A stretch of DNA of 64,000 bases from the NCBI GenBank assembly GCA_000165345.1, contig CM000431.1, forward strand, positions 352,001-416,000, written 5' to 3'. The notes under the pieces were generated by a model that was not told the DNA's origin, made no database searches, and saw nothing but the letters and a program-made list of their open reading frames with translations. Below are positions 1 to 64,000 of the stretch, piece by piece; positions within the stretch are counted from its first letter, which is position 1, and every line of letters begins with the position of its first letter. The position numbers and the translations under genes are program-made.

Positions 1-3000
1 TTTGAAAACAATTCGTCCAACTTGTTCTCAATAAGCTGAGTCAAAATAGTAAAGTCTTCCAAAACTTGAATAGTAATTANAGAAAGAACCTGAAGAATTC
101 CATCAAAATATGCAGTTTTTGGAAGTCTATATAAAACTCCTAATCCTCCACCAAGTGTATTTCCCATACACATACAAGCAATATTCTGAGTTTTGTCCTT
201 ATTCTTATGCATCTCTATCATATAGAATGGAGTATAACTAAGTAGTAAAAGGGAATTATTGAATNTTCGTGTTAATATAGTTATTACTCCCAAAACAGCC
301 ATACTTGTACTTCCATTAATTCCTGGAAAATGAGTTAATATATCTAACATAGTAAATATAATATCCTTCTGATTCTTTTGTGATACCAAAAATGGAGTAT
401 TACTGCTTTCCGATACAGGTATAGATTGCTCAAATATAGGGAGNAGTCTCCATAATATCAGNCAAAAGTATTCAAACCAAATTGGGCACCTACTTGCTAA
501 CTTAATTCCTTTATCATTATATTCCTTGGATTCAGTTTCTTTATTTGCTGGAATCCAAACCAAACTGGATGGNCTTTGGNTACTNTTCATATTATTAGAA
601 TTGCTGTTAGAGTTAATATTATTGCCATTTTGGTTATTTTGTCCAGTTNATTGTCCGTTACCTTCTCCAAGATTNTCACGTATATACTTTTCCATATTCT
701 TAAATGTAAATCCATCATGNNTGGAATCAAATATATAATGGCCTTGAGTAAAAATATTAACAAAACTTAATAATGAATTAATTGGATGAAAAGATTGTTC
801 AGGTACCTGTTCAGTATTTGAATTACTAATATTGCTTTTATTCTTTGATTTGCTCGAATTCTTATTCTGAGTCGATGTTAACTTAATATAATTGGAATCT
901 ATTGATATCCAAAATGATTTGAGATCTGTCTTCTTATAAAGGAGAATAGATAATAAAGACAAATCTGGAATTAAGCTTAGATGAATTTTCTTAGTTGGAG
1001 CNCATTTCTTCGAGTATNTATCCAAGTTTGAATATATTTCTTGGTAGTTCAATTTGTTAAAGTTTGAATTACTGTCAATCAAAGGNGTTGAATTATTAAG
1101 TGATGTATAAAAAGAGTTGAATATTATAGGAAACTTGTCATTATTAAGTNTTTCATCTTGTAAGAAAGAAAGNTCTTCTTTAATGAATTGGTAACGATGG
1201 TTTGAAGACTCTGNAGAAAAAACTGACTGATTTCTCTCCAAAAGCATCTTCATAGATGTATANATNTGAAATAGGACCTTTTCCAACATATTGATTTTCT
1301 TAAGTAAAGGTGANAACTTAAGCATAATATCACAAACAATAGGTGATGAATAGTAGACATTTTTGCTTAAATAATATAACTCTGAAGGTAGAGTTGAGTA
1401 NATNCTTAGAATCTCACTTTTTTTATCTTCTTTGGATAAAGTCTTATACGNTATAAGTTTGCCTAACTCAAATTGTTCAGAAAGAACNTTNCCTATTCTC
1501 CTAAATGAATACATATAATTTCCAGCTTCTTCTGAAATCATTGTCTTATTCTCGTTCCTTTCTGTAACTCCTGTCAAATACTCGACAATTACTTCAATAT
1601 TATTNCCAAAGCAGAATATTGCATGCTCAGATACTCTAGAATCAAATCCCATCATATTTAATCTTTCTAATATTGAATTTACAGTATTTTCATCCTGGGN
1701 AGTCAGAGAAGCATCATGATTCTGTACNGAACTATCTATATTCAGATTAGAAGAANNCTGCAAATTATCATTACTTGTTGAGCTTGAAGAACGAGCATCT
1801 GCATCNCTGATACTATTTNGCTTGACAGTTTTNTCATTTGATTGATCNAAGTTCTTCGCAACAAAACTATTAAATGAATCGGATTGAATATCAAAAATAT
1901 GTAACATGATTTTGAAAGTAGATGATAAACATCTTATTGGGTAGAATATAAGCCAATTATTGTGTGCCATATCCAAATAATAGTTAGTTAGAACTTCTTT
2001 CCACCANAATTGGATATTTGTGATAATCATTAATAATATAGACTCAGTTAGTTCCACAGAATTAAACTCCATTCTAAAGAAGGAATCCAANCTTGAATCA
2101 AAGATATTAAGTTCTGCAGAGTTAGTATTNGAGATTATAGGCNTACAATTATTCAAATGGAATTTAGATTTATGAAGATGAGTAGTTNAAGTTGAATTTA
2201 AATATCTTTTCCAAGATGAAAAGTGNTCCAATAAAAGAATATTATTATGCATACTCTTTGTAGCCAAATAGAGAAGGCCGTTCAAGTTATGNACAGAAGA
2301 AAGCTTTGGAAGAATATACTCACTTAGNTGTCCTAAGAATTCAGAGCTATATTTCAACCTTGAGCTTGGATTCAAAGGAGGTAACATCTTATTAACATTT
2401 TCNGTATTGTGTTTACCAATNATTTTGCCCAAAACCATCCAATATGTTGACATAGAGAAATGGAAAAGGCTCATAATTTTCTCAAAAATACCAGTCTTGT
2501 ANGACAAATCTATTAAAAAAATATAAAATGTATTGTTTTGCTTGTCATCTATACACACCCTGTAGAANACATCAATTATTTCTGCAATATAGCAACAAAT
2601 CTGACCCATCTCATGTTTTCTTGTATTCATTGCATGCAAAAGCGGGAAACTCATGCATAATGTGGNCAGCNTGCGCAATACCGGTATTATCAATATTTTC
2701 AAATGGNGTGGACAGTTCTGGAANAGATTNGNAAAGNNGANTAAAAATGGCCTACAATTTGANAAGCNNNNANGTNTNGNNGNGGAGATNGNTNTCGNCA
2801 AANNNTTGGGGNNTCCNTTATCATTCCTAAAGAGCAAACTGGCGTTATTTTTCTTTTTGAATGTATTTGTAAGTCTTGATGCGAGTATTAGACAGCTTCT
2901 AATATTACAACAGGAAATTCGGCAAAGTTCCATAATAATTGGCATAAGATCTGTGTCTTTGGATATTTCGGATAAATTTTCAGAGTTCTGTTCGTAATAA

Positions 3001-6000
3001 ACAACATTAGAATAAGCATATTTTATCTGTGTTGACCATAAAAAGTCATTTACTGATAGCTGAGGCCATACAGAAAGTACTGGGTACGAAGTGCTGCATG
3101 TGGGTGATTCCTGTGCGTTATTAATACCAGAAGAATTATTTTGAGTATTTGTCGGCTGATTATTTGATGAGTTATCTTTTTTAATTAGTAATGGATGAGC
3201 GTGGGACTGGAATGAAGGATTGAGAAGCGAAGCTGACATATTATTATTACTAAGAAGGGAATCTTGAAGATACTTTTCAGATGCGTTAAAGTAAAGGAAT
3301 TCCAAAAGTTTTGGGAAAATTGGAGCAATCATGTTCACAGCCTGGTTATATAAGCTCATTATAGAGGCTCCATAAGGACAATAGTCACAAGGAGAGGTAG
3401 AATCTTGAAGCTTCACAATATCTTTTGAAATCAAATAGGACTGAACTATTCTTGAATGATTATAATTGGCAGCGTTTCTGAACATACAATTTATAGCAAA
3501 AATGCATGTAACCACTTTTGATAATCTTGAGATGGAATTATGGTCAACTTCTACATTTTTAAAATCTTTGCAAGCTTCTTGAAGAGTAGGTAACACCTGA
3601 TATTGTAAATCTGCGATCGAGATGTTTCTACTTGTTCCAAGAAATGTGAATAGAGAAATTAATGGATGGTTTGTTAGGATTGCTGCAAAAGCTGGAGGAA
3701 GAGAATCATCAACAATTGACCTTAAAACGTGATAAGGACCTCCTTGTAAAATAAACTGGTTAATTGTATCATGATTAGATAAGTATCCACATAGAAAACG
3801 TCCTACAATTGCCATTCTATCTGAAATTAAGAGATCTTTCGATTTTTTTGGAATTTTTATTGGCGTATAATATTCTTCAGGAGAATCCAAACTTTCCTTA
3901 CTAATTTCCGAAATTGGTTCCCATTTTGGAAGGCATTTTTGGATGAATCTAATCTGGAGAATAGCTGAAACTGAGATAAGGGAAATTGTCTTGGCTAGTT
4001 GGGAATGGTACCTAACAATCTCTTCAAATGCATTTCCAACCAAAGTTGCAATTTCACCCATTCTGTCAATGTGAATTGCATGGCTGGATGTAAGGAATTG
4101 AGAAAGTAAAATTAAAGGCTTAAAGTTGATGCTTTTCATAAGCTTAATGCCATCATTATGAAGAAAGAATATTGGAAGGTTTACCGCTAATATATTCAGA
4201 ATATCATCATTTTGAAGAATTCCAAAATTTATAGAATATAAAATAAATGGAATCAAATGATTATTAATTAAGTCTGGAACAATCGTTGGATCATTTGAAA
4301 CTAGTGGAATTAGTAATTGTATAACCAAAGAGTAATTCAAAAGTGAGTAAGTTTCTGGATACATTAATATGAGCATTAGACAGCTTCTATATATTGAGTC
4401 TTCTGACATCAGAAGTTCATATTGTATCTTTGATTGAGAAATTATTGGGTTTGAATCAGAATTTGAAACCAGGCTATTGTTATTTGGATGAATAAAAAGT
4501 TCCATAAATTTTAAAGATGTTTTGATAATCCATTGTCTTATGAGAATTACTCCTTCATCTTTAATAATCTTATTCTTGTACTCCTCTTTGGGAGAATCAA
4601 AGTAATACTTTTCTGATTGTAACAATCCTATTTCATATTGAAGTCTGGAAAGCATAATCTTATATATTGGCTTATTCTGTTGAAGTAGAAAGGAAATGTA
4701 AGTTTTCTTCTCTAACAAAGTTTCTAAGGCTCTGCAAATTGGCAAGACTAAAATAATGTAATAAGGATGGCGAATAGTAGAAATAAAATCAATAAATGCA
4801 ATAAGTATCGTAATGTGATGAGGAATATAAATATAAGAAGTAGAAGAAGATGATGAGTTTGTTACTATTGAATTAGGAGGTGGGTAAAGCTGCATTACCA
4901 AAATATAAATACCAATAAGTTCCATAACAAAATTGATCATTTCTTCCTCGAACTCAGCCATAATAAGGTTTGGGATGATTTTTGAAGAATCATTAATAGT
5001 TTTCTTCTGGAATTCCAAATCTAAGTTTTCATAATAATTATTGATCAAAAGTATCTCATCTTTAGCACTTTCCAAGTCCATATATGATGATAATGAAGTA
5101 TTATATTTCTTATGTAGCTCTACACTTGTTTGGTTATCAAGTTTATTACCTTTATAGTAACAATTCTCACCATCTTCATTACCATTATTTTCCTCAATCT
5201 TATCATAATTAATTTGGATCTCACTGAGTCTTTGTATTACTTGATCAGGTAATGGATAATTAACATTATTAAATATACTGGGATCAATGTACTCTAAAAT
5301 GTTGAATTGAGAATAATCCCCTTCAAAATCCAAAAGATTATTGGAAAGATTTTGATCATTATATTTGTACTGATTAAGAGATTCCGGAGGCTTCTTGATA
5401 AACTTTGGAAGTGGTCTATCCTTGTGATCATTAATATAATAAAGTATATCCCAAATAATCCTACTAATAAGACCATAAGAATTTGTGAAATTTAGTGCTT
5501 GAACGATAACTTTTGGAAAGATTCGATCTTGTAACATTAATGTAAGAAGTTCAACAATAGACCTCATACTAGTAATAAATCTGTATTGCTCGTTATTATT
5601 ATTGAGCTTTACCTTGGAATTACCTTCGAAAATGCTCAAATGACAGAATTCAAGGATTTCAATTGAATCTGGGATTAAAGTTGTATTTACCTGACAAATA
5701 TTAACTAAGTTATTGGTTGAGAAACCTGGAAAACTGAGTAAAGTAGTATATTTAACATCAACCCATTTCCTACGGAGCCATTTATCGCTGTAGCTCTTTA
5801 AGATTCGAACATAATGGTTTACAATAGACTTTAAACATATAGGTACCTTATATTTTCTCATTAAATCATCAACTTCAGGCTTGGAATTAACAGAAATAAG
5901 ATCCTTAAATTGAATCATTAAAATATGTGATTTATGATAATCAAAGCACATTTTGCATTCTTTTTCTTCAGAATCTGAATCTTTCCTAATAAAATGATTA

Positions 6001-6734
6001 CATATAAATGGTGGTATGTAAACTTCAATAAGATCATCATCATCAGGGTTTTTCCAAGTTTCTTCCTTGTAAAAGCTTGTAAGGGATGATAAAGCCTCAT
6101 TTTCCTTATTTTCAATTCCTGATTTATTAGAGCTTCTAGTATGTATTGGTAAATAGCATAATGTTGAGAGTCTCATCTGAAGATGGTAAACAGTCTCACT
6201 ATCAATATATCTTTTTGGTTTCTTCCAATTCGAGCAAGTAGTTGTCAAAGTTCTTAATGACCAACATACAATATCAGGATTTGAAGAATCTAAAAGAGCT
6301 ATAAGTCCAATAGTAGACGCATATAATGACTTTGAAGTGCAATTCTCCAATATAAGAAAAGTTGATTTCAATATCTTTTTCATCATTTCTTCACTTACAT
6401 CTCGAATATAACCATTAGCTTGCTTTAAGATATTTTCATTAGAATGACTTAATTCAGTACTTTCATCAGTTAGAGTGAGATGTTGAAGAAGAAATGGGTT
6501 TCCCAATTCCTCTCTAATAATATATGAGTTAATGTAATCATCAAATCTATTCAAAACTGATGCCCAACACTGTAGATCACCCTTATCCCAGATCCATCTC
6601 TGAAATGAATCCAGGTAACTATCGTAATTCGTCACATCATCACTACTTAATTTTAGAATTAATTCCCGTTGAGACTGAGGGAGAGAGGATACTGCTAGGA
6701 TATAATTGTCCCCTTTTGGGATACTAATCTTCAT
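1..6734 (-). CDS. Partial giant HECT E3 ubiquitin ligase, HUWE1/Tom1-like. Only the N-terminal ~2245 codons lie in the window; the gene runs off the left edge.
   Basis: The ATG is at 6734-6732 (cat on the plus strand). I hand-translated the reverse strand from 6734 down to ~6540: MKISIPKGDNYILAVSSLPQSQRELILKLSSDDVTNYDSYLDSFQRWIWDKGDLQCWASVLNRFD. This matches the HUWE1 N-terminal (DUF908) signature W..GK.DLYHWVDLLDRFD. My rougher read below 6540 also stayed open. The ORF track does not list it, presumably because no stop is reached before position 1. Ns at 79-2815 produce the X-filled pseudo-ORFs listed at 526-2997. Confidence 0.6.
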   Translation of the reverse strand, partial: MKISIPKGDNYILAVSSLPQSQRELILKLSSDDVTNYDSYLDSFQRWIWDKGDLQCWASVLNRFDDYINSYIIREELGNPFLLQHLTLTDESTELSHSNENILKQANGYIRDVSEEMMKKILKSTFLILENCTSKSLYASTIGLIALLDSSNPDIVCWSLRTLTTTCSNWKKPKRYIDSETVYHLQMRLSTLCYLPIHTRSSNKSGIENKENEALSSLTSFYKEETWKNPDDDDLIEVYIPPFICNHFIRKDSDSEEKECKMCFDYHKSHILMIQFKDLISVNSKPEVDDLMRKYKVPICLKSIVNHYVRILKSYSDKWLRRKWVDVKYTTLLSFPGFSTNNLVNICQVNTTLIPDSIEILEFCHLSIFEGNSKVKLNNNNEQYRFITSMRSIVELLTLMLQDRIFPKVIVQALNFTNSYGLISRIIWDILYYINDHKDRPLPKFIKKPPESLNQYKYNDQNLSNNLLDFEGDYSQFNILEYIDPSIFNNVNYPLPDQVIQRLSEIQINYDKIEENNGNEDGENCYYKGNKLDNQTSVELHKKYNTSLSSYMDLESAKDEILLINNYYENLDLEFQKKTINDSSKIIPNLIMAEFEEEMINFVMELIGIYILVMQLYPPPNSIVTNSSSSSTSYIYIPHHITILIAFIDFISTIRHPYYIILVLPICRALETLLEKKTYISFLLQQNKPIYKIMLSRLQYEIGLLQSEKYYFDSPKEEYKNKIIKDEGVILIRQWIIKTSLKFMELFIHPNNNSLVSNSDSNPIISQSKIQYELLMSEDSIYRSCLMLILMYPETYSLLNYSLVIQLLIPLVSNDPTIVPDLINNHLIPFILYSINFGILQNDDILNILAVNLPIFFLHNDGIKLMKSINFKPLILLSQFLTSSHAIHIDRMGEIATLVGNAFEEIVRYHSQLAKTISLISVSAILQIRFIQKCLPKWEPISEISKESLDSPEEYYTPIKIPKKSKDLLISDRMAIVGRFLCGYLSNHDTINQFILQGGPYHVLRSIVDDSLPPAFAAILTNHPLISLFTFLGTSRNISIADLQYQVLPTLQEACKDFKNVEVDHNSISRLSKVVTCIFAINCMFRNAANYNHSRIVQSYLISKDIVKLQDSTSPCDYCPYGASIMSLYNQAVNMIAPIFPKLLEFLYFNASEKYLQDSLLSNNNMSASLLNPSFQSHAHPLLIKKDNSSNNQPTNTQNNSSGINNAQESPTCSTSYPVLSVWPQLSVNDFLWSTQIKYAYSNVVYYEQNSENLSEISKDTDLMPIIMELCRISCCNIRSCLILASRLTNTFKKKNNASLLFRNDXGXPXXLXXXISXXXXXXXSNCRPFLXXFXNXFQNCPXHLKILIIPVLRXLXTLCMSFPLLHAMNTRKHEMGQICCYIAEIIDXFYRVCIDDKQNNTFYIFLIDLXYKTGIFEKIMSLFHFSMSTYWMVLGKXIGKHNXENVNKMLPPLNPSSRLKYSSEFLGXLSEYILPKLSSXHNLNGLLYLATKSMHNNILLLXHFSSWKRYLNSTXTTHLHKSKFHLNNCXPIIXNTNSAELNIFDSXLDSFFRMEFNSVELTESILLMIITNIQXWWKEVLTNYYLDMAHNNWLIFYPIRCLSSTFKIMLHIFDIQSDSFNSFVAKNXDQSNXKTVKXNSIXDADARSSSSTSNDNLQXSSNLNIDSXVQNHDASLTXQDENTVNSILERLNMMGFDSRVSEHAIFCFXNNIEVIVEYLTGVTERNENKTMISEEAGNYMYSFRRIXXVLSEQFELGKLIXYKTLSKEDKKSEILXXYSTLPSELYYLSKNVYYSSPIVCDIMLKXSPLLKKINMLEKVLFXXYTSMKMLLERNQSVFSXESSNHRYQFIKEXLSFLQDEXLNNDKFPIIFNSFYTSLNNSXPLIDSNSNFNKLNYQEIYSNLDXYSKKXAPTKKIHLSLIPDLSLLSILLYKKTDLKSFWISIDSNYIKLTSTQNKNSSKSKNKSNISNSNTEQVPEQSFHPINSLLSFVNIFTQGHYIFDSXHDGFTFKNMEKYIRXNLGEGNGQXTGQNNQNGNNINSNSNSNNMXSXQXPSSLVWIPANKETESKEYNDKGIKLASRCPIWFEYFXLILWRXLPIFEQSIPVSESSNTPFLVSQKNQKDIIFTMLDILTHFPGINGSTSMAVLGVITILTRXFNNSLLLLSYTPFYMIEMHKNKDKTQNIACMCMGNTLGGGLGVLYRLPKTAYFDGILQVLSXITIQVLEDFTILTQLIENKLDELFS
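2762..2815. other. Cluster of N base calls, a low-quality or unresolved assembly stretch. More single Ns are scattered across 79-2730.
   Basis: Seen directly in the sequence, inside the HUWE1-like coding region. Confidence 0.9.
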
Positions 6735-6934
6735 TTAAGTTGAGTCACTAAGAAAGTTAATCTTGATCCTCTTTAAAATTTATGTCTTTGAAATAATCGA
6801 CCAATATATTCTATGGGATCAGGCCTCACAAAAATCTTAATTCCTCCAATATTCTTATAGAAATATTATTGTTTTCCTAATTTCCAATTTTATTTGTAAG
6901 TAATTAATTTTTCTTTAGTTACCAATAAATGAGC

Positions 6935-6977
6935 TTGGCGCCACAACACTATGGGCACTTTTTTCGGCGCCAAAATT
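6935..6977. promoter_or_regulatory. Two E2F-like GGCGCC palindromes (TTGGCGCCACAA at 6935-6946, TTTTCGGCGCCAAAA at 6961-6975). They lie in the divergent promoter between the HUWE1-like gene (minus) and prefoldin (plus).
   Basis: Motif seen directly. The position is 120-240 bp from both start codons. Confidence 0.5.
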
Positions 6978-7094
6978 GTGTTGATCCTTTATTTAGAGGG
7001 AAATGCTAGGAATTAAATTAATTAATTAATAATAAAATAAAAAGATACTTGGCGTTTACAAATTTAGGCAATTTTGGAAGAAATTGAAGTAAAA

Positions 7095-7498
7095 ATGGCA
7101 TCAACTAGCAATGAGCATGAACTTATTACCAAGGAATTTTTAGAAACTCAAAAGAAATTTGAGCAAATCAATGAAAGAAGACGTATTTTGGTTGCACAAG
7201 AAAGCGAAAATCAAATGGTCAGTAAAGAGCTTGAATTGTTGGAGAGTGACGCAGTTATTTATAAGCTAGTCGGAAGTGTGATGGTAAAACAGTCTTTAGA
7301 TGATGCAAAAAGCACAGTTTCTAAAAGATTGGAGTATATTACTGGTGAAATTGAAAGTGTCAATAAGAGTTTTGAAAGTTTGCAATCAAAACTTGTTGAA
7401 AAATCTAATCAGGTGAGTTATAATTACCAATTATTTATTACTTTTTTTTAATTAATCTTAAATCTATATTATAGCTACAAAAATTGCAAAAGGCCTAA
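7095..7498 (+). CDS. PFDN6: Prefoldin subunit 6 (beta-type). Two exons, 7095..7412 and 7475..7498; intron 7413..7474 (GTGAGT...ATAG).
   Basis: The track M at 7074 is a TTG; the true ATG is at 7095. LLESDAVIYKLVGSVMVKQSLDDAKSTVSKRLEYITGEIES aligns with human PFDN6 LLDGSNVVFKLLGPVLVKQELGEARATVGKRLDYITAEIKR. Exon 1 ends in phase 0 at the GTGAGT donor. Exon 2 adds LQKLQKA and a stop. Confidence 0.75.
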
Positions 7499-8690
7499 AT
7501 TTATTTTATAGTTATAGTCAATAATCTCACTTTAATTAATATTATAATATTAAATTCAATACATAAATTGTTTTGTTATAAAGAACTTATCTTATTTGTC
7601 TTTCCTCCTCACTATTACTACTTTTTTTTATTTAAAAAAAAAGGAAATATTCCTGTGTTTTTATTTTTCCCAAGTTACTTTCATTCTAGCTTCAATTATA
7701 AAAAAAACTTTCAGCTTCTAGCTCATGTAGAAATCCTTAAAAATTGAAAACTATAAATTTATAAAGTTGCCTTTTCACTTGTAATATTCCAACATATTTA
7801 TTGCCTTTTGGCATTTATATGTTAATTCAAATGATCAATCATTTTCAAGAATTTTAGGCGCCTACCCCACAATAAATGTCAAATTGACGCATGCGCATAG
7901 AAATTTGTTATCATTCTGAATTTAGTCTGCAAATAATATTTAAATAAATTTAAACAAGAAACTAATATTTCTCAAGGATCAAGTGAGAAATATCTACTCA
8001 GAACAAGTCTTACTGACTTCTTACAATCAATATTCACTGCTAAAATTTTATAAAATAAAGAAAAGAAATTAAAATAATAAGGATTTTTAAAAAAAAAGTG
8101 CAACTTCACAATTCAATAAACCTATTTAACTTTCTTGAATTAGCAAATTCCGGTTTACCTCATATTTTATTTGAACCTAAATTTATTCAAATTAAAATAT
8201 TTAAAATTGTTTACAAACATTCCCGCCAAATACACACACATTTATTGGCGCCAACACTTTTCTTTTAAGAATCGAAAAGGTACCAAGTTCTATTGCAAAG
8301 AATCCAAATTTCAATATTTCCTGCAACTGTGATAACGAAAAATATTAGGATTCTGAATGGTATTGGTGAATCTAGACAAAAGTCTTTAAACGTTTTTGTT
8401 ATCTGAAAATAGAGTTGAGTTAATTTTTTTAATAACTATAAAACAACTTTTAGCGCCAATACATTTTTAAATTCAAGGGAAGAACCATTTTTGTATTTAA
8501 AGTTAAATCTCAAAAAATAGGGAATTAGATTCTTAGATAAATGCTTATGCAAACTGAAAGAAAGAAAACGCTCTAAACTTAGGAATAATCCTTTCTAACT
8601 CAGAAGGAAGAAATACCCACTCTTTATTTCAATGAAGCAAATAATCTATATTTATTACCTTCAAGTGACTAGAAGAATTTTATCATCACA

Positions 8691-10085
8691 ATGAAAGAAG
8701 TGGCAGAACTCCATTTGTCCGCATTGATCATTATTACTCTTCTTCTATCTTTTGGTTCTGCACTCTTCTCTGGTCTAACTTTAGGAATGATGACTCAAGA
8801 TCTTTTACATTTGAAAATATCTTCATCCTCAAAGAATAATAAAAATGCTGCTTTTTATGCGAAAAGGCTCTTACCTCTGAGAACTAATGGAAATTTTCTT
8901 CTAGTTACCCTATTATTTGGTAACGTTACCGTTAATACTGGTCTATCTATCTTAATTTCTGAATTAACTTCTGGTTGGCTAGCCTTCACTGTCTCTACTA
9001 TTCTTATTATGATCTTTGGTGAAATCATTCCTCAAGCTATCTGTTCTAGGTATGGTCTTTATATTGGAGGGTTCTTCTCTCCATTTATAAGACTTATTCA
9101 AATTATTCTATTTCCACTGCTAAAACCTATCTCAGTCATTCTTGATAAGGCTGTTGGTAAGACCAACGAAAAGATATACACTAGAGAAGAATTAAATACT
9201 TTACTTGAACATCATTCTAAAAAAGATATCATTTCAGTTTATGAGCTTGGACTTATAAAAAGAGTCATCTTTTCCAACTTTACTTTATCTGATATTATGA
9301 TACAAATTGATGAATTTCATATCTATTATATTGATTCTCAACTTGAAACTAATCAAATTGAAGATTTTATTAAAAAAGGTATTTCGAAGCTTTACATTAT
9401 TGATAATCATTCTACATATTCTGAATTATTCAAAGACGACTTCCAACAATGTTTAACTTATACAAAGAAAAATGATATTATATACTTGGATATTCCTAAT
9501 ACTAATGACCATCAATCTAACTATATTGAATATTCCAATTCCCCAATAACATCAGAAACTTACGATTCCGATTGCTCTATTTGTAATGATTCTCCCCATT
9601 CAAAAAGTGGTATTATATTAGGATATATAGATTTAGATCAGCTTTCAAAACAAAACAAAATTTTTCAAAATAAAAACAATTCAAATCGAATCTCAACTAT
9701 TGTCAATACCAAAAGCTTCATAAGACTAACAAACATTGTTATATCAAATAAAATGATGGATTTGATCAGAAATAAAGATACTCTGTCAATACTTACTAGT
9801 ATCTCTAATATTAAAGATAAAATTCTTTGTATCCAAGGATCAACATCAATCTCAACCTTATTTAATGTGCTCTGTCAGTACAACTTATCGCAAAATGATA
9901 TCATCATTATATACTCAACAATAGGAAATGGACATAAAATAAGATACGACGGAGTAATCACTCTGACAACATTGTATGAGTACATGTTCTCCAGCGAAAA
10001 ATATGTTGTAAATGAACTAAAAGAGGATATATGTAGTAATCTACTATTAAAACATCAACATCCAAATATATCTAGCTATTTCTAA
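8691..10085 (+). CDS. CNNM/Mam3-family putative metal (Mg2+) transporter, with an N-terminal DUF21 transmembrane region and a divergent CBS-pair region.
   Basis: Genuine ATG at 8691. Hydrophobic helices are followed by GEIIPQAICSRYGL, which matches the CNNM PQALCSRHGL motif. Confidence 0.7.
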   Translation: MKEVAELHLSALIIITLLLSFGSALFSGLTLGMMTQDLLHLKISSSSKNNKNAAFYAKRLLPLRTNGNFLLVTLLFGNVTVNTGLSILISELTSGWLAFTVSTILIMIFGEIIPQAICSRYGLYIGGFFSPFIRLIQIILFPLLKPISVILDKAVGKTNEKIYTREELNTLLEHHSKKDIISVYELGLIKRVIFSNFTLSDIMIQIDEFHIYYIDSQLETNQIEDFIKKGISKLYIIDNHSTYSELFKDDFQQCLTYTKKNDIIYLDIPNTNDHQSNYIEYSNSPITSETYDSDCSICNDSPHSKSGIILGYIDLDQLSKQNKIFQNKNNSNRISTIVNTKSFIRLTNIVISNKMMDLIRNKDTLSILTSISNIKDKILCIQGSTSISTLFNVLCQYNLSQNDIIIIYSTIGNGHKIRYDGVITLTTLYEYMFSSEKYVVNELKEDICSNLLLKHQHPNISSYF

Positions 10086-10293
10086 TTAAAACTTACAAAT
10101 AAAATGATACAAAGATTAAATATCATTATAGAATTTCAATAATGTGTCAAGAGTAGATCTAGAATACCATAGAATAAACTACTACAATTGTTATTAAAAG
10201 AACACAATTGCTTGCAAGTATATTTATAATAGATGTATCATTATCATCCACATAATAAAAAATAAATTTAGACCTTCTCCAGCTATATTAGAT

Positions 10294-11166
10294 TTATTGA
10301 CCCAATACCGGGAATGCTCTAGTGTCAGACACATCAGGAGCTTCTCTTCTGACTTGTAAGCTGCTATTTGGCCTTTGGTTACCTCTGTTTCTTCTATCAT
10401 CATTTCCTCTCCTATTGTAAGAGTTTCTACTTGTGTACTTTTCAACTAACTCAAAGTAGTTAAATACACCCTTGTCACTCTTAGTGTTATTTTTGTTAGC
10501 CTTGTTCTTGTTATTCTTATTTGTAGTGGTATTTGAACCATCATCACGAACATATCTTTGAAGGCCCTCCTTTTCGAAATCCTTAGCAGTGGTATTGCCT
10601 TTAACAATCTCAGTTTTAGGTACTTCAAGTCTTTTTGGAGCCATCTTCTTCATATATTCTTCGTAACTAATCATTTGGCTCTCCTTCTCTTTGGTTTCAT
10701 CAACTTTATTTTGTGATTCCTCAGAGTCAGCAACATTATCATCTAATTGATTATTAGAAGCAACATCAGAAGAGTTGGTATTATTGTACTTCTTCTCCTT
10801 ATCAATTATTTCATCTTCAATACCAGCAGAATCATTTTGCTTTGAAACTCTATGGGCCTTTCCAGAAGCGTCTCTTCTATCAAAAACTCTTCCATGAGAG
10901 CTAGTATATCCTCCTCTGCCACCTCTATGTACAGTATTTCCCTTTCTAGCACCTCTAGACATTTTAGAAGTTGTATCCAAAGCTGAAGCTGGAGCATTAG
11001 GGGTAACTTCATTCTTTGGATAAATTAAAGATGAAGGATTCTCCTTATTTCCAGCAGTGCTTTTTACAGGCTCTTGCTTAGTTATTATTTGTTGATCATC
11101 TTCATCGTCGCTTAAGCTTAAAGCTGCGAACTTGTTACGAGTATTTACTGTATATACCGTCCGCAT
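10294..11166 (-). CDS. Stm1/SERBP1/HABP4-family mRNA- and ribosome-associated protein (tentative).
   Basis: ATG at 11166. The N-terminus NKFAALSLSDDEDD, the RGGRGG motif, and the low-complexity basic/acidic composition are typical of Stm1_N/HABP4 proteins. Convergent with the CNNM gene. Confidence 0.5.
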   Translation of the reverse strand: MRTVYTVNTRNKFAALSLSDDEDDQQIITKQEPVKSTAGNKENPSSLIYPKNEVTPNAPASALDTTSKMSRGARKGNTVHRGGRGGYTSSHGRVFDRRDASGKAHRVSKQNDSAGIEDEIIDKEKKYNNTNSSDVASNNQLDDNVADSEESQNKVDETKEKESQMISYEEYMKKMAPKRLEVPKTEIVKGNTTAKDFEKEGLQRYVRDDGSNTTTNKNNKNKANKNNTKSDKGVFNYFELVEKYTSRNSYNRRGNDDRRNRGNQRPNSSLQVRREAPDVSDTRAFPVLGQ

Positions 11167-11297
11167 TTCCTACTTTGTAATTAAATTTCTAGCCTTTGAT
11201 CTTTCTTTGCAGTCAGATTTTGAACCTTAAGTATTTAATTGTCTTGTGTAGACACCAACTTGAATTATATAACATTAAAAATAAATTTCCTCAAAAG

Positions 11298-11303
11298 CCC
11301 GCC
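11298..11303. promoter_or_regulatory. G-box-like CCCGCC (AAAGCCCGCCTAAAAAA) 130 bp upstream of the Stm1-like gene.
   Basis: Seen in the sequence. Confidence 0.35.
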
Positions 11304-11534
11304 TAAAAAAAAAAAAGAAAGAACCGAATGCAAAATATTATTCAGGAGGTAATATATGGAGGGAAAAATAAGAGTTTGATAGTATTATGATTTACTGAAA
11401 TTAGTAATGAGTTTAAGGGTGGAAGAATTATAAAATTTAGATAAATAGATTATATTAAAATATACTTTATAGTTATAGCTAAGTAAGAGGAACAATACAC
11501 GAATATACAACATAAAAGTTTTGATTACTAGTAG

Positions 11535-12644
11535 TTAATTATGACCAAAAGAATTATTTTTCTCCGATTCCAGGTTAAAATGTCCAGTGTTCGCATTGCA
11601 GTTAGAATCATAGCTAGGCATGTCGGTATTTTCCTGATTTAAGTTTATGGAGATGGTGTTGGTGGAATTATCATTATTAGATTCAGCACTATTAGAATTA
11701 GCATTACCAATAGTTTGAGACTGTTTATTATTGTTAATAATGAGGGAGGAGTTCTTATAACCACCATATTTAAATACAGGGGCTTCAACATGATTAGGAT
11801 CCCAGCCATTTGGATGACTATAGTTGCAAAGAGAATTGTAACAGGCCAAACCGTACCTACAGGGTACAGTGGGGTGAATAAAAAAGCATCCAGGGCCATA
11901 TGGACAGAGAGGCCAAGATTTACAAGCCTCACTAGGGTGAATATAAAAGCAGTGATCACCTTTATCGCAATTAGGCCAGTTTTTACATCTAATTTTAATT
12001 TTTCCATGAGTAGAAGATGGACCAGTGGATGAATTAGCAGCTTGATTGGAAGAGTTATAGGGAGCTCCAGATTGATTAAAGTTATTGGACCTTGTGTAAG
12101 GAGCATTTCTATAATTAACTCTAGGTAGTCTATTATTTCCTACCATTGGACCAGAAGAAGATTCATGATTAATTAGGGAATGATTATTCTTATGTGAGGA
12201 AGCGGGTTGAAATGGTTTTGATCTTCCAGATCCTGATTTATTCTTGATAGCATTAGAGATTGCAAAGTCCAAAGAATCCTTGTTTTGATTGGACTGGGTG
12301 GAACTCTTATGAGTATCATTAGGAGAAGAATTGTTCTTGCCCAAGCCATTATCATGATTAATGTTTGGCATATTATTATTGGTGGAGTAATCGTTTTTAC
12401 TGCTTTCCACAAGCTGAAAGACCCATGTCCCAAATTGAGAAGCCTCATCAGAAAGAAACTCCTTGAGCTCATTGATGATGTGTTCTTTTGGTTGATTATG
12501 GTTTACCATGTGGCAAATGTAATCTGTTAATACTGAAACATCGTCATCTCCAAATATTTCCTGCAATTTGCTCGTAATCTTCGACTGAACCTCTGGAGTG
12601 ACAACTTCTCCAACAGAAGAACCTCCTCCACTAGATGACTCCAT
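11535..12644 (-). CDS. Nab2/ZC3H14-like tandem CCCH zinc-finger poly(A)-RNA-binding protein.
   Basis: The track start at 12668 is a TTG; the first ATG is at 12644 (MESSSGGGSS). The C-terminus has CKNWPNCDKGDHCFYIHP, CKSWPLCPYGPGCFFIHP and CRYGLACYNSLCNYSHP CCCH repeats. The N-terminal helical region resembles the Nab2 N-domain. Confidence 0.65.
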   Translation of the reverse strand: MESSSGGGSSVGEVVTPEVQSKITSKLQEIFGDDDVSVLTDYICHMVNHNQPKEHIINELKEFLSDEASQFGTWVFQLVESSKNDYSTNNNMPNINHDNGLGKNNSSPNDTHKSSTQSNQNKDSLDFAISNAIKNKSGSGRSKPFQPASSHKNNHSLINHESSSGPMVGNNRLPRVNYRNAPYTRSNNFNQSGAPYNSSNQAANSSTGPSSTHGKIKIRCKNWPNCDKGDHCFYIHPSEACKSWPLCPYGPGCFFIHPTVPCRYGLACYNSLCNYSHPNGWDPNHVEAPVFKYGGYKNSSLIINNNKQSQTIGNANSNSAESNNDNSTNTISINLNQENTDMPSYDSNCNANTGHFNLESEKNNSFGHN

Positions 12645-12774
12645 CCTTTTGCTATTTTTATCAACCAAAATAATTGATATTTTCTCTTTAATTAATTTTC
12701 TCCCTCCAGCTTTGGTTTCTCTTTATTTATATAAATATTAATTAATTATACAAAATATACATATAAACTCAAAG

Positions 12775-12825
12775 TTTGGCGCCAAAGTGCGGAACAGCTA
12801 ATTGTCATCGTTTTTGGCGCCAAAC
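12775..12825. promoter_or_regulatory. Two perfect TTTGGCGCCAAA palindromes (12775-12786, 12814-12825). They lie in the divergent promoter between the Nab2-like gene (minus) and the 13006 gene (plus).
   Basis: Seen in the sequence. This is the textbook E2F/DP consensus TTTSGCGCSAAA. Confidence 0.55.
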
Positions 12826-13005
12826 GTTTATTAAGAATTTGAATTTTACTGGATGTAAAAAATTCATTGCAAAAATAGGCAAAGAAAGAAAGATGGGCAA
12901 AAATTGATTATTTGTAAATTGTAAAATTTATATTTTTGTGGGAAGTATGTGCATTTTGGTTGGATTAAATTGTTATAATTTTTATTTTGTGTTGCATTTT
13001 AATTA

Positions 13006-14376
13006 ATGAAGGAAGACTCAAATCATGGATTATTATTGGATGTACCATTCACAAGTCCCATTTGCACGATAAATTCAACTGATGACAAGATCTTAGTAGG
13101 AACATGGGATGGTTACTTTTATCAGATTTGTTTAAACAAAAAAGATGATGTAGTTACAGTACAAATAGAACCTTCTTACCCAATAAGGTATATAAGTGCA
13201 TTGAAAGATTCAAACTGTGAAGTAGACCCCCATACTGGGGCTCAGAAGAGCTATGAGCTTATTTTGGGAGGTACATATAGAACAAAAGTAAGAATGAAAA
13301 ATCGGATCAATTCACCTATAACTCCATTGGAAGAGCTTGAGATATCATCAGACTCTCATTACCAAATAATTGAAACAAGATCAAGCCTTGAACCTTTTGA
13401 ATCTCATACTAAAGGAATTGAATTTGGAAACAAGTACCATGGGGGCCCCTTGTTTTTGTTTTCATCAACTATTAATTCGTATTTTGGTTTTAATAGTGAA
13501 AAAGGAGAAATTGAAATATTAATTGGGAATTTTAATCTTCCAGACAGAGAATTTGTTATTTTAGATTATGATTTTCTGAATAACCATTTGCTTATTGTTG
13601 AGAGATCACCAGAAAGATTGGACTATTATGCATTATGTTCACTTCAAATACTTGAACTACCAAATTCCCAGAATTACTTGCAAGAGGAAGTTGATTCAAG
13701 TAATATCACTAATTTAGCAGAAATACCTCCAAAATATATACTAAACTTTCCTATAAAGAATCCTCTCTTTATTACATCTAATATCAAGTCAGATTTAACT
13801 CTTAATTCATCAGCTGAATATAATAACTTTAAAGATTCTACTCACGTATATAAATATCTCTACTCCACAATGTTTTCAATTTCTGACTTCAAAAAACGAC
13901 CTTTGAATATATTCAAGTCAATGTATAATCTTTGTGATGCAAAATTCTGGGGATTTAATTCCTTTATATTTCTTGTTTCAAACCACACAATTATTGCAAT
14001 CGATGTCCTTTTCTCAAAAGATAATGAATTTGTAACTAATACAAACACTAAATGCAAATTCTGCATTAAGTCACCAGATCGAAATATTACATCTATCTCC
14101 ACTACCAATTACAATTACTTGGTTGCATTAACAGAAAAAAACAGAATATTTCTATTAAATAGAAATGGTGAGATTGTGTATTCTATAAGTAATATAACCC
14201 CTAATAAATCCAATTTTAGATGGGTTTGGCCAGCGCATGTATTTGTTACGCACACCGGTACTATAATCTTTTCAACTACCAAAGGGTTATATTATATTCA
14301 CTGTGATTTATTGGACAAAAGAAAAACTCAATTTACGAAGAATCAGAGCTTTATCATAGATTTACCTAATAATTAA
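13006..14376 (+). CDS. Hypothetical protein, 456 aa, no confidently recognisable domain.
   Basis: Genuine ATG at 13006. A long ORF in an AT-rich context with coding-like composition. Confidence 0.55.
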   Translation: MKEDSNHGLLLDVPFTSPICTINSTDDKILVGTWDGYFYQICLNKKDDVVTVQIEPSYPIRYISALKDSNCEVDPHTGAQKSYELILGGTYRTKVRMKNRINSPITPLEELEISSDSHYQIIETRSSLEPFESHTKGIEFGNKYHGGPLFLFSSTINSYFGFNSEKGEIEILIGNFNLPDREFVILDYDFLNNHLLIVERSPERLDYYALCSLQILELPNSQNYLQEEVDSSNITNLAEIPPKYILNFPIKNPLFITSNIKSDLTLNSSAEYNNFKDSTHVYKYLYSTMFSISDFKKRPLNIFKSMYNLCDAKFWGFNSFIFLVSNHTIIAIDVLFSKDNEFVTNTNTKCKFCIKSPDRNITSISTTNYNYLVALTEKNRIFLLNRNGEIVYSISNITPNKSNFRWVWPAHVFVTHTGTIIFSTTKGLYYIHCDLLDKRKTQFTKNQSFIIDLPNN

Positions 14377-14509
14377 CTACTATGTTTTTTCTCACTAAAT
14401 AAATAATTACTTTAATTTCATCCATTTTAAGCTCTTTTCTCCCCCACCTTTGCTTTTTCTTCACAACTTTTTATATTCAAAATTTATATAATTTTATTTG
14501 CATGAATTA

Positions 14510-14515
14510 GGCGCC
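14510..14515. promoter_or_regulatory. GGCGCC element (TTAGGCGCCAAACTC) about 340 bp upstream of RPL14.
   Basis: Seen in the sequence. Confidence 0.4.
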
Positions 14516-14853
14516 AAACTCTCGTCTCGTCTTGAGACAGTTAAAAGTATAAATAATCATAGTAAACTTTTAATAGAAAGTCAACAATGTATTTGTTAAT
14601 TCCGTATTAATTTAATTGCAACTTTTGAATTAAGAATTTAGTTAAAATAAAAAATTATTAAAATTGACAATTTTGTTATTTAATAATAATCCCAAATATA
14701 TTTCAAGGTCAAATATAGAACAAAGAAGTTGTGGCGCGCACCAAAGACAAATATTAATAAAATATAAACGGGAATCTCCAATTCTGAATTTTGATAATTT
14801 AATTATTCCAGAACTTTTAGCCGTTCTATCAAGAAGGTATCAAATAATAGAAA

Positions 14854-15787
14854 ATGACTTTATTTACTCGTTTTGTTGAGCCAGGTCGTCTTTGCAGAAT
14901 CCAATATGGACCAGACACAGGAAAGATGTGCTTTATTATTGATGTCATTAATATGAATCGTATCTTGATTGACGGTCCATCAACTAATGTAGCTCGTCAG
15001 AGTATTCCTCTGAAGAGACTTGCTCTCACTGATTTTAAGGCAAAGATTCCTCGTGGTGCTAGAACTGGAACTGTTAAGAAGATTTTGGAAAAGGACAACA
15101 CTATTGAGAACTTTAATAAGACCACATATGGTCAGAAATGGTAAGTTTACTTATTATTTGGTTGATTTTCGGCATTTTTGGGGTTAGAAGTTTACCTTAT
15201 TAAACAGTACTTACAGTTAAGACATACATATTGTGGTAATTCTGTTGAATGTATGTATTCAAAATGATGTAAATACATCACTTAGTCTCGTTCGTCTTAA
15301 TAGGCTTCTCAATTTATTTGTGAGGCTTGTTGTGATGATAATATGTATTATCTGACTTGATGTCATTTCCACGGGATTAAGCCACTTTTATGTATAATTT
15401 CTATACATTAACTGTCAAGTTGGTTCTGCACTGGAACTAGGTTCTTAATATCTAAATTATAATATTTTCTCTTATGTGGAGACAAATATATATATATATA
15501 TATATATATATTATGAACGAAAGCCTATTAGTGCATATAGAACTTTATTTATGTAAACTTCTACCGCATTACACTACTCTGAATCAAACGTAGATTCAGA
15601 TCATGGAATATAATCCGTAAATCGACCTTCTCCCCTTTTTTCAACCTTTGTTTTAACCATTATTTCCTTTAGTGCTGCCAAAATTTTCAAGGCTAATATG
15701 ACTGACTTTGAGCGTCATGCTCTTTTGGTTGCTCGTAAGAAGAGACAATACCTCGTAAAGCAAATCATCAAGACCAAGAAGAACTAA
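14854..15787 (+). CDS. RPL14: 60S ribosomal protein L14 (eL14). Exons 14854..15140 and about 15673..15787; phase-2 intron 15141..15672.
   Basis: Exon 1 MTLFTRFVEPGRLCRIQYGPD...TYGQKW ends at a GTAAGT donor. Exon 2 follows TTTCCTTTAG and encodes AAKIFKANMTDFERHALLVARKKRQYLVKQIIKTKKN (compare yeast L14 [31 protein letters not shown]). The exact acceptor nucleotide is uncertain by ±3. Confidence 0.8.
15486..15511. repeat. (AT)13 dinucleotide microsatellite inside the RPL14 intron.
   Basis: Seen in the sequence. Confidence 0.9.
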
Positions 15788-16117
15788 ATATGAATGATTA
15801 TAGACTTTCTATTTAGAAGTGGGAAGGCTAGCTCGCTAGTTAAATGGTACACATATGTGTTTGCGGAGAGAGAAATGAATTATTATTTCTATTATTTGGA
15901 AGTAGGGTTGGAAAGTTTGAGATCTAAACTAAACCTTTTTTTTCAGGCTTTCTTAGATATTAGATTACTTTGGTAATAATGAAAATACATTCATCGTTAT
16001 TACCTCCTATCTCCATTTAAATTTATAATTTCAAAAGAAGTCTCTTCATTATACCGTAATTTCTGTTTACAGTATTTAATTGTTGTTTTCTTAGTTGTAT
16101 AAATATATAAACACTTC

Positions 16118-16123
16118 GGCGCC
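16118..16123. promoter_or_regulatory. GGCGCC element (CTTCGGCGCCAAAATC) about 95 bp upstream of the RING gene.
   Basis: Seen in the sequence. Confidence 0.45.
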
Positions 16124-16215
16124 AAAATCATCAAAATAATACAATTTCCAAAAAAAAACTTGCCAGAAGAGTTAGTGAGGTTCTGATAGGTGGATGTGTC
16201 ATATTCTTTGAAAGA

Positions 16216-17016
16216 ATGGGTAATTTAATAGAAAGAGAGAATAGAGGAGTGCAATATCCAGTCAGAGAACAAATAACAAGAAGATTGAGTAATACAGAAT
16301 ATATTTTTAGTGAGGCTCTGAATAGGAATGATCCCAGAATTTCACTAAATAACGAAAAGCAAGAAAAAAAGCTGATTAGTGTTAGCAAGTCAAAAGCAAT
16401 ACAAAATCAGTGCCATATTAATGGCTTATCAATCCGATATATACCTTCTTTAAAGAGGATGAGATTCGAATATGACTGTATTCAAGATTCAATTTTGAAC
16501 ATATACAATTCAAATTCATTAGAGGAAAACTTAATTAACACAGAAAAACCAATATTCTCCCACATTGTACCAAAGTCTTTGAATAAAGAGTTTCAATGCG
16601 ACTTGAAATCAGACTTAAAACAAAATTTTGTATTGGAGATTAAGCCAAAAAGTTCTTCCACTAATAATACTGAGACTATCCAGCTAACATTTTGTGAGCA
16701 GATCCCAAAGAAAGCAAATAATGCATTGGAAAGCCAGATAGAAATTAAAAGGCAGTGTGTACTTTACAATGGCAAAGCATTTGAAATCCAAAATATATTC
16801 GGGTTATCAAACAAATCCAGTAAGGCTTCAAAGAATGATGAAGATTCAGAAAAATGTGTAATTTGTTTAACAAATAATCGGGAAACAATATTGCTTCCCT
16901 GTAGGCATGCTTGTCTATGTAAAATATGTAGTAATACGTTATTTAAAAATACTCAAGATTGTCCAATTTGCAGAAACTCAGTCTTGGGAGTAGTAAATAT
17001 TGAAGATAGTAAGTAA
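16216..17016 (+). CDS. MGRN1/LOG2-family C3HC4 RING E3 ubiquitin ligase.
   Basis: ATG at 16216. The C-terminus KCVICLTNNRETILLPCRHACLCKICSNTLFKNTQDCPICRN aligns with MGRN1 [41 protein letters not shown]. The protein begins MG. Confidence 0.75.
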   Translation: MGNLIERENRGVQYPVREQITRRLSNTEYIFSEALNRNDPRISLNNEKQEKKLISVSKSKAIQNQCHINGLSIRYIPSLKRMRFEYDCIQDSILNIYNSNSLEENLINTEKPIFSHIVPKSLNKEFQCDLKSDLKQNFVLEIKPKSSSTNNTETIQLTFCEQIPKKANNALESQIEIKRQCVLYNGKAFEIQNIFGLSNKSSKASKNDEDSEKCVICLTNNRETILLPCRHACLCKICSNTLFKNTQDCPICRNSVLGVVNIEDSK

Positions 17017-17133
17017 AAATCAATGTTTACTAGCAAATACCGGTTTTTACATGCATGGTTACATGCAAATTTGTAAATTTGGTTATAATATAAATATAAA
17101 GAAAAAGAAATCTAAGACATATATTTCCCTGAT

Positions 17134-17724
17134 TTAAAATAGATTAGTCTTTCTCATAATACGGATAAATTCTTCTTGATTAATTTCTCCATCTCCATCT
17201 CTATCAGCTTCATCAATCATTTCTTGAATTTCCTCGTCAGAAATATTTTCTCCTAATTCTTTTGCAACCCTTTTTAGGTTTTTAAAGGTGATTTTCCCAG
17301 TTTCATCATCATCAAACAATTTAAATGCTTTAATAATTTCTTCTTTTGGGTCTCTTTGAAGTATTTTAGTCTCAACTAAGTCGTAAAAATCATTATAGCT
17401 AACCATTCCATTATTTAGTTCAACATTGGACAAAATTTTCTTTAATTCCTCTTTCTTTGGATCAAATCCCAAGGCTCTCATTGCCACTTTTACTTCCTTA
17501 ATATCAATATAACCTATCGAGTCCCCATCAAAAAGCTCAAAAGCTTCCTTAATTTCCATTTTTTGCTGTTCTGTTAGTTCTGTTCTTTTCGAGACTGAAC
17601 CCATATAGCTATTTCCAATTCCATTTCCACCCAAGTTACTTCCACTTCCTCCACCCAATCCGCTTATCCCATTCACTCCCAGAGATGAACTTGACGAGGG
17701 GCGAGACCTCATAATATTCTTCAT
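17134..17724 (-). CDS. Centrin/caltractin, a 4 EF-hand protein with a Gly/Ser-rich N-terminal extension.
   Basis: The track M at 17730 is a TTG; the true ATG is at 17724 (MKNIMRSRP). EF-hand loops [18 protein letters not shown] and DRDGDGEIN are present, and the protein ends in a centrin-like C-terminus. Confidence 0.85.
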
Positions 17725-17894
17725 TCCCAAATCTATACCTTAAATCAGAAGCTTAGATTCTAGGTTTAAAAAATATAATACAAAAGAATAAATAGTCAAA
17801 TCTTTTTTATTTCTTAAATTTTTGTTTATCCTAGATTTCTTTAATACCAAATTCCTTTAATTACATTATTTAGTTTTATTTTCAAAGTAGTTTA

Positions 17895-17910
17895 GGCGCC
17901 AAAGCATGTA
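17895..17910. promoter_or_regulatory. GGCGCCAAAGCATGTA composite element 175 bp upstream of centrin.
   Basis: Seen in the sequence. Confidence 0.45.
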
Positions 17911-17951
17911 ACAATTATTATGAAATATTACGTGTAAAAATAATTAAATAA

Positions 17952-20090
17952 CTAAAAACTTAAAGAATTTTGAGTGGGGTCATCCAAATTGGTGCTTTCA
18001 CCCCCAGACTCTTTTTTAGAACTACTACTACTTACTATTTCAGTTTCATGATATATGTCTGAGTCAGCTTTTCTAGCAATATGTGCGTTATTTGTACAAA
18101 CCAAGTCACAGCTTAAGGCTTGAGATTCGTAATCTTTATCATCAAATCCACTTCTATCATCAAAACTACTATTATTATCATTTGTATTGTAGTTATTGTC
18201 TAGAAATGATGAAATTTCTTTCTCAGATTGGATTTCTGAGTGCTTATACTCTACAGTAACACCCTCATAATTTAAAGATGGAGGGCTTTCTTCTTCTAAA
18301 ACATGTTCAGGCTTTAATTCAGATTCAGAACCGGTGATAGCATCGGGTTGTTTGTTTTCCAACTGGGAAGAATGTTCGGTTGACTCAGCTTGTTTTTGCT
18401 GTGGTTGGATCTGTACATTGCCATGCTCTTTTCCATCCTCCAAATCGTGTTGATTTATTAAGCCAATCTCGAAGCTCAAAACTGAGTTAATTTGAGAGTA
18501 AAACTTCTCAGATAGTAAGTTTAGAATAAATGACGTGTTCTCTGAGAATATTTCACTATCGAAGGAGAATTTACATTCTTTGAGTTGTTCTACTTTTAAC
18601 TTGAGCTGTTGTCTTCTTTGCTTTCTGTTTAAAAGTACTTCATGTTTGCAAGCGTCCATTCTATTGATCTCATCCTGACGGCTCTTTCTAATCCTCTCAA
18701 TCTTTTCCATAAACTCTTTTTCCTGGTGTAATACGCTCGAGTAACTATCCTCAAGCTCCAAAACTTCTTGTTGAAGAACTTGAATTGTTTGTGAAATCAT
18801 AGAGGCTTCTTTAAAGTTTGCGTTTTTAATCTTGTCAGATTTTGAGGCTTGGGAAAGCCGGATCTGTTCTTCTAATAACTCCTTCTCCTCACCTTTGTAT
18901 CTCTTTATTTCCTGTATTTCTCGCAGTTTCTCTAAAACTACCTTTTCCTGTTTTTCAATCTTGGAAATTTCCTCTTGGATCAGTTTTAGTAAATCGCCTT
19001 CTCTAGAAATTTCCAACTTATATTCGCTCTGTTTCCTTTGTATAGGATATACAAAATTTTGTAAACATTCTTCAATCCAACAAATTATTATTGTCAAGCT
19101 TGAAAGCTCGTCTTTATAAACTTGTCTTGTACTTTTATATTCTTCAATTCTAATCCTTCTTTCGCTTTCTTCTTTTTTAATCCTCATTTCTTCAAGCATT
19201 ATTTCATTCTCAACATTAGAAAGTTCTTCCAATAACTTATTCTTTAGCCTGATTAGCTCTGAATATCTCTCTGAAATACTCATTGGCTCATTCTGTAAAT
19301 TATTCTCATCCTCCTCTCTATTTGTTGTCTTGTTAATCCCAACTTGCTCCAAATCACCGCCATAACCCTTAAGATCTTTGGTATTTTCTTCCAAATCTTG
19401 TTCTAACCTTTCTAATTTGCTTTGAATATTTAAACCAAAAGTCTCAAATTTACCTACCATCTTTGAAAACCATTTGGAAAGCTCCTCAATATCATGGCTT
19501 GTACCAAATACTCCCATACTTTCACTATTCAAATTTGAAACCAAATCCTTTAAAGAGACTGAATCCTCATCATATATCTGTTCATAGTCATATCTACTCT
19601 TTCTTAATACTGTCTTTACTTCACTACTTCTTTCATATGAAGCTTCTGATCCTGACCCAACTAGAAATGGGCAATTCGTAGTTGAATTTAGCTCAATTTG
19701 TGCATCAGTATCTTCCGTAGCCACTACTACTGTCTTCTCTATCATATCCTCCTTAAAACTCTTCTTTAATATTGAGCTCTTTCCATCATTTATCTCCCTA
19801 TTTCTATTATTCAATCCCATGGAGCCTAAGTTTTGCCTTAATGCCTCAACTTTGTTCTCATCTCTTGGTTCACTCTTCTTTTCTGCTTTCAAAGCTGATG
19901 TTCTTTTCGAAAATAATGAACTTAAATTCGACTCCTCTTGCCTTTGTTTTTCCATCCCCATTAATGAGGGTCTGGAAATTGATGTACATCCTATACCTAT
20001 ATTACTTTCTCCTATTTCCGGCCTTACTGCTTTTCTTGTCTTCTTTCTGATACCTGTGATACTAAAATTTTTATCTGAATTTAATTCCAT
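17952..20090 (-). CDS. Large coiled-coil protein, 712 aa, function unknown.
   Basis: Genuine ATG start. The central ~350 aa are heptad-like and E/K/L/Q-rich (LEEMRIKKEESERRIRIEEYKS...). The tails are Ser/Asn-rich. Confidence 0.6.
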   Translation of the reverse strand: MELNSDKNFSITGIRKKTRKAVRPEIGESNIGIGCTSISRPSLMGMEKQRQEESNLSSLFSKRTSALKAEKKSEPRDENKVEALRQNLGSMGLNNRNREINDGKSSILKKSFKEDMIEKTVVVATEDTDAQIELNSTTNCPFLVGSGSEASYERSSEVKTVLRKSRYDYEQIYDEDSVSLKDLVSNLNSESMGVFGTSHDIEELSKWFSKMVGKFETFGLNIQSKLERLEQDLEENTKDLKGYGGDLEQVGINKTTNREEDENNLQNEPMSISERYSELIRLKNKLLEELSNVENEIMLEEMRIKKEESERRIRIEEYKSTRQVYKDELSSLTIIICWIEECLQNFVYPIQRKQSEYKLEISREGDLLKLIQEEISKIEKQEKVVLEKLREIQEIKRYKGEEKELLEEQIRLSQASKSDKIKNANFKEASMISQTIQVLQQEVLELEDSYSSVLHQEKEFMEKIERIRKSRQDEINRMDACKHEVLLNRKQRRQQLKLKVEQLKECKFSFDSEIFSENTSFILNLLSEKFYSQINSVLSFEIGLINQHDLEDGKEHGNVQIQPQQKQAESTEHSSQLENKQPDAITGSESELKPEHVLEEESPPSLNYEGVTVEYKHSEIQSEKEISSFLDNNYNTNDNNSSFDDRSGFDDKDYESQALSCDLVCTNNAHIARKADSDIYHETEIVSSSSSKKESGGESTNLDDPTQNSLSF

Positions 20091-21118
20091 CTTAACTACT
20101 CTTTGAAATATTCTAATAAAAGTAAAATTAATTCAACTTCGCTTAGTCTTCTCCAAATATTTTTTGGAATTTCACTCTTAAAATCCACTATATGTTATTT
20201 TTCATTACAATTTCCTAGCTTATAACTCTTAATTTCCCACTCCTCTTTTCTGGCCAATTTAATTAATATTTATCTCTATTTTTATAATTATATAAAATTT
20301 AATTTTTTTTTTTTAAGTGGCATTACCCTCTTCTATTCCCATGTAGTCGTATTTTTTTTATTAATAAATGCCGGTACTAAAAAAAACATGCACATGCCCC
20401 CCACATTAAAAATTTAATGTTATTCAACATTTGTCTGCATTTAACGTAGTATTAGTTTCAACTAAGAAAACAATTTTGAAATCATACACACACCTAGGAT
20501 ATATCCAAAAATCACCCCTCGGTAGATGTCAGGACCCCTACACCCCTTCCATTAATCAGTGTATAACTTATTTAAAAAAAACAAATAGAACACGTAAAAA
20601 CACGTAATTTGCACACGAAAAAAAAAGAAAATCCAAAATTACAATATTAATGAAATAAAGTCGTTTTAATGGAAAAAGAACGATAACCACAGGCTTTCTA
20701 GTCCAACTTTATACATCCGGCGCTGTTAACATTAGAAAGTTAACATTTAGTAGATAGTATATTATTAAGATAAGAAATAAGGATAACCATTTCCCATCTA
20801 ATATTTTAGGACTACCGGCTAAAATGGCCGGTCCGGAGTCTGGATACAATTGATGGGAAAAAATACCAATGTATTTCGGTTAGACCTAAATGAGATTTGT
20901 ATGCCAAAAACTCTTCCAAATTCTTAATTGATATTTGCCAGAGATTTCTTTTTCTCGAAAAAAACACTGATTACTCGAATTGCAGCTAAAATATAATATT
21001 ATACATAGGAATTCCTGAGTCTGAAGATGGTCATTTCTGGAATTGGAAACCTCTTTTACAGAAAGGACCTACCACTATCCATCAGATCAAAGACCTTCCT
21101 AAATCCATACTACACTGC

Positions 21119-21883
21119 TTATGATGCTTCTGGAGCACCTTCAGCTTCTCCGGATGCGCCCAAGTCTGCAGTCCATAAAGTCAAGTTATCTCTCAAGAGC
21201 TGCATAATTAGAGTAGAATCTTTATAGCAATCTTCAGATAACTTGTCTAATTGTTCAATAGCCATTTCAAAAGCTTCCTTGGCCATATCTATAGCTGCTC
21301 TTGGTTCATTCAATATTTCATAATGGAATACTGAGAAGTTCAATGCTAAGCCAAGTCTAATTGGGTGAGTTGGTTCCAAATCCTTAGCAACAACTGTAGC
21401 ATCCTTGTAAGCTTTTAAGGCATCCTCAGCAGAGCTCTGCTTGGAGTCACCTGTGGAGAACTCGGAGATATATCTGTGATAATCTCCCTTCATCTTGAAA
21501 TAGAAAACTTTACTATCTGGACTTGTTGCTGTTGGAATTAAGTGCTTGTCAAGCATAGTCAAGATGTCATTGCAAATATCTGTAAGCTCAGCCTCAACTT
21601 TGCTTCTATACTTTCCACACATCTTGCTGGCATCCTCGGCATTTCTGCTGTGTTCTTTCTGCTCAACAGAAGAGATTATTCTCCATGAAGATCTTCTGGA
21701 TCCAACAGCATTCTTATAAGCAACGCTAAGTAAGTTTCTTTCTTCTACAGTAAGTTCTTCAGATTCTTGTCTTGCCTCAACAACATCCTTCATGTATTTG
21801 GCCATTTCATCATAACGTTCAGCCTGTTCAGCCAATTTGGCCATATAAACATTAGACTCTCTTGCATTTACTGAATCACTCAT
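21119..21883 (-). CDS. 14-3-3 protein.
   Basis: ATG at 21883. The protein carries 14-3-3 hallmark blocks: [40 protein letters not shown], and an acidic C-terminus. Confidence 0.9.
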
Positions 21884-22491
21884 TTTTGAATTCTTAATAT
21901 TAAGTTCAGAATCACGAATAGTGTGCTGAGTTCTTAGTATTTACCTATTGAGTTAAATACTATTTAATCTTATATTATTGTCTATCTTATGTATATGTAG
22001 ATATATATATGTATATAAATTATAAATTAATTTATATATAAATATATATATGTATATTTATTATCCACTCAATAAGTATATATTACTATATTGCTAATAT
22101 CTGGATGTTTTATCTAAAATTCCCCCAGTGGAATAATTAATGTGTATAATCTTATTGTATCTTTCCACGTTAAATTAAGTGAATAGACATGAAGCTTCTC
22201 ACACTTGACCTTTATATAATAAGTTATTGATATGCACAACAAACCTATTAACGTCTTATCTATTACAAATTATCTTGAATTACCCCCTCCTAATTACAGT
22301 GCAATATATTTCTTAATAAATATAATATCCTACTCTTTGGTGTCTAAGATAATTTATCTTCACTTTTACAATTTTACTACGTATTATTTACTAGTCCTTT
22401 ATTTCCACTATGTATAAATAAATATATATTATATTTGTATTAATTAATTAATCAATATACTTATATCTAGCCGCAATTATCCATTCTAACT

Positions 22492-22535
22492 ACTCCCCAC
22501 CCCTCTCAGACAAGCTTGACTGAAATGTGGGGAGT
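22492..22535. other. Perfect 9-bp inverted repeat ACTCCCCAC(N26)GTGGGGAGT, a potential stable hairpin. It sits in a GC-richer island of the 14-3-3/RPL12 intergenic region.
   Basis: Seen in the sequence. GCCGCC(N7)GGGCGG hairpin/G-box elements follow at 22570-22588. Confidence 0.5.
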
Positions 22536-23081
22536 ATCATCTAATTAATTAAACGATACCCGCAGATTTGCCGCCTTAATTTGGGCGGTAATGTGCCCCC
22601 TCGGAACATTCATAAATAGGGAAGAGTATAGATTAAAGGAACAGCTAAGAAAAAATAGGGATTTTTTTTTCTTAAATCAATTAATACTTAGAATTAAGGA
22701 AATACTAAAGTGTTGCTACTAATGTTGCCGTTCAATAAATAAATCTTTTATTAAACAACAACTGGTGTTATAATAAAGAAAACTTTCTTTTATCTATCTC
22801 TAACTCCTTACTGCAAAGTTGATATACCATATAAAATTAACATCGTCCCTCCGTACCAGCATCCAAGAGTGTATATCTCATGGAAGTTCGTATTACAATA
22901 ACATGTATCTGACTCAATATAATAGTCTTCCTAGATAAATAGCAAGTATAAGCTAATATATTATGTCTTAGAATTAGAGCTCATATTCCTTCTCTTCCTC
23001 CCTTAGATAATCTCAACATGGCTCATGCTTAAGTGTAAATACAAACGTTACTGCGGAGTGAGCCATAGAGATAGACAGAAT

Positions 23082-23585
23082 TTATGCAGTTGGAACCTCA
23101 ATCTCACCTGCATCAATCATCTTTTGTAAATCAACTGGTTTTTGTCCATCTACAGTGCAACCAATTGCATTACATGTTCCGAGAATCTCCTTAACGGTAC
23201 CAGAAAATGCCTTAGCTCTTGACTTGAATTTCATTGCACGAGCAACAGAAATAACTTGGTTCATTGACAAGTTTCCGCTGTGCTTGATGTTCTTAACCTT
23301 CTTTCTGTCTCTAATTGGCTCCTTGAGCTCTTTAATCAACAAACATGTTGCAGTTGGGACAACATCAATCTTAGCCTGACGATTTTGAACAGTAAGCTTA
23401 ACACAAACCTTCATACCCTTCCAGGCAGCTGTACCCTTGGCAATATCATCACCAACTTTTTTTGGTGACATACCCAATGGACCGAGCTTTGGGGCTAAGA
23501 CAGATGTTGCTCCTACCTCACCTCCAAGTTGTCTGATGTACAAGTACTTGACTTCAGATGGATCTGCTTTACCTGCTGGTGGCAT
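23082..23585 (-). CDS. RPL12: 60S ribosomal protein L12 (uL11).
   Basis: ATG at 23585. [50 protein letters not shown] is near-identical in pattern to eukaryotic RPL12. Confidence 0.9.
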
Positions 23586-23925
23586 TGTGATTTACTACCC
23601 TAATTAAATAATCTGTACAAAAACTTGGAAAATTATCCCTAATTCAGTTTGTCTAAACTCTGGAGTTTCCTTTATTTGCCTCCCGTCTTTTTTAACTTTA
23701 ATAGTTAAATTGTTTGCCGCCCAGCTTCCCCGTCTACAATTACATTATAATAAATAATAAAGGTACTATATAAGTTGAATAACAACTTAATAATAAATCT
23801 AAAATAATAAATATTATAATTTATATTTAATAACAATTTTATTTTACATTATTTAACTCAATTAAATGGATAAATTACATTTAATATTTATATAAACAAT
23901 ATTAATAAAATTGAGTCAATGGTTT

Positions 23926-23931
23926 GGCGCC
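23926..23931. promoter_or_regulatory. GGCGCC element (GGTTTGGCGCCAAATAC) about 340 bp upstream of RPL12.
   Basis: Seen in the sequence. Confidence 0.45.
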
Positions 23932-24192
23932 AAATACTATTATTTATAGATTACTATTAAAGAATTTGAATAAATTTAAAATTCGAATTCAGTCAATAGA
24001 TAAGAACATAGACTTTCAGAAATAGCAAAAAAGAATCGAGTAGATAAGAACTTTAGATTTTGTATTACTAATATAGGGTGATCTTTCAGTAGTTGATTTA
24101 AATGCTAGCTAAATATATAGTTTTGTATTCAATAGATATTGAACTTTAATAAAGTTATATATGAATAAAGAAGATAATAAAACCAATAATAT

Positions 24193-25113
24193 CTAGTCAT
24201 CAGAGTCCTCGTCAAAATTATTAATAAGTAGGAGAGTATTTGGATAGAATCCAATTTCACTTATAGTGATCTCTTTATCTGCATATGAATCGTCAATTTC
24301 CACTGACTTAGAGTGAGGGAGCCTTAAAGAAAATTTATCAGAAATTAAGTTGTTTTTGTCCAATGCAAGAGAATCAATCCATTTAAATATCTCATACACA
24401 GAGTCGTCTTTATGGAAATTTCTTTGAAACTTTTTCCCTGCTGAGTTTTTCACACAAACTCTAGAGAGACTTTCTTGTTCGATATCTCTATCTTGTTGAA
24501 ATTCAGCTTGTAATTTTTCTCTTCTTTCTCTAATCAAGTCCTTAGTTCTTTTTTTCTCTAATGCCTTTTCTTGTTTCATAGAATCCAAATTTAAAGATCT
24601 CATATACTCAAGATCTTGTTCTTCTCTAATTCTTCTAGCTTCCTCAATCTGAACTTGTTCAATTTGAGAAATAACTGATCTATTGAAATTTCTTATAGAT
24701 ACATTATCTTGAGCTCTATTATTTAGATTTGGAACACAAAATAAAGTTTTAAAGAATCCAAAGATTGCACTTAGACTTGTTCCACAGACTGACAAAAACA
24801 TCTTAAAACATTTTTTAAGCTTCAAAGTGTTTAAGTGTTTTCCTTCATTAGTCTGATCAATATTTGTTTCCTGTTGCTCATTCAAATTTTCATATTGATT
24901 TACTGTTATATTATTAGTATTAACTTGTTCAGTAATATTAAAATTATTACCTTCATAAACATTTGCATTTTGTTGCTCATAATAAAGAGATATTGCATTC
25001 TCTAAATCCCAGTTCGTTGATTCTAAAATTGTTCTACCTGTTGTAATATCACAGGTTGTGATCTCACAGAAAGCTTGTAGCAATTCAGTTTGGCCTTCTG
25101 AAATTTCTGTCAT
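24193..25113 (-). CDS. UBA-like/UBX domain protein (FAF/UBXD8-like p97 adaptor).
   Basis: ATG at 25113. The N-terminus is UBA-like (LLQAFCEITTCDITTGRTILESTNWDLENAISLY), followed by a coiled-coil middle. The C-terminal beta-grasp/UBX-like region is FQRNFHKDDSVYEIFKWIDSL...FSLRLPHS. Confidence 0.6.
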   Translation of the reverse strand: MTEISEGQTELLQAFCEITTCDITTGRTILESTNWDLENAISLYYEQQNANVYEGNNFNITEQVNTNNITVNQYENLNEQQETNIDQTNEGKHLNTLKLKKCFKMFLSVCGTSLSAIFGFFKTLFCVPNLNNRAQDNVSIRNFNRSVISQIEQVQIEEARRIREEQDLEYMRSLNLDSMKQEKALEKKRTKDLIRERREKLQAEFQQDRDIEQESLSRVCVKNSAGKKFQRNFHKDDSVYEIFKWIDSLALDKNNLISDKFSLRLPHSKSVEIDDSYADKEITISEIGFYPNTLLLINNFDEDSDD

Positions 25114-25510
25114 TTATATATTTATATATAGGAAGTAAACCCTATCAGTTTGTGTTTAAAGTAAAAAAGAAAAAAATAGTTTGTTAGAGATGTTCGGTAT
25201 TAAAGAATATTCACCAAAAGACTTTGTAGACAGATTTTAAATCATAGAATAACAAATATTCTGTTAACCCACACAAATTCTTGCTCAGTTTTATCTACAA
25301 TACCATCCAAATCAATCAAATGATCAAACTTCTTTTTCTATGTATTACTGTTTTTCTCCACTTTGAAAATACAATCACTACGTGTTAGTTATATTTATAC
25401 AAAAGTACTATACTAACATATATAATACTTTTTTATTTGGAAAAAAAAAATCTTACAATAATTATTTAGTTTTATATATTACTTAATTATTCTAATATAC
25501 AATTAGTTTT

Positions 25511-25516
25511 GGCGCC
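25511..25516. promoter_or_regulatory. GGCGCC element (TTTTGGCGCCAAACACG) about 400 bp upstream of the UBX gene.
   Basis: Seen in the sequence. Confidence 0.4.
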
Positions 25517-25548
25517 AAACACGAACCAATAACATGCAATAATAAAAG

Positions 25549-26148
25549 TTACAAGTCAGGAATTAGCTTCTCTTGACTAATATAGGCATCATACACATGT
25601 TTTGTTGTAATGACTCTTTTATTTGAGCCACTGTCATTTAATTGTTTATTAATTTTTGCCATAAGCTCCAAAATAAAGAGCTTGGTAGCAGAAGAAATTG
25701 CCAAGGTAATTTCCTCTATATTCTCTGGAATATATTTACTTTTCTGATGAAGCATTGACTGTATATAGCTCAAACTATCTTCAATAGGCTCTCCATTTTC
25801 CACCCCCTCATTCAAATCCAAATACCCAGAACTCACTAAATAACTAAGAATTATTGATTTTTTAAAACCTGAATTTCTACAATTTTGAATTGTGGAATCC
25901 ACCTTTTCTATTCCAGTTACATTACTCCCCTCCCCAGCCTTATATGATATGTAATCTAAGACTAAGTCAACCATTTCATTGCTTAAAATCCCACTATCCT
26001 CGTTTTCTACTACTCTACTACTTGTGGTGTTCATACTGTAATCTTTGACTGCTCCAGAGTATTCCATCTCCTCATCCATATTGAAAACATCCTCATTTGA
26101 TGTTTGAGAAGATCCAGGAGATAATTCATCAAACCCGTCCCCCACCAT
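25549..26148 (-). CDS. Histone-fold protein of the H2A-like NF-YC / NC2-alpha / POLE4 / CHRAC1 class, with a ~130-aa acidic N-terminal extension.
   Basis: The track M at 26160 is a TTG; the first ATG is at 26148. The C-terminal IEEITLAISSATKLFILELMAKINKQ...NKRVITTKHVYDAYISQEKL matches the LF(I/V)(L/E)EL ...KR.T....D fold signature of this family. Confidence 0.5.
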   Translation of the reverse strand: MVGDGFDELSPGSSQTSNEDVFNMDEEMEYSGAVKDYSMNTTSSRVVENEDSGILSNEMVDLVLDYISYKAGEGSNVTGIEKVDSTIQNCRNSGFKKSIILSYLVSSGYLDLNEGVENGEPIEDSLSYIQSMLHQKSKYIPENIEEITLAISSATKLFILELMAKINKQLNDSGSNKRVITTKHVYDAYISQEKLIPDL

Positions 26149-26343
26149 TCTTTTTACCAAAAATTTTTATAAACTTAGTCACTTAACAGCTAATTCTTCA
26201 AAAATGATAACTTCCTTTTAATAAGTTCTTGTAAAATCTGCTATATTTAATTATGCAACTTTTCTGCAATTGAAATTTGAACAGCTCAATTTTATTAATA
26301 TTCAAACTGAAGGCAATAATAATAATAAAATATATTGACATTA

Positions 26344-26358
26344 GGCGCCACTTTCATG
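26344..26358. promoter_or_regulatory. GGCGCCACTTTCATGTA composite element about 200 bp upstream of the histone-fold gene.
   Basis: Seen in the sequence. Confidence 0.4.
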
Positions 26359-27039
26359 TATTTTGATTATTGCAAGAATTGGCAAAAAAAAATTATTCAA
26401 GGTAAAAATCTACACACATGCATACGTGGGATTATCAATTTTAATATTAATAAAAATGAATCAATAAATCATAAAAATAAACTCAATAAGTTCTTTTTTT
26501 TATCATTCCTTTTAAAATTGGAGTGTATGCAAAAAGTCTTACATGGTATTTAGTTGGATTTTCTAACCTGTTTAATATAAAAAAGACTTTAAGTAGATTT
26601 TAATTCCTCTTCTTCCTTCCCCATAAATATATTGCATTTCAATTAAATCTTATGTAAAATAAACAAGAGGTCATAGTAGTAATACTAAGAAATGATTGTT
26701 TAACACTTAATCAGAAATTTTTTTTTCCCCCAAACATTTTTAAATAGTGAATATTTTTGTGTGCAATTAAATAAATCACTATATGTGTGATTAAATGTGA
26801 ACCCTCAACAAGTGATAAATGCACCTAATTAGAATTATAATAAGAGAATTTTTTAGGGAGACTTAACATTTAATAAACTTGAAGAAAGTGTATTTCTCGT
26901 ACTTGGAAACTATTTAAAAAACTCAACTCAATATTATTGAGGAATAGTACAAACTCTGGAGTAACTTTGTAGATATTAGATATTTCACACTTTATTTAGC
27001 AGCCAAACTGAGCTCAAGACCATTTATGGAAGTTAAAAA

Positions 27040-28584
27040 ATGAGAAATTCCCATTTTCTAGGGTTTCTCTTATTACTCCTATTAGTGCTTTCAAAGCAAG
27101 GAGAGGCATTAAAGGTAAAGAGCTTTTTTTTCGGCTTGGGAGGTGGAGATAAGAAAGAAGAGAAGAATGAAAATAAGCAAGAACAGGGGCCCAAATCAAC
27201 ACAAGATACTAACGGAATAAACCCAGCTGCAGGAGTATCCAAATCAGAAGGGAATCCACCTGAAAATTCTTCCAAGCCACCAGAAGAGGCTAAAAAACCC
27301 GAAGGAAGTCATCCTGAGGAAAAACCACCAGTAGAGGCTAAAAAGGCTGAGGGAGGCCATTCTGAAGAAAAGCCACCAGAAAATCACCCTCCTGCAGAGG
27401 GGGGAGAACCAAAACAAGACAATTTACCATTTATTCCTAGTCCACCACCACCACCTCCTTCAATAGCTCCAGAACATGAGCCAGAGCACCCCCCTTCTTC
27501 TTCCCCTCCTCCTCCTCCTCCTCCTCCTCCTCCTCCTCCATCAGGATGTAGCTGTGGCAACGAGAAGCCTCTTTCTGATTGTTGTCATGAAACCGTTTAT
27601 GGTGAGAAGAAAACAGGAGAAAAAAGAAATGCTACAATTACTGGAACAATTACTGGAACAATTACAGATTCAGTATTAACAGCAAAAACAGGAGATGAAA
27701 TAACTGTTAAGCATAATTCTGATAAGCCAACTCCTGAATGTGAACGTTCTAATAAGCAATCTGTTACTACAGTAACTCATGAAGCTCATACAAATCTTCA
27801 TTCTGTACAAAGTGGAAAATTACCTTCTCTTGAAGCATCCCCAAATGTTGGTAAAAGTAAGTTTCCCAATGGAGCCAACTTTATTCCTCTTGTATTGGAT
27901 GCCAATACGGGCCAATATGGAGTTGAACTCAAGACCATGGATTTGCTTGTTACAGGCCAGGATGAAAAAATTAAACCTTTCGATATGTTAATTCCATTCG
28001 TCAATGAAAGCGGTCAAATTAAATTTGTAACTAGAAGGAGATTAAGGCAATTAGTCAAATCTGGTCTTTCAAAAGGTTTCTTAGAAGGTGTTCCTCCATT
28101 TACTCAAGAAGCTATGGTTGAAGGTGCAGCTGAACCAAAAGAAAATAATGAAGAAAAAAATAATGAAGAAAAGAAGAGTGAAGAAAAAAATGATGAAAAG
28201 AAGCCAGAAGAAGAAAAGAGCTCAGAATCATCTGCTGCAGAAAAAGGTAAAGAAGCTGCAAACAGTGCAAAAAGCCTACTGCAAGAGGCTGAAACTGTTC
28301 TTACTGGAGGATCTCTATTTGAACCCTCTGAAAAGAAGGAAGATGATAATAAAAAGGAAGAAAAGGATGACAAGAAAGATGACGATAATAAAAAGGATGA
28401 TGAAAAGGCTGAGGAAGGTGAATCTAGCTCAGAGAAAAAAGACTCCAGCGAGTCAGAAGAAACCTCTGAATCGTCAGGTAGTGAAACATCAAAATCTTCA
28501 AAATCGGATGATGTTGATAGTGCAATGGGAGCACAAGATTCTGCGAGTGTACATGCATCAGAAGAGGAAGAGGAAGAGGAGTGA
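27040..28584 (+). CDS. Secreted low-complexity glycoprotein-like protein. It has a signal peptide, Pro-rich repeats, polyproline, a Cys cluster, a Thr-rich repeat, and a K/E/D/S-rich tail ending in poly-Glu.
   Basis: ATG at 27040. MRNSHFLGFLLLLLLVLSKQGEA is a signal-peptide-like N-terminus. Repeats are KKPEGSHPEEKPP / KKAEGGHSEEKPP. A run of about 14 Pro is encoded by (CCT)n. The Cys cluster is SGCSCGNEKPLSDCCHETVY. TITGTITGTITDS carries potential O-glycosylation sites. Confidence 0.65.
   Translation: MRNSHFLGFLLLLLLVLSKQGEALKVKSFFFGLGGGDKKEEKNENKQEQGPKSTQDTNGINPAAGVSKSEGNPPENSSKPPEEAKKPEGSHPEEKPPVEAKKAEGGHSEEKPPENHPPAEGGEPKQDNLPFIPSPPPPPPSIAPEHEPEHPPSSSPPPPPPPPPPPPSGCSCGNEKPLSDCCHETVYGEKKTGEKRNATITGTITGTITDSVLTAKTGDEITVKHNSDKPTPECERSNKQSVTTVTHEAHTNLHSVQSGKLPSLEASPNVGKSKFPNGANFIPLVLDANTGQYGVELKTMDLLVTGQDEKIKPFDMLIPFVNESGQIKFVTRRRLRQLVKSGLSKGFLEGVPPFTQEAMVEGAAEPKENNEEKNNEEKKSEEKNDEKKPEEEKSSESSAAEKGKEAANSAKSLLQEAETVLTGGSLFEPSEKKEDDNKKEEKDDKKDDDNKKDDEKAEEGESSSEKKDSSESEETSESSGSETSKSSKSDDVDSAMGAQDSASVHASEEEEEEE
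27505..27540. repeat. (CCT)~12 trinucleotide microsatellite encoding polyproline.
   Basis: Seen in the sequence. Confidence 0.9.
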
Positions 28585-28836
28585 ATAGCTTTATAGGTAT
28601 GATAATAGAGGTTGTGCCTAAAAACGTTGTCAAAGAAACATATATTTAAAGTCTAAAGACATTACACTAAAATCAGCACTTTTAAAATTAGTATATATTA
28701 GGTTTTAAGATTCAATACAAGTAAAGTCAACTAGTAGCAAAATAGACTTGTAATATAACTACTTACTTATAAGTTAAATGTTTATATTTACAAAAAAACA
28801 CAAATCTCTAAATTTAGAGAATTCTGTTTAATTCTT

Positions 28837-30603
28837 CTACTGTAGATCATTGATTGAAAGCCCATCAAGTAACTCAGAAATGTCAACTTGTTGTGAAAAC
28901 TCATCATCATGATCTTGTTGGTACCCTTCGTCATCCATAATCATATCATCAGATTCAAATTGGCCTTGTGATTGATTCTTTGAGAGTTTATCTTTTTTAA
29001 CAAGGTGTCTGGGTTTTCTAGCCTTTTGATAAATTTCTCTGGATGATTCTTGTATTCTTGGATCCCAATATAAATTAACATCACGTCTCATTTCTGAATC
29101 TTCTTCAAGTTCTGCTTTGAATTGTTCAAGATCTTGGTTAAAGCTACTCTTAGAATTTGCATTGTCAAAAGCAAGCTGTTCTTTTGGAAGTCTTTGTAAG
29201 ACCCAAGGTCTTTGAATAGATGAATCAAGATTATTTTGATTTTTTCGGAAAACCTTCTTGACAAGAATTACATCATGGTTACGTTCTCTCCATTGAACAA
29301 ATTCTGAAATATCTTCAACAACACCAAAGTTATTTAGTGTTCTAAAATCATATCCAGAAACCCAGTCACCTGAATTCAAGTATGCTCCTAAATGGGTGGT
29401 TACTATTACACTAGAGTCTGGTATTCCTAAGTCAGACTCTCTGCAAACTTCAACCTCTGCAATACAAACTTTGTTATTCTTACCTTGGTTATGATCTGAT
29501 CCTACAGCTGAATGCTTCCCCGTGGTATTAATCCTTTCAACATTGAGAACATAAAAGTCAACTAGACTTGAACGTGATAACAATGGGATAAACGAGCTTC
29601 CATTAGATCCCGAATATTGCCAATACTTCTCTTTTGTAAGATCTGCTTCTCTTCCTGTGAAAGGATCTATAAGAGAAATTCTGTTAGTTATCTTCTTACA
29701 TAACAATAAAGATGAAATACCTCCTAAGAGTGATATACATAGATTCTTTGGAATAAAAACGACGTCATCTTTACAAATTGGACATAACTCAACAGAAAAT
29801 GTGAATTTGTTATTGTGAGTATTAGAGCTTAAATCTTGAGAAATAAGCTGTCTACTGTTTTTAACCTTGGATGCAAAATAATGAGTAATAAAGTCAACAA
29901 GCTTCTGAGCATGACTCTTCTGTTGAAACTGGAAATCCAATCCATCAGGTTTCTCAACAATATTAGACACTTTCTCATGTGCTCCATGCTTTAGAATAAG
30001 TTGTTCCAAGTACAAAAAGGTTCTCTTATGTTCTACTCTCTGACGAACTTGTACAACAGTATTCCAAGTATGAGGAGTAAAGCTCCTTCTACAATCATCA
30101 CATTGCTGAGCTTGCATAAAGAACTCAACTACTATACTCTGTTGAATAATTGCTCCATTCATTACCTCTTTTTGTATTGTACACTTAACCTTCAATCTTC
30201 TACTATGTGGCTCTGTCCAAATAAATGATGCATCTACCAGCCTAACAGTGTTCAAACCCTTTATTTTCTTCAAGCATAAAGCTAATAACTCTCTACTTTC
30301 TAACTGACAAGATACCCATGGAGGCTTTTGAAATCTCTCGCATTGCCTACAAAATGATATTATTGCTTGCCTAGAAATTCCTTCAGTTATATCAACTTCT
30401 GATCGAATACAATTTATACACATTCTAGATGGATTAATTTCTGTTGCAACTCCGCATACACAACAGTTCATATATTTAGGACGTTCTACCCTGTAGCTCA
30501 TCCCATCCATTTCTCCATAAACTGTTGCATTAGCATCCATATGCATTTGACTATTCTCCATACTACCTACCATCCTTCCACCATCATTACTATCAAACAT
30601 CAT
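28837..30603 (-). CDS. NMD3: NMD3, the 60S ribosomal subunit nuclear export adaptor.
   Basis: ATG at 30603. The N-terminal Cys clusters CCVCGVATEINPSRMCINCIRSEVDITEG...FCRQCERFQKPPW are diagnostic of NMD3. The length of 588 aa is typical. Confidence 0.85.
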   Translation of the reverse strand: MMFDSNDGGRMVGSMENSQMHMDANATVYGEMDGMSYRVERPKYMNCCVCGVATEINPSRMCINCIRSEVDITEGISRQAIISFCRQCERFQKPPWVSCQLESRELLALCLKKIKGLNTVRLVDASFIWTEPHSRRLKVKCTIQKEVMNGAIIQQSIVVEFFMQAQQCDDCRRSFTPHTWNTVVQVRQRVEHKRTFLYLEQLILKHGAHEKVSNIVEKPDGLDFQFQQKSHAQKLVDFITHYFASKVKNSRQLISQDLSSNTHNNKFTFSVELCPICKDDVVFIPKNLCISLLGGISSLLLCKKITNRISLIDPFTGREADLTKEKYWQYSGSNGSSFIPLLSRSSLVDFYVLNVERINTTGKHSAVGSDHNQGKNNKVCIAEVEVCRESDLGIPDSSVIVTTHLGAYLNSGDWVSGYDFRTLNNFGVVEDISEFVQWRERNHDVILVKKVFRKNQNNLDSSIQRPWVLQRLPKEQLAFDNANSKSSFNQDLEQFKAELEEDSEMRRDVNLYWDPRIQESSREIYQKARKPRHLVKKDKLSKNQSQGQFESDDMIMDDEGYQQDHDDEFSQQVDISELLDGLSINDLQ

Positions 30604-30708
30604 CGGGCTCGCTTTCTATAAATAGTAACTTCGCCCGGTCAATTTATCTCGAAATGTAAAGTTTAACTGGTCGGTCAATTTAAAGTCTTTTTTAATCAAA
30701 ATGTCTTC

Positions 30709-30776
30709 CCGCCTAAAAAATGACTATCCTTGTAGAAAATTATAGGGGGAATGTAATAATTGAACGTTTTGGCGGG
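30709..30776. promoter_or_regulatory. CCCGCC (30709-30714) and TTTTGGCGGGC (30767-30777) G-box/E2F-like elements 110-170 bp upstream of NMD3.
   Basis: Seen in the sequence. Confidence 0.4.
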
Positions 30777-31755
30777 CTTTTGCTTTTAGTTGGTTAAATT
30801 ACTAAAGAATAAAGTGGGTTTAGAACTAGTAAGGGTCGGAATGAAAGGGAAATAAAGGTAGAAAGAGAAGGAGCGATGTAGTGGATAGAATTTAGATTTG
30901 TTTTATAGATAGAGCTTCCGACTTGTTTATAGTACTTAGGTTATAGATCAAATTTATAGAAAAGGTATCTTAGTTTGTTAGGATATTGAAAACGATGCAA
31001 GTGACATAGCGGATGATTAAGGATATTCAGATTTTGGGTAATATTTTGGTGGCAATGGGAAGAGCTGCTAATTGAGAAATTTGGCAAAATTAGCGACGAT
31101 CTTGGCGAATAGAAACTGCTTCCAGTAATTTTAATGAGTGAAAATTGCTGGTTAAAATTTGGATGGGGGGAGGGGGTAAATTACATAATATACCTTATAT
31201 ATTTAATATCAAAAATATACTTGTGTATATTAATTTTTATATTAAGGTATACATTTATATATACAAATAAATATAAATGTATAAATATATATTTATTAAT
31301 ATTGTTATTGTAGATATATTTTGAATAATACAGTTTAATATTAATATTGTATGAATACTTAAGTTAAGTGTGCTGTTTATTAAAGATAGTTACTGATAGT
31401 AAATAGCAGTAAAACCTAAAGAGAATTAATTTTCAGGTAGAAATTGAAGAGAATCTTGAAAGGAGGAAAATTAAACACAAATTTGAAATTATAAAAATTA
31501 TAGAAGTTGCCAATACTGCAAGGTGAATTCTAATTATAATAATTGCAAGTATTCAAGAGGTTTCTCCATAGTATAGGGGAAGAAAGAGGTTGGTTAAATA
31601 ATATATAAAGTCAAACAAGACAAATAATACAGTGTAGAGAATACAGGAGATTTAAATATTTGTGAAAAATAGCTCAAAATAACGAGGAAGACAATAAAAT
31701 TGGTAGTAGAGAGAGGAGCCAAGATCCCAGGACAGGAAGCAATAAGAGGCGTAAG

Positions 31756-34700
31756 ATGAATAGGGAAGAGAATCCTTCAGGCGGATCCAGTGAGGTTTCA
31801 CAAGAAAACCCTGAAAATCATGAAGGGATTCAAAATGGTGAAAATATTTCTGAAGACTGGAATCCAGTTGAGGGGGATATAAGAGCTACAGTCTCCAATG
31901 ATCGTCATCAAGCTCAAAATAACAATTTGGATACTGGAATTCATACCTCGAATAGTTTAAGTTCCGAAAACTATGTAGTTGTTGGTTCTTCAGAAAATGA
32001 GATGAGCGAAGAAAAGAGGTTCAAAATTGTAGTTAGACCTTTAAATGGGAGGGATTTAACAGTTGAAGCTTCTCAAACCTCAACAATTCGCCAGCTAAAA
32101 GTTCTGATAGAGGTACAGAGCGGGATTGAAGCTATAAACCAACGTCTAATTTTTCGAGGAAGATGTATGCTTGATGATGATACTGTTGGTACATATATTA
32201 AAGAGGATGGAGTAATAATACATTTGGTTCCATATGCAAGAAATCAGAGAAATGAAGGCTCAGCTCAACCTGCTTCTGAATCCAGATCAAGAGCTTCGGG
32301 AACTGGAGGAAATGCTGCTAACATCCACAACCTTTTTGCTGCAACATCTGGAATACCAGGTTTGAACACATCAATAGGAGGATTTCCTGGTGCAATGATG
32401 TTTGGAGCAATTAGATTAGATGGTGAAACAGGTCTTCCCTTGGAAGCTGAAGATTTGATGCAAAGAGTGTTGAGAACTTTTGGAGATGCAGTAAACGGTA
32501 ATGGGATAGATCAAAATCTGATGAATATTTCCACAGGAACTGGAGATAACAGAAACTTGGGCTCAGTAACGTTTGATTCATTCGCTGTTGGCCAACCAAC
32601 AACAATACCTGGCTTCTCAGGACTTATTTCTAGTACAGAAAGAAGCAATCAGGAGTCTTTATCCTCCAACACTGATGCAAACAGAACCACAACATCCGCA
32701 TCAACTGGTGCTACCGCCAATAATTCTGCAAACTCATCCGCTACTGTTACAGGAACTGAAGGTAGGAGAAGCTCAAATACTAATGGTGCCAATATGAACC
32801 GTTCTGGAAGCAATACGGACTCTAGGTTAAACAACAACTCAGCACAAGCTCAAGGAAATTTCAGAGGTGGGAACGGAGAAGGTATTAGAGGTGATCCGAT
32901 GAATAGCAACCCAATTGGGAGGATTGGGACAATTGTTTCCAGAATTTTCCAGGCCTTTAATCAACCAGTAGGAGAAGGAATCCAGGAAGGAGAAACCAGG
33001 TCTGAAGGCAGAGTTAGTCAGGCTGGAATCGGAAATGGAACTGGGTTGGAAACTGGGGCTAGGGCTGATGTGGGTTCTGGCGCTAACCAGACTGTAGCTT
33101 CTGATAGAACTTCAGGAAACACTACTTCCCAGGATGTCAGGGGGAGAGTTATTTCAAGTCCAGCCTCTGGTCTGAGCTGGACCCAGATTGCATCTTCTGG
33201 GGCTCTGAATACCGGTAGAACAGGTGTACTGCCAATAGGACGTCCAGGTTTAGCAGTTGCAACGATTCCAATCTCTAATTTTTCAATTCCAATTACAATT
33301 AGAGCTACTTCTTCTACGGGGATCCCCTCAATCAATCTTTCTCAGAGCTCAAATACAGTAGCCAGCGTAGCTGCACCCGCCCAGGGGGAGTCAGCCTCTG
33401 CAAGAGCTCCAACAGATACTGGTAGCACTCCATCATCTAATACAAATGTGTCTGAGGCCTATAGAACTTCTTCAAACAATTTCTTTAGGAATATCTCAAA
33501 TGTCCTAGAAGAATCAGCAAATCAGCTACGAACAGTTGCTGCTGGAATCAGAGAAATGAGTGGATTAGAAGGTCCAAGTAGAACTGAACAGAATAGGGAG
33601 GGCTCATCCTCTTCGTCCTCTCTACCTCCAATCCCCTCTAGTGTGAGTAGCAGAAGCATTTCGGGTGAAAATTTGGCTTTGAGTGGCCAGACTTCTGACT
33701 ACATTCAGCACCATTCGCATAGACTTTATATATCTAATGAAGTGGTTCATAGGTTCCTTCCTTGGGACTCTCTTAACGAACTGATGGATATATTGGAGAG
33801 AGATTGTGGATGGAGAAGACCCAGAATTACAATTCCTCCCCCTGTGGATTCTATTGATGCTAGCCCATTGGCAATCTTTATTTCAGTATACCTCCAGGCT
33901 ATGTCAATAGTTCAGTCCAATTTAATGCAAATACAAGCATGGCAAGAGAGGTTTGCCAGATTAGATATCCCAAGACTATGCTATACAGTACATTTACTTG
34001 CGCTTATTTCACATATTTCGGCTCATATTGGCTCACTTTTAGCCTGGCTATTCCAAAATATGGCGCAACATGTCGAACAGGACAGACTTATTGAAGGACT
34101 ACAGTGGAATAGGTCTAGTAATGAAATTGAGAATCCTATAGATATAGTAGAAAAAAGACAAGATACTTCAGAAGAAACTAAAGGAATGGATGTAGATGAA
34201 GAGACTCCATGTGAATTGATTGGAGAAGATATCTTAAATAATGCTAATTTGAATCAAGATAACCAGGATATCAAAGATAATACAGGAAATGTAGCGAAAA
34301 TGTTTGAAAGAGATAGTTCTAGCTTTGGTTTTAATAATGCAAATACAAACTCATCCTCCAATGTGGGCTATGATCAAAACAACGAAGAAATAATAAATAA
34401 GCTTCCTGATGAAATTAGGGAAAAATGGGAAAGATGGACTGGTAATCCACAAAACTTCTCCAGAAATGTTTTTGCCTCATTCTCCACCAGACCCTTCAGT
34501 GATACATACCAACAAGGTGATGTGTTCTCCAGCAGCTCGAGTTTTGGATTCTCCCAACCCTCCAATGAGAATGGAAACACATCAGGTAGTAGAATTAATA
34601 GTCATCCTAGCTCCCAAGAACTTTTGAGAATGATTATTCACCAAACAGAAGCTAATTTGAATATTAGCAGCTCCTCGAATTCTCGTAATTATACTAATAT

Positions 34701-34827
34701 TCAGGCTGAATACCGTTCAATGCTAATCAGAGACCTAATAAATATTGCAAGGAATGACTCTGACTTTCTTAATAATCGAAGCAGATTTCCGTACCTACAA
34801 AGAATTATTTCCCTTTTATATGAGTAA
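31756..34827 (+). CDS. Ubiquitin-like (UBL) domain protein with a long Ser/Thr/Asn/Gly-rich linker and a conserved-looking C-terminal domain (BAG6/Scythe-like, tentative).
   Basis: ATG at 31756. The UBL domain is FKIVVRPLNGRDLTVEASQTSTIRQLKVLIEVQSGIEAINQRLIFRGRCMLDDDTVGTYIKEDGVIIHLV. The rest is low-complexity, then a structured C-terminal ~350 aa. Confidence 0.6.
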   Translation: MNREENPSGGSSEVSQENPENHEGIQNGENISEDWNPVEGDIRATVSNDRHQAQNNNLDTGIHTSNSLSSENYVVVGSSENEMSEEKRFKIVVRPLNGRDLTVEASQTSTIRQLKVLIEVQSGIEAINQRLIFRGRCMLDDDTVGTYIKEDGVIIHLVPYARNQRNEGSAQPASESRSRASGTGGNAANIHNLFAATSGIPGLNTSIGGFPGAMMFGAIRLDGETGLPLEAEDLMQRVLRTFGDAVNGNGIDQNLMNISTGTGDNRNLGSVTFDSFAVGQPTTIPGFSGLISSTERSNQESLSSNTDANRTTTSASTGATANNSANSSATVTGTEGRRSSNTNGANMNRSGSNTDSRLNNNSAQAQGNFRGGNGEGIRGDPMNSNPIGRIGTIVSRIFQAFNQPVGEGIQEGETRSEGRVSQAGIGNGTGLETGARADVGSGANQTVASDRTSGNTTSQDVRGRVISSPASGLSWTQIASSGALNTGRTGVLPIGRPGLAVATIPISNFSIPITIRATSSTGIPSINLSQSSNTVASVAAPAQGESASARAPTDTGSTPSSNTNVSEAYRTSSNNFFRNISNVLEESANQLRTVAAGIREMSGLEGPSRTEQNREGSSSSSSLPPIPSSVSSRSISGENLALSGQTSDYIQHHSHRLYISNEVVHRFLPWDSLNELMDILERDCGWRRPRITIPPPVDSIDASPLAIFISVYLQAMSIVQSNLMQIQAWQERFARLDIPRLCYTVHLLALISHISAHIGSLLAWLFQNMAQHVEQDRLIEGLQWNRSSNEIENPIDIVEKRQDTSEETKGMDVDEETPCELIGEDILNNANLNQDNQDIKDNTGNVAKMFERDSSSFGFNNANTNSSSNVGYDQNNEEIINKLPDEIREKWERWTGNPQNFSRNVFASFSTRPFSDTYQQGDVFSSSSSFGFSQPSNENGNTSGSRINSHPSSQELLRMIIHQTEANLNISSSSNSRNYTNIQAEYRSMLIRDLINIARNDSDFLNNRSRFPYLQRIISLLYE

Positions 34828-35075
34828 TTTTCGCTATTCCAAGGGTGAATATTGCCCTAGTAGAAGAAAATGTCTTCAATTATAGAACATAAATGTTAAG
34901 AGTACTTTTATTACTGTTAAGGCTAGACTTTCCCTTTTTTACTTTCTAGCTTTATCATCCTCTATCTCCTCTTATTATTTTTATTCATGTTTCTATTCCT
35001 TTCAAACATAAATTGAGAAAGCAGCATTAAGCATCAAATCACAATGTGGTTCTTTTTATGGTAATTTTCTTTGTT

Positions 35076-35124
35076 CCCGCCCAAACATGGGATCACAACG
35101 GTATTAAGTTACATGTAAGGCGGG
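35076..35124. other. Inverted repeat CCCGCC(N37)GGCGGG spanning a GC-richer patch 310-350 bp upstream of the methyltransferase gene.
   Basis: Seen in the sequence. It doubles as two G-box-like motifs. Confidence 0.4.
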
Positions 35125-35431
35125 GTAGGCCTGTCTGATTAATTTGAAATATTAATATAAATAAGAAATAACAAGCATTAGAGGGAATTGAATATTGTAA
35201 TTTAAAAGACCAAATTGAGTTAATTTTTCGATAGAGTTTTGGTTTTAGATAAAAAATTAGATTCAGACTATTTTAGTTGAAGTGTGAAGTGAGAATATTT
35301 CACAGGTTTTTTTTGTGTTTAGCTCGATAATAGTTCAAGGTAAAAAGGGGGGTAGGGGAGCGTTTAGGCTTCAAATTTATAAATATTTGATTTGATACAA
35401 TTTTGGTTGATAAATTTTGGATTTAGCGATT

Positions 35432-36295
35432 ATGGCAGACTATGGGACCACTGAATACTGGGAGGAAAGGTACAAGAAGGACTCAAATCCATATGATTGG
35501 TACCAAAGGTGGGAGAATATGAGGGAAATAATTAAGGAATATTTGAAATTTGATGATAAAATACTTGTTGTTGGCAATGGAACAAGCAGATTACCAGAAG
35601 AAATTTATGATGATGGATATCAAAGCATTGAAGCAATGGATATCAGTACTGTTGCAGTAGAAATTATGCACGAAAGATTTGCCTCAAGAAATATTCCATG
35701 CCAAGTCGGTAATGTTTTAGATATGTATCAGTATTCTGACGATGGTTATGATGTAGTTATTGATAAAGGAACATTTGATTCTATTTTATGCGGTGAAAAT
35801 AGTCACATTAATATTGACACCATGATGAGGGAATTAGTTAGAGTACTAAATTATGACAAAGGTAGATATATATGTATCTCTTATGGACAACCTAATTATA
35901 GATTAAACTACTTGAAATCTATGAAAGAGTGGGAAGTTACCACAATTCCAATTAAAAAACCTGCAAATGACCAGATTTATAAACTTAAAAATTACAATGA
36001 CGAGGATTCTAACTCACAAGAAAATGTGAATATTACAACTTCAACCAGACCAGACTTATACCACTATATATACGTCTGCACAGTGGTTAATAAAAATGTC
36101 CCTGAAATTGGAAATTCCTTGAATTTAAATGATGATGAAAATGGAGATATTAAGACTGATAACGACGTTGAATTAAATGCTGATAATATTCAAGATCCTA
36201 ATAACTTTGAACAAGATCTTGGGGAAAACCAGGAGGATGAGAGAAATGAATTCCAAGTTCCTGATGAGAACAAAGTTCTTGAAAACTCTATTTAG
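35432..36295 (+). CDS. Class I SAM-dependent methyltransferase, EEF1AKMT4/METTL13-N-like.
   Basis: The track M at 35417 is a TTG; the ATG is at 35432. YGTTEYWEERYKK...YDWYQRWENMREII...ILVVGNGTSRLPEEIYDDGYQSIEAMDISTVAVE fits the family motif (YW.ERY..fdWY...; hVLGCGNS motif I). Confidence 0.7.
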   Translation: MADYGTTEYWEERYKKDSNPYDWYQRWENMREIIKEYLKFDDKILVVGNGTSRLPEEIYDDGYQSIEAMDISTVAVEIMHERFASRNIPCQVGNVLDMYQYSDDGYDVVIDKGTFDSILCGENSHINIDTMMRELVRVLNYDKGRYICISYGQPNYRLNYLKSMKEWEVTTIPIKKPANDQIYKLKNYNDEDSNSQENVNITTSTRPDLYHYIYVCTVVNKNVPEIGNSLNLNDDENGDIKTDNDVELNADNIQDPNNFEQDLGENQEDERNEFQVPDENKVLENSI

Positions 36296-36851
36296 TTTTT
36301 CAAACTATTGTATTGTCTTATAAATCTTCAGCTTTTAAATTTTGGTTAATTTTTTAGACACTTTATGCTTTCGAAAATAGAATAGAAAAAGAATTAGGTC
36401 TTAAATGTTATCATAGATTTCAAAATTCAATTTTAACTTTTCAACCACTATTCATCACTTTTAGCTTCAATATTTTTAGTTAGTAGTAACAATAATTCAG
36501 TAACTCAAACGTTACTCCTCATTATTCCAAAAAATTGTCAATATCACTAATCCTATGAATTTATTTCCTTAATAATCACCTTTTATTCTATCTTATTTTT
36601 TCCTCACATTTTTTCTATTCATAGAAATATATATTGCATGTAATCACTAGACTGTGAAAATTTTAATTCAAATTTATTTCGTTTCATTTTTTTTCCTAAT
36701 AATTTGTAATGTAATATTTTAACTATATCTAAGTATCTGAATACATGATTAAATTCTACAAGGAACATGATCAACCATTAGGCCTCGTTTTTTGGCTCTT
36801 TATCTATGTTCCTTTTCAATAAATAACTAATTATTTTAATCAACAACTTTC

Positions 36852-36868
36852 GGCGCCAAAAACATGCA
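36852..36868. promoter_or_regulatory. CGGCGCCAAAAACATGCA composite element upstream of the first IQ gene.
   Basis: Seen in the sequence. A second element, TTTTGGCGGGAAACAATTCCATG, is at 37308-37330. Confidence 0.4.
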
Positions 36869-37675
36869 TTATAACTAAACTAAAAGCATGTGGGGCAGTT
36901 TCTTCCTTGACATTTTTCTGCACAAAATTAATTCATTTCTGTATGGAAAGTCAAAAAAAAAATGAAGTTCATATTTCTGAGAAGATTAAGGGAAGTTTTC
37001 AGACTAATAAGCATCAAAAATAGTTTTAAGTTAATTAATTAAATTTTAATTACCACTTCTTTTTAATTATTGATGGCAATAATTAATACTTAAAATCACC
37101 ATATTAAACTATATTTTAATTTATAGCACACATTGTAAGCCTAATATATTTAGCAGCTTACAATAATTATTCTTTTTTCAAAAAATGCATTAATATGACC
37201 TGATAATAATAATTCAGTCATCTCTCCCATCCCCCTTCTCCCCTCTTTTAATTTTTAAATTAAATTTACGTATTTGATCTATATTTATTCAATAACTAAA
37301 TGAATTGTTTTGGCGGGAAACAATTCCATGTAAAAATTATTATCGTTGGTCAAAAATACCAAAAGTGAAATAACAGGGTTATGAAAGGCTTGGAAAAAAA
37401 ATTAGTAAAACCATAATTAATTAAATTAATAACAACAGTGTTAATACTTATTTTGTGATATGAACGGTGAGCCAGACGGGTGAAAAATTTACAAAAGTTA
37501 ATTAAGTGAATTAATTAGACGTTTGGACTTAGAAGAGAAAATAATAACATAATAAATAAATAATTACACATTAAATTTTATAGCAAGCAGTTCAAATTAA
37601 ATAGAGACGTGTTAATTAAATTAAAGTATAAATATTTGGGTATATAAAAAGAAAAGGAAAATTAATTAGGAAGAG

Positions 37676-39192
37676 ATGTTGATAAATAATGAGAATGTGA
37701 GGGCAGAAGAAGAGAATGGTCGTAGACCAACAAGAAACGAAACTATTGTCTATAAGATAGTAAATTATATGTCATCTTTAATTGGTGGAATTAACGATAA
37801 TGTGGGTAGAAATAATCCGTGTATTGGTATTTTAAGTCCAATGTCTCCAGTTATGATAACAGATCATGTTAAGACAGTTGGGAATACAATGGTTTTACCA
37901 AGTCCAGAACCAATAATTCAGATGATTCCAAATCAAAATCTAAGGAATAATATGTTCTTTAACGTTTACAGCAATGATAAAAAATATGTTCATAAATTTG
38001 GGCCTAAAGTTACTCCATATACTAATTTGAATAACGGATTATTAGCTATTAATGAAAAAGGAGACCAAATTGTTACTGGAAATATATCACTCATGAGTTC
38101 TCCTACTGATATGTGTTTAAACTCTTCAAGAAATAAATTAATTAATCCTAGTAGTTATTTTTCGAGATTAAGGAATCCAATCAGTGAATGTGGAGGTCTT
38201 GTAAAATCACCAATCAATTCATGTTTTAGTGGCCAAATCAACAAGGCTAATGAGTCATCTATTACTGAAATACTTGTCTCACCTGAACTTGCTCAAACAC
38301 TTCAGCAGATAATTTCAATAATTTCCCACCAAATAGAAATTGATGATTCTGAAAATTTTATTAATATTAATAATATCAAAGGATCTGTCAAGATTAACAG
38401 ATTTCAGAGAATTAACAAGAAAAGTACAATTGGAGGATTAAACTATGCCCTTATGAGTTATTCAGCAAGTATTATTCAAAAACACTTTAGAAATTTTGAT
38501 AATAATAGAATGGTAAGATATATTAATCCAGTTACTAGAAGTAAATTTTCAAAAAATCAAATCATGAATGCAATTCATATTATTCAAAGATATTGGAGAA
38601 TTTATATGTATCGTAACCAGATTATGAGAGAGCTCTTAATAAAAAATGTTATGACTGCTAGAAATGCTGCAAGTTGTAAGATAGCTTCTTTATGGAAAGG
38701 ATATAAAACAAGAAAGTTTATGGATTCTATCATTAAAGATGTGTATATCAAATGGATTTGGAATAATGATGATTCAGCTAATAATAATTGTTCTTCTGAA
38801 ATCAGCAATACTCAAAACTATGAATATTCAAAATATGAAGTTAAGTTAAGAGGATCTTTCACGTGTAAGCCATGGCAAGAACATTTAAAACTTAATTGGG
38901 ACAACCAGGAAAACTGTTTTCTAATTAATATATGTCTCACAAAAGGGGCTCATTATCTCCAATTTATAATTAATGATGAAATTAAAGCTTGTGGGAGTAT
39001 GGAAATTGTTGTTTTACCTATCATTGGAGTATCCAATAAAATCAATATTGTTGGAGAATCCTACAAAAGTTCACGTAAGTTTATTCTACTTTCCTATCAA
39101 CTAACACATTTTTTACTCTTTTTTATTTTTATTTTTCAGTAAAGAGAATTAGATCAAATATTCAAAAAATTACTTCAGAAATTCATGTTTAG
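37676..39192 (+). CDS. IQ-motif protein with a C-terminal AMPK-beta-type carbohydrate-binding module (CBM48-like). Probably two exons, 37676..39074 and 39140..39192.
   Basis: ATG at 37676. IQ motifs are IQKHFRNFDNNRM, IQRYWRIYMYRNQ and ASLWKGYKTRKF. VKLRGSFTCKPWQEHLKLNWDNQENCFLINICLTKGAHYLQFIINDE aligns with the AMPK-beta GBD VYLSGSFNNWSKLPLTRSHNNFVAILDLPEGEHQYKFFVDG. A GTAAGT donor is at 39075 and a TTTTTCAG acceptor at 39139. The track's hydrophobic tail LLSYQLTHFLLFFIFIFQ is intron read-through. Confidence 0.55.
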
Positions 39193-39415
39193 CTAATTTG
39201 ATATAACTTCCCGCTTTTAAATAAAAACATTTAGACCGAAAACCCATTAATTCACTTATTCTTTGAAAACACCTTATCATAATGCTATCGAATAGGTTTA
39301 CTTAATTAGAAGGAAATTATTTTTGTATTTTAATTGATATTTAATTCTATTCATCTCTTCCTAGTTTCCTACACTTTTATTATTACTCACAATTTACATG
39401 CAAAATAACAACGTT

Positions 39416-39433
39416 GGCGCCAAAATACCCGCC
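39416..39433. promoter_or_regulatory. GTTGGCGCCAAAATACCCGCC, a GGCGCC plus G-box element 420 bp upstream of the second IQ gene.
   Basis: Seen in the sequence. Confidence 0.4.
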
Positions 39434-39836
39434 TAATAATGTATGCTTTAGACTAAATAACTAGGTCAAATTAAACAAATAATAGTAATTAATACTAAAT
39501 TGATAATATAGAGTGGTAAAAACGTAAAACTCTAATTAAAACGGCTAAAAATAAGGAAATAATTTATTATTAATTTATGATTGTGATCATAATAATAACA
39601 TTTTAGTAGAATTATCACACTTTAAAGATTTATTCAATAAAGCTGGATACTAATTAATAAAATTATTTTTGTAAATTGTGTATTAATCAATTGAGTAAAA
39701 TTTCGTGATCATACTGGTCTAAGCTACTTTTTTGTAATAATAATAATTGTTACTATTAGAATATTTACAAAAGTAAAGCTAATTAAGTAGATTTTTGAAA
39801 AGTAATGGTTAAAGGGACACTACAATACCTTTGAAA

Positions 39837-41795
39837 ATGTTTAGTCGTCTATACAATAGAAACGTGGATAGCAATAATCAAAGCTCTGGTAAATCAAACA
39901 GAATTAGAATCACCTTAAATGACAGAATAAATTCTAGAGAAGCTGCAAAATTTCCAATCACTGAAAGCAGATCTTTTATCAATCATGGAGAAAAAGATGA
40001 TTATTCGGTAGTAAGAAGAAGTAATACTATAGGAAGAATCATACAAAATGGATCTCAGCAAATCTTCTATCCTATAAACCCCAATAATAACTTTACTAGA
40101 CAACAAATGAGAGGTTGTTACAATTCAAATATAGTACAAAATAGTCACTCAAACTTTCAACAAAATGGTTCCATCGATTCTGCTCTCAGTAGCAGGAGAT
40201 CCAATGAGTTTAATACAATTCAATCTTTAAGATCAACATCTGATTTAGCTTCGAAGATTTCGTCAAACGTAGTATTAGCAGAAGATCAGGAACCTAAAAT
40301 AGCTGGAAACAAAGTAAAGTCTATTACATCTTCAATTCCTCTAAATTTAATAGAGAAAGATTCGGCTGAGAGATTAAAATCCTCTGTAAATAGTCAGATT
40401 AATGAAATTGAAGATAGCGAAAATGAAAGACTAAATAGTAATAGAAATAGATATGGACTTTCACTTGATTTATATTCACTTACTGAAGATTCTGCGAGAA
40501 AAATAAAGCCAGAATTGTCAGTTGAATTGGAATGTTCGATTAATGAGACAAGTGAAAATAATGAGGTACTTGTAAGGAGTATTTCATTACAGAAGGAAAA
40601 GTTACCTAATTTGGAGATTTTTCCTTTGGAAACAGTGAATAGCCCAAATTCAAAAAGTAACAATAGAGAAAACTGTCAATTAAGGAGATTTATTGATAAT
40701 AGTGAAATCACTGGATTAATTTCAAAACTTAACAAATCAGCATTTTATTTTGTAAGGTTTAATTTACTTTTACATTTAGCTGCAATAGTTATTCAATGTT
40801 ATTTCAGACGATATCTATGCAAGAAATATCTATATTTCAGAAAATATGGACCAATTAAGCTCTTGAACACTTCTGCAATGCAAATACAAGCATGTTGGAG
40901 AAGTTTTCTGACTAGATTTGGCGCATCTCTGTGTGAAGGGACGCCTTCAAACAATGGAAGTCATAAATGTATAAATGAGTATAATTGGTCGACTCTTCAT
41001 GAGAAGAATTTTACTGAGATTGTTAAAAAAAGAAATCAAAATGCAAAATGCATACAAAATTTCTGGAGAAATATATATTTAAAAAATATCAACATTGAGA
41101 GGGAAATCCTGACAAATTCCATATTCTCAGCTAGAGCTTTAGCTAAAGAGACTATTGAGAAATTCCTTCTTGGTTATTTAGTTAGGAAGAATGCTGATTC
41201 TAGATATAAACTAGTTCCTATTAAATGGAGTTGGAGCGTTCAGGAGATTTCAGAAATCTTCATTTTGCAAAAAATTAGAAACAGATGGTCAGAACCAAAG
41301 AAGATGTGGCTCAATCAGGAGGAAAATGTCTACAGATATAATCTTTTCCTATCAAATGGTATCCATCAAGTTGTATTTAAAGTGTACTATAAGAATAAGG
41401 AGTGTAAAGGAGATCAGGATTACAAGATTTTATGTAATTCATCCTTGGAAACTACTCCAAGTGATGAATTCCAGTTTGTAAACAATATCAGTGTTTACAA
41501 TAATAACTATACTGTTAGTGCTTTCAAGTACATGAGAGATAGAATCTCATACATTAATTTCTCAACTATAAATTATTTGGACAACCTAAACCCCGATATT
41601 ATGCAAAATATTGAGCAGGATCTAGGCTATATTGCATTATCTCCGAGTTACAAGCAGCGCCTTGATATTGAATACTCAGAAACTGAATATGAAAACTCTC
41701 CCTATAAAGAGTTTGACAGAATTAAGAATGATGTAATTAACACTCCAAGTACTAACTTAGACTATAGTCCAGGAACTCAGCACTTTATCCATTAA
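39837..41795 (+). CDS. Tandem paralogue of the preceding gene: an IQ-motif protein with a C-terminal CBM-like domain.
   Basis: The track M at 39831 is a TTG; the ATG is at 39837. IQ motifs are IVIQCYFRRYLCKKY, MQIQACWRSFLTRF and KCIQNFWRNIYLK. The C-terminal WSWS...NVYRYNLFLSNGIHQVVFKVYYKN has the same architecture and order as gene 37676. Confidence 0.6.
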   Translation: MFSRLYNRNVDSNNQSSGKSNRIRITLNDRINSREAAKFPITESRSFINHGEKDDYSVVRRSNTIGRIIQNGSQQIFYPINPNNNFTRQQMRGCYNSNIVQNSHSNFQQNGSIDSALSSRRSNEFNTIQSLRSTSDLASKISSNVVLAEDQEPKIAGNKVKSITSSIPLNLIEKDSAERLKSSVNSQINEIEDSENERLNSNRNRYGLSLDLYSLTEDSARKIKPELSVELECSINETSENNEVLVRSISLQKEKLPNLEIFPLETVNSPNSKSNNRENCQLRRFIDNSEITGLISKLNKSAFYFVRFNLLLHLAAIVIQCYFRRYLCKKYLYFRKYGPIKLLNTSAMQIQACWRSFLTRFGASLCEGTPSNNGSHKCINEYNWSTLHEKNFTEIVKKRNQNAKCIQNFWRNIYLKNINIEREILTNSIFSARALAKETIEKFLLGYLVRKNADSRYKLVPIKWSWSVQEISEIFILQKIRNRWSEPKKMWLNQEENVYRYNLFLSNGIHQVVFKVYYKNKECKGDQDYKILCNSSLETTPSDEFQFVNNISVYNNNYTVSAFKYMRDRISYINFSTINYLDNLNPDIMQNIEQDLGYIALSPSYKQRLDIEYSETEYENSPYKEFDRIKNDVINTPSTNLDYSPGTQHFIH

Positions 41796-41900
41796 TATTG
41801 TAATTAACATTTAGTTTTTGGCATATCCACATTTATGATATGTGTAATTTATTAAGTTATTTTTTTCTAAAATATTTGCATCTTTCAAACCTTTATTATT

Positions 41901-41906
41901 CCCGCC
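41901..41906. promoter_or_regulatory. CCCGCC (TTATTCCCGCCAGATC) 180 bp upstream of the HYPK-like gene.
   Basis: Seen in the sequence. Confidence 0.35.
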
Positions 41907-42083
41907 AGATCTAAATTAGTATTACTTAGGGTAACTAGGCAAAATAATAGAAATTCAAAGTTAAAAAAAATAATAACAAATTATATTAATAAATCAGAAT
42001 TATTAATATATAGCATATGCCTTATAAAAGGTTTTTGTTAATTAAAGCTAGCTGTAATATTAATATAATTGTTTATACTGATC

Positions 42084-42512
42084 ATGGTAGATAATACTCG
42101 AGGAGAAAAAGATCTAACAAGCCTAAATACAAATAATAATGAAGGCTTGGATGGGAGTTCCAACTTCAATTTTGACATTCAGTCATCTCTTTTGGCAACA
42201 AAGAAGGCACTAGATGAGGATATGAAGGTAAGTTTGCTAAATAATATTTTTGAAGAGTTTTAGTGATAGCATTGCTGATGCTCTTTAATAATTTAGTTCC
42301 TAGTAATTATCAACTATATGTAAATTTAGAATCTAAGCATTGTTAATGTTGACGCGGGAAACATTCAAAAACTTTCACAGTTATTTGATTTATCACTTAC
42401 ACAAGCCGAAAACATACTTAAAGCCAACAACAACAGTGTTGAAAAGTCTATTGACGATTTGTTGTTAAACTTCTCAGATTTCCAAAATTCCAGACTTGAT
42501 TATCAATTTTAG
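42084..42512 (+). CDS. Small NAC-alpha/HYPK-type UBA-domain protein. Two exons, 42084..42227 and 42330..42512.
   Basis: The track M at 42069 is a TTG; the ATG is at 42084. A GTAAGT donor is at 42228 and an AATTTAG acceptor at 42329, both phase 0. Exon 2's ILKANNNSVEKSIDDLL matches the NAC-alpha UBA ALKNNSNDIVNAIMEL. Only about 109 aa. Confidence 0.5.
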
Positions 42513-42518
42513 AATGGT

Positions 42519-42556
42519 GGCGCCAAAGTCATGTATTTTGGTTAGTGTTTGGCGCC
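42519..42556. promoter_or_regulatory. Two GGCGCC elements (GGTGGCGCCAAAGTCATGTA at 42516-42535, TTTGGCGCCAATC at 42548-42560) 270-310 bp upstream of the 42828 gene.
   Basis: Seen in the sequence. Confidence 0.45.
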
Positions 42557-42827
42557 AATCTACAATAAATAATTAAGGGGTACCTATTATTTAAGGAGAA
42601 AAGAATGCAAAAAGGTTTGTAGAAAAATTGTTCAAGTCTAAGGGAGAATTTCTTAAGAAATATATAGTTTTGTAGAGTGAAGGCTGAAATATAAAATTTT
42701 TGTTTGAAGGTTCAAAGGTATTTTGGTAGTGGATCATGATCTTTTGATTGTGTGGGAATAAGTTAATAATATTAGAGTACACACTGAAGCTATTGAGTTA
42801 ATTAGTTGGAGGAGATTGTACAAGAAA

Positions 42828-45236
42828 ATGGAGAATTCTGCGATAAATCATCCTTTTAAGAAGAAACTGAATAGAGTACTAGAGCTAAAGCTAGGAGAGA
42901 ATGAGGAATTAATTAATGGGCTTATCAGCTTAGACACAGTAGATGATATATCTGAGGGGATCCCAAAGCACTTAGTTACTGAATTACTGAATACTAAAGG
43001 TCAAAACAAGTGTAGATCCATGCAGCTTTTAATATATAAGTACCATCTAATGGTTGCAGAGAGTTGTTTGGACTCTTTAAAACCTTTTATTGATGATTTG
43101 AGAGCAATGAATAATGAAATCAGATCATTTGAAAAGGAGTTTAATGAGAATGTTACAACTCAGCTAACAAACTGGAATAAATTTACTTTTCCCCTTTTGG
43201 AGGAGTTTAGCATGATACAAGATCAAATACAATTAGTAGAGAATAAGAAAAATATGTGTAATACAATGTTATCACACTTAAGTACCAATTTTGTGGGCGA
43301 TATTAAGAACTTAAAATCTTCCATGGATGAATCCAAGGGGAATCTCTTGTTATCTTTAGTTGCAATTTACAACAAATGTATGGCCAGCGAAATCAATTCC
43401 AAGAAACTGATTGAAATCCTTTCTGGTGATTCACTAGATTCACAAAATACTTCGGAATCTGTCCTCTCTAAGCTTAAGAGTGACCGTGAATACTCTAGTA
43501 TGATACCACAAATTCTGATTAATCTGAAAGCATTAATATTAGATTTGGAACTTAAAAGAAATCAGCTGGCGACTGAAATCACAAGCTTCTTGGTTGATCT
43601 AGTGATCTCTAAGTCACCTGATGAATTTAATGATCAATTTGAACAGTCACAGAATGATGAAGATGAGACAGAAGGAATAGAAAAAGGAACTGAAGAGAAA
43701 GTATGTATTTTTGGAAGTCAAAGCTTTCAGGAGTCTGTCGAAATACTCGAGCTTCATCATAAAGAACAGTGCCATTCTTTACTTACCTGCGTTGTTGAAA
43801 CCAGATCAAAGTACTTGGAATATAGATTTAACCATATTATTGGTCATGGAATTTCTATTGGAGACAACAACTATTCCTCTAATCTACTGGACTACCTGGA
43901 GTCTATTTTCGAATGGATTCGCGTTTGTGGAGTTTCCATTGAGTCTGAATTTCTTATTAAAGCCTTTGGCTATCAGATGTGTGAAGATTGTGAGTTTGAA
44001 GAAAAGCATCTGGACTTTAACCAAAGCGATACTTCTGAGCCAGAATCACTTGATAACATGGCCAAGAATATTTTAAATAGCATTACTCATACACTTTGTA
44101 TCCCCTTTTCTGGAGCAATCAGAGATATTCTTCGTCAGTTTCATCCTCCACAGACATCCAGGCCGGATTCCACTCATCATTTTGGTAACCTAACTTCTCT
44201 TAAGATAGGAATTACTATTGGAATTAAAATTGCACATTTAATCAATAATTATGTTGAGACATTAATTCCAATGTTTAAGATCCTACCTAAGAGATTTAGC
44301 TCAAAACCAAAACAAGCCCGTCTTGCATTTCCTTTACTTATTCAGCGTTTTAAAGATTTAAGAGAAGAAGCAATTGCTCAATATTATGTGTATGCGGGAA
44401 TTGTCAAAGAAAACATATCCTCTCGCATTTCTGAAATCATAACTACAGACTTTTCCATATCCATTTTGGTCATGGAATGGTCTTCCCTCTTAAAAGACAT
44501 CCTCTCTACAATACAAAATGGAGTTCTTGCGATTTCAAATGACAACATTCCAAAAATTGAGGACATTAACTCTACCCTAACATCTATGCTTGACACCTTT
44601 ATTAACCCTATGTTTAATGCTATCTGTTCAGTTGCTACTTCAGACAAAACTCCTCTTGCATCAATCATTCGGATCAATAACGTAAACTACTGCCTCTCAG
44701 TACTAACAACTTTTCAAAAAATGAAAGTCCTATTAGAGAAACAGATTGAAATTGCAAATCAAATTATCAATGATGAAGTTTCCAAACTAACTGATTTTTT
44801 AAAAGAAGAATTTTGTGATAAATATAGATTTGGGGAACTGCTTAAAGAGCTTGAAGCCAAAAAAGAAGGTTTAACAACCCCCCAAGTATTTGAGGGATCT
44901 GCTAATAGTAATACTGACCCCAAACTTGAACCTAATTCTAACTACAATAGTAGTGAAAGCGATCCAGGCCAGGACCCACTTTTAATACTATCACAGGTTA
45001 TCATTGATCAGTTCTTTGAAAGTATCTTACGATTTGGAGCCATCCCTTTTGCCAACGCTGATCGAATTCAAGATAAACAAATTAGAAATAATATTTTAAA
45101 AAACCTTTTCGCACACATTTCCCGCCAATACGAGTTAATATTTGACCAAATTACCCTAATTTGGCCTCAAAAAAGTTCTTTTCTCAGGCACGACCCTCAG
45201 CAAATTAAGCTTATTTTTTCTAGTTTGACCGTTTAG
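42828..45236 (+). CDS. Large, mostly alpha-helical hypothetical protein of ~802 aa. It is possibly a vesicle-tethering-complex (CATCHR/COG/exocyst-type) subunit, but that assignment is weak.
   Basis: The track M at 42816 is a TTG; the ATG is at 42828 (MENSAINHPFKK). The long ORF has coding composition. I recognise no diagnostic motif. Confidence 0.5.
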   Translation: MENSAINHPFKKKLNRVLELKLGENEELINGLISLDTVDDISEGIPKHLVTELLNTKGQNKCRSMQLLIYKYHLMVAESCLDSLKPFIDDLRAMNNEIRSFEKEFNENVTTQLTNWNKFTFPLLEEFSMIQDQIQLVENKKNMCNTMLSHLSTNFVGDIKNLKSSMDESKGNLLLSLVAIYNKCMASEINSKKLIEILSGDSLDSQNTSESVLSKLKSDREYSSMIPQILINLKALILDLELKRNQLATEITSFLVDLVISKSPDEFNDQFEQSQNDEDETEGIEKGTEEKVCIFGSQSFQESVEILELHHKEQCHSLLTCVVETRSKYLEYRFNHIIGHGISIGDNNYSSNLLDYLESIFEWIRVCGVSIESEFLIKAFGYQMCEDCEFEEKHLDFNQSDTSEPESLDNMAKNILNSITHTLCIPFSGAIRDILRQFHPPQTSRPDSTHHFGNLTSLKIGITIGIKIAHLINNYVETLIPMFKILPKRFSSKPKQARLAFPLLIQRFKDLREEAIAQYYVYAGIVKENISSRISEIITTDFSISILVMEWSSLLKDILSTIQNGVLAISNDNIPKIEDINSTLTSMLDTFINPMFNAICSVATSDKTPLASIIRINNVNYCLSVLTTFQKMKVLLEKQIEIANQIINDEVSKLTDFLKEEFCDKYRFGELLKELEAKKEGLTTPQVFEGSANSNTDPKLEPNSNYNSSESDPGQDPLLILSQVIIDQFFESILRFGAIPFANADRIQDKQIRNNILKNLFAHISRQYELIFDQITLIWPQKSSFLRHDPQQIKLIFSSLTV

Positions 45237-45357
45237 TGAGGTTATTCTAGCATATACTAATTTACAAATATATTTATTAAAATCGTTCTCTATTATTTAC
45301 TCTTGATTTATTTATTTTTTCGCCTGCATTCACAATCAGGAAAAAACTAGTTATCTT

Positions 45358-45385
45358 CGTTTTCCCGCCTGCGCCACATGCAAAA
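45358..45385. promoter_or_regulatory. TTTTCCCGCCTGCGCCACATGCAAAA composite element (G-box + GCGCCA + CATGCA) 310 bp upstream of the PFK gene.
   Basis: Seen in the sequence. Confidence 0.45.
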
Positions 45386-45690
45386 TATTTTCAAGTTGGC
45401 CCTAGACCGAGGAAATTGCATGTGAAAAGAAAATTATCGAAAAAAATTAATATCAATAATAAAATAAATAGGTTTTACATATCAGCTTTGGAATCGGATT
45501 TTAAAAGGGAATAAAGGGCTGGCTTACTTTTCTAGATTTTTTTTTAAGAAGAAATAGAGAAATTAAGAACAAGAGCCAGCAGAATATAGAAATATAATAT
45601 CAATAGAAAAATAGCAATCACAACTAAAAGGTAATATCAGAGATTAGCAATATATTACCAATTAATTCAAAACTAGGAAAATAAGTAACA

Positions 45691-48600
45691 ATGAGTAACT
45701 ATAAACAAACTGAACTAAAAAGAAACAAGGGCGATTCAAGAGATGTTTCACTACTTTCTGCTTCAAGCTTGCATGAAGGCCAATCAAACATGCAAATGTG
45801 GAGGAGAAGGTGGGAGCCATGCCTACCACACATACTAAGATCCCCGTTATCTATTAAGGAAGTTTCAGCTTTTGAAGGAATGGGGAAAATGGAAAGATCT
45901 GACGTTTCTGCCTATTTTCCTTTAACATCTGGAAACAGTTTGGTGAAGTTTGAGGCCATTTCAGATGGAAGTAGCTCATGGAAGAAGTTTCCCGCCAGAA
46001 GAATCGGAGTAGTATTATCGGGAGGTCAGGCCTCAGGAGGTCATAATGTGATTGCTGGATTAATGTCTTATATTAAACTTTGTAACCAAAGTAGTCAGCT
46101 TTTTGGATTTTTAGGAGGCCCAGAAGGAGTATATAGTGGGAGATACAGAGAGTTAACTGAAGATGATATTAACGGTATACTTAACCAGGGAGGGTTTAAT
46201 ATTATTTGTTCAGGCCGTCACAAAATTGAAACAGAAGAACAAATGAGAGCTTCCTTGGAGATTTGTGAAAAACTCAAATTACATGGCCTAGTAGTAATAG
46301 GAGGAGATGATTCTAATACAAATGCAGCAGTTCTAGCAGAATACTTCAAACGTAACTCGTCTAGTACAGTAGTTGTAGGATGTCCCAAGACCATAGATGG
46401 AGATTTGAAAAACGAGGTAATTGAGACATCTTTTGGTTATGATACAGCAGTGAAAACTTATAGTGAACAGATTGGAAGTATTATGGATGCAATTAAAACT
46501 GAGGGATACGGATACTATTTTGTAAGGTTGATGGGAAGATCTGCATCTCACATTACTTTAGAATGCGGTCTTCAGACTAGAGCGAATATGATCTTGATTG
46601 GAGAAGAAATTAAGGAAGAGAACAGATCTTTGATGTCGATAGTAGACGAAATTGTAGAAATGATTCTAAAAAGAGATTCACTGGGAAAGAAACATGGAAT
46701 TGTATTATTACCCGAAGGGTTAATAGAGTTTATTCCAGAATTTGAGACTTTAATCAAAGAATTAAATCTTATTTTGCTTAAAACTAACGATAGAAAACAG
46801 ATTATAGATAGCTTAAGTCAAGAAATGAAGACTCTTTTCTTGGAGCTTCCTTCAGATGTACAAAATCAGCTCCTTTTAGAAAGGGATCCACATGGTAACG
46901 TTCAAGTAGCAAAGATAGCAACAGAAGAGTTGTTAGTACACATGGCAAAAGAAAAACTTGAGAGGGTAAAGAAGGATTATATTTTAGACAATGTTAAGAC
47001 TCACTACTTTGGATATGAAGGAAGATGCGCTTTACCTTCAAATTTTGATGCAAGTTATTGCTTTGCTCTTGGACATACTGCAGCAGCTCTTATAGACAAT
47101 CAGCGTTCAGGATATATGGCAGTAGTCAGGAAGCTAAGCTTAACTCCTGAACAATGGGAACCAGCAGGATGTCCTCTTACATATATGATGAATATTGAGC
47201 TTAGAAAAGGGAAGTCTGTTCCCGTTATTAAGAAGTACTTAGTAGATCTTAAAGGACAATCTTACTTAGCTTATTGTCAAGTTAGATCTGAGTGGAAGTT
47301 GAATGATTATTACAGAAATCCAGGACCAATACAATTTGATGGTCCTAATTCCGGAGTAACTAATTATATGATTTCTCCTCCAAGAGTGGAGGATTTACTT
47401 AGAATGGAGGATAGATGCGAGAATAAAATGAGTCATAAATTATCAGGGTCAGAAAGCTCTCAAAATAGATCAAAGGACGACATGAAGATACAGAAGATCC
47501 TTCTTTCAACAGCTTCCAAGTTTAACGATGATCTAATCATTTCCTCCTCATGCAGAGATTTAGATGCTTACATTATTACTAAATGTTTACCTCATCAGAC
47601 TGGGAGACACAACAGCAAAATACTACAATTAAAAGAGGAGGAATACTCATCAGGATTCACAGAGATAAGAGAGAACAGCCAGTCAAAATCTTCCATGGGT
47701 AATTCACTAGCTTGTGAGTCACTTGGATTAATTCTATCATGCCTTTCAACTCCTGGTACTCAGAATGTAATTTGTGGACTAGTCAATGGACTACCATCGC
47801 TTAAACAGCTTATAGTTTTTAAGTCTCTCTCAGACTTTTCAGAAGGAAAAGCTCTAAAAGTCGATCTTACTTCCGAAGGATCATTGGCTTTCTTTGAGAA
47901 TTCTCTCAATTCTGGAGGCTGTATATTCCCAAATGGAGTAGAAATAAAAATGAATGTCTCAGAAAAAAAGAGCTCAAATACAACTTTAAAAGCTAATGAT
48001 AACCAAGAATTCACAAACAGCTCTTGCGTTCTTTCATGCAAAGGGCTAGTTAGTAATGACTTCCTCTCTCAACTCTTGTCATTTTTTAATATGCGTGCAA
48101 TTGCAATTGTGGGGAACAGTGAGGCGGCAACGTTTGGCGCCTCTATATCGGAGCAATTAATTTGCATGTCGTTAAATGGCATGAAGAGTGAGATCCCAGT
48201 AGTGTTTGTTCCAGTTTGCTTGGAAAACAGTATTTCTCATCAAATGATTGAGACATGTATTGGATTTGACTCTGTAACTAAGAGTATTTCAACTTTGGTT
48301 GGAAATCTGTTAACAGATTCAGCTTCAGCAACAAAGTATTGGTATTTCATGAAGATGATAGGCGATAAGACTTCAAATGTTGCTTTAGAGGTTGGAATAC
48401 AAACTCATCCAAATTTGGTTGTAATTCCAGAAAGATATGCAGATGGAAAACTTTCAGTTTATGGTTCAGAAATGGCTGGGGTCACTTTAGATGATATTAT
48501 TACTGAAATTTGTGATATAATTTGTTTGAGATCTAATCAGGGAAATAATTTTGGCGGGCTCCTGGTATCAGAAGGTCTTTTTGACCAGGTATACCCAACA

Positions 48601-49674
48601 AGAGAGTATAGGAAGATATTTTCAAGGTTTAGCACTCAGAATTTATGTAATGCTTCAAATTCAGGATGCGAGATTCTGGGTTCTGAAAGTTTAAGTAGAT
48701 ATGAGAAAAAAGTTGTTGAGGATTTCAAACTTATATTTAGTGATATAGATACGAGACTTATTGAGAATTTGATTAATTCAAGAAAGATATGTGATGTTAG
48801 GACTGAGATTATACTCTCAGCTCTGGTTCAAAAGGAACTCAAATTTAGAAGGTCTAAGAATAAAATTAAGAATGGGATGAACCCAGTGTGCTTTAGTTTT
48901 ACAGATCAAGTCAGAGCTTGTATCCCTTCTGATTTTGACTCTACACTTGGATTAATGTACGGAATGCTTGCATCAAAAATAATTAATAGTAACTTGGTTG
49001 GGGGATATGTTACGGGGATTAAGGGGGTATTGAGCCAGACAGATAGTTGGAATATGTATGCTATTCCTATTTCCTCTTTAATGACTTTAAATATTGAAGG
49101 AGATAAAATACAGGATTCAAGAAACAACTCAAATCTTTCATTTGAATCAAAGAAACTTCTAACCGAATCTACACTAGGAAATGCTGGCCATCAACTTGAA
49201 TTCATATGCAAACTGAATTCCGTTAATTTGCGCAATAACCCTTCATTTAAACTTTTAATGAACCACATTGAAAAATGGGAAGTCGATAATACTTATGCTA
49301 ATCCAGGCCCTATTCAATACTTTAATCTATTCAAAAATTTATTCAACAGAACACTATTTGAAAGTGAATACGTTTATACGCGAAACCTAAAAGAAATGGA
49401 TCAAATATTACTTGAAATTAAGACATTATGCCAATTAGGTGTTGAAAAGGATATTTTAAACTCTACTATACAACACTTAAAGGCAATTCAAAATTCTATT
49501 TCAATAATGAGCAGCTGTAACCACAGAAAATCTAAACCAGAACAAATAGAATGCATACAGAAAACAAACTCAATAGCAAACTACACATCAAACTTAAAAT
49601 GCAAAAGCAATAATAATGAAACCAATCTGGAAATGATTGTTAACAATATTATTAATCAGGAAACTTGCAATTAA
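45691..49674 (+). CDS. Pyrophosphate-dependent phosphofructokinase (PPi-PFK), a long two-domain form with a catalytic N-terminal half and a degenerate C-terminal PFK-like half.
   Basis: ATG at 45691. The N-terminal half has GGDDS (VVIGGDDSNTNAAVL; Asp at the Gly position is typical of PPi-dependent enzymes), PKTIDGD (GCPKTIDGDLKN) and MGR (LMGRSASH). In the C-terminal half the same positions read VGNSEA, PVCLENS and MIGDKT, so the catalytic signatures are lost. Confidence 0.9.
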   Translation: MSNYKQTELKRNKGDSRDVSLLSASSLHEGQSNMQMWRRRWEPCLPHILRSPLSIKEVSAFEGMGKMERSDVSAYFPLTSGNSLVKFEAISDGSSSWKKFPARRIGVVLSGGQASGGHNVIAGLMSYIKLCNQSSQLFGFLGGPEGVYSGRYRELTEDDINGILNQGGFNIICSGRHKIETEEQMRASLEICEKLKLHGLVVIGGDDSNTNAAVLAEYFKRNSSSTVVVGCPKTIDGDLKNEVIETSFGYDTAVKTYSEQIGSIMDAIKTEGYGYYFVRLMGRSASHITLECGLQTRANMILIGEEIKEENRSLMSIVDEIVEMILKRDSLGKKHGIVLLPEGLIEFIPEFETLIKELNLILLKTNDRKQIIDSLSQEMKTLFLELPSDVQNQLLLERDPHGNVQVAKIATEELLVHMAKEKLERVKKDYILDNVKTHYFGYEGRCALPSNFDASYCFALGHTAAALIDNQRSGYMAVVRKLSLTPEQWEPAGCPLTYMMNIELRKGKSVPVIKKYLVDLKGQSYLAYCQVRSEWKLNDYYRNPGPIQFDGPNSGVTNYMISPPRVEDLLRMEDRCENKMSHKLSGSESSQNRSKDDMKIQKILLSTASKFNDDLIISSSCRDLDAYIITKCLPHQTGRHNSKILQLKEEEYSSGFTEIRENSQSKSSMGNSLACESLGLILSCLSTPGTQNVICGLVNGLPSLKQLIVFKSLSDFSEGKALKVDLTSEGSLAFFENSLNSGGCIFPNGVEIKMNVSEKKSSNTTLKANDNQEFTNSSCVLSCKGLVSNDFLSQLLSFFNMRAIAIVGNSEAATFGASISEQLICMSLNGMKSEIPVVFVPVCLENSISHQMIETCIGFDSVTKSISTLVGNLLTDSASATKYWYFMKMIGDKTSNVALEVGIQTHPNLVVIPERYADGKLSVYGSEMAGVTLDDIITEICDIICLRSNQGNNFGGLLVSEGLFDQVYPTREYRKIFSRFSTQNLCNASNSGCEILGSESLSRYEKKVVEDFKLIFSDIDTRLIENLINSRKICDVRTEIILSALVQKELKFRRSKNKIKNGMNPVCFSFTDQVRACIPSDFDSTLGLMYGMLASKIINSNLVGGYVTGIKGVLSQTDSWNMYAIPISSLMTLNIEGDKIQDSRNNSNLSFESKKLLTESTLGNAGHQLEFICKLNSVNLRNNPSFKLLMNHIEKWEVDNTYANPGPIQYFNLFKNLFNRTLFESEYVYTRNLKEMDQILLEIKTLCQLGVEKDILNSTIQHLKAIQNSISIMSSCNHRKSKPEQIECIQKTNSIANYTSNLKCKSNNNETNLEMIVNNIINQETCN

Positions 49675-49732
49675 TTCAATTACACATTTTGGCGGTAAGG
49701 CGCCAAAATGTGTGCAATCATATATTTTACGA

Positions 49733-50038
49733 AAAATTTAGTCCGAGATGAATCTCGCGAATCACTGAGATGCCAGGAAGTTACACAACTACTGTTATCC
49801 TTACACCGTACTACAGCGAACCCTTTTCCGTGCTCTGTTTCCAGCCTCCGGCGGTACGGGTTTCACTATCTCACAAGTCACCTCGGTCTCCACCAAGGCA
49901 ACTCTAGAGACTGCAGCCTTGTAATGGGCAGCCATCGTGCAATGTTACTTCCGGGATGTAGTGACACAGTATCCCATCCTAAACCTTTAACGACTCCACT
50001 TGGTTACAGCTGGGCGTTATCCCAGCCAGTCACTATCT
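49733..50038 (-). ncRNA. Signal recognition particle RNA (SRP/7SL RNA), about 305 nt, transcribed on the minus strand. Ends are approximate (±10 nt).
   Basis: Sharply GC-rich island in an AT-rich genome. The minus-strand read GUGAAACCCGUACCGCCGGAGGCUGGAAACAGAGCACGGAAAAGGGUUCGCUGUAGUACGGUG parallels the human 7SL S-domain GGUGAACCGGCCCAGGUCGGAAACGGAGCAGGUCAAAACUCCCGUGCUGAUCAGUAGUGGG (helix 8 GNRA loop GGAAAC, AGCA.GG, AAAA bulge). The minus-strand 5' end GGCUGGGAUAACGCCCAGCUGUAACC is Alu-domain-like (compare CCUGUAGUCCCAGCUACU). The 3' end runs into UUUUU (plus-strand 49732-49736), a pol III terminator. An AT-rich TATA-like stretch and TTTGGCGGGAA lie within 70 bp upstream (plus coordinates 50040-50107). 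The overlapping track ORF 49708-50040 is spurious. Confidence 0.7.
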
Positions 50039-50096
50039 AATGTTTTAGAATTTAGATTATTAAATACTTTACAATACTTTTGAATGACGGCTATTA

Positions 50097-50107
50097 TTTG
50101 GCGGGAA
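50097..50107. promoter_or_regulatory. TTTGGCGGGAA element placed between the divergently oriented SRP RNA gene (about 60 bp away) and the Kish gene (about 145 bp away).
   Basis: Seen in the sequence. Confidence 0.45.
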
Positions 50108-50249
50108 CTTACAGCTCATTTATTTTATATTTGTGAAATAGAGGGGGTGGTAAGAATATAAAAAATAAGCTGATATAATCATTGAAATTATTACAATTAT
50201 TGTTAGAATTGGCTGAGTGAAGATATTTCACAGTTAGTTCTCGATCAAA

Positions 50250-50468
50250 ATGTCTGCTCTATTCAATTTTCAAAGCATGATTGTGGTGGTCTTGCTGTCA
50301 ATATGTACATGCTCGTATTTACGTCCAAAAATTCCAGGCTTAATAGACAATAAAAAGTCAGGTTTTTTGGGAATTCTAGGTAAAATGGCGGTTATTGGAG
50401 ATAGACTTAGCCCATATGTGTCATTCGCATGCATTCTAATGGCAGGCATGACATTATTCTATAGATAA
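50250..50468 (+). CDS. Protein Kish (TMEM167/Ksh1), a 72-aa small membrane protein of the early secretory pathway.
   Basis: ATG at 50250. MSALFNFQSMIVVVLLSICTCSYLRPKIPGLIDNKKSGFLGILGKMAVIGDRLSPYVSFACILMAGMTLF is co-linear with human TMEM167A [70 protein letters not shown]. Confidence 0.85.
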   Translation: MSALFNFQSMIVVVLLSICTCSYLRPKIPGLIDNKKSGFLGILGKMAVIGDRLSPYVSFACILMAGMTLFYR

Positions 50469-50672
50469 TTCATTTCAAGGTTTTGTAATACATTTATGAC
50501 TACAAAATGAGTCTCACTCAAAATATCAGAAAGTTATACTTTGAGATTTTCAGGAATTATAAAGCTTAAAAGTTATCCATAATTGTAGCAAATTAAATAG
50601 ATATTTTAAATTAAATATTTTCTAAGTACTAAATATTTATCGTTAAGTTTGTGTAATAGGAATTTGTTCCGG

Positions 50673-51319
50673 CTACTTCAAACCAAATCTTAATTTTCTT
50701 GCTTGGATCTTCTTTTCATGATCTGGATCATTTACTCTTGACATTGTTCCAAACCTTTCTCTTCTATTTTTAATTTTGTCAGCTTCTGATATCATTCCAA
50801 ATCTTTCTTGTCTAAGCTTTCTCTTATCATCTTCTGACGTAGAACCAAATCTTTTTGAACGAGCAAGCCTTTTCTCAGCTTCTGTGGATGGGCCACATGC
50901 TCCAAACTTCTGTCTTCTTAATTCAACTCTTTCTTTTTCAGAAAGTTGGTTAACATCACTTATACATATTGTTTGTCTTACTGGCTCAGAAATGCTTACA
51001 TTCTTTTCTCCTTGATCAGTTTTTACTTCATTACTAGAATTAGTCATTGGCTCATCAAATTCCTCTTTCTCTGCTGATACAGATGTAGTAGCAGTAGCGG
51101 CTGGTACTGTACTATCTGTATGGTTATTTTGTGAGTCATAATCAATCAATGCTTGAACTAGTTGTTGCTAAAAAACAGAAAAAATTACAATTAATATTCA
51201 AATTTCATTACAGATTAAGATTAAAGTCAATTATCACATACCTTTCTCCCAGTAACAGATAAGCCTCTTTCTTTTAATAGCTCCTTCAACTCATCAATCT
51301 TTAAAGTATTATAGTTCAT
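50673..51319 (-). CDS. SAP-domain ribonucleoprotein (SARNP/Tho1/CIP29-like). Two exons, 51242..51319 and 50673..51167; intron 51168..51241.
   Basis: Exon 1 (minus strand) encodes MNYNTLKIDELKELLKERGLSVTGRK, which is a SAP motif. It ends at a GTATGT donor in phase 0. A TTTTTTAG acceptor follows, then QQLVQALIDYD... The C-terminus has Tho1-like RFG repeats (SKRFGSTSEDDKRKLRQERFGMISEADKIKNRRERFGT...KLRFG). Confidence 0.7.
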
Positions 51320-51473
51320 TTGACTAAAAGGCTTCGAATCTTAATTATGAATATATAAAAAGCTTTATGTAAATTCAACTTCCTTGTTTTTCTTTATTTG
51401 GCTTTCACAATTTTTGCCAAACTAGTTTTTTCATTTGATTATAACTTCTATTAAGAAAAAATGCTATCAGTTT

Positions 51474-51479
51474 GGCGCC
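51474..51479. promoter_or_regulatory. GGCGCC (CAGTTTGGCGCCTTTTAAG) about 155 bp upstream of the SARNP-like gene.
   Basis: Seen in the sequence. Confidence 0.4.
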
Positions 51480-51866
51480 TTTTAAGAAAATATTTAAATG
51501 AAAATAATAAAATATATGAAAGGATTTAAATGGTTAAAAAGAAAAAAAAGTAAATTTAGAAATAGTGAAACAAAGTGGGATATTTAAAATAATTACCTTT
51601 TAGATGGTTTGATTCATTTTAGCACTGCTTTTGAGCCAAAATCGATGCTTTAAATACTTATAGTTTAATTATCCCCCCTTAATTTGCTATTATAATAGTT
51701 TTAAATATGCATTATATGAATAGAACCTAAAGTAAAGATTGATAATATGCTTAATACAAATTTGGTTTCAATAAAAGCGGCCCACAATCTCCTTATTTGG
51801 AATGAAAATAGGCATTATTGCAACTTGCAAATGAGTGTAATATAGTGAATGTGTCAATTTCCGTAC

Positions 51867-52544
51867 TTAACGGGGAATTTTTCGAGATTTAAAGACAATT
51901 TTTATCTTTTCATTTTTCGCTTTTTGATAATCAGAAGTACTCTTCTCATTAAATTGTTGTTCTTCAAAGCTTCCTTCAATATCGGAAATACATGAGTAGA
52001 CTTTTTGGGATAAACTATTCTTTTTGATCTGGACACATCCTTCAATAGGCTTAAATGGGTTCGGGATTTGAGTATGATCTTGTTGTTCTAAGGTAATATT
52101 TCCTAAAAAGGCAGATTCAGACTCTTTAACTTCTTCCCATTTCCCAATAATTCCCATTTCGTTCGTTTTGTCATGGCTTTCATTATGATCTTTTTTTTCA
52201 AAAATATTCTTTGAATCATCAAAGGTATAATTGGCTGTGAAAACATTATCTCCAAAAGTGGTAGAACTTCCTGATCTGACTTCCTTATCTATCAGTTTGA
52301 TTCTTTTCTTTTCACGATTAGAAGTTTGCTCGACCCCTTGTAACTTCATAAACTCCTTTCGGACCTCTTCCTCATCTTTTTTCTTCTGTAGTTCCCTATA
52401 GTTTTCACTTTTCAACAACTTTCTTAAATTATAGTTGTGCCTTCCGCCTTCTTGGTGGCTTCTTATATTATTTGGATGATTTTCTATCCAAATTTTGCAA
52501 ACTTGACAATAATGTTTATTGTTTACCTCTTTGTTCCTCCTCAT
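51867..52544 (-). CDS. U1-type (matrin-type) C2H2 zinc-finger protein, WBP4/FBP21-like, with no WW domains.
   Basis: ATG at 52544. YCQVCKIWIENHPNNIRSHQEGGRHNYNLRKLLK...KKKDEEEVRKEF parallels the WBP4 N-terminus FCDYCKCWIADNRPSVEFHERGKNHKENVAKRI...KAKEEEKASKEF. Confidence 0.55.
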   Translation of the reverse strand: MRRNKEVNNKHYCQVCKIWIENHPNNIRSHQEGGRHNYNLRKLLKSENYRELQKKKDEEEVRKEFMKLQGVEQTSNREKKRIKLIDKEVRSGSSTTFGDNVFTANYTFDDSKNIFEKKDHNESHDKTNEMGIIGKWEEVKESESAFLGNITLEQQDHTQIPNPFKPIEGCVQIKKNSLSQKVYSCISDIEGSFEEQQFNEKSTSDYQKAKNEKIKIVFKSRKIPR

Positions 52545-52668
52545 ATATTCCGTATCTCTGAATTCCTCAGATCTATCTTTACTACCTATTTTAGCTTCAG
52601 TATAAGCGATTTACTTCTTTTCCTTTTTTTCTCTCTCTAATGAATAGTCCATTAATATGTAAAAAAAA

Positions 52669-52690
52669 GGCGCCAAATTCATGCAATGTT
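52669..52690. promoter_or_regulatory. AAGGCGCCAAATTCATGCAATG composite element 125 bp upstream of the WBP4-like gene.
   Basis: Seen in the sequence. Confidence 0.45.
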
Positions 52691-52819
52691 TAAATTGCCA
52701 TGCCCGTTAATATTATTGAATCAGGTAAGATATATAGAAAAAAAAAGTTAGCTATATAAACTTTAATTTCAAAGTAATAGAATTCTACAAATATTTGGTG
52801 GCAAATTTAGATCAGGGTT

Positions 52820-53803
52820 TTAGTTGGTCTTATTTGAATTTAAACCACATCTAGCAGAAATCATACACAATTGGCCAAGAAGTTTGTCTAATTGTAAGGG
52901 GGTGGCACAACCATCAAGCATGACAAAGTGGCATCTCCCGACCTCTTTTAGGTACTCCAAAATGGCCCTTTCAGGGAGTTGATATCTTTTCAATACATTT
53001 CTCATGGTAATGACAATATCAAGTGGTGAGTAACCCCCAATAAAAAGTTCTTCAACAATGGAGTGAGCTAATCTCCAGTTACATTTAACACAAGAGTCCA
53101 AAATACTCTTAATTTTCTCAGGAGAGGGAATGTCGGAGACTTTGAGTACATTATCTCTAGAAACCATAGAAAATCCATGGTAAGTTGCTTGGAGATTGTT
53201 AATTACAATTCTCATATCTCCATCTGCAGTAAATACAAGAGTGTCAATTCCAGAATCAACGTATGGAATGTTCTCCATCTTGATAATCTCAAATAATCTT
53301 TTTCTGATTTGTGCATCTGTAAGCTTTGAGTACCTAATAATTGCGCATCTACTTTGGATTGGCTCTATAATTTTTGTTGATTGATTACAAGCTAGAGCAA
53401 AACGGGTACTTTCTGAGTAAACTTCCATTAGTCTTCTGAGAGCTTGTTGTGCTGAGTCTGTCATACTGTCTACTTCGTCCAGTATTACAATTTTGTGCCT
53501 TCCTTCAGGTAAGTCAATTTTCTCTCTTGCAAAGCTCTTGATCTTATCTCTAACAACGTCAATTCCACGGTCGTCTGATGCATTTAATTCTAGAACAGCT
53601 CTACCATATTTACTTCCAAGCATTTCAGAAGCCAGACAGTGAATACTAGTAGTCTTTCCTGTTCCTGGAGGACCAGAAAGAAGTAGATTTGGCATATTAC
53701 CATGCTTGGCTAAGACTTTTAATCGAGTTAAAACCTCTTCATTACCAACCATTTCATCCAAAATCTTTGGACGATATTTTTCTATCCAAATTTGGGTTGA
53801 CAT
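52820..53803 (-). CDS. Replication factor C small subunit (human RFC2-like 40 kDa subunit), an AAA+ clamp-loader protein.
   Basis: The track M at 53830 is a TTG; the ATG is at 53803 ([13 protein letters not shown]). Walker A is [29 protein letters not shown] (human RFC2: [29 protein letters not shown]). The DEVD box is ILDEVDSMT, and SRC is in [10 protein letters not shown]. Confidence 0.85.
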   Translation of the reverse strand: [327 protein letters not shown]

Positions 53804-54049
53804 TTCCAATATCTGCTTGCTTTTTACCAACTTATTTCCCTAGCGTTTTATACTTGTATTTTTAAACAGCTATTGCTTCACCAGCCTATAGCTAAGTAAA
53901 ACTTTAACCTAATCCTATAAATCCCAATATACAACCAATGCAATCCCAATATAAATAATATATTCACTCACACCTTTCTTTGTTTCTTTTCCCCTTTATT
54001 TGTCATTTTCCTACTTGTAATATAAATACCACATAGGTACCTCACCCTT

Positions 54050-54254
54050 GGCGCCATTTATGCTGACTTTAAAAAAAAAATACTTGTAAATGAAATAAAA
54101 TCGATCAAAGCAGCAAGCAATCTATATCCCAAATTAGTTATCACTATAAATACAAGAATCAAAAGTTCTACTAATTTTATATTCACCCTTTTTTTACTTT
54201 ACAAATATTCATCAGAAATTTATTGACAAATTGGCGCCACACCAATTTGGCGGC
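54050..54254. promoter_or_regulatory. Three E2F-like elements in the divergent RFC / GAF-gene promoter: CTTGGCGCCATTTA (54047-54060) and AATTGGCGCCACACCAATTTGGCGGCACATTG (54229-54260).
   Basis: Seen in the sequence. Confidence 0.45.
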
Positions 54255-54651
54255 ACATTGTGGGGAGATTGTTTGAAAAAGAATGTTGAGCAGAAATTAT
54301 AAAGCTGGGTGAAAATACATTTTTTTTTTTTAAAAATTTCAATTCGTTCGAATACTGTGCAATATTTGAGTAAAAGGCAAGTTAAAATTACTCTGGCTGA
54401 TTTCTTTTCTAGACAGGAGCAACGGCATCAATGTATGTCTGACAGTGGTCTAAGGAAAGCAGGCAAAATAATAATCGTCAAGTTTTAAATGACTAATTAT
54501 TTAAATAATTATACGCACACAGTAAAATTTAAGCTCAGGATTGGTAGCCTTGACATTCTTCAATTTGGTTCTGTTTATTTCTCTCGATTTTCTCTTTTTT
54601 TTTGAAGCATTTGAATGTGAGCGCAAATCAACTATTTTTGCAAATTGTTAG

Positions 54652-56265
54652 ATGTTAAACATTCCAGAATTAAAGGAGACTTTATCTTGGGACGATATTT
54701 ATAGCTTATTTGAGTCAAGCCTAAGAATCAGCTCAAATTTGGATCCAAAGCTACTTGTTAATACAATTTTATGCGAATGTAGGAAAGTCATTAATTGTAG
54801 AGATTGTAATTTATTCATCTACGATTCTATTAACAATGTTTTCTACCATGGGTTTGACACAAGCAAGTATATAATATCTGACTCCCTGCTTAAGAAGGTA
54901 CTTATTACGAAAAAGTACGAAATTCTTGACGACTCAGATTCTGACAATTATCAACTAGAGAACAACCATGATATTAAGACAAGAAGATTTTCCAATAATG
55001 CTATTTATATTCCTATATATAATACTGAGAAAGAATCTCCAATAGCAGTTCTTGAGATTTTGGACAAATTCAAATTGAATAAAGACGGTATCGAAGTTAA
55101 GGATAGTTTTACCCAAATTGACATTATTAAATTAAGATGTATGTCCAGAGTATTCTCAATTTCAGTTATGAATTGTGAAAAGTACAGAGAAGTTAGAAAT
55201 ACTAAGGAAAAAGCTGACAATCTACTTAACCTTGTTCAATCTTTAAGACCAGATCTGGGACTTCAGTCTAACTTATTCACTCTCTGTATCCACGCTCAAG
55301 AAATCATCGAATCTGAGCATTGTATTGCTTTAATTGGGATTCCTGAGAGGCAACAAATCATATCTCTTATATCTGATACTGGGAATGAACTTCTATTTAA
55401 TTATGAGATTGGTGATATAATTCATAGAATTATCGAGACTAGGCACTCTCTTATTATACAGAATACTGGAGATGATAACAAGCCACGTTTCGAAAATAGA
55501 CTCGTTGAATGTTCATGCAGCTCAATTAGAATTGTGATAGGAAGCAGCTCTGTATCAACGAGCAATGATGATCAATTTATTCGCCTCCTACAAAAAGTGT
55601 ATGGAGGTGAAAAACCAATCTATAACGCTTTAGTATTCCCAATTTATGCAGAAAGGGACAATTGGTCATGTATCCCGACCCCCAGCCAAAGGATCTCATC
55701 CATTTCTTCTCTTTCATCAGCCTTCTCATCATTTGAAATTGGACATGATTATGATGATTTAGTATCAGTTTCACCCAGAAACAATTCAATTCTGAACTCT
55801 TCAATCATTTCCTCCAGTATCGTTGCCCCTGGCTCTCCAAAATCGGATAGAGTTGGGAGAAGCAGCTTAGTTGCTCAAACTCATACAAATACAAGATCTT
55901 CATCTTTATCTCCAAGCAATCAGTTTTCCCAGAGTAACAACACCCAGGCAATTTCTCTTATTGTACTTATTAATAGATTAGGCGTTTTCAAAGAAAAATC
56001 CAAATTTACTGAAAATGATGTCAGGCTTCTCGAACCATTTGGCAGAATTGTTGCTCCAAATATAGGTACTTTGTTCCAAACATCTTTATTTTCTTATCTT
56101 CAAACAATTTACAATACTGACAGAAATATCAGCTTTAATAAGTATCAAGACAAGATGCCACAAGATCCCCCTTCATTCGCATTTCCTCATAGCAACTGGA
56201 AAAACAGACACTCTGATGTAATTTTCGAGGAGGATGAGGACGGAGCTAAAGACTTAGAGAAATAG
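54652..56265 (+). CDS. Hypothetical protein with GAF-like fold region(s) and a Ser-rich low-complexity segment.
   Basis: ATG at 54652. The N-terminal ~160 aa (LLVNTILCECRKVINCRDCNLFIYDS...PIAVLEILDK) have a GAF-like pattern. A second similar block runs around residues 200-300. The domain call is by pattern only. Confidence 0.45.
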   Translation: MLNIPELKETLSWDDIYSLFESSLRISSNLDPKLLVNTILCECRKVINCRDCNLFIYDSINNVFYHGFDTSKYIISDSLLKKVLITKKYEILDDSDSDNYQLENNHDIKTRRFSNNAIYIPIYNTEKESPIAVLEILDKFKLNKDGIEVKDSFTQIDIIKLRCMSRVFSISVMNCEKYREVRNTKEKADNLLNLVQSLRPDLGLQSNLFTLCIHAQEIIESEHCIALIGIPERQQIISLISDTGNELLFNYEIGDIIHRIIETRHSLIIQNTGDDNKPRFENRLVECSCSSIRIVIGSSSVSTSNDDQFIRLLQKVYGGEKPIYNALVFPIYAERDNWSCIPTPSQRISSISSLSSAFSSFEIGHDYDDLVSVSPRNNSILNSSIISSSIVAPGSPKSDRVGRSSLVAQTHTNTRSSSLSPSNQFSQSNNTQAISLIVLINRLGVFKEKSKFTENDVRLLEPFGRIVAPNIGTLFQTSLFSYLQTIYNTDRNISFNKYQDKMPQDPPSFAFPHSNWKNRHSDVIFEEDEDGAKDLEK

Positions 56266-56412
56266 GGTATATTTTTTCTAATGAATTCGACGTTTCTTAT
56301 CTCATTTATATAGATTAAGACTAATGTTTATTTTGAGGCGCGATAAACATCTAAATAGAGCTTTAACTTTGAATTTTTTTGAAGTAGATTATTCACTATC
56401 AATTAATATAGC

Positions 56413-57357
56413 CTATTTGATTCTCCCAACATTCCTCTTTAAGTTGGTTTGATATGGGACACCCTGAACCTGAATCTGAGTCTGATTTGAATTTGATATT
56501 TGTTGTCTTTTTTGACAAACCTTAGCAGAAGTCAAAAATAACTGATAATTGTATAATTGGTTTAAGAAGCCTGGATTTGGCGCCACATAGGGCCTAGACA
56601 ACTTAATTAGATTTAAAGCTTGTAAAGAGCTAATCCCTAGTTCTCTCATTAGAAAGGCCGTACAAATTGTTGGAGCTCTGCTAATACCAGCAGCACAATG
56701 TATGTAGACATTATTAGGTCTTTCCACAGTAGATTGAGATAGTGCATTGTGAATAAAATCAAAAGATGAGGAGAAATATTTACTAATATCTTCAAATGGA
56801 GTATCATAAATAGGGATATTCAAATACAAAAATTCATTTGGAAACTTGCATGCACCCTGTAGACAACATACAATGTGAGTAATTCCAAGGTCCTTAAGTT
56901 TTTTTAAATCATTTGCTACAGTGCTTCCTCCTAAGAAAATTCCAGGAATAATCCTTTGGGCTCTGTGAAGATCCAAATTCTCTTTATTAGAATACTGGAC
57001 CTCTTTTTGAAGGATATCCCTGAAACCCAAACGATTGATTGAGCTGATGATAGTCCTCATATTACTTTCAACTTTCTCTTCATAATCTTCAATTGTGCTT
57101 TTTGGAGAAGTTACAAGTGCTCCATACAAGCTAATAACTTGGTCTAAAGAGCATATTAAGCTTATTGTTTCTTGTATCTGCATCCCTTTCATAGGCTCTG
57201 GCGTCTTTCTTTTCAACTGATGGAGAATGCGTAAAGCTGCAAAATAAAAGTTTACTCTCTCTGGTAAAATTAATTCTGATTCAGTTGAACCGCTGATATT
57301 CTCAACAACTGCCATCCTCTCAGATCTTTTATCTATTAGTCTCTTCAAGGCCTCCAT
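56413..57357 (-). CDS. Dual-specificity protein phosphatase (DUSP).
   Basis: ATG at 57357. The active-site loop VYIHCAAGISRAPTICTAFLM fits the HCxxGxxR signature. A general-acid Asp lies upstream (IPIYDTPFEDI). Confidence 0.8.
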   Translation of the reverse strand: MEALKRLIDKRSERMAVVENISGSTESELILPERVNFYFAALRILHQLKRKTPEPMKGMQIQETISLICSLDQVISLYGALVTSPKSTIEDYEEKVESNMRTIISSINRLGFRDILQKEVQYSNKENLDLHRAQRIIPGIFLGGSTVANDLKKLKDLGITHIVCCLQGACKFPNEFLYLNIPIYDTPFEDISKYFSSSFDFIHNALSQSTVERPNNVYIHCAAGISRAPTICTAFLMRELGISSLQALNLIKLSRPYVAPNPGFLNQLYNYQLFLTSAKVCQKRQQISNSNQTQIQVQGVPYQTNLKRNVGRIK

Positions 57358-57429
57358 TTATTATTTAATTTCTCAACAAACATTTAAAAAAAAACCTTTA
57401 AGTCAATAATTCAATAATGCACACAAGTA

Positions 57430-57440
57430 CCCGCCAAAAG
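57430..57440. promoter_or_regulatory. CCCGCCAAAAG about 75 bp upstream of the DUSP gene.
   Basis: Seen in the sequence. Confidence 0.35.
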
Positions 57441-57749
57441 TCTTAGAAAAATTATTATTGACTTTTATAGAGAGAAATATATTGTATATATATTTTGTGG
57501 CATATTTAATGATTAAAACATACATATTTAGTATTTGAGTTTCTTATATTAGTGCTATACTATGCTTCGTGTTCTTCTGACTTAATTTTGTATTAATTTT
57601 CCGTTCAAAAATTAACTATTACAGTCTTGAAGTCAGTTTATTTTTTAATATAGACTTGAATTTTTATATTAGCCTTACTTTACAAAGAAATCTGAGAGGT
57701 AAATGCACATATTTGTAGTATATATGGTAAAATGTACAAAATAAAATTG

Positions 57750-57770
57750 CATGTAGTTGGCGCCAATACA
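57750..57770. promoter_or_regulatory. ATTGCATGTAGTTGGCGCCAATACA composite element about 250 bp upstream of the PP2C gene.
   Basis: Seen in the sequence. Confidence 0.45.
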
Positions 57771-58015
57771 TTCCCCACAGTTTGCGAAACAAAAAAAAAG
57801 GTAGGGAAACAAATTCTTCTGGAAGAAAATAATTATCAATTATTTCAGTTTTCCAAGGGGTTGAGTTATAGGGGGAATCTTGGTTTTAGCTCAAGGAGGA
57901 ATATAAAGTTCCATTATTTTGAGTAGAATCTTAAAGAAGGTTGTTAGAAAAGCTGAGTTACAGAATTTAGTTAAGAAATCAACTTGAGTATATTTTTGTT
58001 AGTTAGTATTCAAAA

Positions 58016-59843
58016 TATGTTTAGAGATAAAGTAAGAACATTCTCATCAGGAAGAAGATTTGCATGCCAAATGAAATCCTTTTTGAAAAATAGAAGGTGC
58101 ATTTCAGGATGTGCCACAGCTTTTTTGGCGGGAGGCTTGTCTGCATGGCTTTATTTGGACTCCAGAGAAAAACCAGAAAGTTATTTTTTTAACAAGCTAA
58201 AGAGTTCATATAAGGTTGGATGTGCATCTCAAGAAACTTCTAACAAGTTATTTCACCAGAAAATCTTGAATCAAAATCTATCATTGAAAACTGAAAAGTC
58301 TAATTACGTTGAGTTGATTGGAGAACAAGGACCAGTAAAAAGTATGGTTTTAGGCTCTGAAGGAACATCAGCAAAGATTTCAATTTCAGCTATTCAGGTG
58401 AATGCAAATAACCCAATAGAAGACAGGTTATTGATACAAAGGATGAGGCTCAATTTACCAGGAGGGGAAAATAAAGATTTTGTGATTTCAGCAGTAATTG
58501 ATGGACATGGAGGGTGGCAAGTTGCAGAGTATGTCCAAAATAACTTTATAAGGATATTTCAGAAAGAACTTTCTCAATATATGTCTTCTCTAGTGAGAGA
58601 GGGAAGTGCTAATGAAAGTAATCCAATTTCTCAAATAAATGAAACTGATATAATAGCCGGACTTTTTTACTCACTTAAAAAGACATATTATATACTAGAT
58701 GAGGAACTGAAGAGTAAATTGGAAGTTGCTTATAATCTTGGATTTTCTAAGTTAGCCTCAGTAGGAGCATGTACAACTGTTTCAATCATTACAGAAGATG
58801 CAATTCTTACAGCCAATTCTGGAGATTGTCTCTCCGTTTATTGTAATGAGAATGGGATCTGGCTCCCTTTAAATGAGCAACTTTCAGCAATGAATCCCCA
58901 AGAACAAAAAAGACTTGAGGAGATTCACAAGCATGAGAAGGATAACTTGATTCAATGTAAACAGATTCTTCATGAAAAATTTCTTATGGGACTTTATACC
59001 ATTCCGAAGTATAGGGGTTGCTATGTCAAAGGGATCTTACAGCCATCTAGGGCAATTGGTGACTTTAGACTAAAATCTATGGATTTCAACTATAACTGGG
59101 AGAAAGATCTAAGCACAGAAAAACTTTTACCTACATTTTCATATGTACTTAAAGACAAAGAGAGTGAACAATCTAAAAAAGAACAACACCGAGAAAATGA
59201 AGATCTGAATGAAGATGAGTTTCCATATTCATATGACCTAATTAATGGAAATAATTCAATCAATATGAGACGAGACAGTTATAGATACTTTGTAAAGAAT
59301 CCATTGAGCTTTCCTTATGTAAGATCTGAGCCAATGTTACATCTTTTCTTTTATAACTCTTTGAATAAGAATTTGAGTTCAACAGATAACACTAGTGTTG
59401 AGAAGATCTCTCCAAATGAATACTCTTTAACACCAGTACATACAAATTCTTCCCTTAAAGTTGAATATATTACTCCGGAATATAAGCACCTACCTATTTC
59501 GGAGTATTCAAACTCGAACGAATTTATCAGAGATTTCACTTTATCCAAAATAAGAAATGCATATTCTTACATTCAAAATCCCATGAATTCATCCAAAAAA
59601 AGTTTTCTTGTGCTTGGAACGGATGGAGTTTGGGACTTTTTAACTCCGAAAGATGTTACAAACGTCATATTAAACTCCAAATCAGTAGAGGATGGAGTAA
59701 GAAGAATCCTTAAAAAAGTTTTGAATAATGCAGGAATAAACAGCATTGAAAAACTCAAAAGTTTACCCAAAAAAAGAAAGGTATTTGATGATACTAGCAT
59801 TGTTCTAGCTGAGATCACCCCAAATAAACATGACAATGACTGA
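58016..59843 (+). CDS. PPM-family Ser/Thr protein phosphatase (PP2C) with a basic/hydrophobic N-terminal extension.
   Basis: The track M at 57984 is a TTG; the ATG is at 58016 (MFRDKVRTFSSGRRFACQMKSF...). PP2C motifs are VIDGHGGWQVAEYV, CTTVSIITED...NSGDCLSV and LVLGTDGVWDFLTPKDV. Confidence 0.8.
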
Positions 59844-59858
59844 GCCTGAGATACTGAT

Positions 59859-60269
59859 TCATAATGCATCATCTTCCTTACTACCTCTTGATCTAATAGA
59901 ATTATTTATCCACTCATTCTTGGAGTCTCCATTTCCATTTATACTGTCTGAAACATGAAGGACTTTAAAAACGCCTTTGTTTAATTGACAAACTATCGAA
60001 ATTAACCTTCCTTTTTGGACGAGTTCCTCAATGAGTCCCCTATAAGTCTTTATAGTATCTTCATGGAAATTGTCACAGTTTGCATCATTCAGCTTGTCCT
60101 TGATTGAAACTCTAATATTGGAGGTTCCGTCATCCAACGTAATCATATCCAATTCTCCATCTTGATCTATCTCAACATCAACCACAAAACCGTGAATCCA
60201 ACAACAATCTCCATCTTCCAGAATCTTCTCTGGAACCTCGCAGATGAACATTTTTGGTGTGATTTTCAT
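59859..60269 (-). CDS. Small hypothetical protein, 136 aa, possibly an OB-fold-like beta protein; no confident family.
   Basis: ATG at 60269 (MKITPKMFICEVPEKIL...). It is 15 bp from the PP2C stop and convergent with it. Confidence 0.45.
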   Translation of the reverse strand: MKITPKMFICEVPEKILEDGDCCWIHGFVVDVEIDQDGELDMITLDDGTSNIRVSIKDKLNDANCDNFHEDTIKTYRGLIEELVQKGRLISIVCQLNKGVFKVLHVSDSINGNGDSKNEWINNSIRSRGSKEDDAL

Positions 60270-60537
60270 CGTTTCCCCTCTAATTTACACACAATTACAC
60301 ATGAAATTAACCTTTTCCTTTAGTCCTTGCTTTTATTATTTTAATAATGAGAGATTCTGTATATTAACTAAGTTATACAACAACTTTTGTACCTCAGCTC
60401 CATTTAGTCTGTAAGAAGAAATCTTTTGGAAAAAAAACTTTCATCTCATAATTTTTTTCTTGTAATTCTTTTTCGGTACCGTACCCACATGAGTTTGCCG
60501 CTCGTTTCTAATATTTCCAATAAAAATTACGCGTTTG

Positions 60538-60543
60538 GCGCCA
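60538..60543. promoter_or_regulatory. GGCGCC (ACGCGTTTGGCGCCAATTGTG) in the divergent promoter, about 270 bp from both the 60269 (minus) and 60812 (plus) start codons.
   Basis: Seen in the sequence. Confidence 0.45.
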
Positions 60544-60811
60544 ATTGTGAATTTAAAGATGAAATTAGAGTTAGAAAAAGGATAAATATTGAAATAGAAA
60601 AATCATTATGTAGATAATAATGATAAAAAGAGGAAGAACCGATTATTTGAGATAGAGGCAGAGTTTGCACACATTTACTAATTTTGCTTCATTCCTTTAG
60701 TTGGCGAGCTGAAGGTTAATAGAGGGTTAGATGGTTTAGACTCCAACTATTGTAAATAATAATATTAAGTTCGGGATTTCGAAATCGTTCGAGGGCAGAA
60801 CTAAAGTAAAG

Positions 60812-62238
60812 ATGGAGGTAAGTCTTTTTTTGAGATTGGCAATGCTTTATGTAGGGGATTACTTAACTTTCAAAATGTGTTATAGAATGAAAAAGAATAC
60901 CAAAAACTGGTATCTAAGTATAAGTATGTCTCTGATATTGTAAAGGAGATAATAAATCACTGCAATTCAAAGGTAGGTATAGTCTATAGACTAAGATCAA
61001 GATTTATTTTTGTTACTTATAATATTTTGATTTTTTTATTTCGTAATGCAGAAGTTTGCGACAAGTGATTTAAGCTCAATGATTGTTCTATTGGAAGATT
61101 TAGAACAGAAAGGTATTTTTGTTGAGGTAAGACTAATGAAGTAGGAGATTTTTTATTACAGAATACAGTAGAGCTTTTATATAACTCATCTGTTTTGTGT
61201 TTTCTATAGGATTCTGATATTGAGTTTGAGAGAAAAGTGTTAGGACTTCTAGAATTTGAAATGGAGACTATGTCGAGGGAGTACGAGCAGCTTAAGAATA
61301 GTATTTTAGAACTAGCAAATGGTATTTCGAATATATCTGAGAATAAGAATCTTCCAATTCTATTAAATATATTAATGGATGGAATAGGTGCTTACAATTC
61401 TATGATAAGTAGACAATCAAACTTTACGGATTCCATGCTAGAAATGTCATTTTGGTCGATTGAGTTGATGGACACTATTTATGCAACTAATGGAGGAATG
61501 ACGACTTTGTTAGATTATACTTTAGAAAAGATCCAAGACCAATTTCCATCAATATTGAATACTTTTGACGAAATAAATTACTTGGATAAATTTTCCACAA
61601 GGTATAAAATTTCAGAAATTTATAGAGGATTAGTTAGGTTAAACTTTGGACTTGACCAGAGAATTAAATCATTAGAGGAGATGATAAATAAGAGGCAGAA
61701 ATCCAGGAACAAATCAAAAGCTTGGGAATTATATAATAGAGAGGAGGTGTTATTGAAGATCAACAATTTAAGAGAATTATCAGATTTCCTAAAGTATGAA
61801 TTCATTTCTTTAATCAAAGATATTCTCTTTTTCTCAAAATACCTTGGAATAGATGATGAACATAATTCAGCGATTAATAGTAGCCATGAAACTGATACAG
61901 ATAGCATTAAAGGGAGCTATGATGACTTAATCTCTGAAATTGAGACAGTTTGCGAGATTTTCCAAAATGGACAGGTCCACAAAACAAGAGAAATAATGGA
62001 TAGGATCATATCAAATTTAGATGTAGAGGAATTTGAAGAAATACTTGGTGCATTTAACCTTTTGAATTGGCTCAAAGGTAGGGTTTCCATTTGTTTAGGT
62101 AGAAACCTTGAAAACAACATTGAAGAGATCTCAGCAATTTGCAGCAATAAACAACAAGAATCGAGCAGTAGCGACCTTGATAAAGATGATGAGAGACTAT
62201 TAAATCACCAGGAGACTCGGTATTACGACGAAGACTAA
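60812..62238 (+). CDS. Hypothetical four-exon gene. Exons 60812..60817, 60886..60972, 61052..61126 and 61210..62238, all phase 0. Helical, possibly coiled-coil protein.
   Basis: ATGGAG|GTAAGT micro-exon, then TTATAG|AAT...AAG|GTAGGT, then ATGCAG|AAG...GAG|GTAAGA, then TCTATAG|GAT joining in frame to the 61237-62238 ORF. Deduced N-terminus: ME-NEKEYQKLVSKYKYVSDIVKEIINHCNSK-KFATSDLSSMIVLLEDLEQKGIFVE-DSDIEFERKVLGLLEFEMETMSREYEQLK.... The choice of first exon is the least certain part. Confidence 0.45.
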
Positions 62239-62419
62239 AGTAGAAAAGAACAGAGAAAGATAAGGGGGAGAGAAAGAAAAAAGCCGTTACGTAATATATC
62301 GTTCATTCAAAGTAGAATGTATGCAAGCACCAGTATCATAGCCATTATAATACAGAATAATAGCTTTAGATGAATTAGGACCACGTCCTCTATTAATTGT
62401 TTTACATACAAAAATTTGA

Positions 62420-63415
62420 TTATATTGTCATTTCAACATTAATATTCTGAGTATTAGTATTTAACCATGGATGCTGAAGGGCTTCCAATGCAGTGATTCG
62501 CTTCTTAGGACAATATTGCAACAATCTGAATAACAGATCAACCCCAGCCTGATCAAGGTTTGGAAGAAGTGCATGGAGATTCAACTTTGGATTCACCTTC
62601 CACTGAGGAAATACGCTTTTATAGCAAGGAAGCTGAGTAACCCCTGGCCAATTACTCTCATTTGCAGTTCCAAGAAGCCTGAAAATATAAAATAAAGTAT
62701 CAATTTCACTGTCTCCCGGGAATATAGGCTTTCCAGAGATCATTTCTACCATAATACAGCCTACACTCCATAAGTCAACGCTACAATTATAACATCTTTG
62801 TCCAAGAAGAAGTTCAGGTGCACGGTACCATAATGTAACAACTTCGTGGGTATTTGGCTTTAAAGGAGGAGTAAAGGTTCTAGCAAGGCCAAAATCTGCA
62901 ATCTTAAGAGTGTTTCCTGAATCACTTAATAATAAATTTTGTGGTTTTAAATCACGATGTAAAATCCTTTTCCCGTGGCAGAAAGCCAAACCGCTGAGTA
63001 GCTGACGTAATAGAGACTTGACCTGGTTTATAGAAAGACCCTTTTTCCTGTTTAGTCTTAAATATCTTCTCAAGTCTGTCTCGCAATACTCAAAAATAAG
63101 CCATATCTGCATGCCCGTGCATGATACTTCCAGCAGCGCTACTATATTTGGGTGTTTTAACTCTCTTAATAGGACGATTTCTCTTATAGCTGTTGAAGGC
63201 AGTCCAACTTCATCCAATATCTCATCACTGTCAAACCTAATCTTTTTTAAGGCAACAACTTCCCCAGTATCTTTTCTTAAACCTTCCCAAACAATACCAT
63301 AAGTGCCTTCTCCAATCACTCTAACCATACTATAGTTTTTTTCTAGGCCTTGAGTATCTTCAAAAGTGCTTGTACATTCTGTTTGGCAGCCTACTGTGCT
63401 TGAGTGGACCTCCAT
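62420..63415 (-). CDS. Cyclin-dependent kinase (CDK1/CDK2-like, PSTAIRE class).
   Basis: ATG at 63415. GEGTYGIVWEG (Gly loop with T/Y), an exact PSTAIRE helix (GLPSTAIREIVLLREL), HRDLKPQNLL, DFGLAR, and T-loop THEVVTLWYRAPE. Confidence 0.9.
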   Translation of the reverse strand: MEVHSSTVGCQTECTSTFEDTQGLEKNYSMVRVIGEGTYGIVWEGLRKDTGEVVALKKIRFDSDEILDEVGLPSTAIREIVLLRELKHPNIVALLEVSCTGMQIWLIFEYCETDLRRYLRLNRKKGLSINQVKSLLRQLLSGLAFCHGKRILHRDLKPQNLLLSDSGNTLKIADFGLARTFTPPLKPNTHEVVTLWYRAPELLLGQRCYNCSVDLWSVGCIMVEMISGKPIFPGDSEIDTLFYIFRLLGTANESNWPGVTQLPCYKSVFPQWKVNPKLNLHALLPNLDQAGVDLLFRLLQYCPKKRITALEALQHPWLNTNTQNINVEMTI

Positions 63416-64000
63416 TTTAAAATCTCAAAATTCTAAGTTATGGAGCTTTAGCAAATAGTAATTTATTTGTATATTTTTACTTTATTATTAAACATATCTT
63501 TATCAGAGTATTCCAAAAGTTTTTGTTAATATAATCCACCTCTTATTAATACTAATTTTTCGATATTAATATTTCACTCCTCAATTTCCTACCGTTTATG
63601 CTTCTTTATTGTTTTCTTACACCTTTTGTTTGAATTTCTTTCATAAAATAAACTGGGGAGTAACTGGAGGGAAATTTTTTGTTGCTTTTTTATTAATATT
63701 TTGTTTTTTTTAAAATAATATTTATATATAAACAAGAAAGTTGTATTATGTCTTTTCTAACTCTGAAAATTTTTTCAATTCACATTATTCTTACTTTAGA
63801 TTTAGCTTAAATTCTCAATTTCTCAATAATAGTTTACTATTTTCTTAGCTTTCTCATAGAAATTATACAAAAGCCTACACAATATATTTTCAGTCATATA
63901 GTTATTTATATTTCTTCAAAATTATAATTCTTTAATTTATCGGAAATTAACCCAGGTATAGTTTGTACTTTTATTTCTTTTCCTACATAGCTTTCTTCGC

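Follow-up and report, generated by a model that had tools for sequence, protein, structure and literature searches.

The SRP (7SL) RNA gene of Cryptosporidium parvum and the doubtful protein model on its opposite strand

Within the 64,000 nt of Cryptosporidium parvum DNA analysed here (the whole stretch is called the window below), one short segment invites two readings. [quoted passage not shown] Which of the two is the gene, or whether both are, is the question that this locus raises. An earlier note, made from the sequence, had proposed an SRP (7SL) RNA gene hidden beneath the frame, to be examined with a covariance-model search and a check of the fold. Our reading is that positions 49732-50031 of the minus strand are the single-copy SRP RNA gene of C. 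parvum, with a canonical 7SL fold, and that the 110-codon frame on the plus strand is no protein gene; we put the probability of this reading at about 97%. Identity, structure, conservation, synteny and the decay of the open reading frame were computed here, expression is taken from the literature, and protein binding, RNA polymerase III transcription and promoter roles we infer from established SRP biology. The genes and frames concerned are the following.

45691-49674: phosphofructokinase ORF, 1327 aa, double-length and uninterrupted, with two PFK-domain stretches (Pfam PFK)
49708-50040, plus strand: ATG-initiated ORF of 110 aa, deposited as a hypothetical protein, almost certainly spurious in view of its decay across species
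49732-50031, minus strand: SRP (7SL) RNA gene, about 300 nt, from the Protozoa_SRP match, seven Plant_SRP matches in orthologues and sequence conservation
50250-50468, plus strand: neighbouring gene for a DUF1242 (PF06842) protein of 72 aa, divergent from the SRP RNA gene
50673-51149, minus strand: neighbouring gene for a SAP/Tho1_MOS11_C protein, 158-aa ORF

Identity, extent and conservation of the RNA gene

When the whole window was compared with Rfam 15 at the gathering threshold, a single match was obtained, to RF01856 (Protozoa_SRP), at 50013-49774 of the minus strand. This match spans the full model (1-228 of 228); at 150.1 bits (E 1.4e-32) it lies well above the cut-off of 65 and bears out the proposed SRP RNA and its strand. 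The alignment reproduces the family consensus both in helix 8 (AGGCUGGaAACAGAGCA, exact) and in the Alu-domain motif GCUGUAACC. The helix-8-like core and the Alu-like 5' end to which the earlier note had pointed are indeed present on the minus strand, as GGCUGGAAACAGAGCACGGAAAAGG at 49846-49822 and GGCUGGGAUAACGCCCAGCUGUAACC at 50027-50002, respectively. Folded as a single sequence, the SRP RNA stretch reaches z = -4.2 relative to dinucleotide shuffles.

In order to follow the gene beyond C. parvum, we used nine orthologous phosphofructokinase loci, from C. hominis, C. sp. chipmunk genotype I, C. ubiquitum, C. canis, the Cryptosporidium of run SRR31860986, C. felis, C. xiaoi, C. ryanae and C. 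andersoni. All nine yield an SRP RNA match above threshold (112-150 bits), on the same strand and at the same syntenic site, which in the ten species lies between the PPi-phosphofructokinase gene and the DUF1242 gene. For seven of the nine orthologues the best model is Plant_SRP, matched at full length (model 1-305). The ends of these seven matches fall on the same two columns of the flanked alignment, equivalent to window positions 50031 and 49731, and we therefore delimit the gene as about 300 nt at 49732-50031. In the ten-species alignment, conservation of the sequence agrees with these limits: it sets in at about 50033, only a few bases from 50031, and stops at the T-run. The ends first proposed, 49733 and 50038, were 1-7 nt away from those that the models define. 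Judging from the alignment, the RNA probably begins somewhere from 50031 to about 50037 and ends within the T-run at 49736-49732.

The most distant orthologue, that of C. andersoni (L011:7760-8067), still gives an SRP RNA of 121 bits; it has 7-nt insertions in the 5' strand of helix 5 and directly before the T-run. The flanking genes offer some observations of their own. The exact 1327-aa phosphofructokinase sequence is also encoded on CP044420.1 (C. parvum IOWA-ATCC, GCA_015245375.1), and the proteins nearest to it come from Cryptosporidium species and carry the name pyrophosphate-dependent phosphofructokinase; identity is 49-97% across Cryptosporidium and about 39% in gregarines and Vitrella. 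The SAP/Tho1_MOS11_C gene may contain an intron or start further upstream, since its ORF has 158 aa here and its called product in L001 has 190. In chipmunk genotype I (SCFC02000005.1, L008:3001-7878) one model of 1460 aa, P0002, joins Pfam PFK and DUF1242, and the SRP RNA at 7044-7343 lies within its apparent intron; this fusion is probably an annotation artefact.

The base composition that had first drawn attention to the locus holds in part. At 49.3% GC, 49733-50038 stands well above the window mean of 32.2%, and 0.39% of 306-nt windows are as high. It had been described as the only strongly GC-rich island, but it is not the sole one, since two other stretches, 27212-27630 and 32881-33440, are equal or richer at 49-52% GC (up to 52% and 51%, respectively). 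The Rfam scan found no RNA family at either. Both sit within long ORFs (27040-28584 and 31756-34827), and the SRP RNA island is therefore the only one outside a long coding ORF.

The gene had also been taken for unannotated, which it was not. Li et al. (2022; Microb Genom 8:000821, PMC9465071) ran an Infernal/Rfam cmscan with gathering cut-offs on the C. parvum IOWA-ATCC assembly and found one SRP RNA among 55 benchmark ncRNAs, nested antisense in CPATCC_0032370 and covered by 22,884 small-RNA-seq reads. An alveolate-wide survey of conserved elements likewise recovered one Protozoa_SRP element. The C. parvum SRP RNA and its small-RNA expression are thus already published, and the molecule described here is the same one (RF01856, clan CL00003), with no difference in the RNA. 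What is new here is the cross-species evidence that bears on the overlapping protein model, together with a residue-level map of the SRP RNA.

Helical layout and covariation

The structure was derived with RNAalifold from the ten-species alignment (mean identity 83%). The consensus fold consists of 92 pairs that form helices 2, 3, 4, 5, 6 and 8 in the canonical layout, and its elements can be placed on the window as follows, all on the minus strand.

49992-50031: 5' part of the Alu domain, from the RNAalifold consensus
50031-50028 with 49995-49992: helix 2, columns 1-4 with 37-40, 4 bp, of which 1 covaries
50027-50008: helix 3, columns 5-11 with 18-24, 7 bp and a 6-nt loop, double changes in 3 of 7 pairs, 100% paired
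50008-50003: UGUAAC U-turn motif, invariant
50003-49996: minimal helix 4, 2 bp (CC/GG) round a NAGU loop, never varies
49910-49988: helix 5, 5' strand, partner 49817-49732, several segments with compensatory changes
49732-49817: helix 5, 3' strand, including a variable Alu-proximal segment and the terminal U-run
49870-49909: helix 6, 15 pairs, 6 with double changes, 96.7% paired, GGAG (GNAR) tetraloop at 49891-49888, expected SRP19 site
49819-49862: helix 8, GAAA tetraloop at 49841-49838 and AGG/AGCA loop, expected SRP54 M-domain site

Compensatory double changes affect 29 of the 92 pairs. As a control, the 3' partners were slid by 1-3 columns, which left 1-8 such changes, and 500 shuffles were made. 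Standard pairs make up 96.8% of pair cells in the observed register against 35.5-40.7% in the slid ones, and the covariation score is 0.284 against 0.040-0.076; the observed values are reached by none of the 500 shuffles. The helices whose pairing the earlier note had wanted checked (5, with its pairing of 5' and 3' halves, 6 and 8) thus all carry compensatory changes across the ten Cryptosporidium species. Helix 5, which joins the two halves of the molecule, comprises 53 pairs in eight segments (85-100% paired), 16 of the pairs with double changes, and the terminal U-run can pair with AAAG at 49988-49985. The basal stem of helix 8 has double changes in three of its five pairs, and the core of this helix, AGGCUGGAAACAGAGCA at 49847-49831, agrees with the model consensus and is identical in nine of the ten species.

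Conservation of the loops is stricter still. Across the ten species no base changes in UGUAAC or in the tetraloops of helices 6 (GGAG) and 8 (GAAA), and the AGG/AGCA symmetric loop of helix 8 shows a one-base change in C. andersoni only. In SRP RNAs, SRP19 binds on helices 6 and 8, the M domain of SRP54 on helix 8, and SRP9/14 on the U-turn. The Alu domain of the Cryptosporidium RNA, made up of helices 2, 3 and 4, UGUAAC and distal helix 5, would accordingly be expected to bind SRP9/14 and to slow translation elongation. The S domain (helix 6, helix 8 and proximal helix 5) would bind SRP19, SRP54 and SRP68/72 and would carry the signal-sequence-binding GTPase.

Comparison with known SRP RNAs places the molecule close to the general eukaryotic pattern. 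The seven orthologues that match Plant_SRP (RF01855) at full length point to a complete Alu and S layout of about 300 nt with paired 5' and 3' ends. The GGAG of helix 6 and the GAAA and AGG/AGCA of helix 8 are alike in Cryptosporidium and in human 7SL as it is generally known. Helix 4 differs, since it is minimal in Cryptosporidium (2 bp and a 4-nt loop) and has about 4-5 bp and a 6-nt loop in the human RNA. The SRP RNA of Plasmodium falciparum, also an apicomplexan, belongs to the same Rfam family, is of similar length (303 nt) and has the full helix set (PMC4040695; Soni et al., 2021, PMC8137916). Its Alu RNA has insertions in H3 and H4, smaller loops and an open shape without the loop-loop pseudoknot (same sources), whereas H4 is short in Cryptosporidium and invariant loop bases could form two loop-loop pairs (A15-U34 and C16-G33, RNA numbering) between helices 3 and 4, as in a closed Alu fold. 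As these candidate pairs do not vary among the ten species, covariation is silent on them either way.

Transcription signals around the gene

Several short elements flank the RNA gene and are listed here as read from the sequence.

49687-49708: second E2F-like pair, TTTTGGCGG..GGCGCCAAAA, in the 57-bp gap between the phosphofructokinase stop codon and the RNA terminator, overlapping the ATG of the 110-aa ORF
49732-49736, minus strand: T5 run, putative RNA polymerase III terminator
50048-50066, minus strand: A/T-rich proximal region, putatively part of the promoter, with the TATA-like TATTTAATAAT at 50066-50056 and AAATTC at 50053-50048
50084-50091, minus strand: upstream block GCCGTCAT, -60 to -53 relative to 50031, candidate gene-specific promoter element
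50097-50108, plus strand: E2F-like motif TTTGGCGGGAAC, kept in nine of ten species; the RNA gene and the divergent DUF1242 gene share the 218-bp spacer in which it lies

The T5 run noticed earlier is present, and its role in RNA polymerase III termination is putative. A T-rich run occurs at the equivalent alignment position in all ten species, as TTTT(T) in seven and as TTGTTTA or TATTTT(T) in three, and such a T-rich 3' end is consistent with RNA polymerase III. Most likely, this polymerase would transcribe the gene from upstream elements and stop at the T-run. Among the candidates for such elements, GCCGTCAT is identical or one to two bases off in all ten species and occurs once in the window. 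AAATTC is largely conserved and AAAG is a further conserved upstream block; the TATA-like TATTTAATAAT is not conserved in C. felis or in the distant species. A bacterial-style promoter and terminator scan of 49600-50300, which is not meaningful for a eukaryotic RNA polymerase III gene, returned no hairpin terminator.

The strongest upstream block is TTCCCGCC at 50107-50100, the reverse complement of TTTGGCGGGAAC, separated from GCCGTCAT by a gap of 8. We considered it as an SRP-specific RNA polymerase III element similar to the plant USE, and this could be ruled out. Its 8-nt core TTYCCGCC occurs nine times in the window against 0.6 expected, and TTTGGCGGGAAC equals motif 4 (TTTGGCGGGAAV) of an E2F-like family that Oberstaller et al. 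(2013) report from the upstream regions of most C. parvum genes; the motif is for these reasons a general one and not specific to the SRP RNA. It may serve the divergent DUF1242 gene (50250-50468) instead of the RNA gene. In C. andersoni, TGGCGGCCA replaces the TTCCCGCC block. E2F-like motifs stand on both sides of the SRP RNA gene, and in the set of Oberstaller et al. (2013) they correspond to motifs 3 and 4.

A scan of the window for a tRNA gene linked to the SRP RNA found none. Linkage of this kind is familiar from trypanosomatid loci, where tRNA genes accompany 7SL.

The antisense frame, rival readings and annotation

The plus-strand frame has been deposited repeatedly, as EAK89145.1 and UniProt Q5CUU8 (C. 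parvum Iowa II), as QOY42490.1 (IOWA-ATCC) and as KAL5369490.1 (CPHLJ_3g1410). In CryptoDB it is CPATCC_0032370, and its exact-sequence cluster holds C. parvum and C. hominis entries only. To judge from the parallel locus tag CPHLJ_3g1410, it is probably also cgd3_1410, and in a microarray study of C. parvum oocysts cgd3_1410, a 'small hypothetical protein', ranks third among the genes up-regulated 0.5 h after UV treatment (PMC3542205).

Such a record leaves room for the view that both genes are real, with the SRP RNA and an antisense CPATCC_0032370 (cgd3_1410) overlapping and co-evolving, and with a young protein restricted to the lineage of C. parvum and C. hominis; Li et al. (2022, PMC9465071) took the overlap as possible co-evolution. 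Several assemblies do include the protein, and the frame is open in both C. parvum and C. hominis, with 110 and 115 aa, respectively, but its intactness is uninformative because these two species are 99% identical here. Followed through the alignment, it is intact in these two of the ten species only and broken in all eight more distant ones, with 2-4 stops and with indels of lengths not divisible by three; in chipmunk genotype I, at 92% identity, frameshifts and two stops are already present. The variable sites are spread flatly over codon positions 1/2/3 (52/58/57), and since there is no third-position excess, the frame bears no coding signature. A Pfam search of the 110 aa gave no family at E <= 0.01, and the frame thus passed none of the checks made for conserved coding. 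When the 342-nt stretch is shuffled with its dinucleotides kept, about 2% of trials, and no more, give a frame of 110 codons or longer, which speaks for a protein, as do the microarray signal of cgd3_1410, the probable synonym, and the E2F-like motifs (49687-49708) directly upstream of the ATG. On the other side, frames of at least 100 codons arise in 5% of the shuffles, and other species have stop-free stretches of 70-136 codons in other frames or positions, which indicate that such frames arise readily on this sequence. Taking both sides together, we regard two co-evolving genes as very unlikely, and where Li et al. (2022) left them possible, the cross-species test made here argues that the protein gene is an artefact. 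We strongly doubt, too, that the ORF is a truly translated de novo gene of C. parvum and C. hominis only, driven by the E2F-like motifs; if it were, the two strands of one 300-bp stretch would encode different products, a protein on one and an essential structural RNA on the other.

Another possibility to be weighed is that the locus is a decayed relic of an SRP RNA, a pseudogene or SINE-like copy, and not a working gene. Repeats derived from 7SL do exist in other eukaryotes, and this general knowledge is what can be said for it, as nothing in the present analysis favours it. The full-length Rfam match is strong and the only one in the window, the gene is syntenic in ten species, compensatory changes keep its helices, and the protein-binding loops are near-invariant. 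No other SRP RNA is reported for the genome, and small-RNA-seq shows this one in abundance (Li et al., 2022, PMC9465071). The relic reading is effectively refuted. We thus return to a working SRP RNA gene on the minus strand, opposite an ORF that is almost certainly not a real gene and that, from its sequence, is best explained as an artefact of composition. The frame would be a by-product of stop-poor sequence of 48-49% GC in a genome of 32% GC.

That every eukaryote needs SRP RNA is textbook biology, and the value of the present result lies in the clean-up of annotation. The hypothetical protein model Q5CUU8 has stood antisense to the RNA since the first C. parvum genome and has been copied into C. 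hominis and into newer assemblies. If cgd3_1410 is the 110-aa ORF, the microarray signal after UV would come from a locus whose real product is the SRP RNA, on the other strand. On the cross-species evidence, the model CPATCC_0032370 should be retired and the locus relabelled as ncRNA, and the fusion of phosphofructokinase and DUF1242 in the chipmunk genotype calls for the same treatment.
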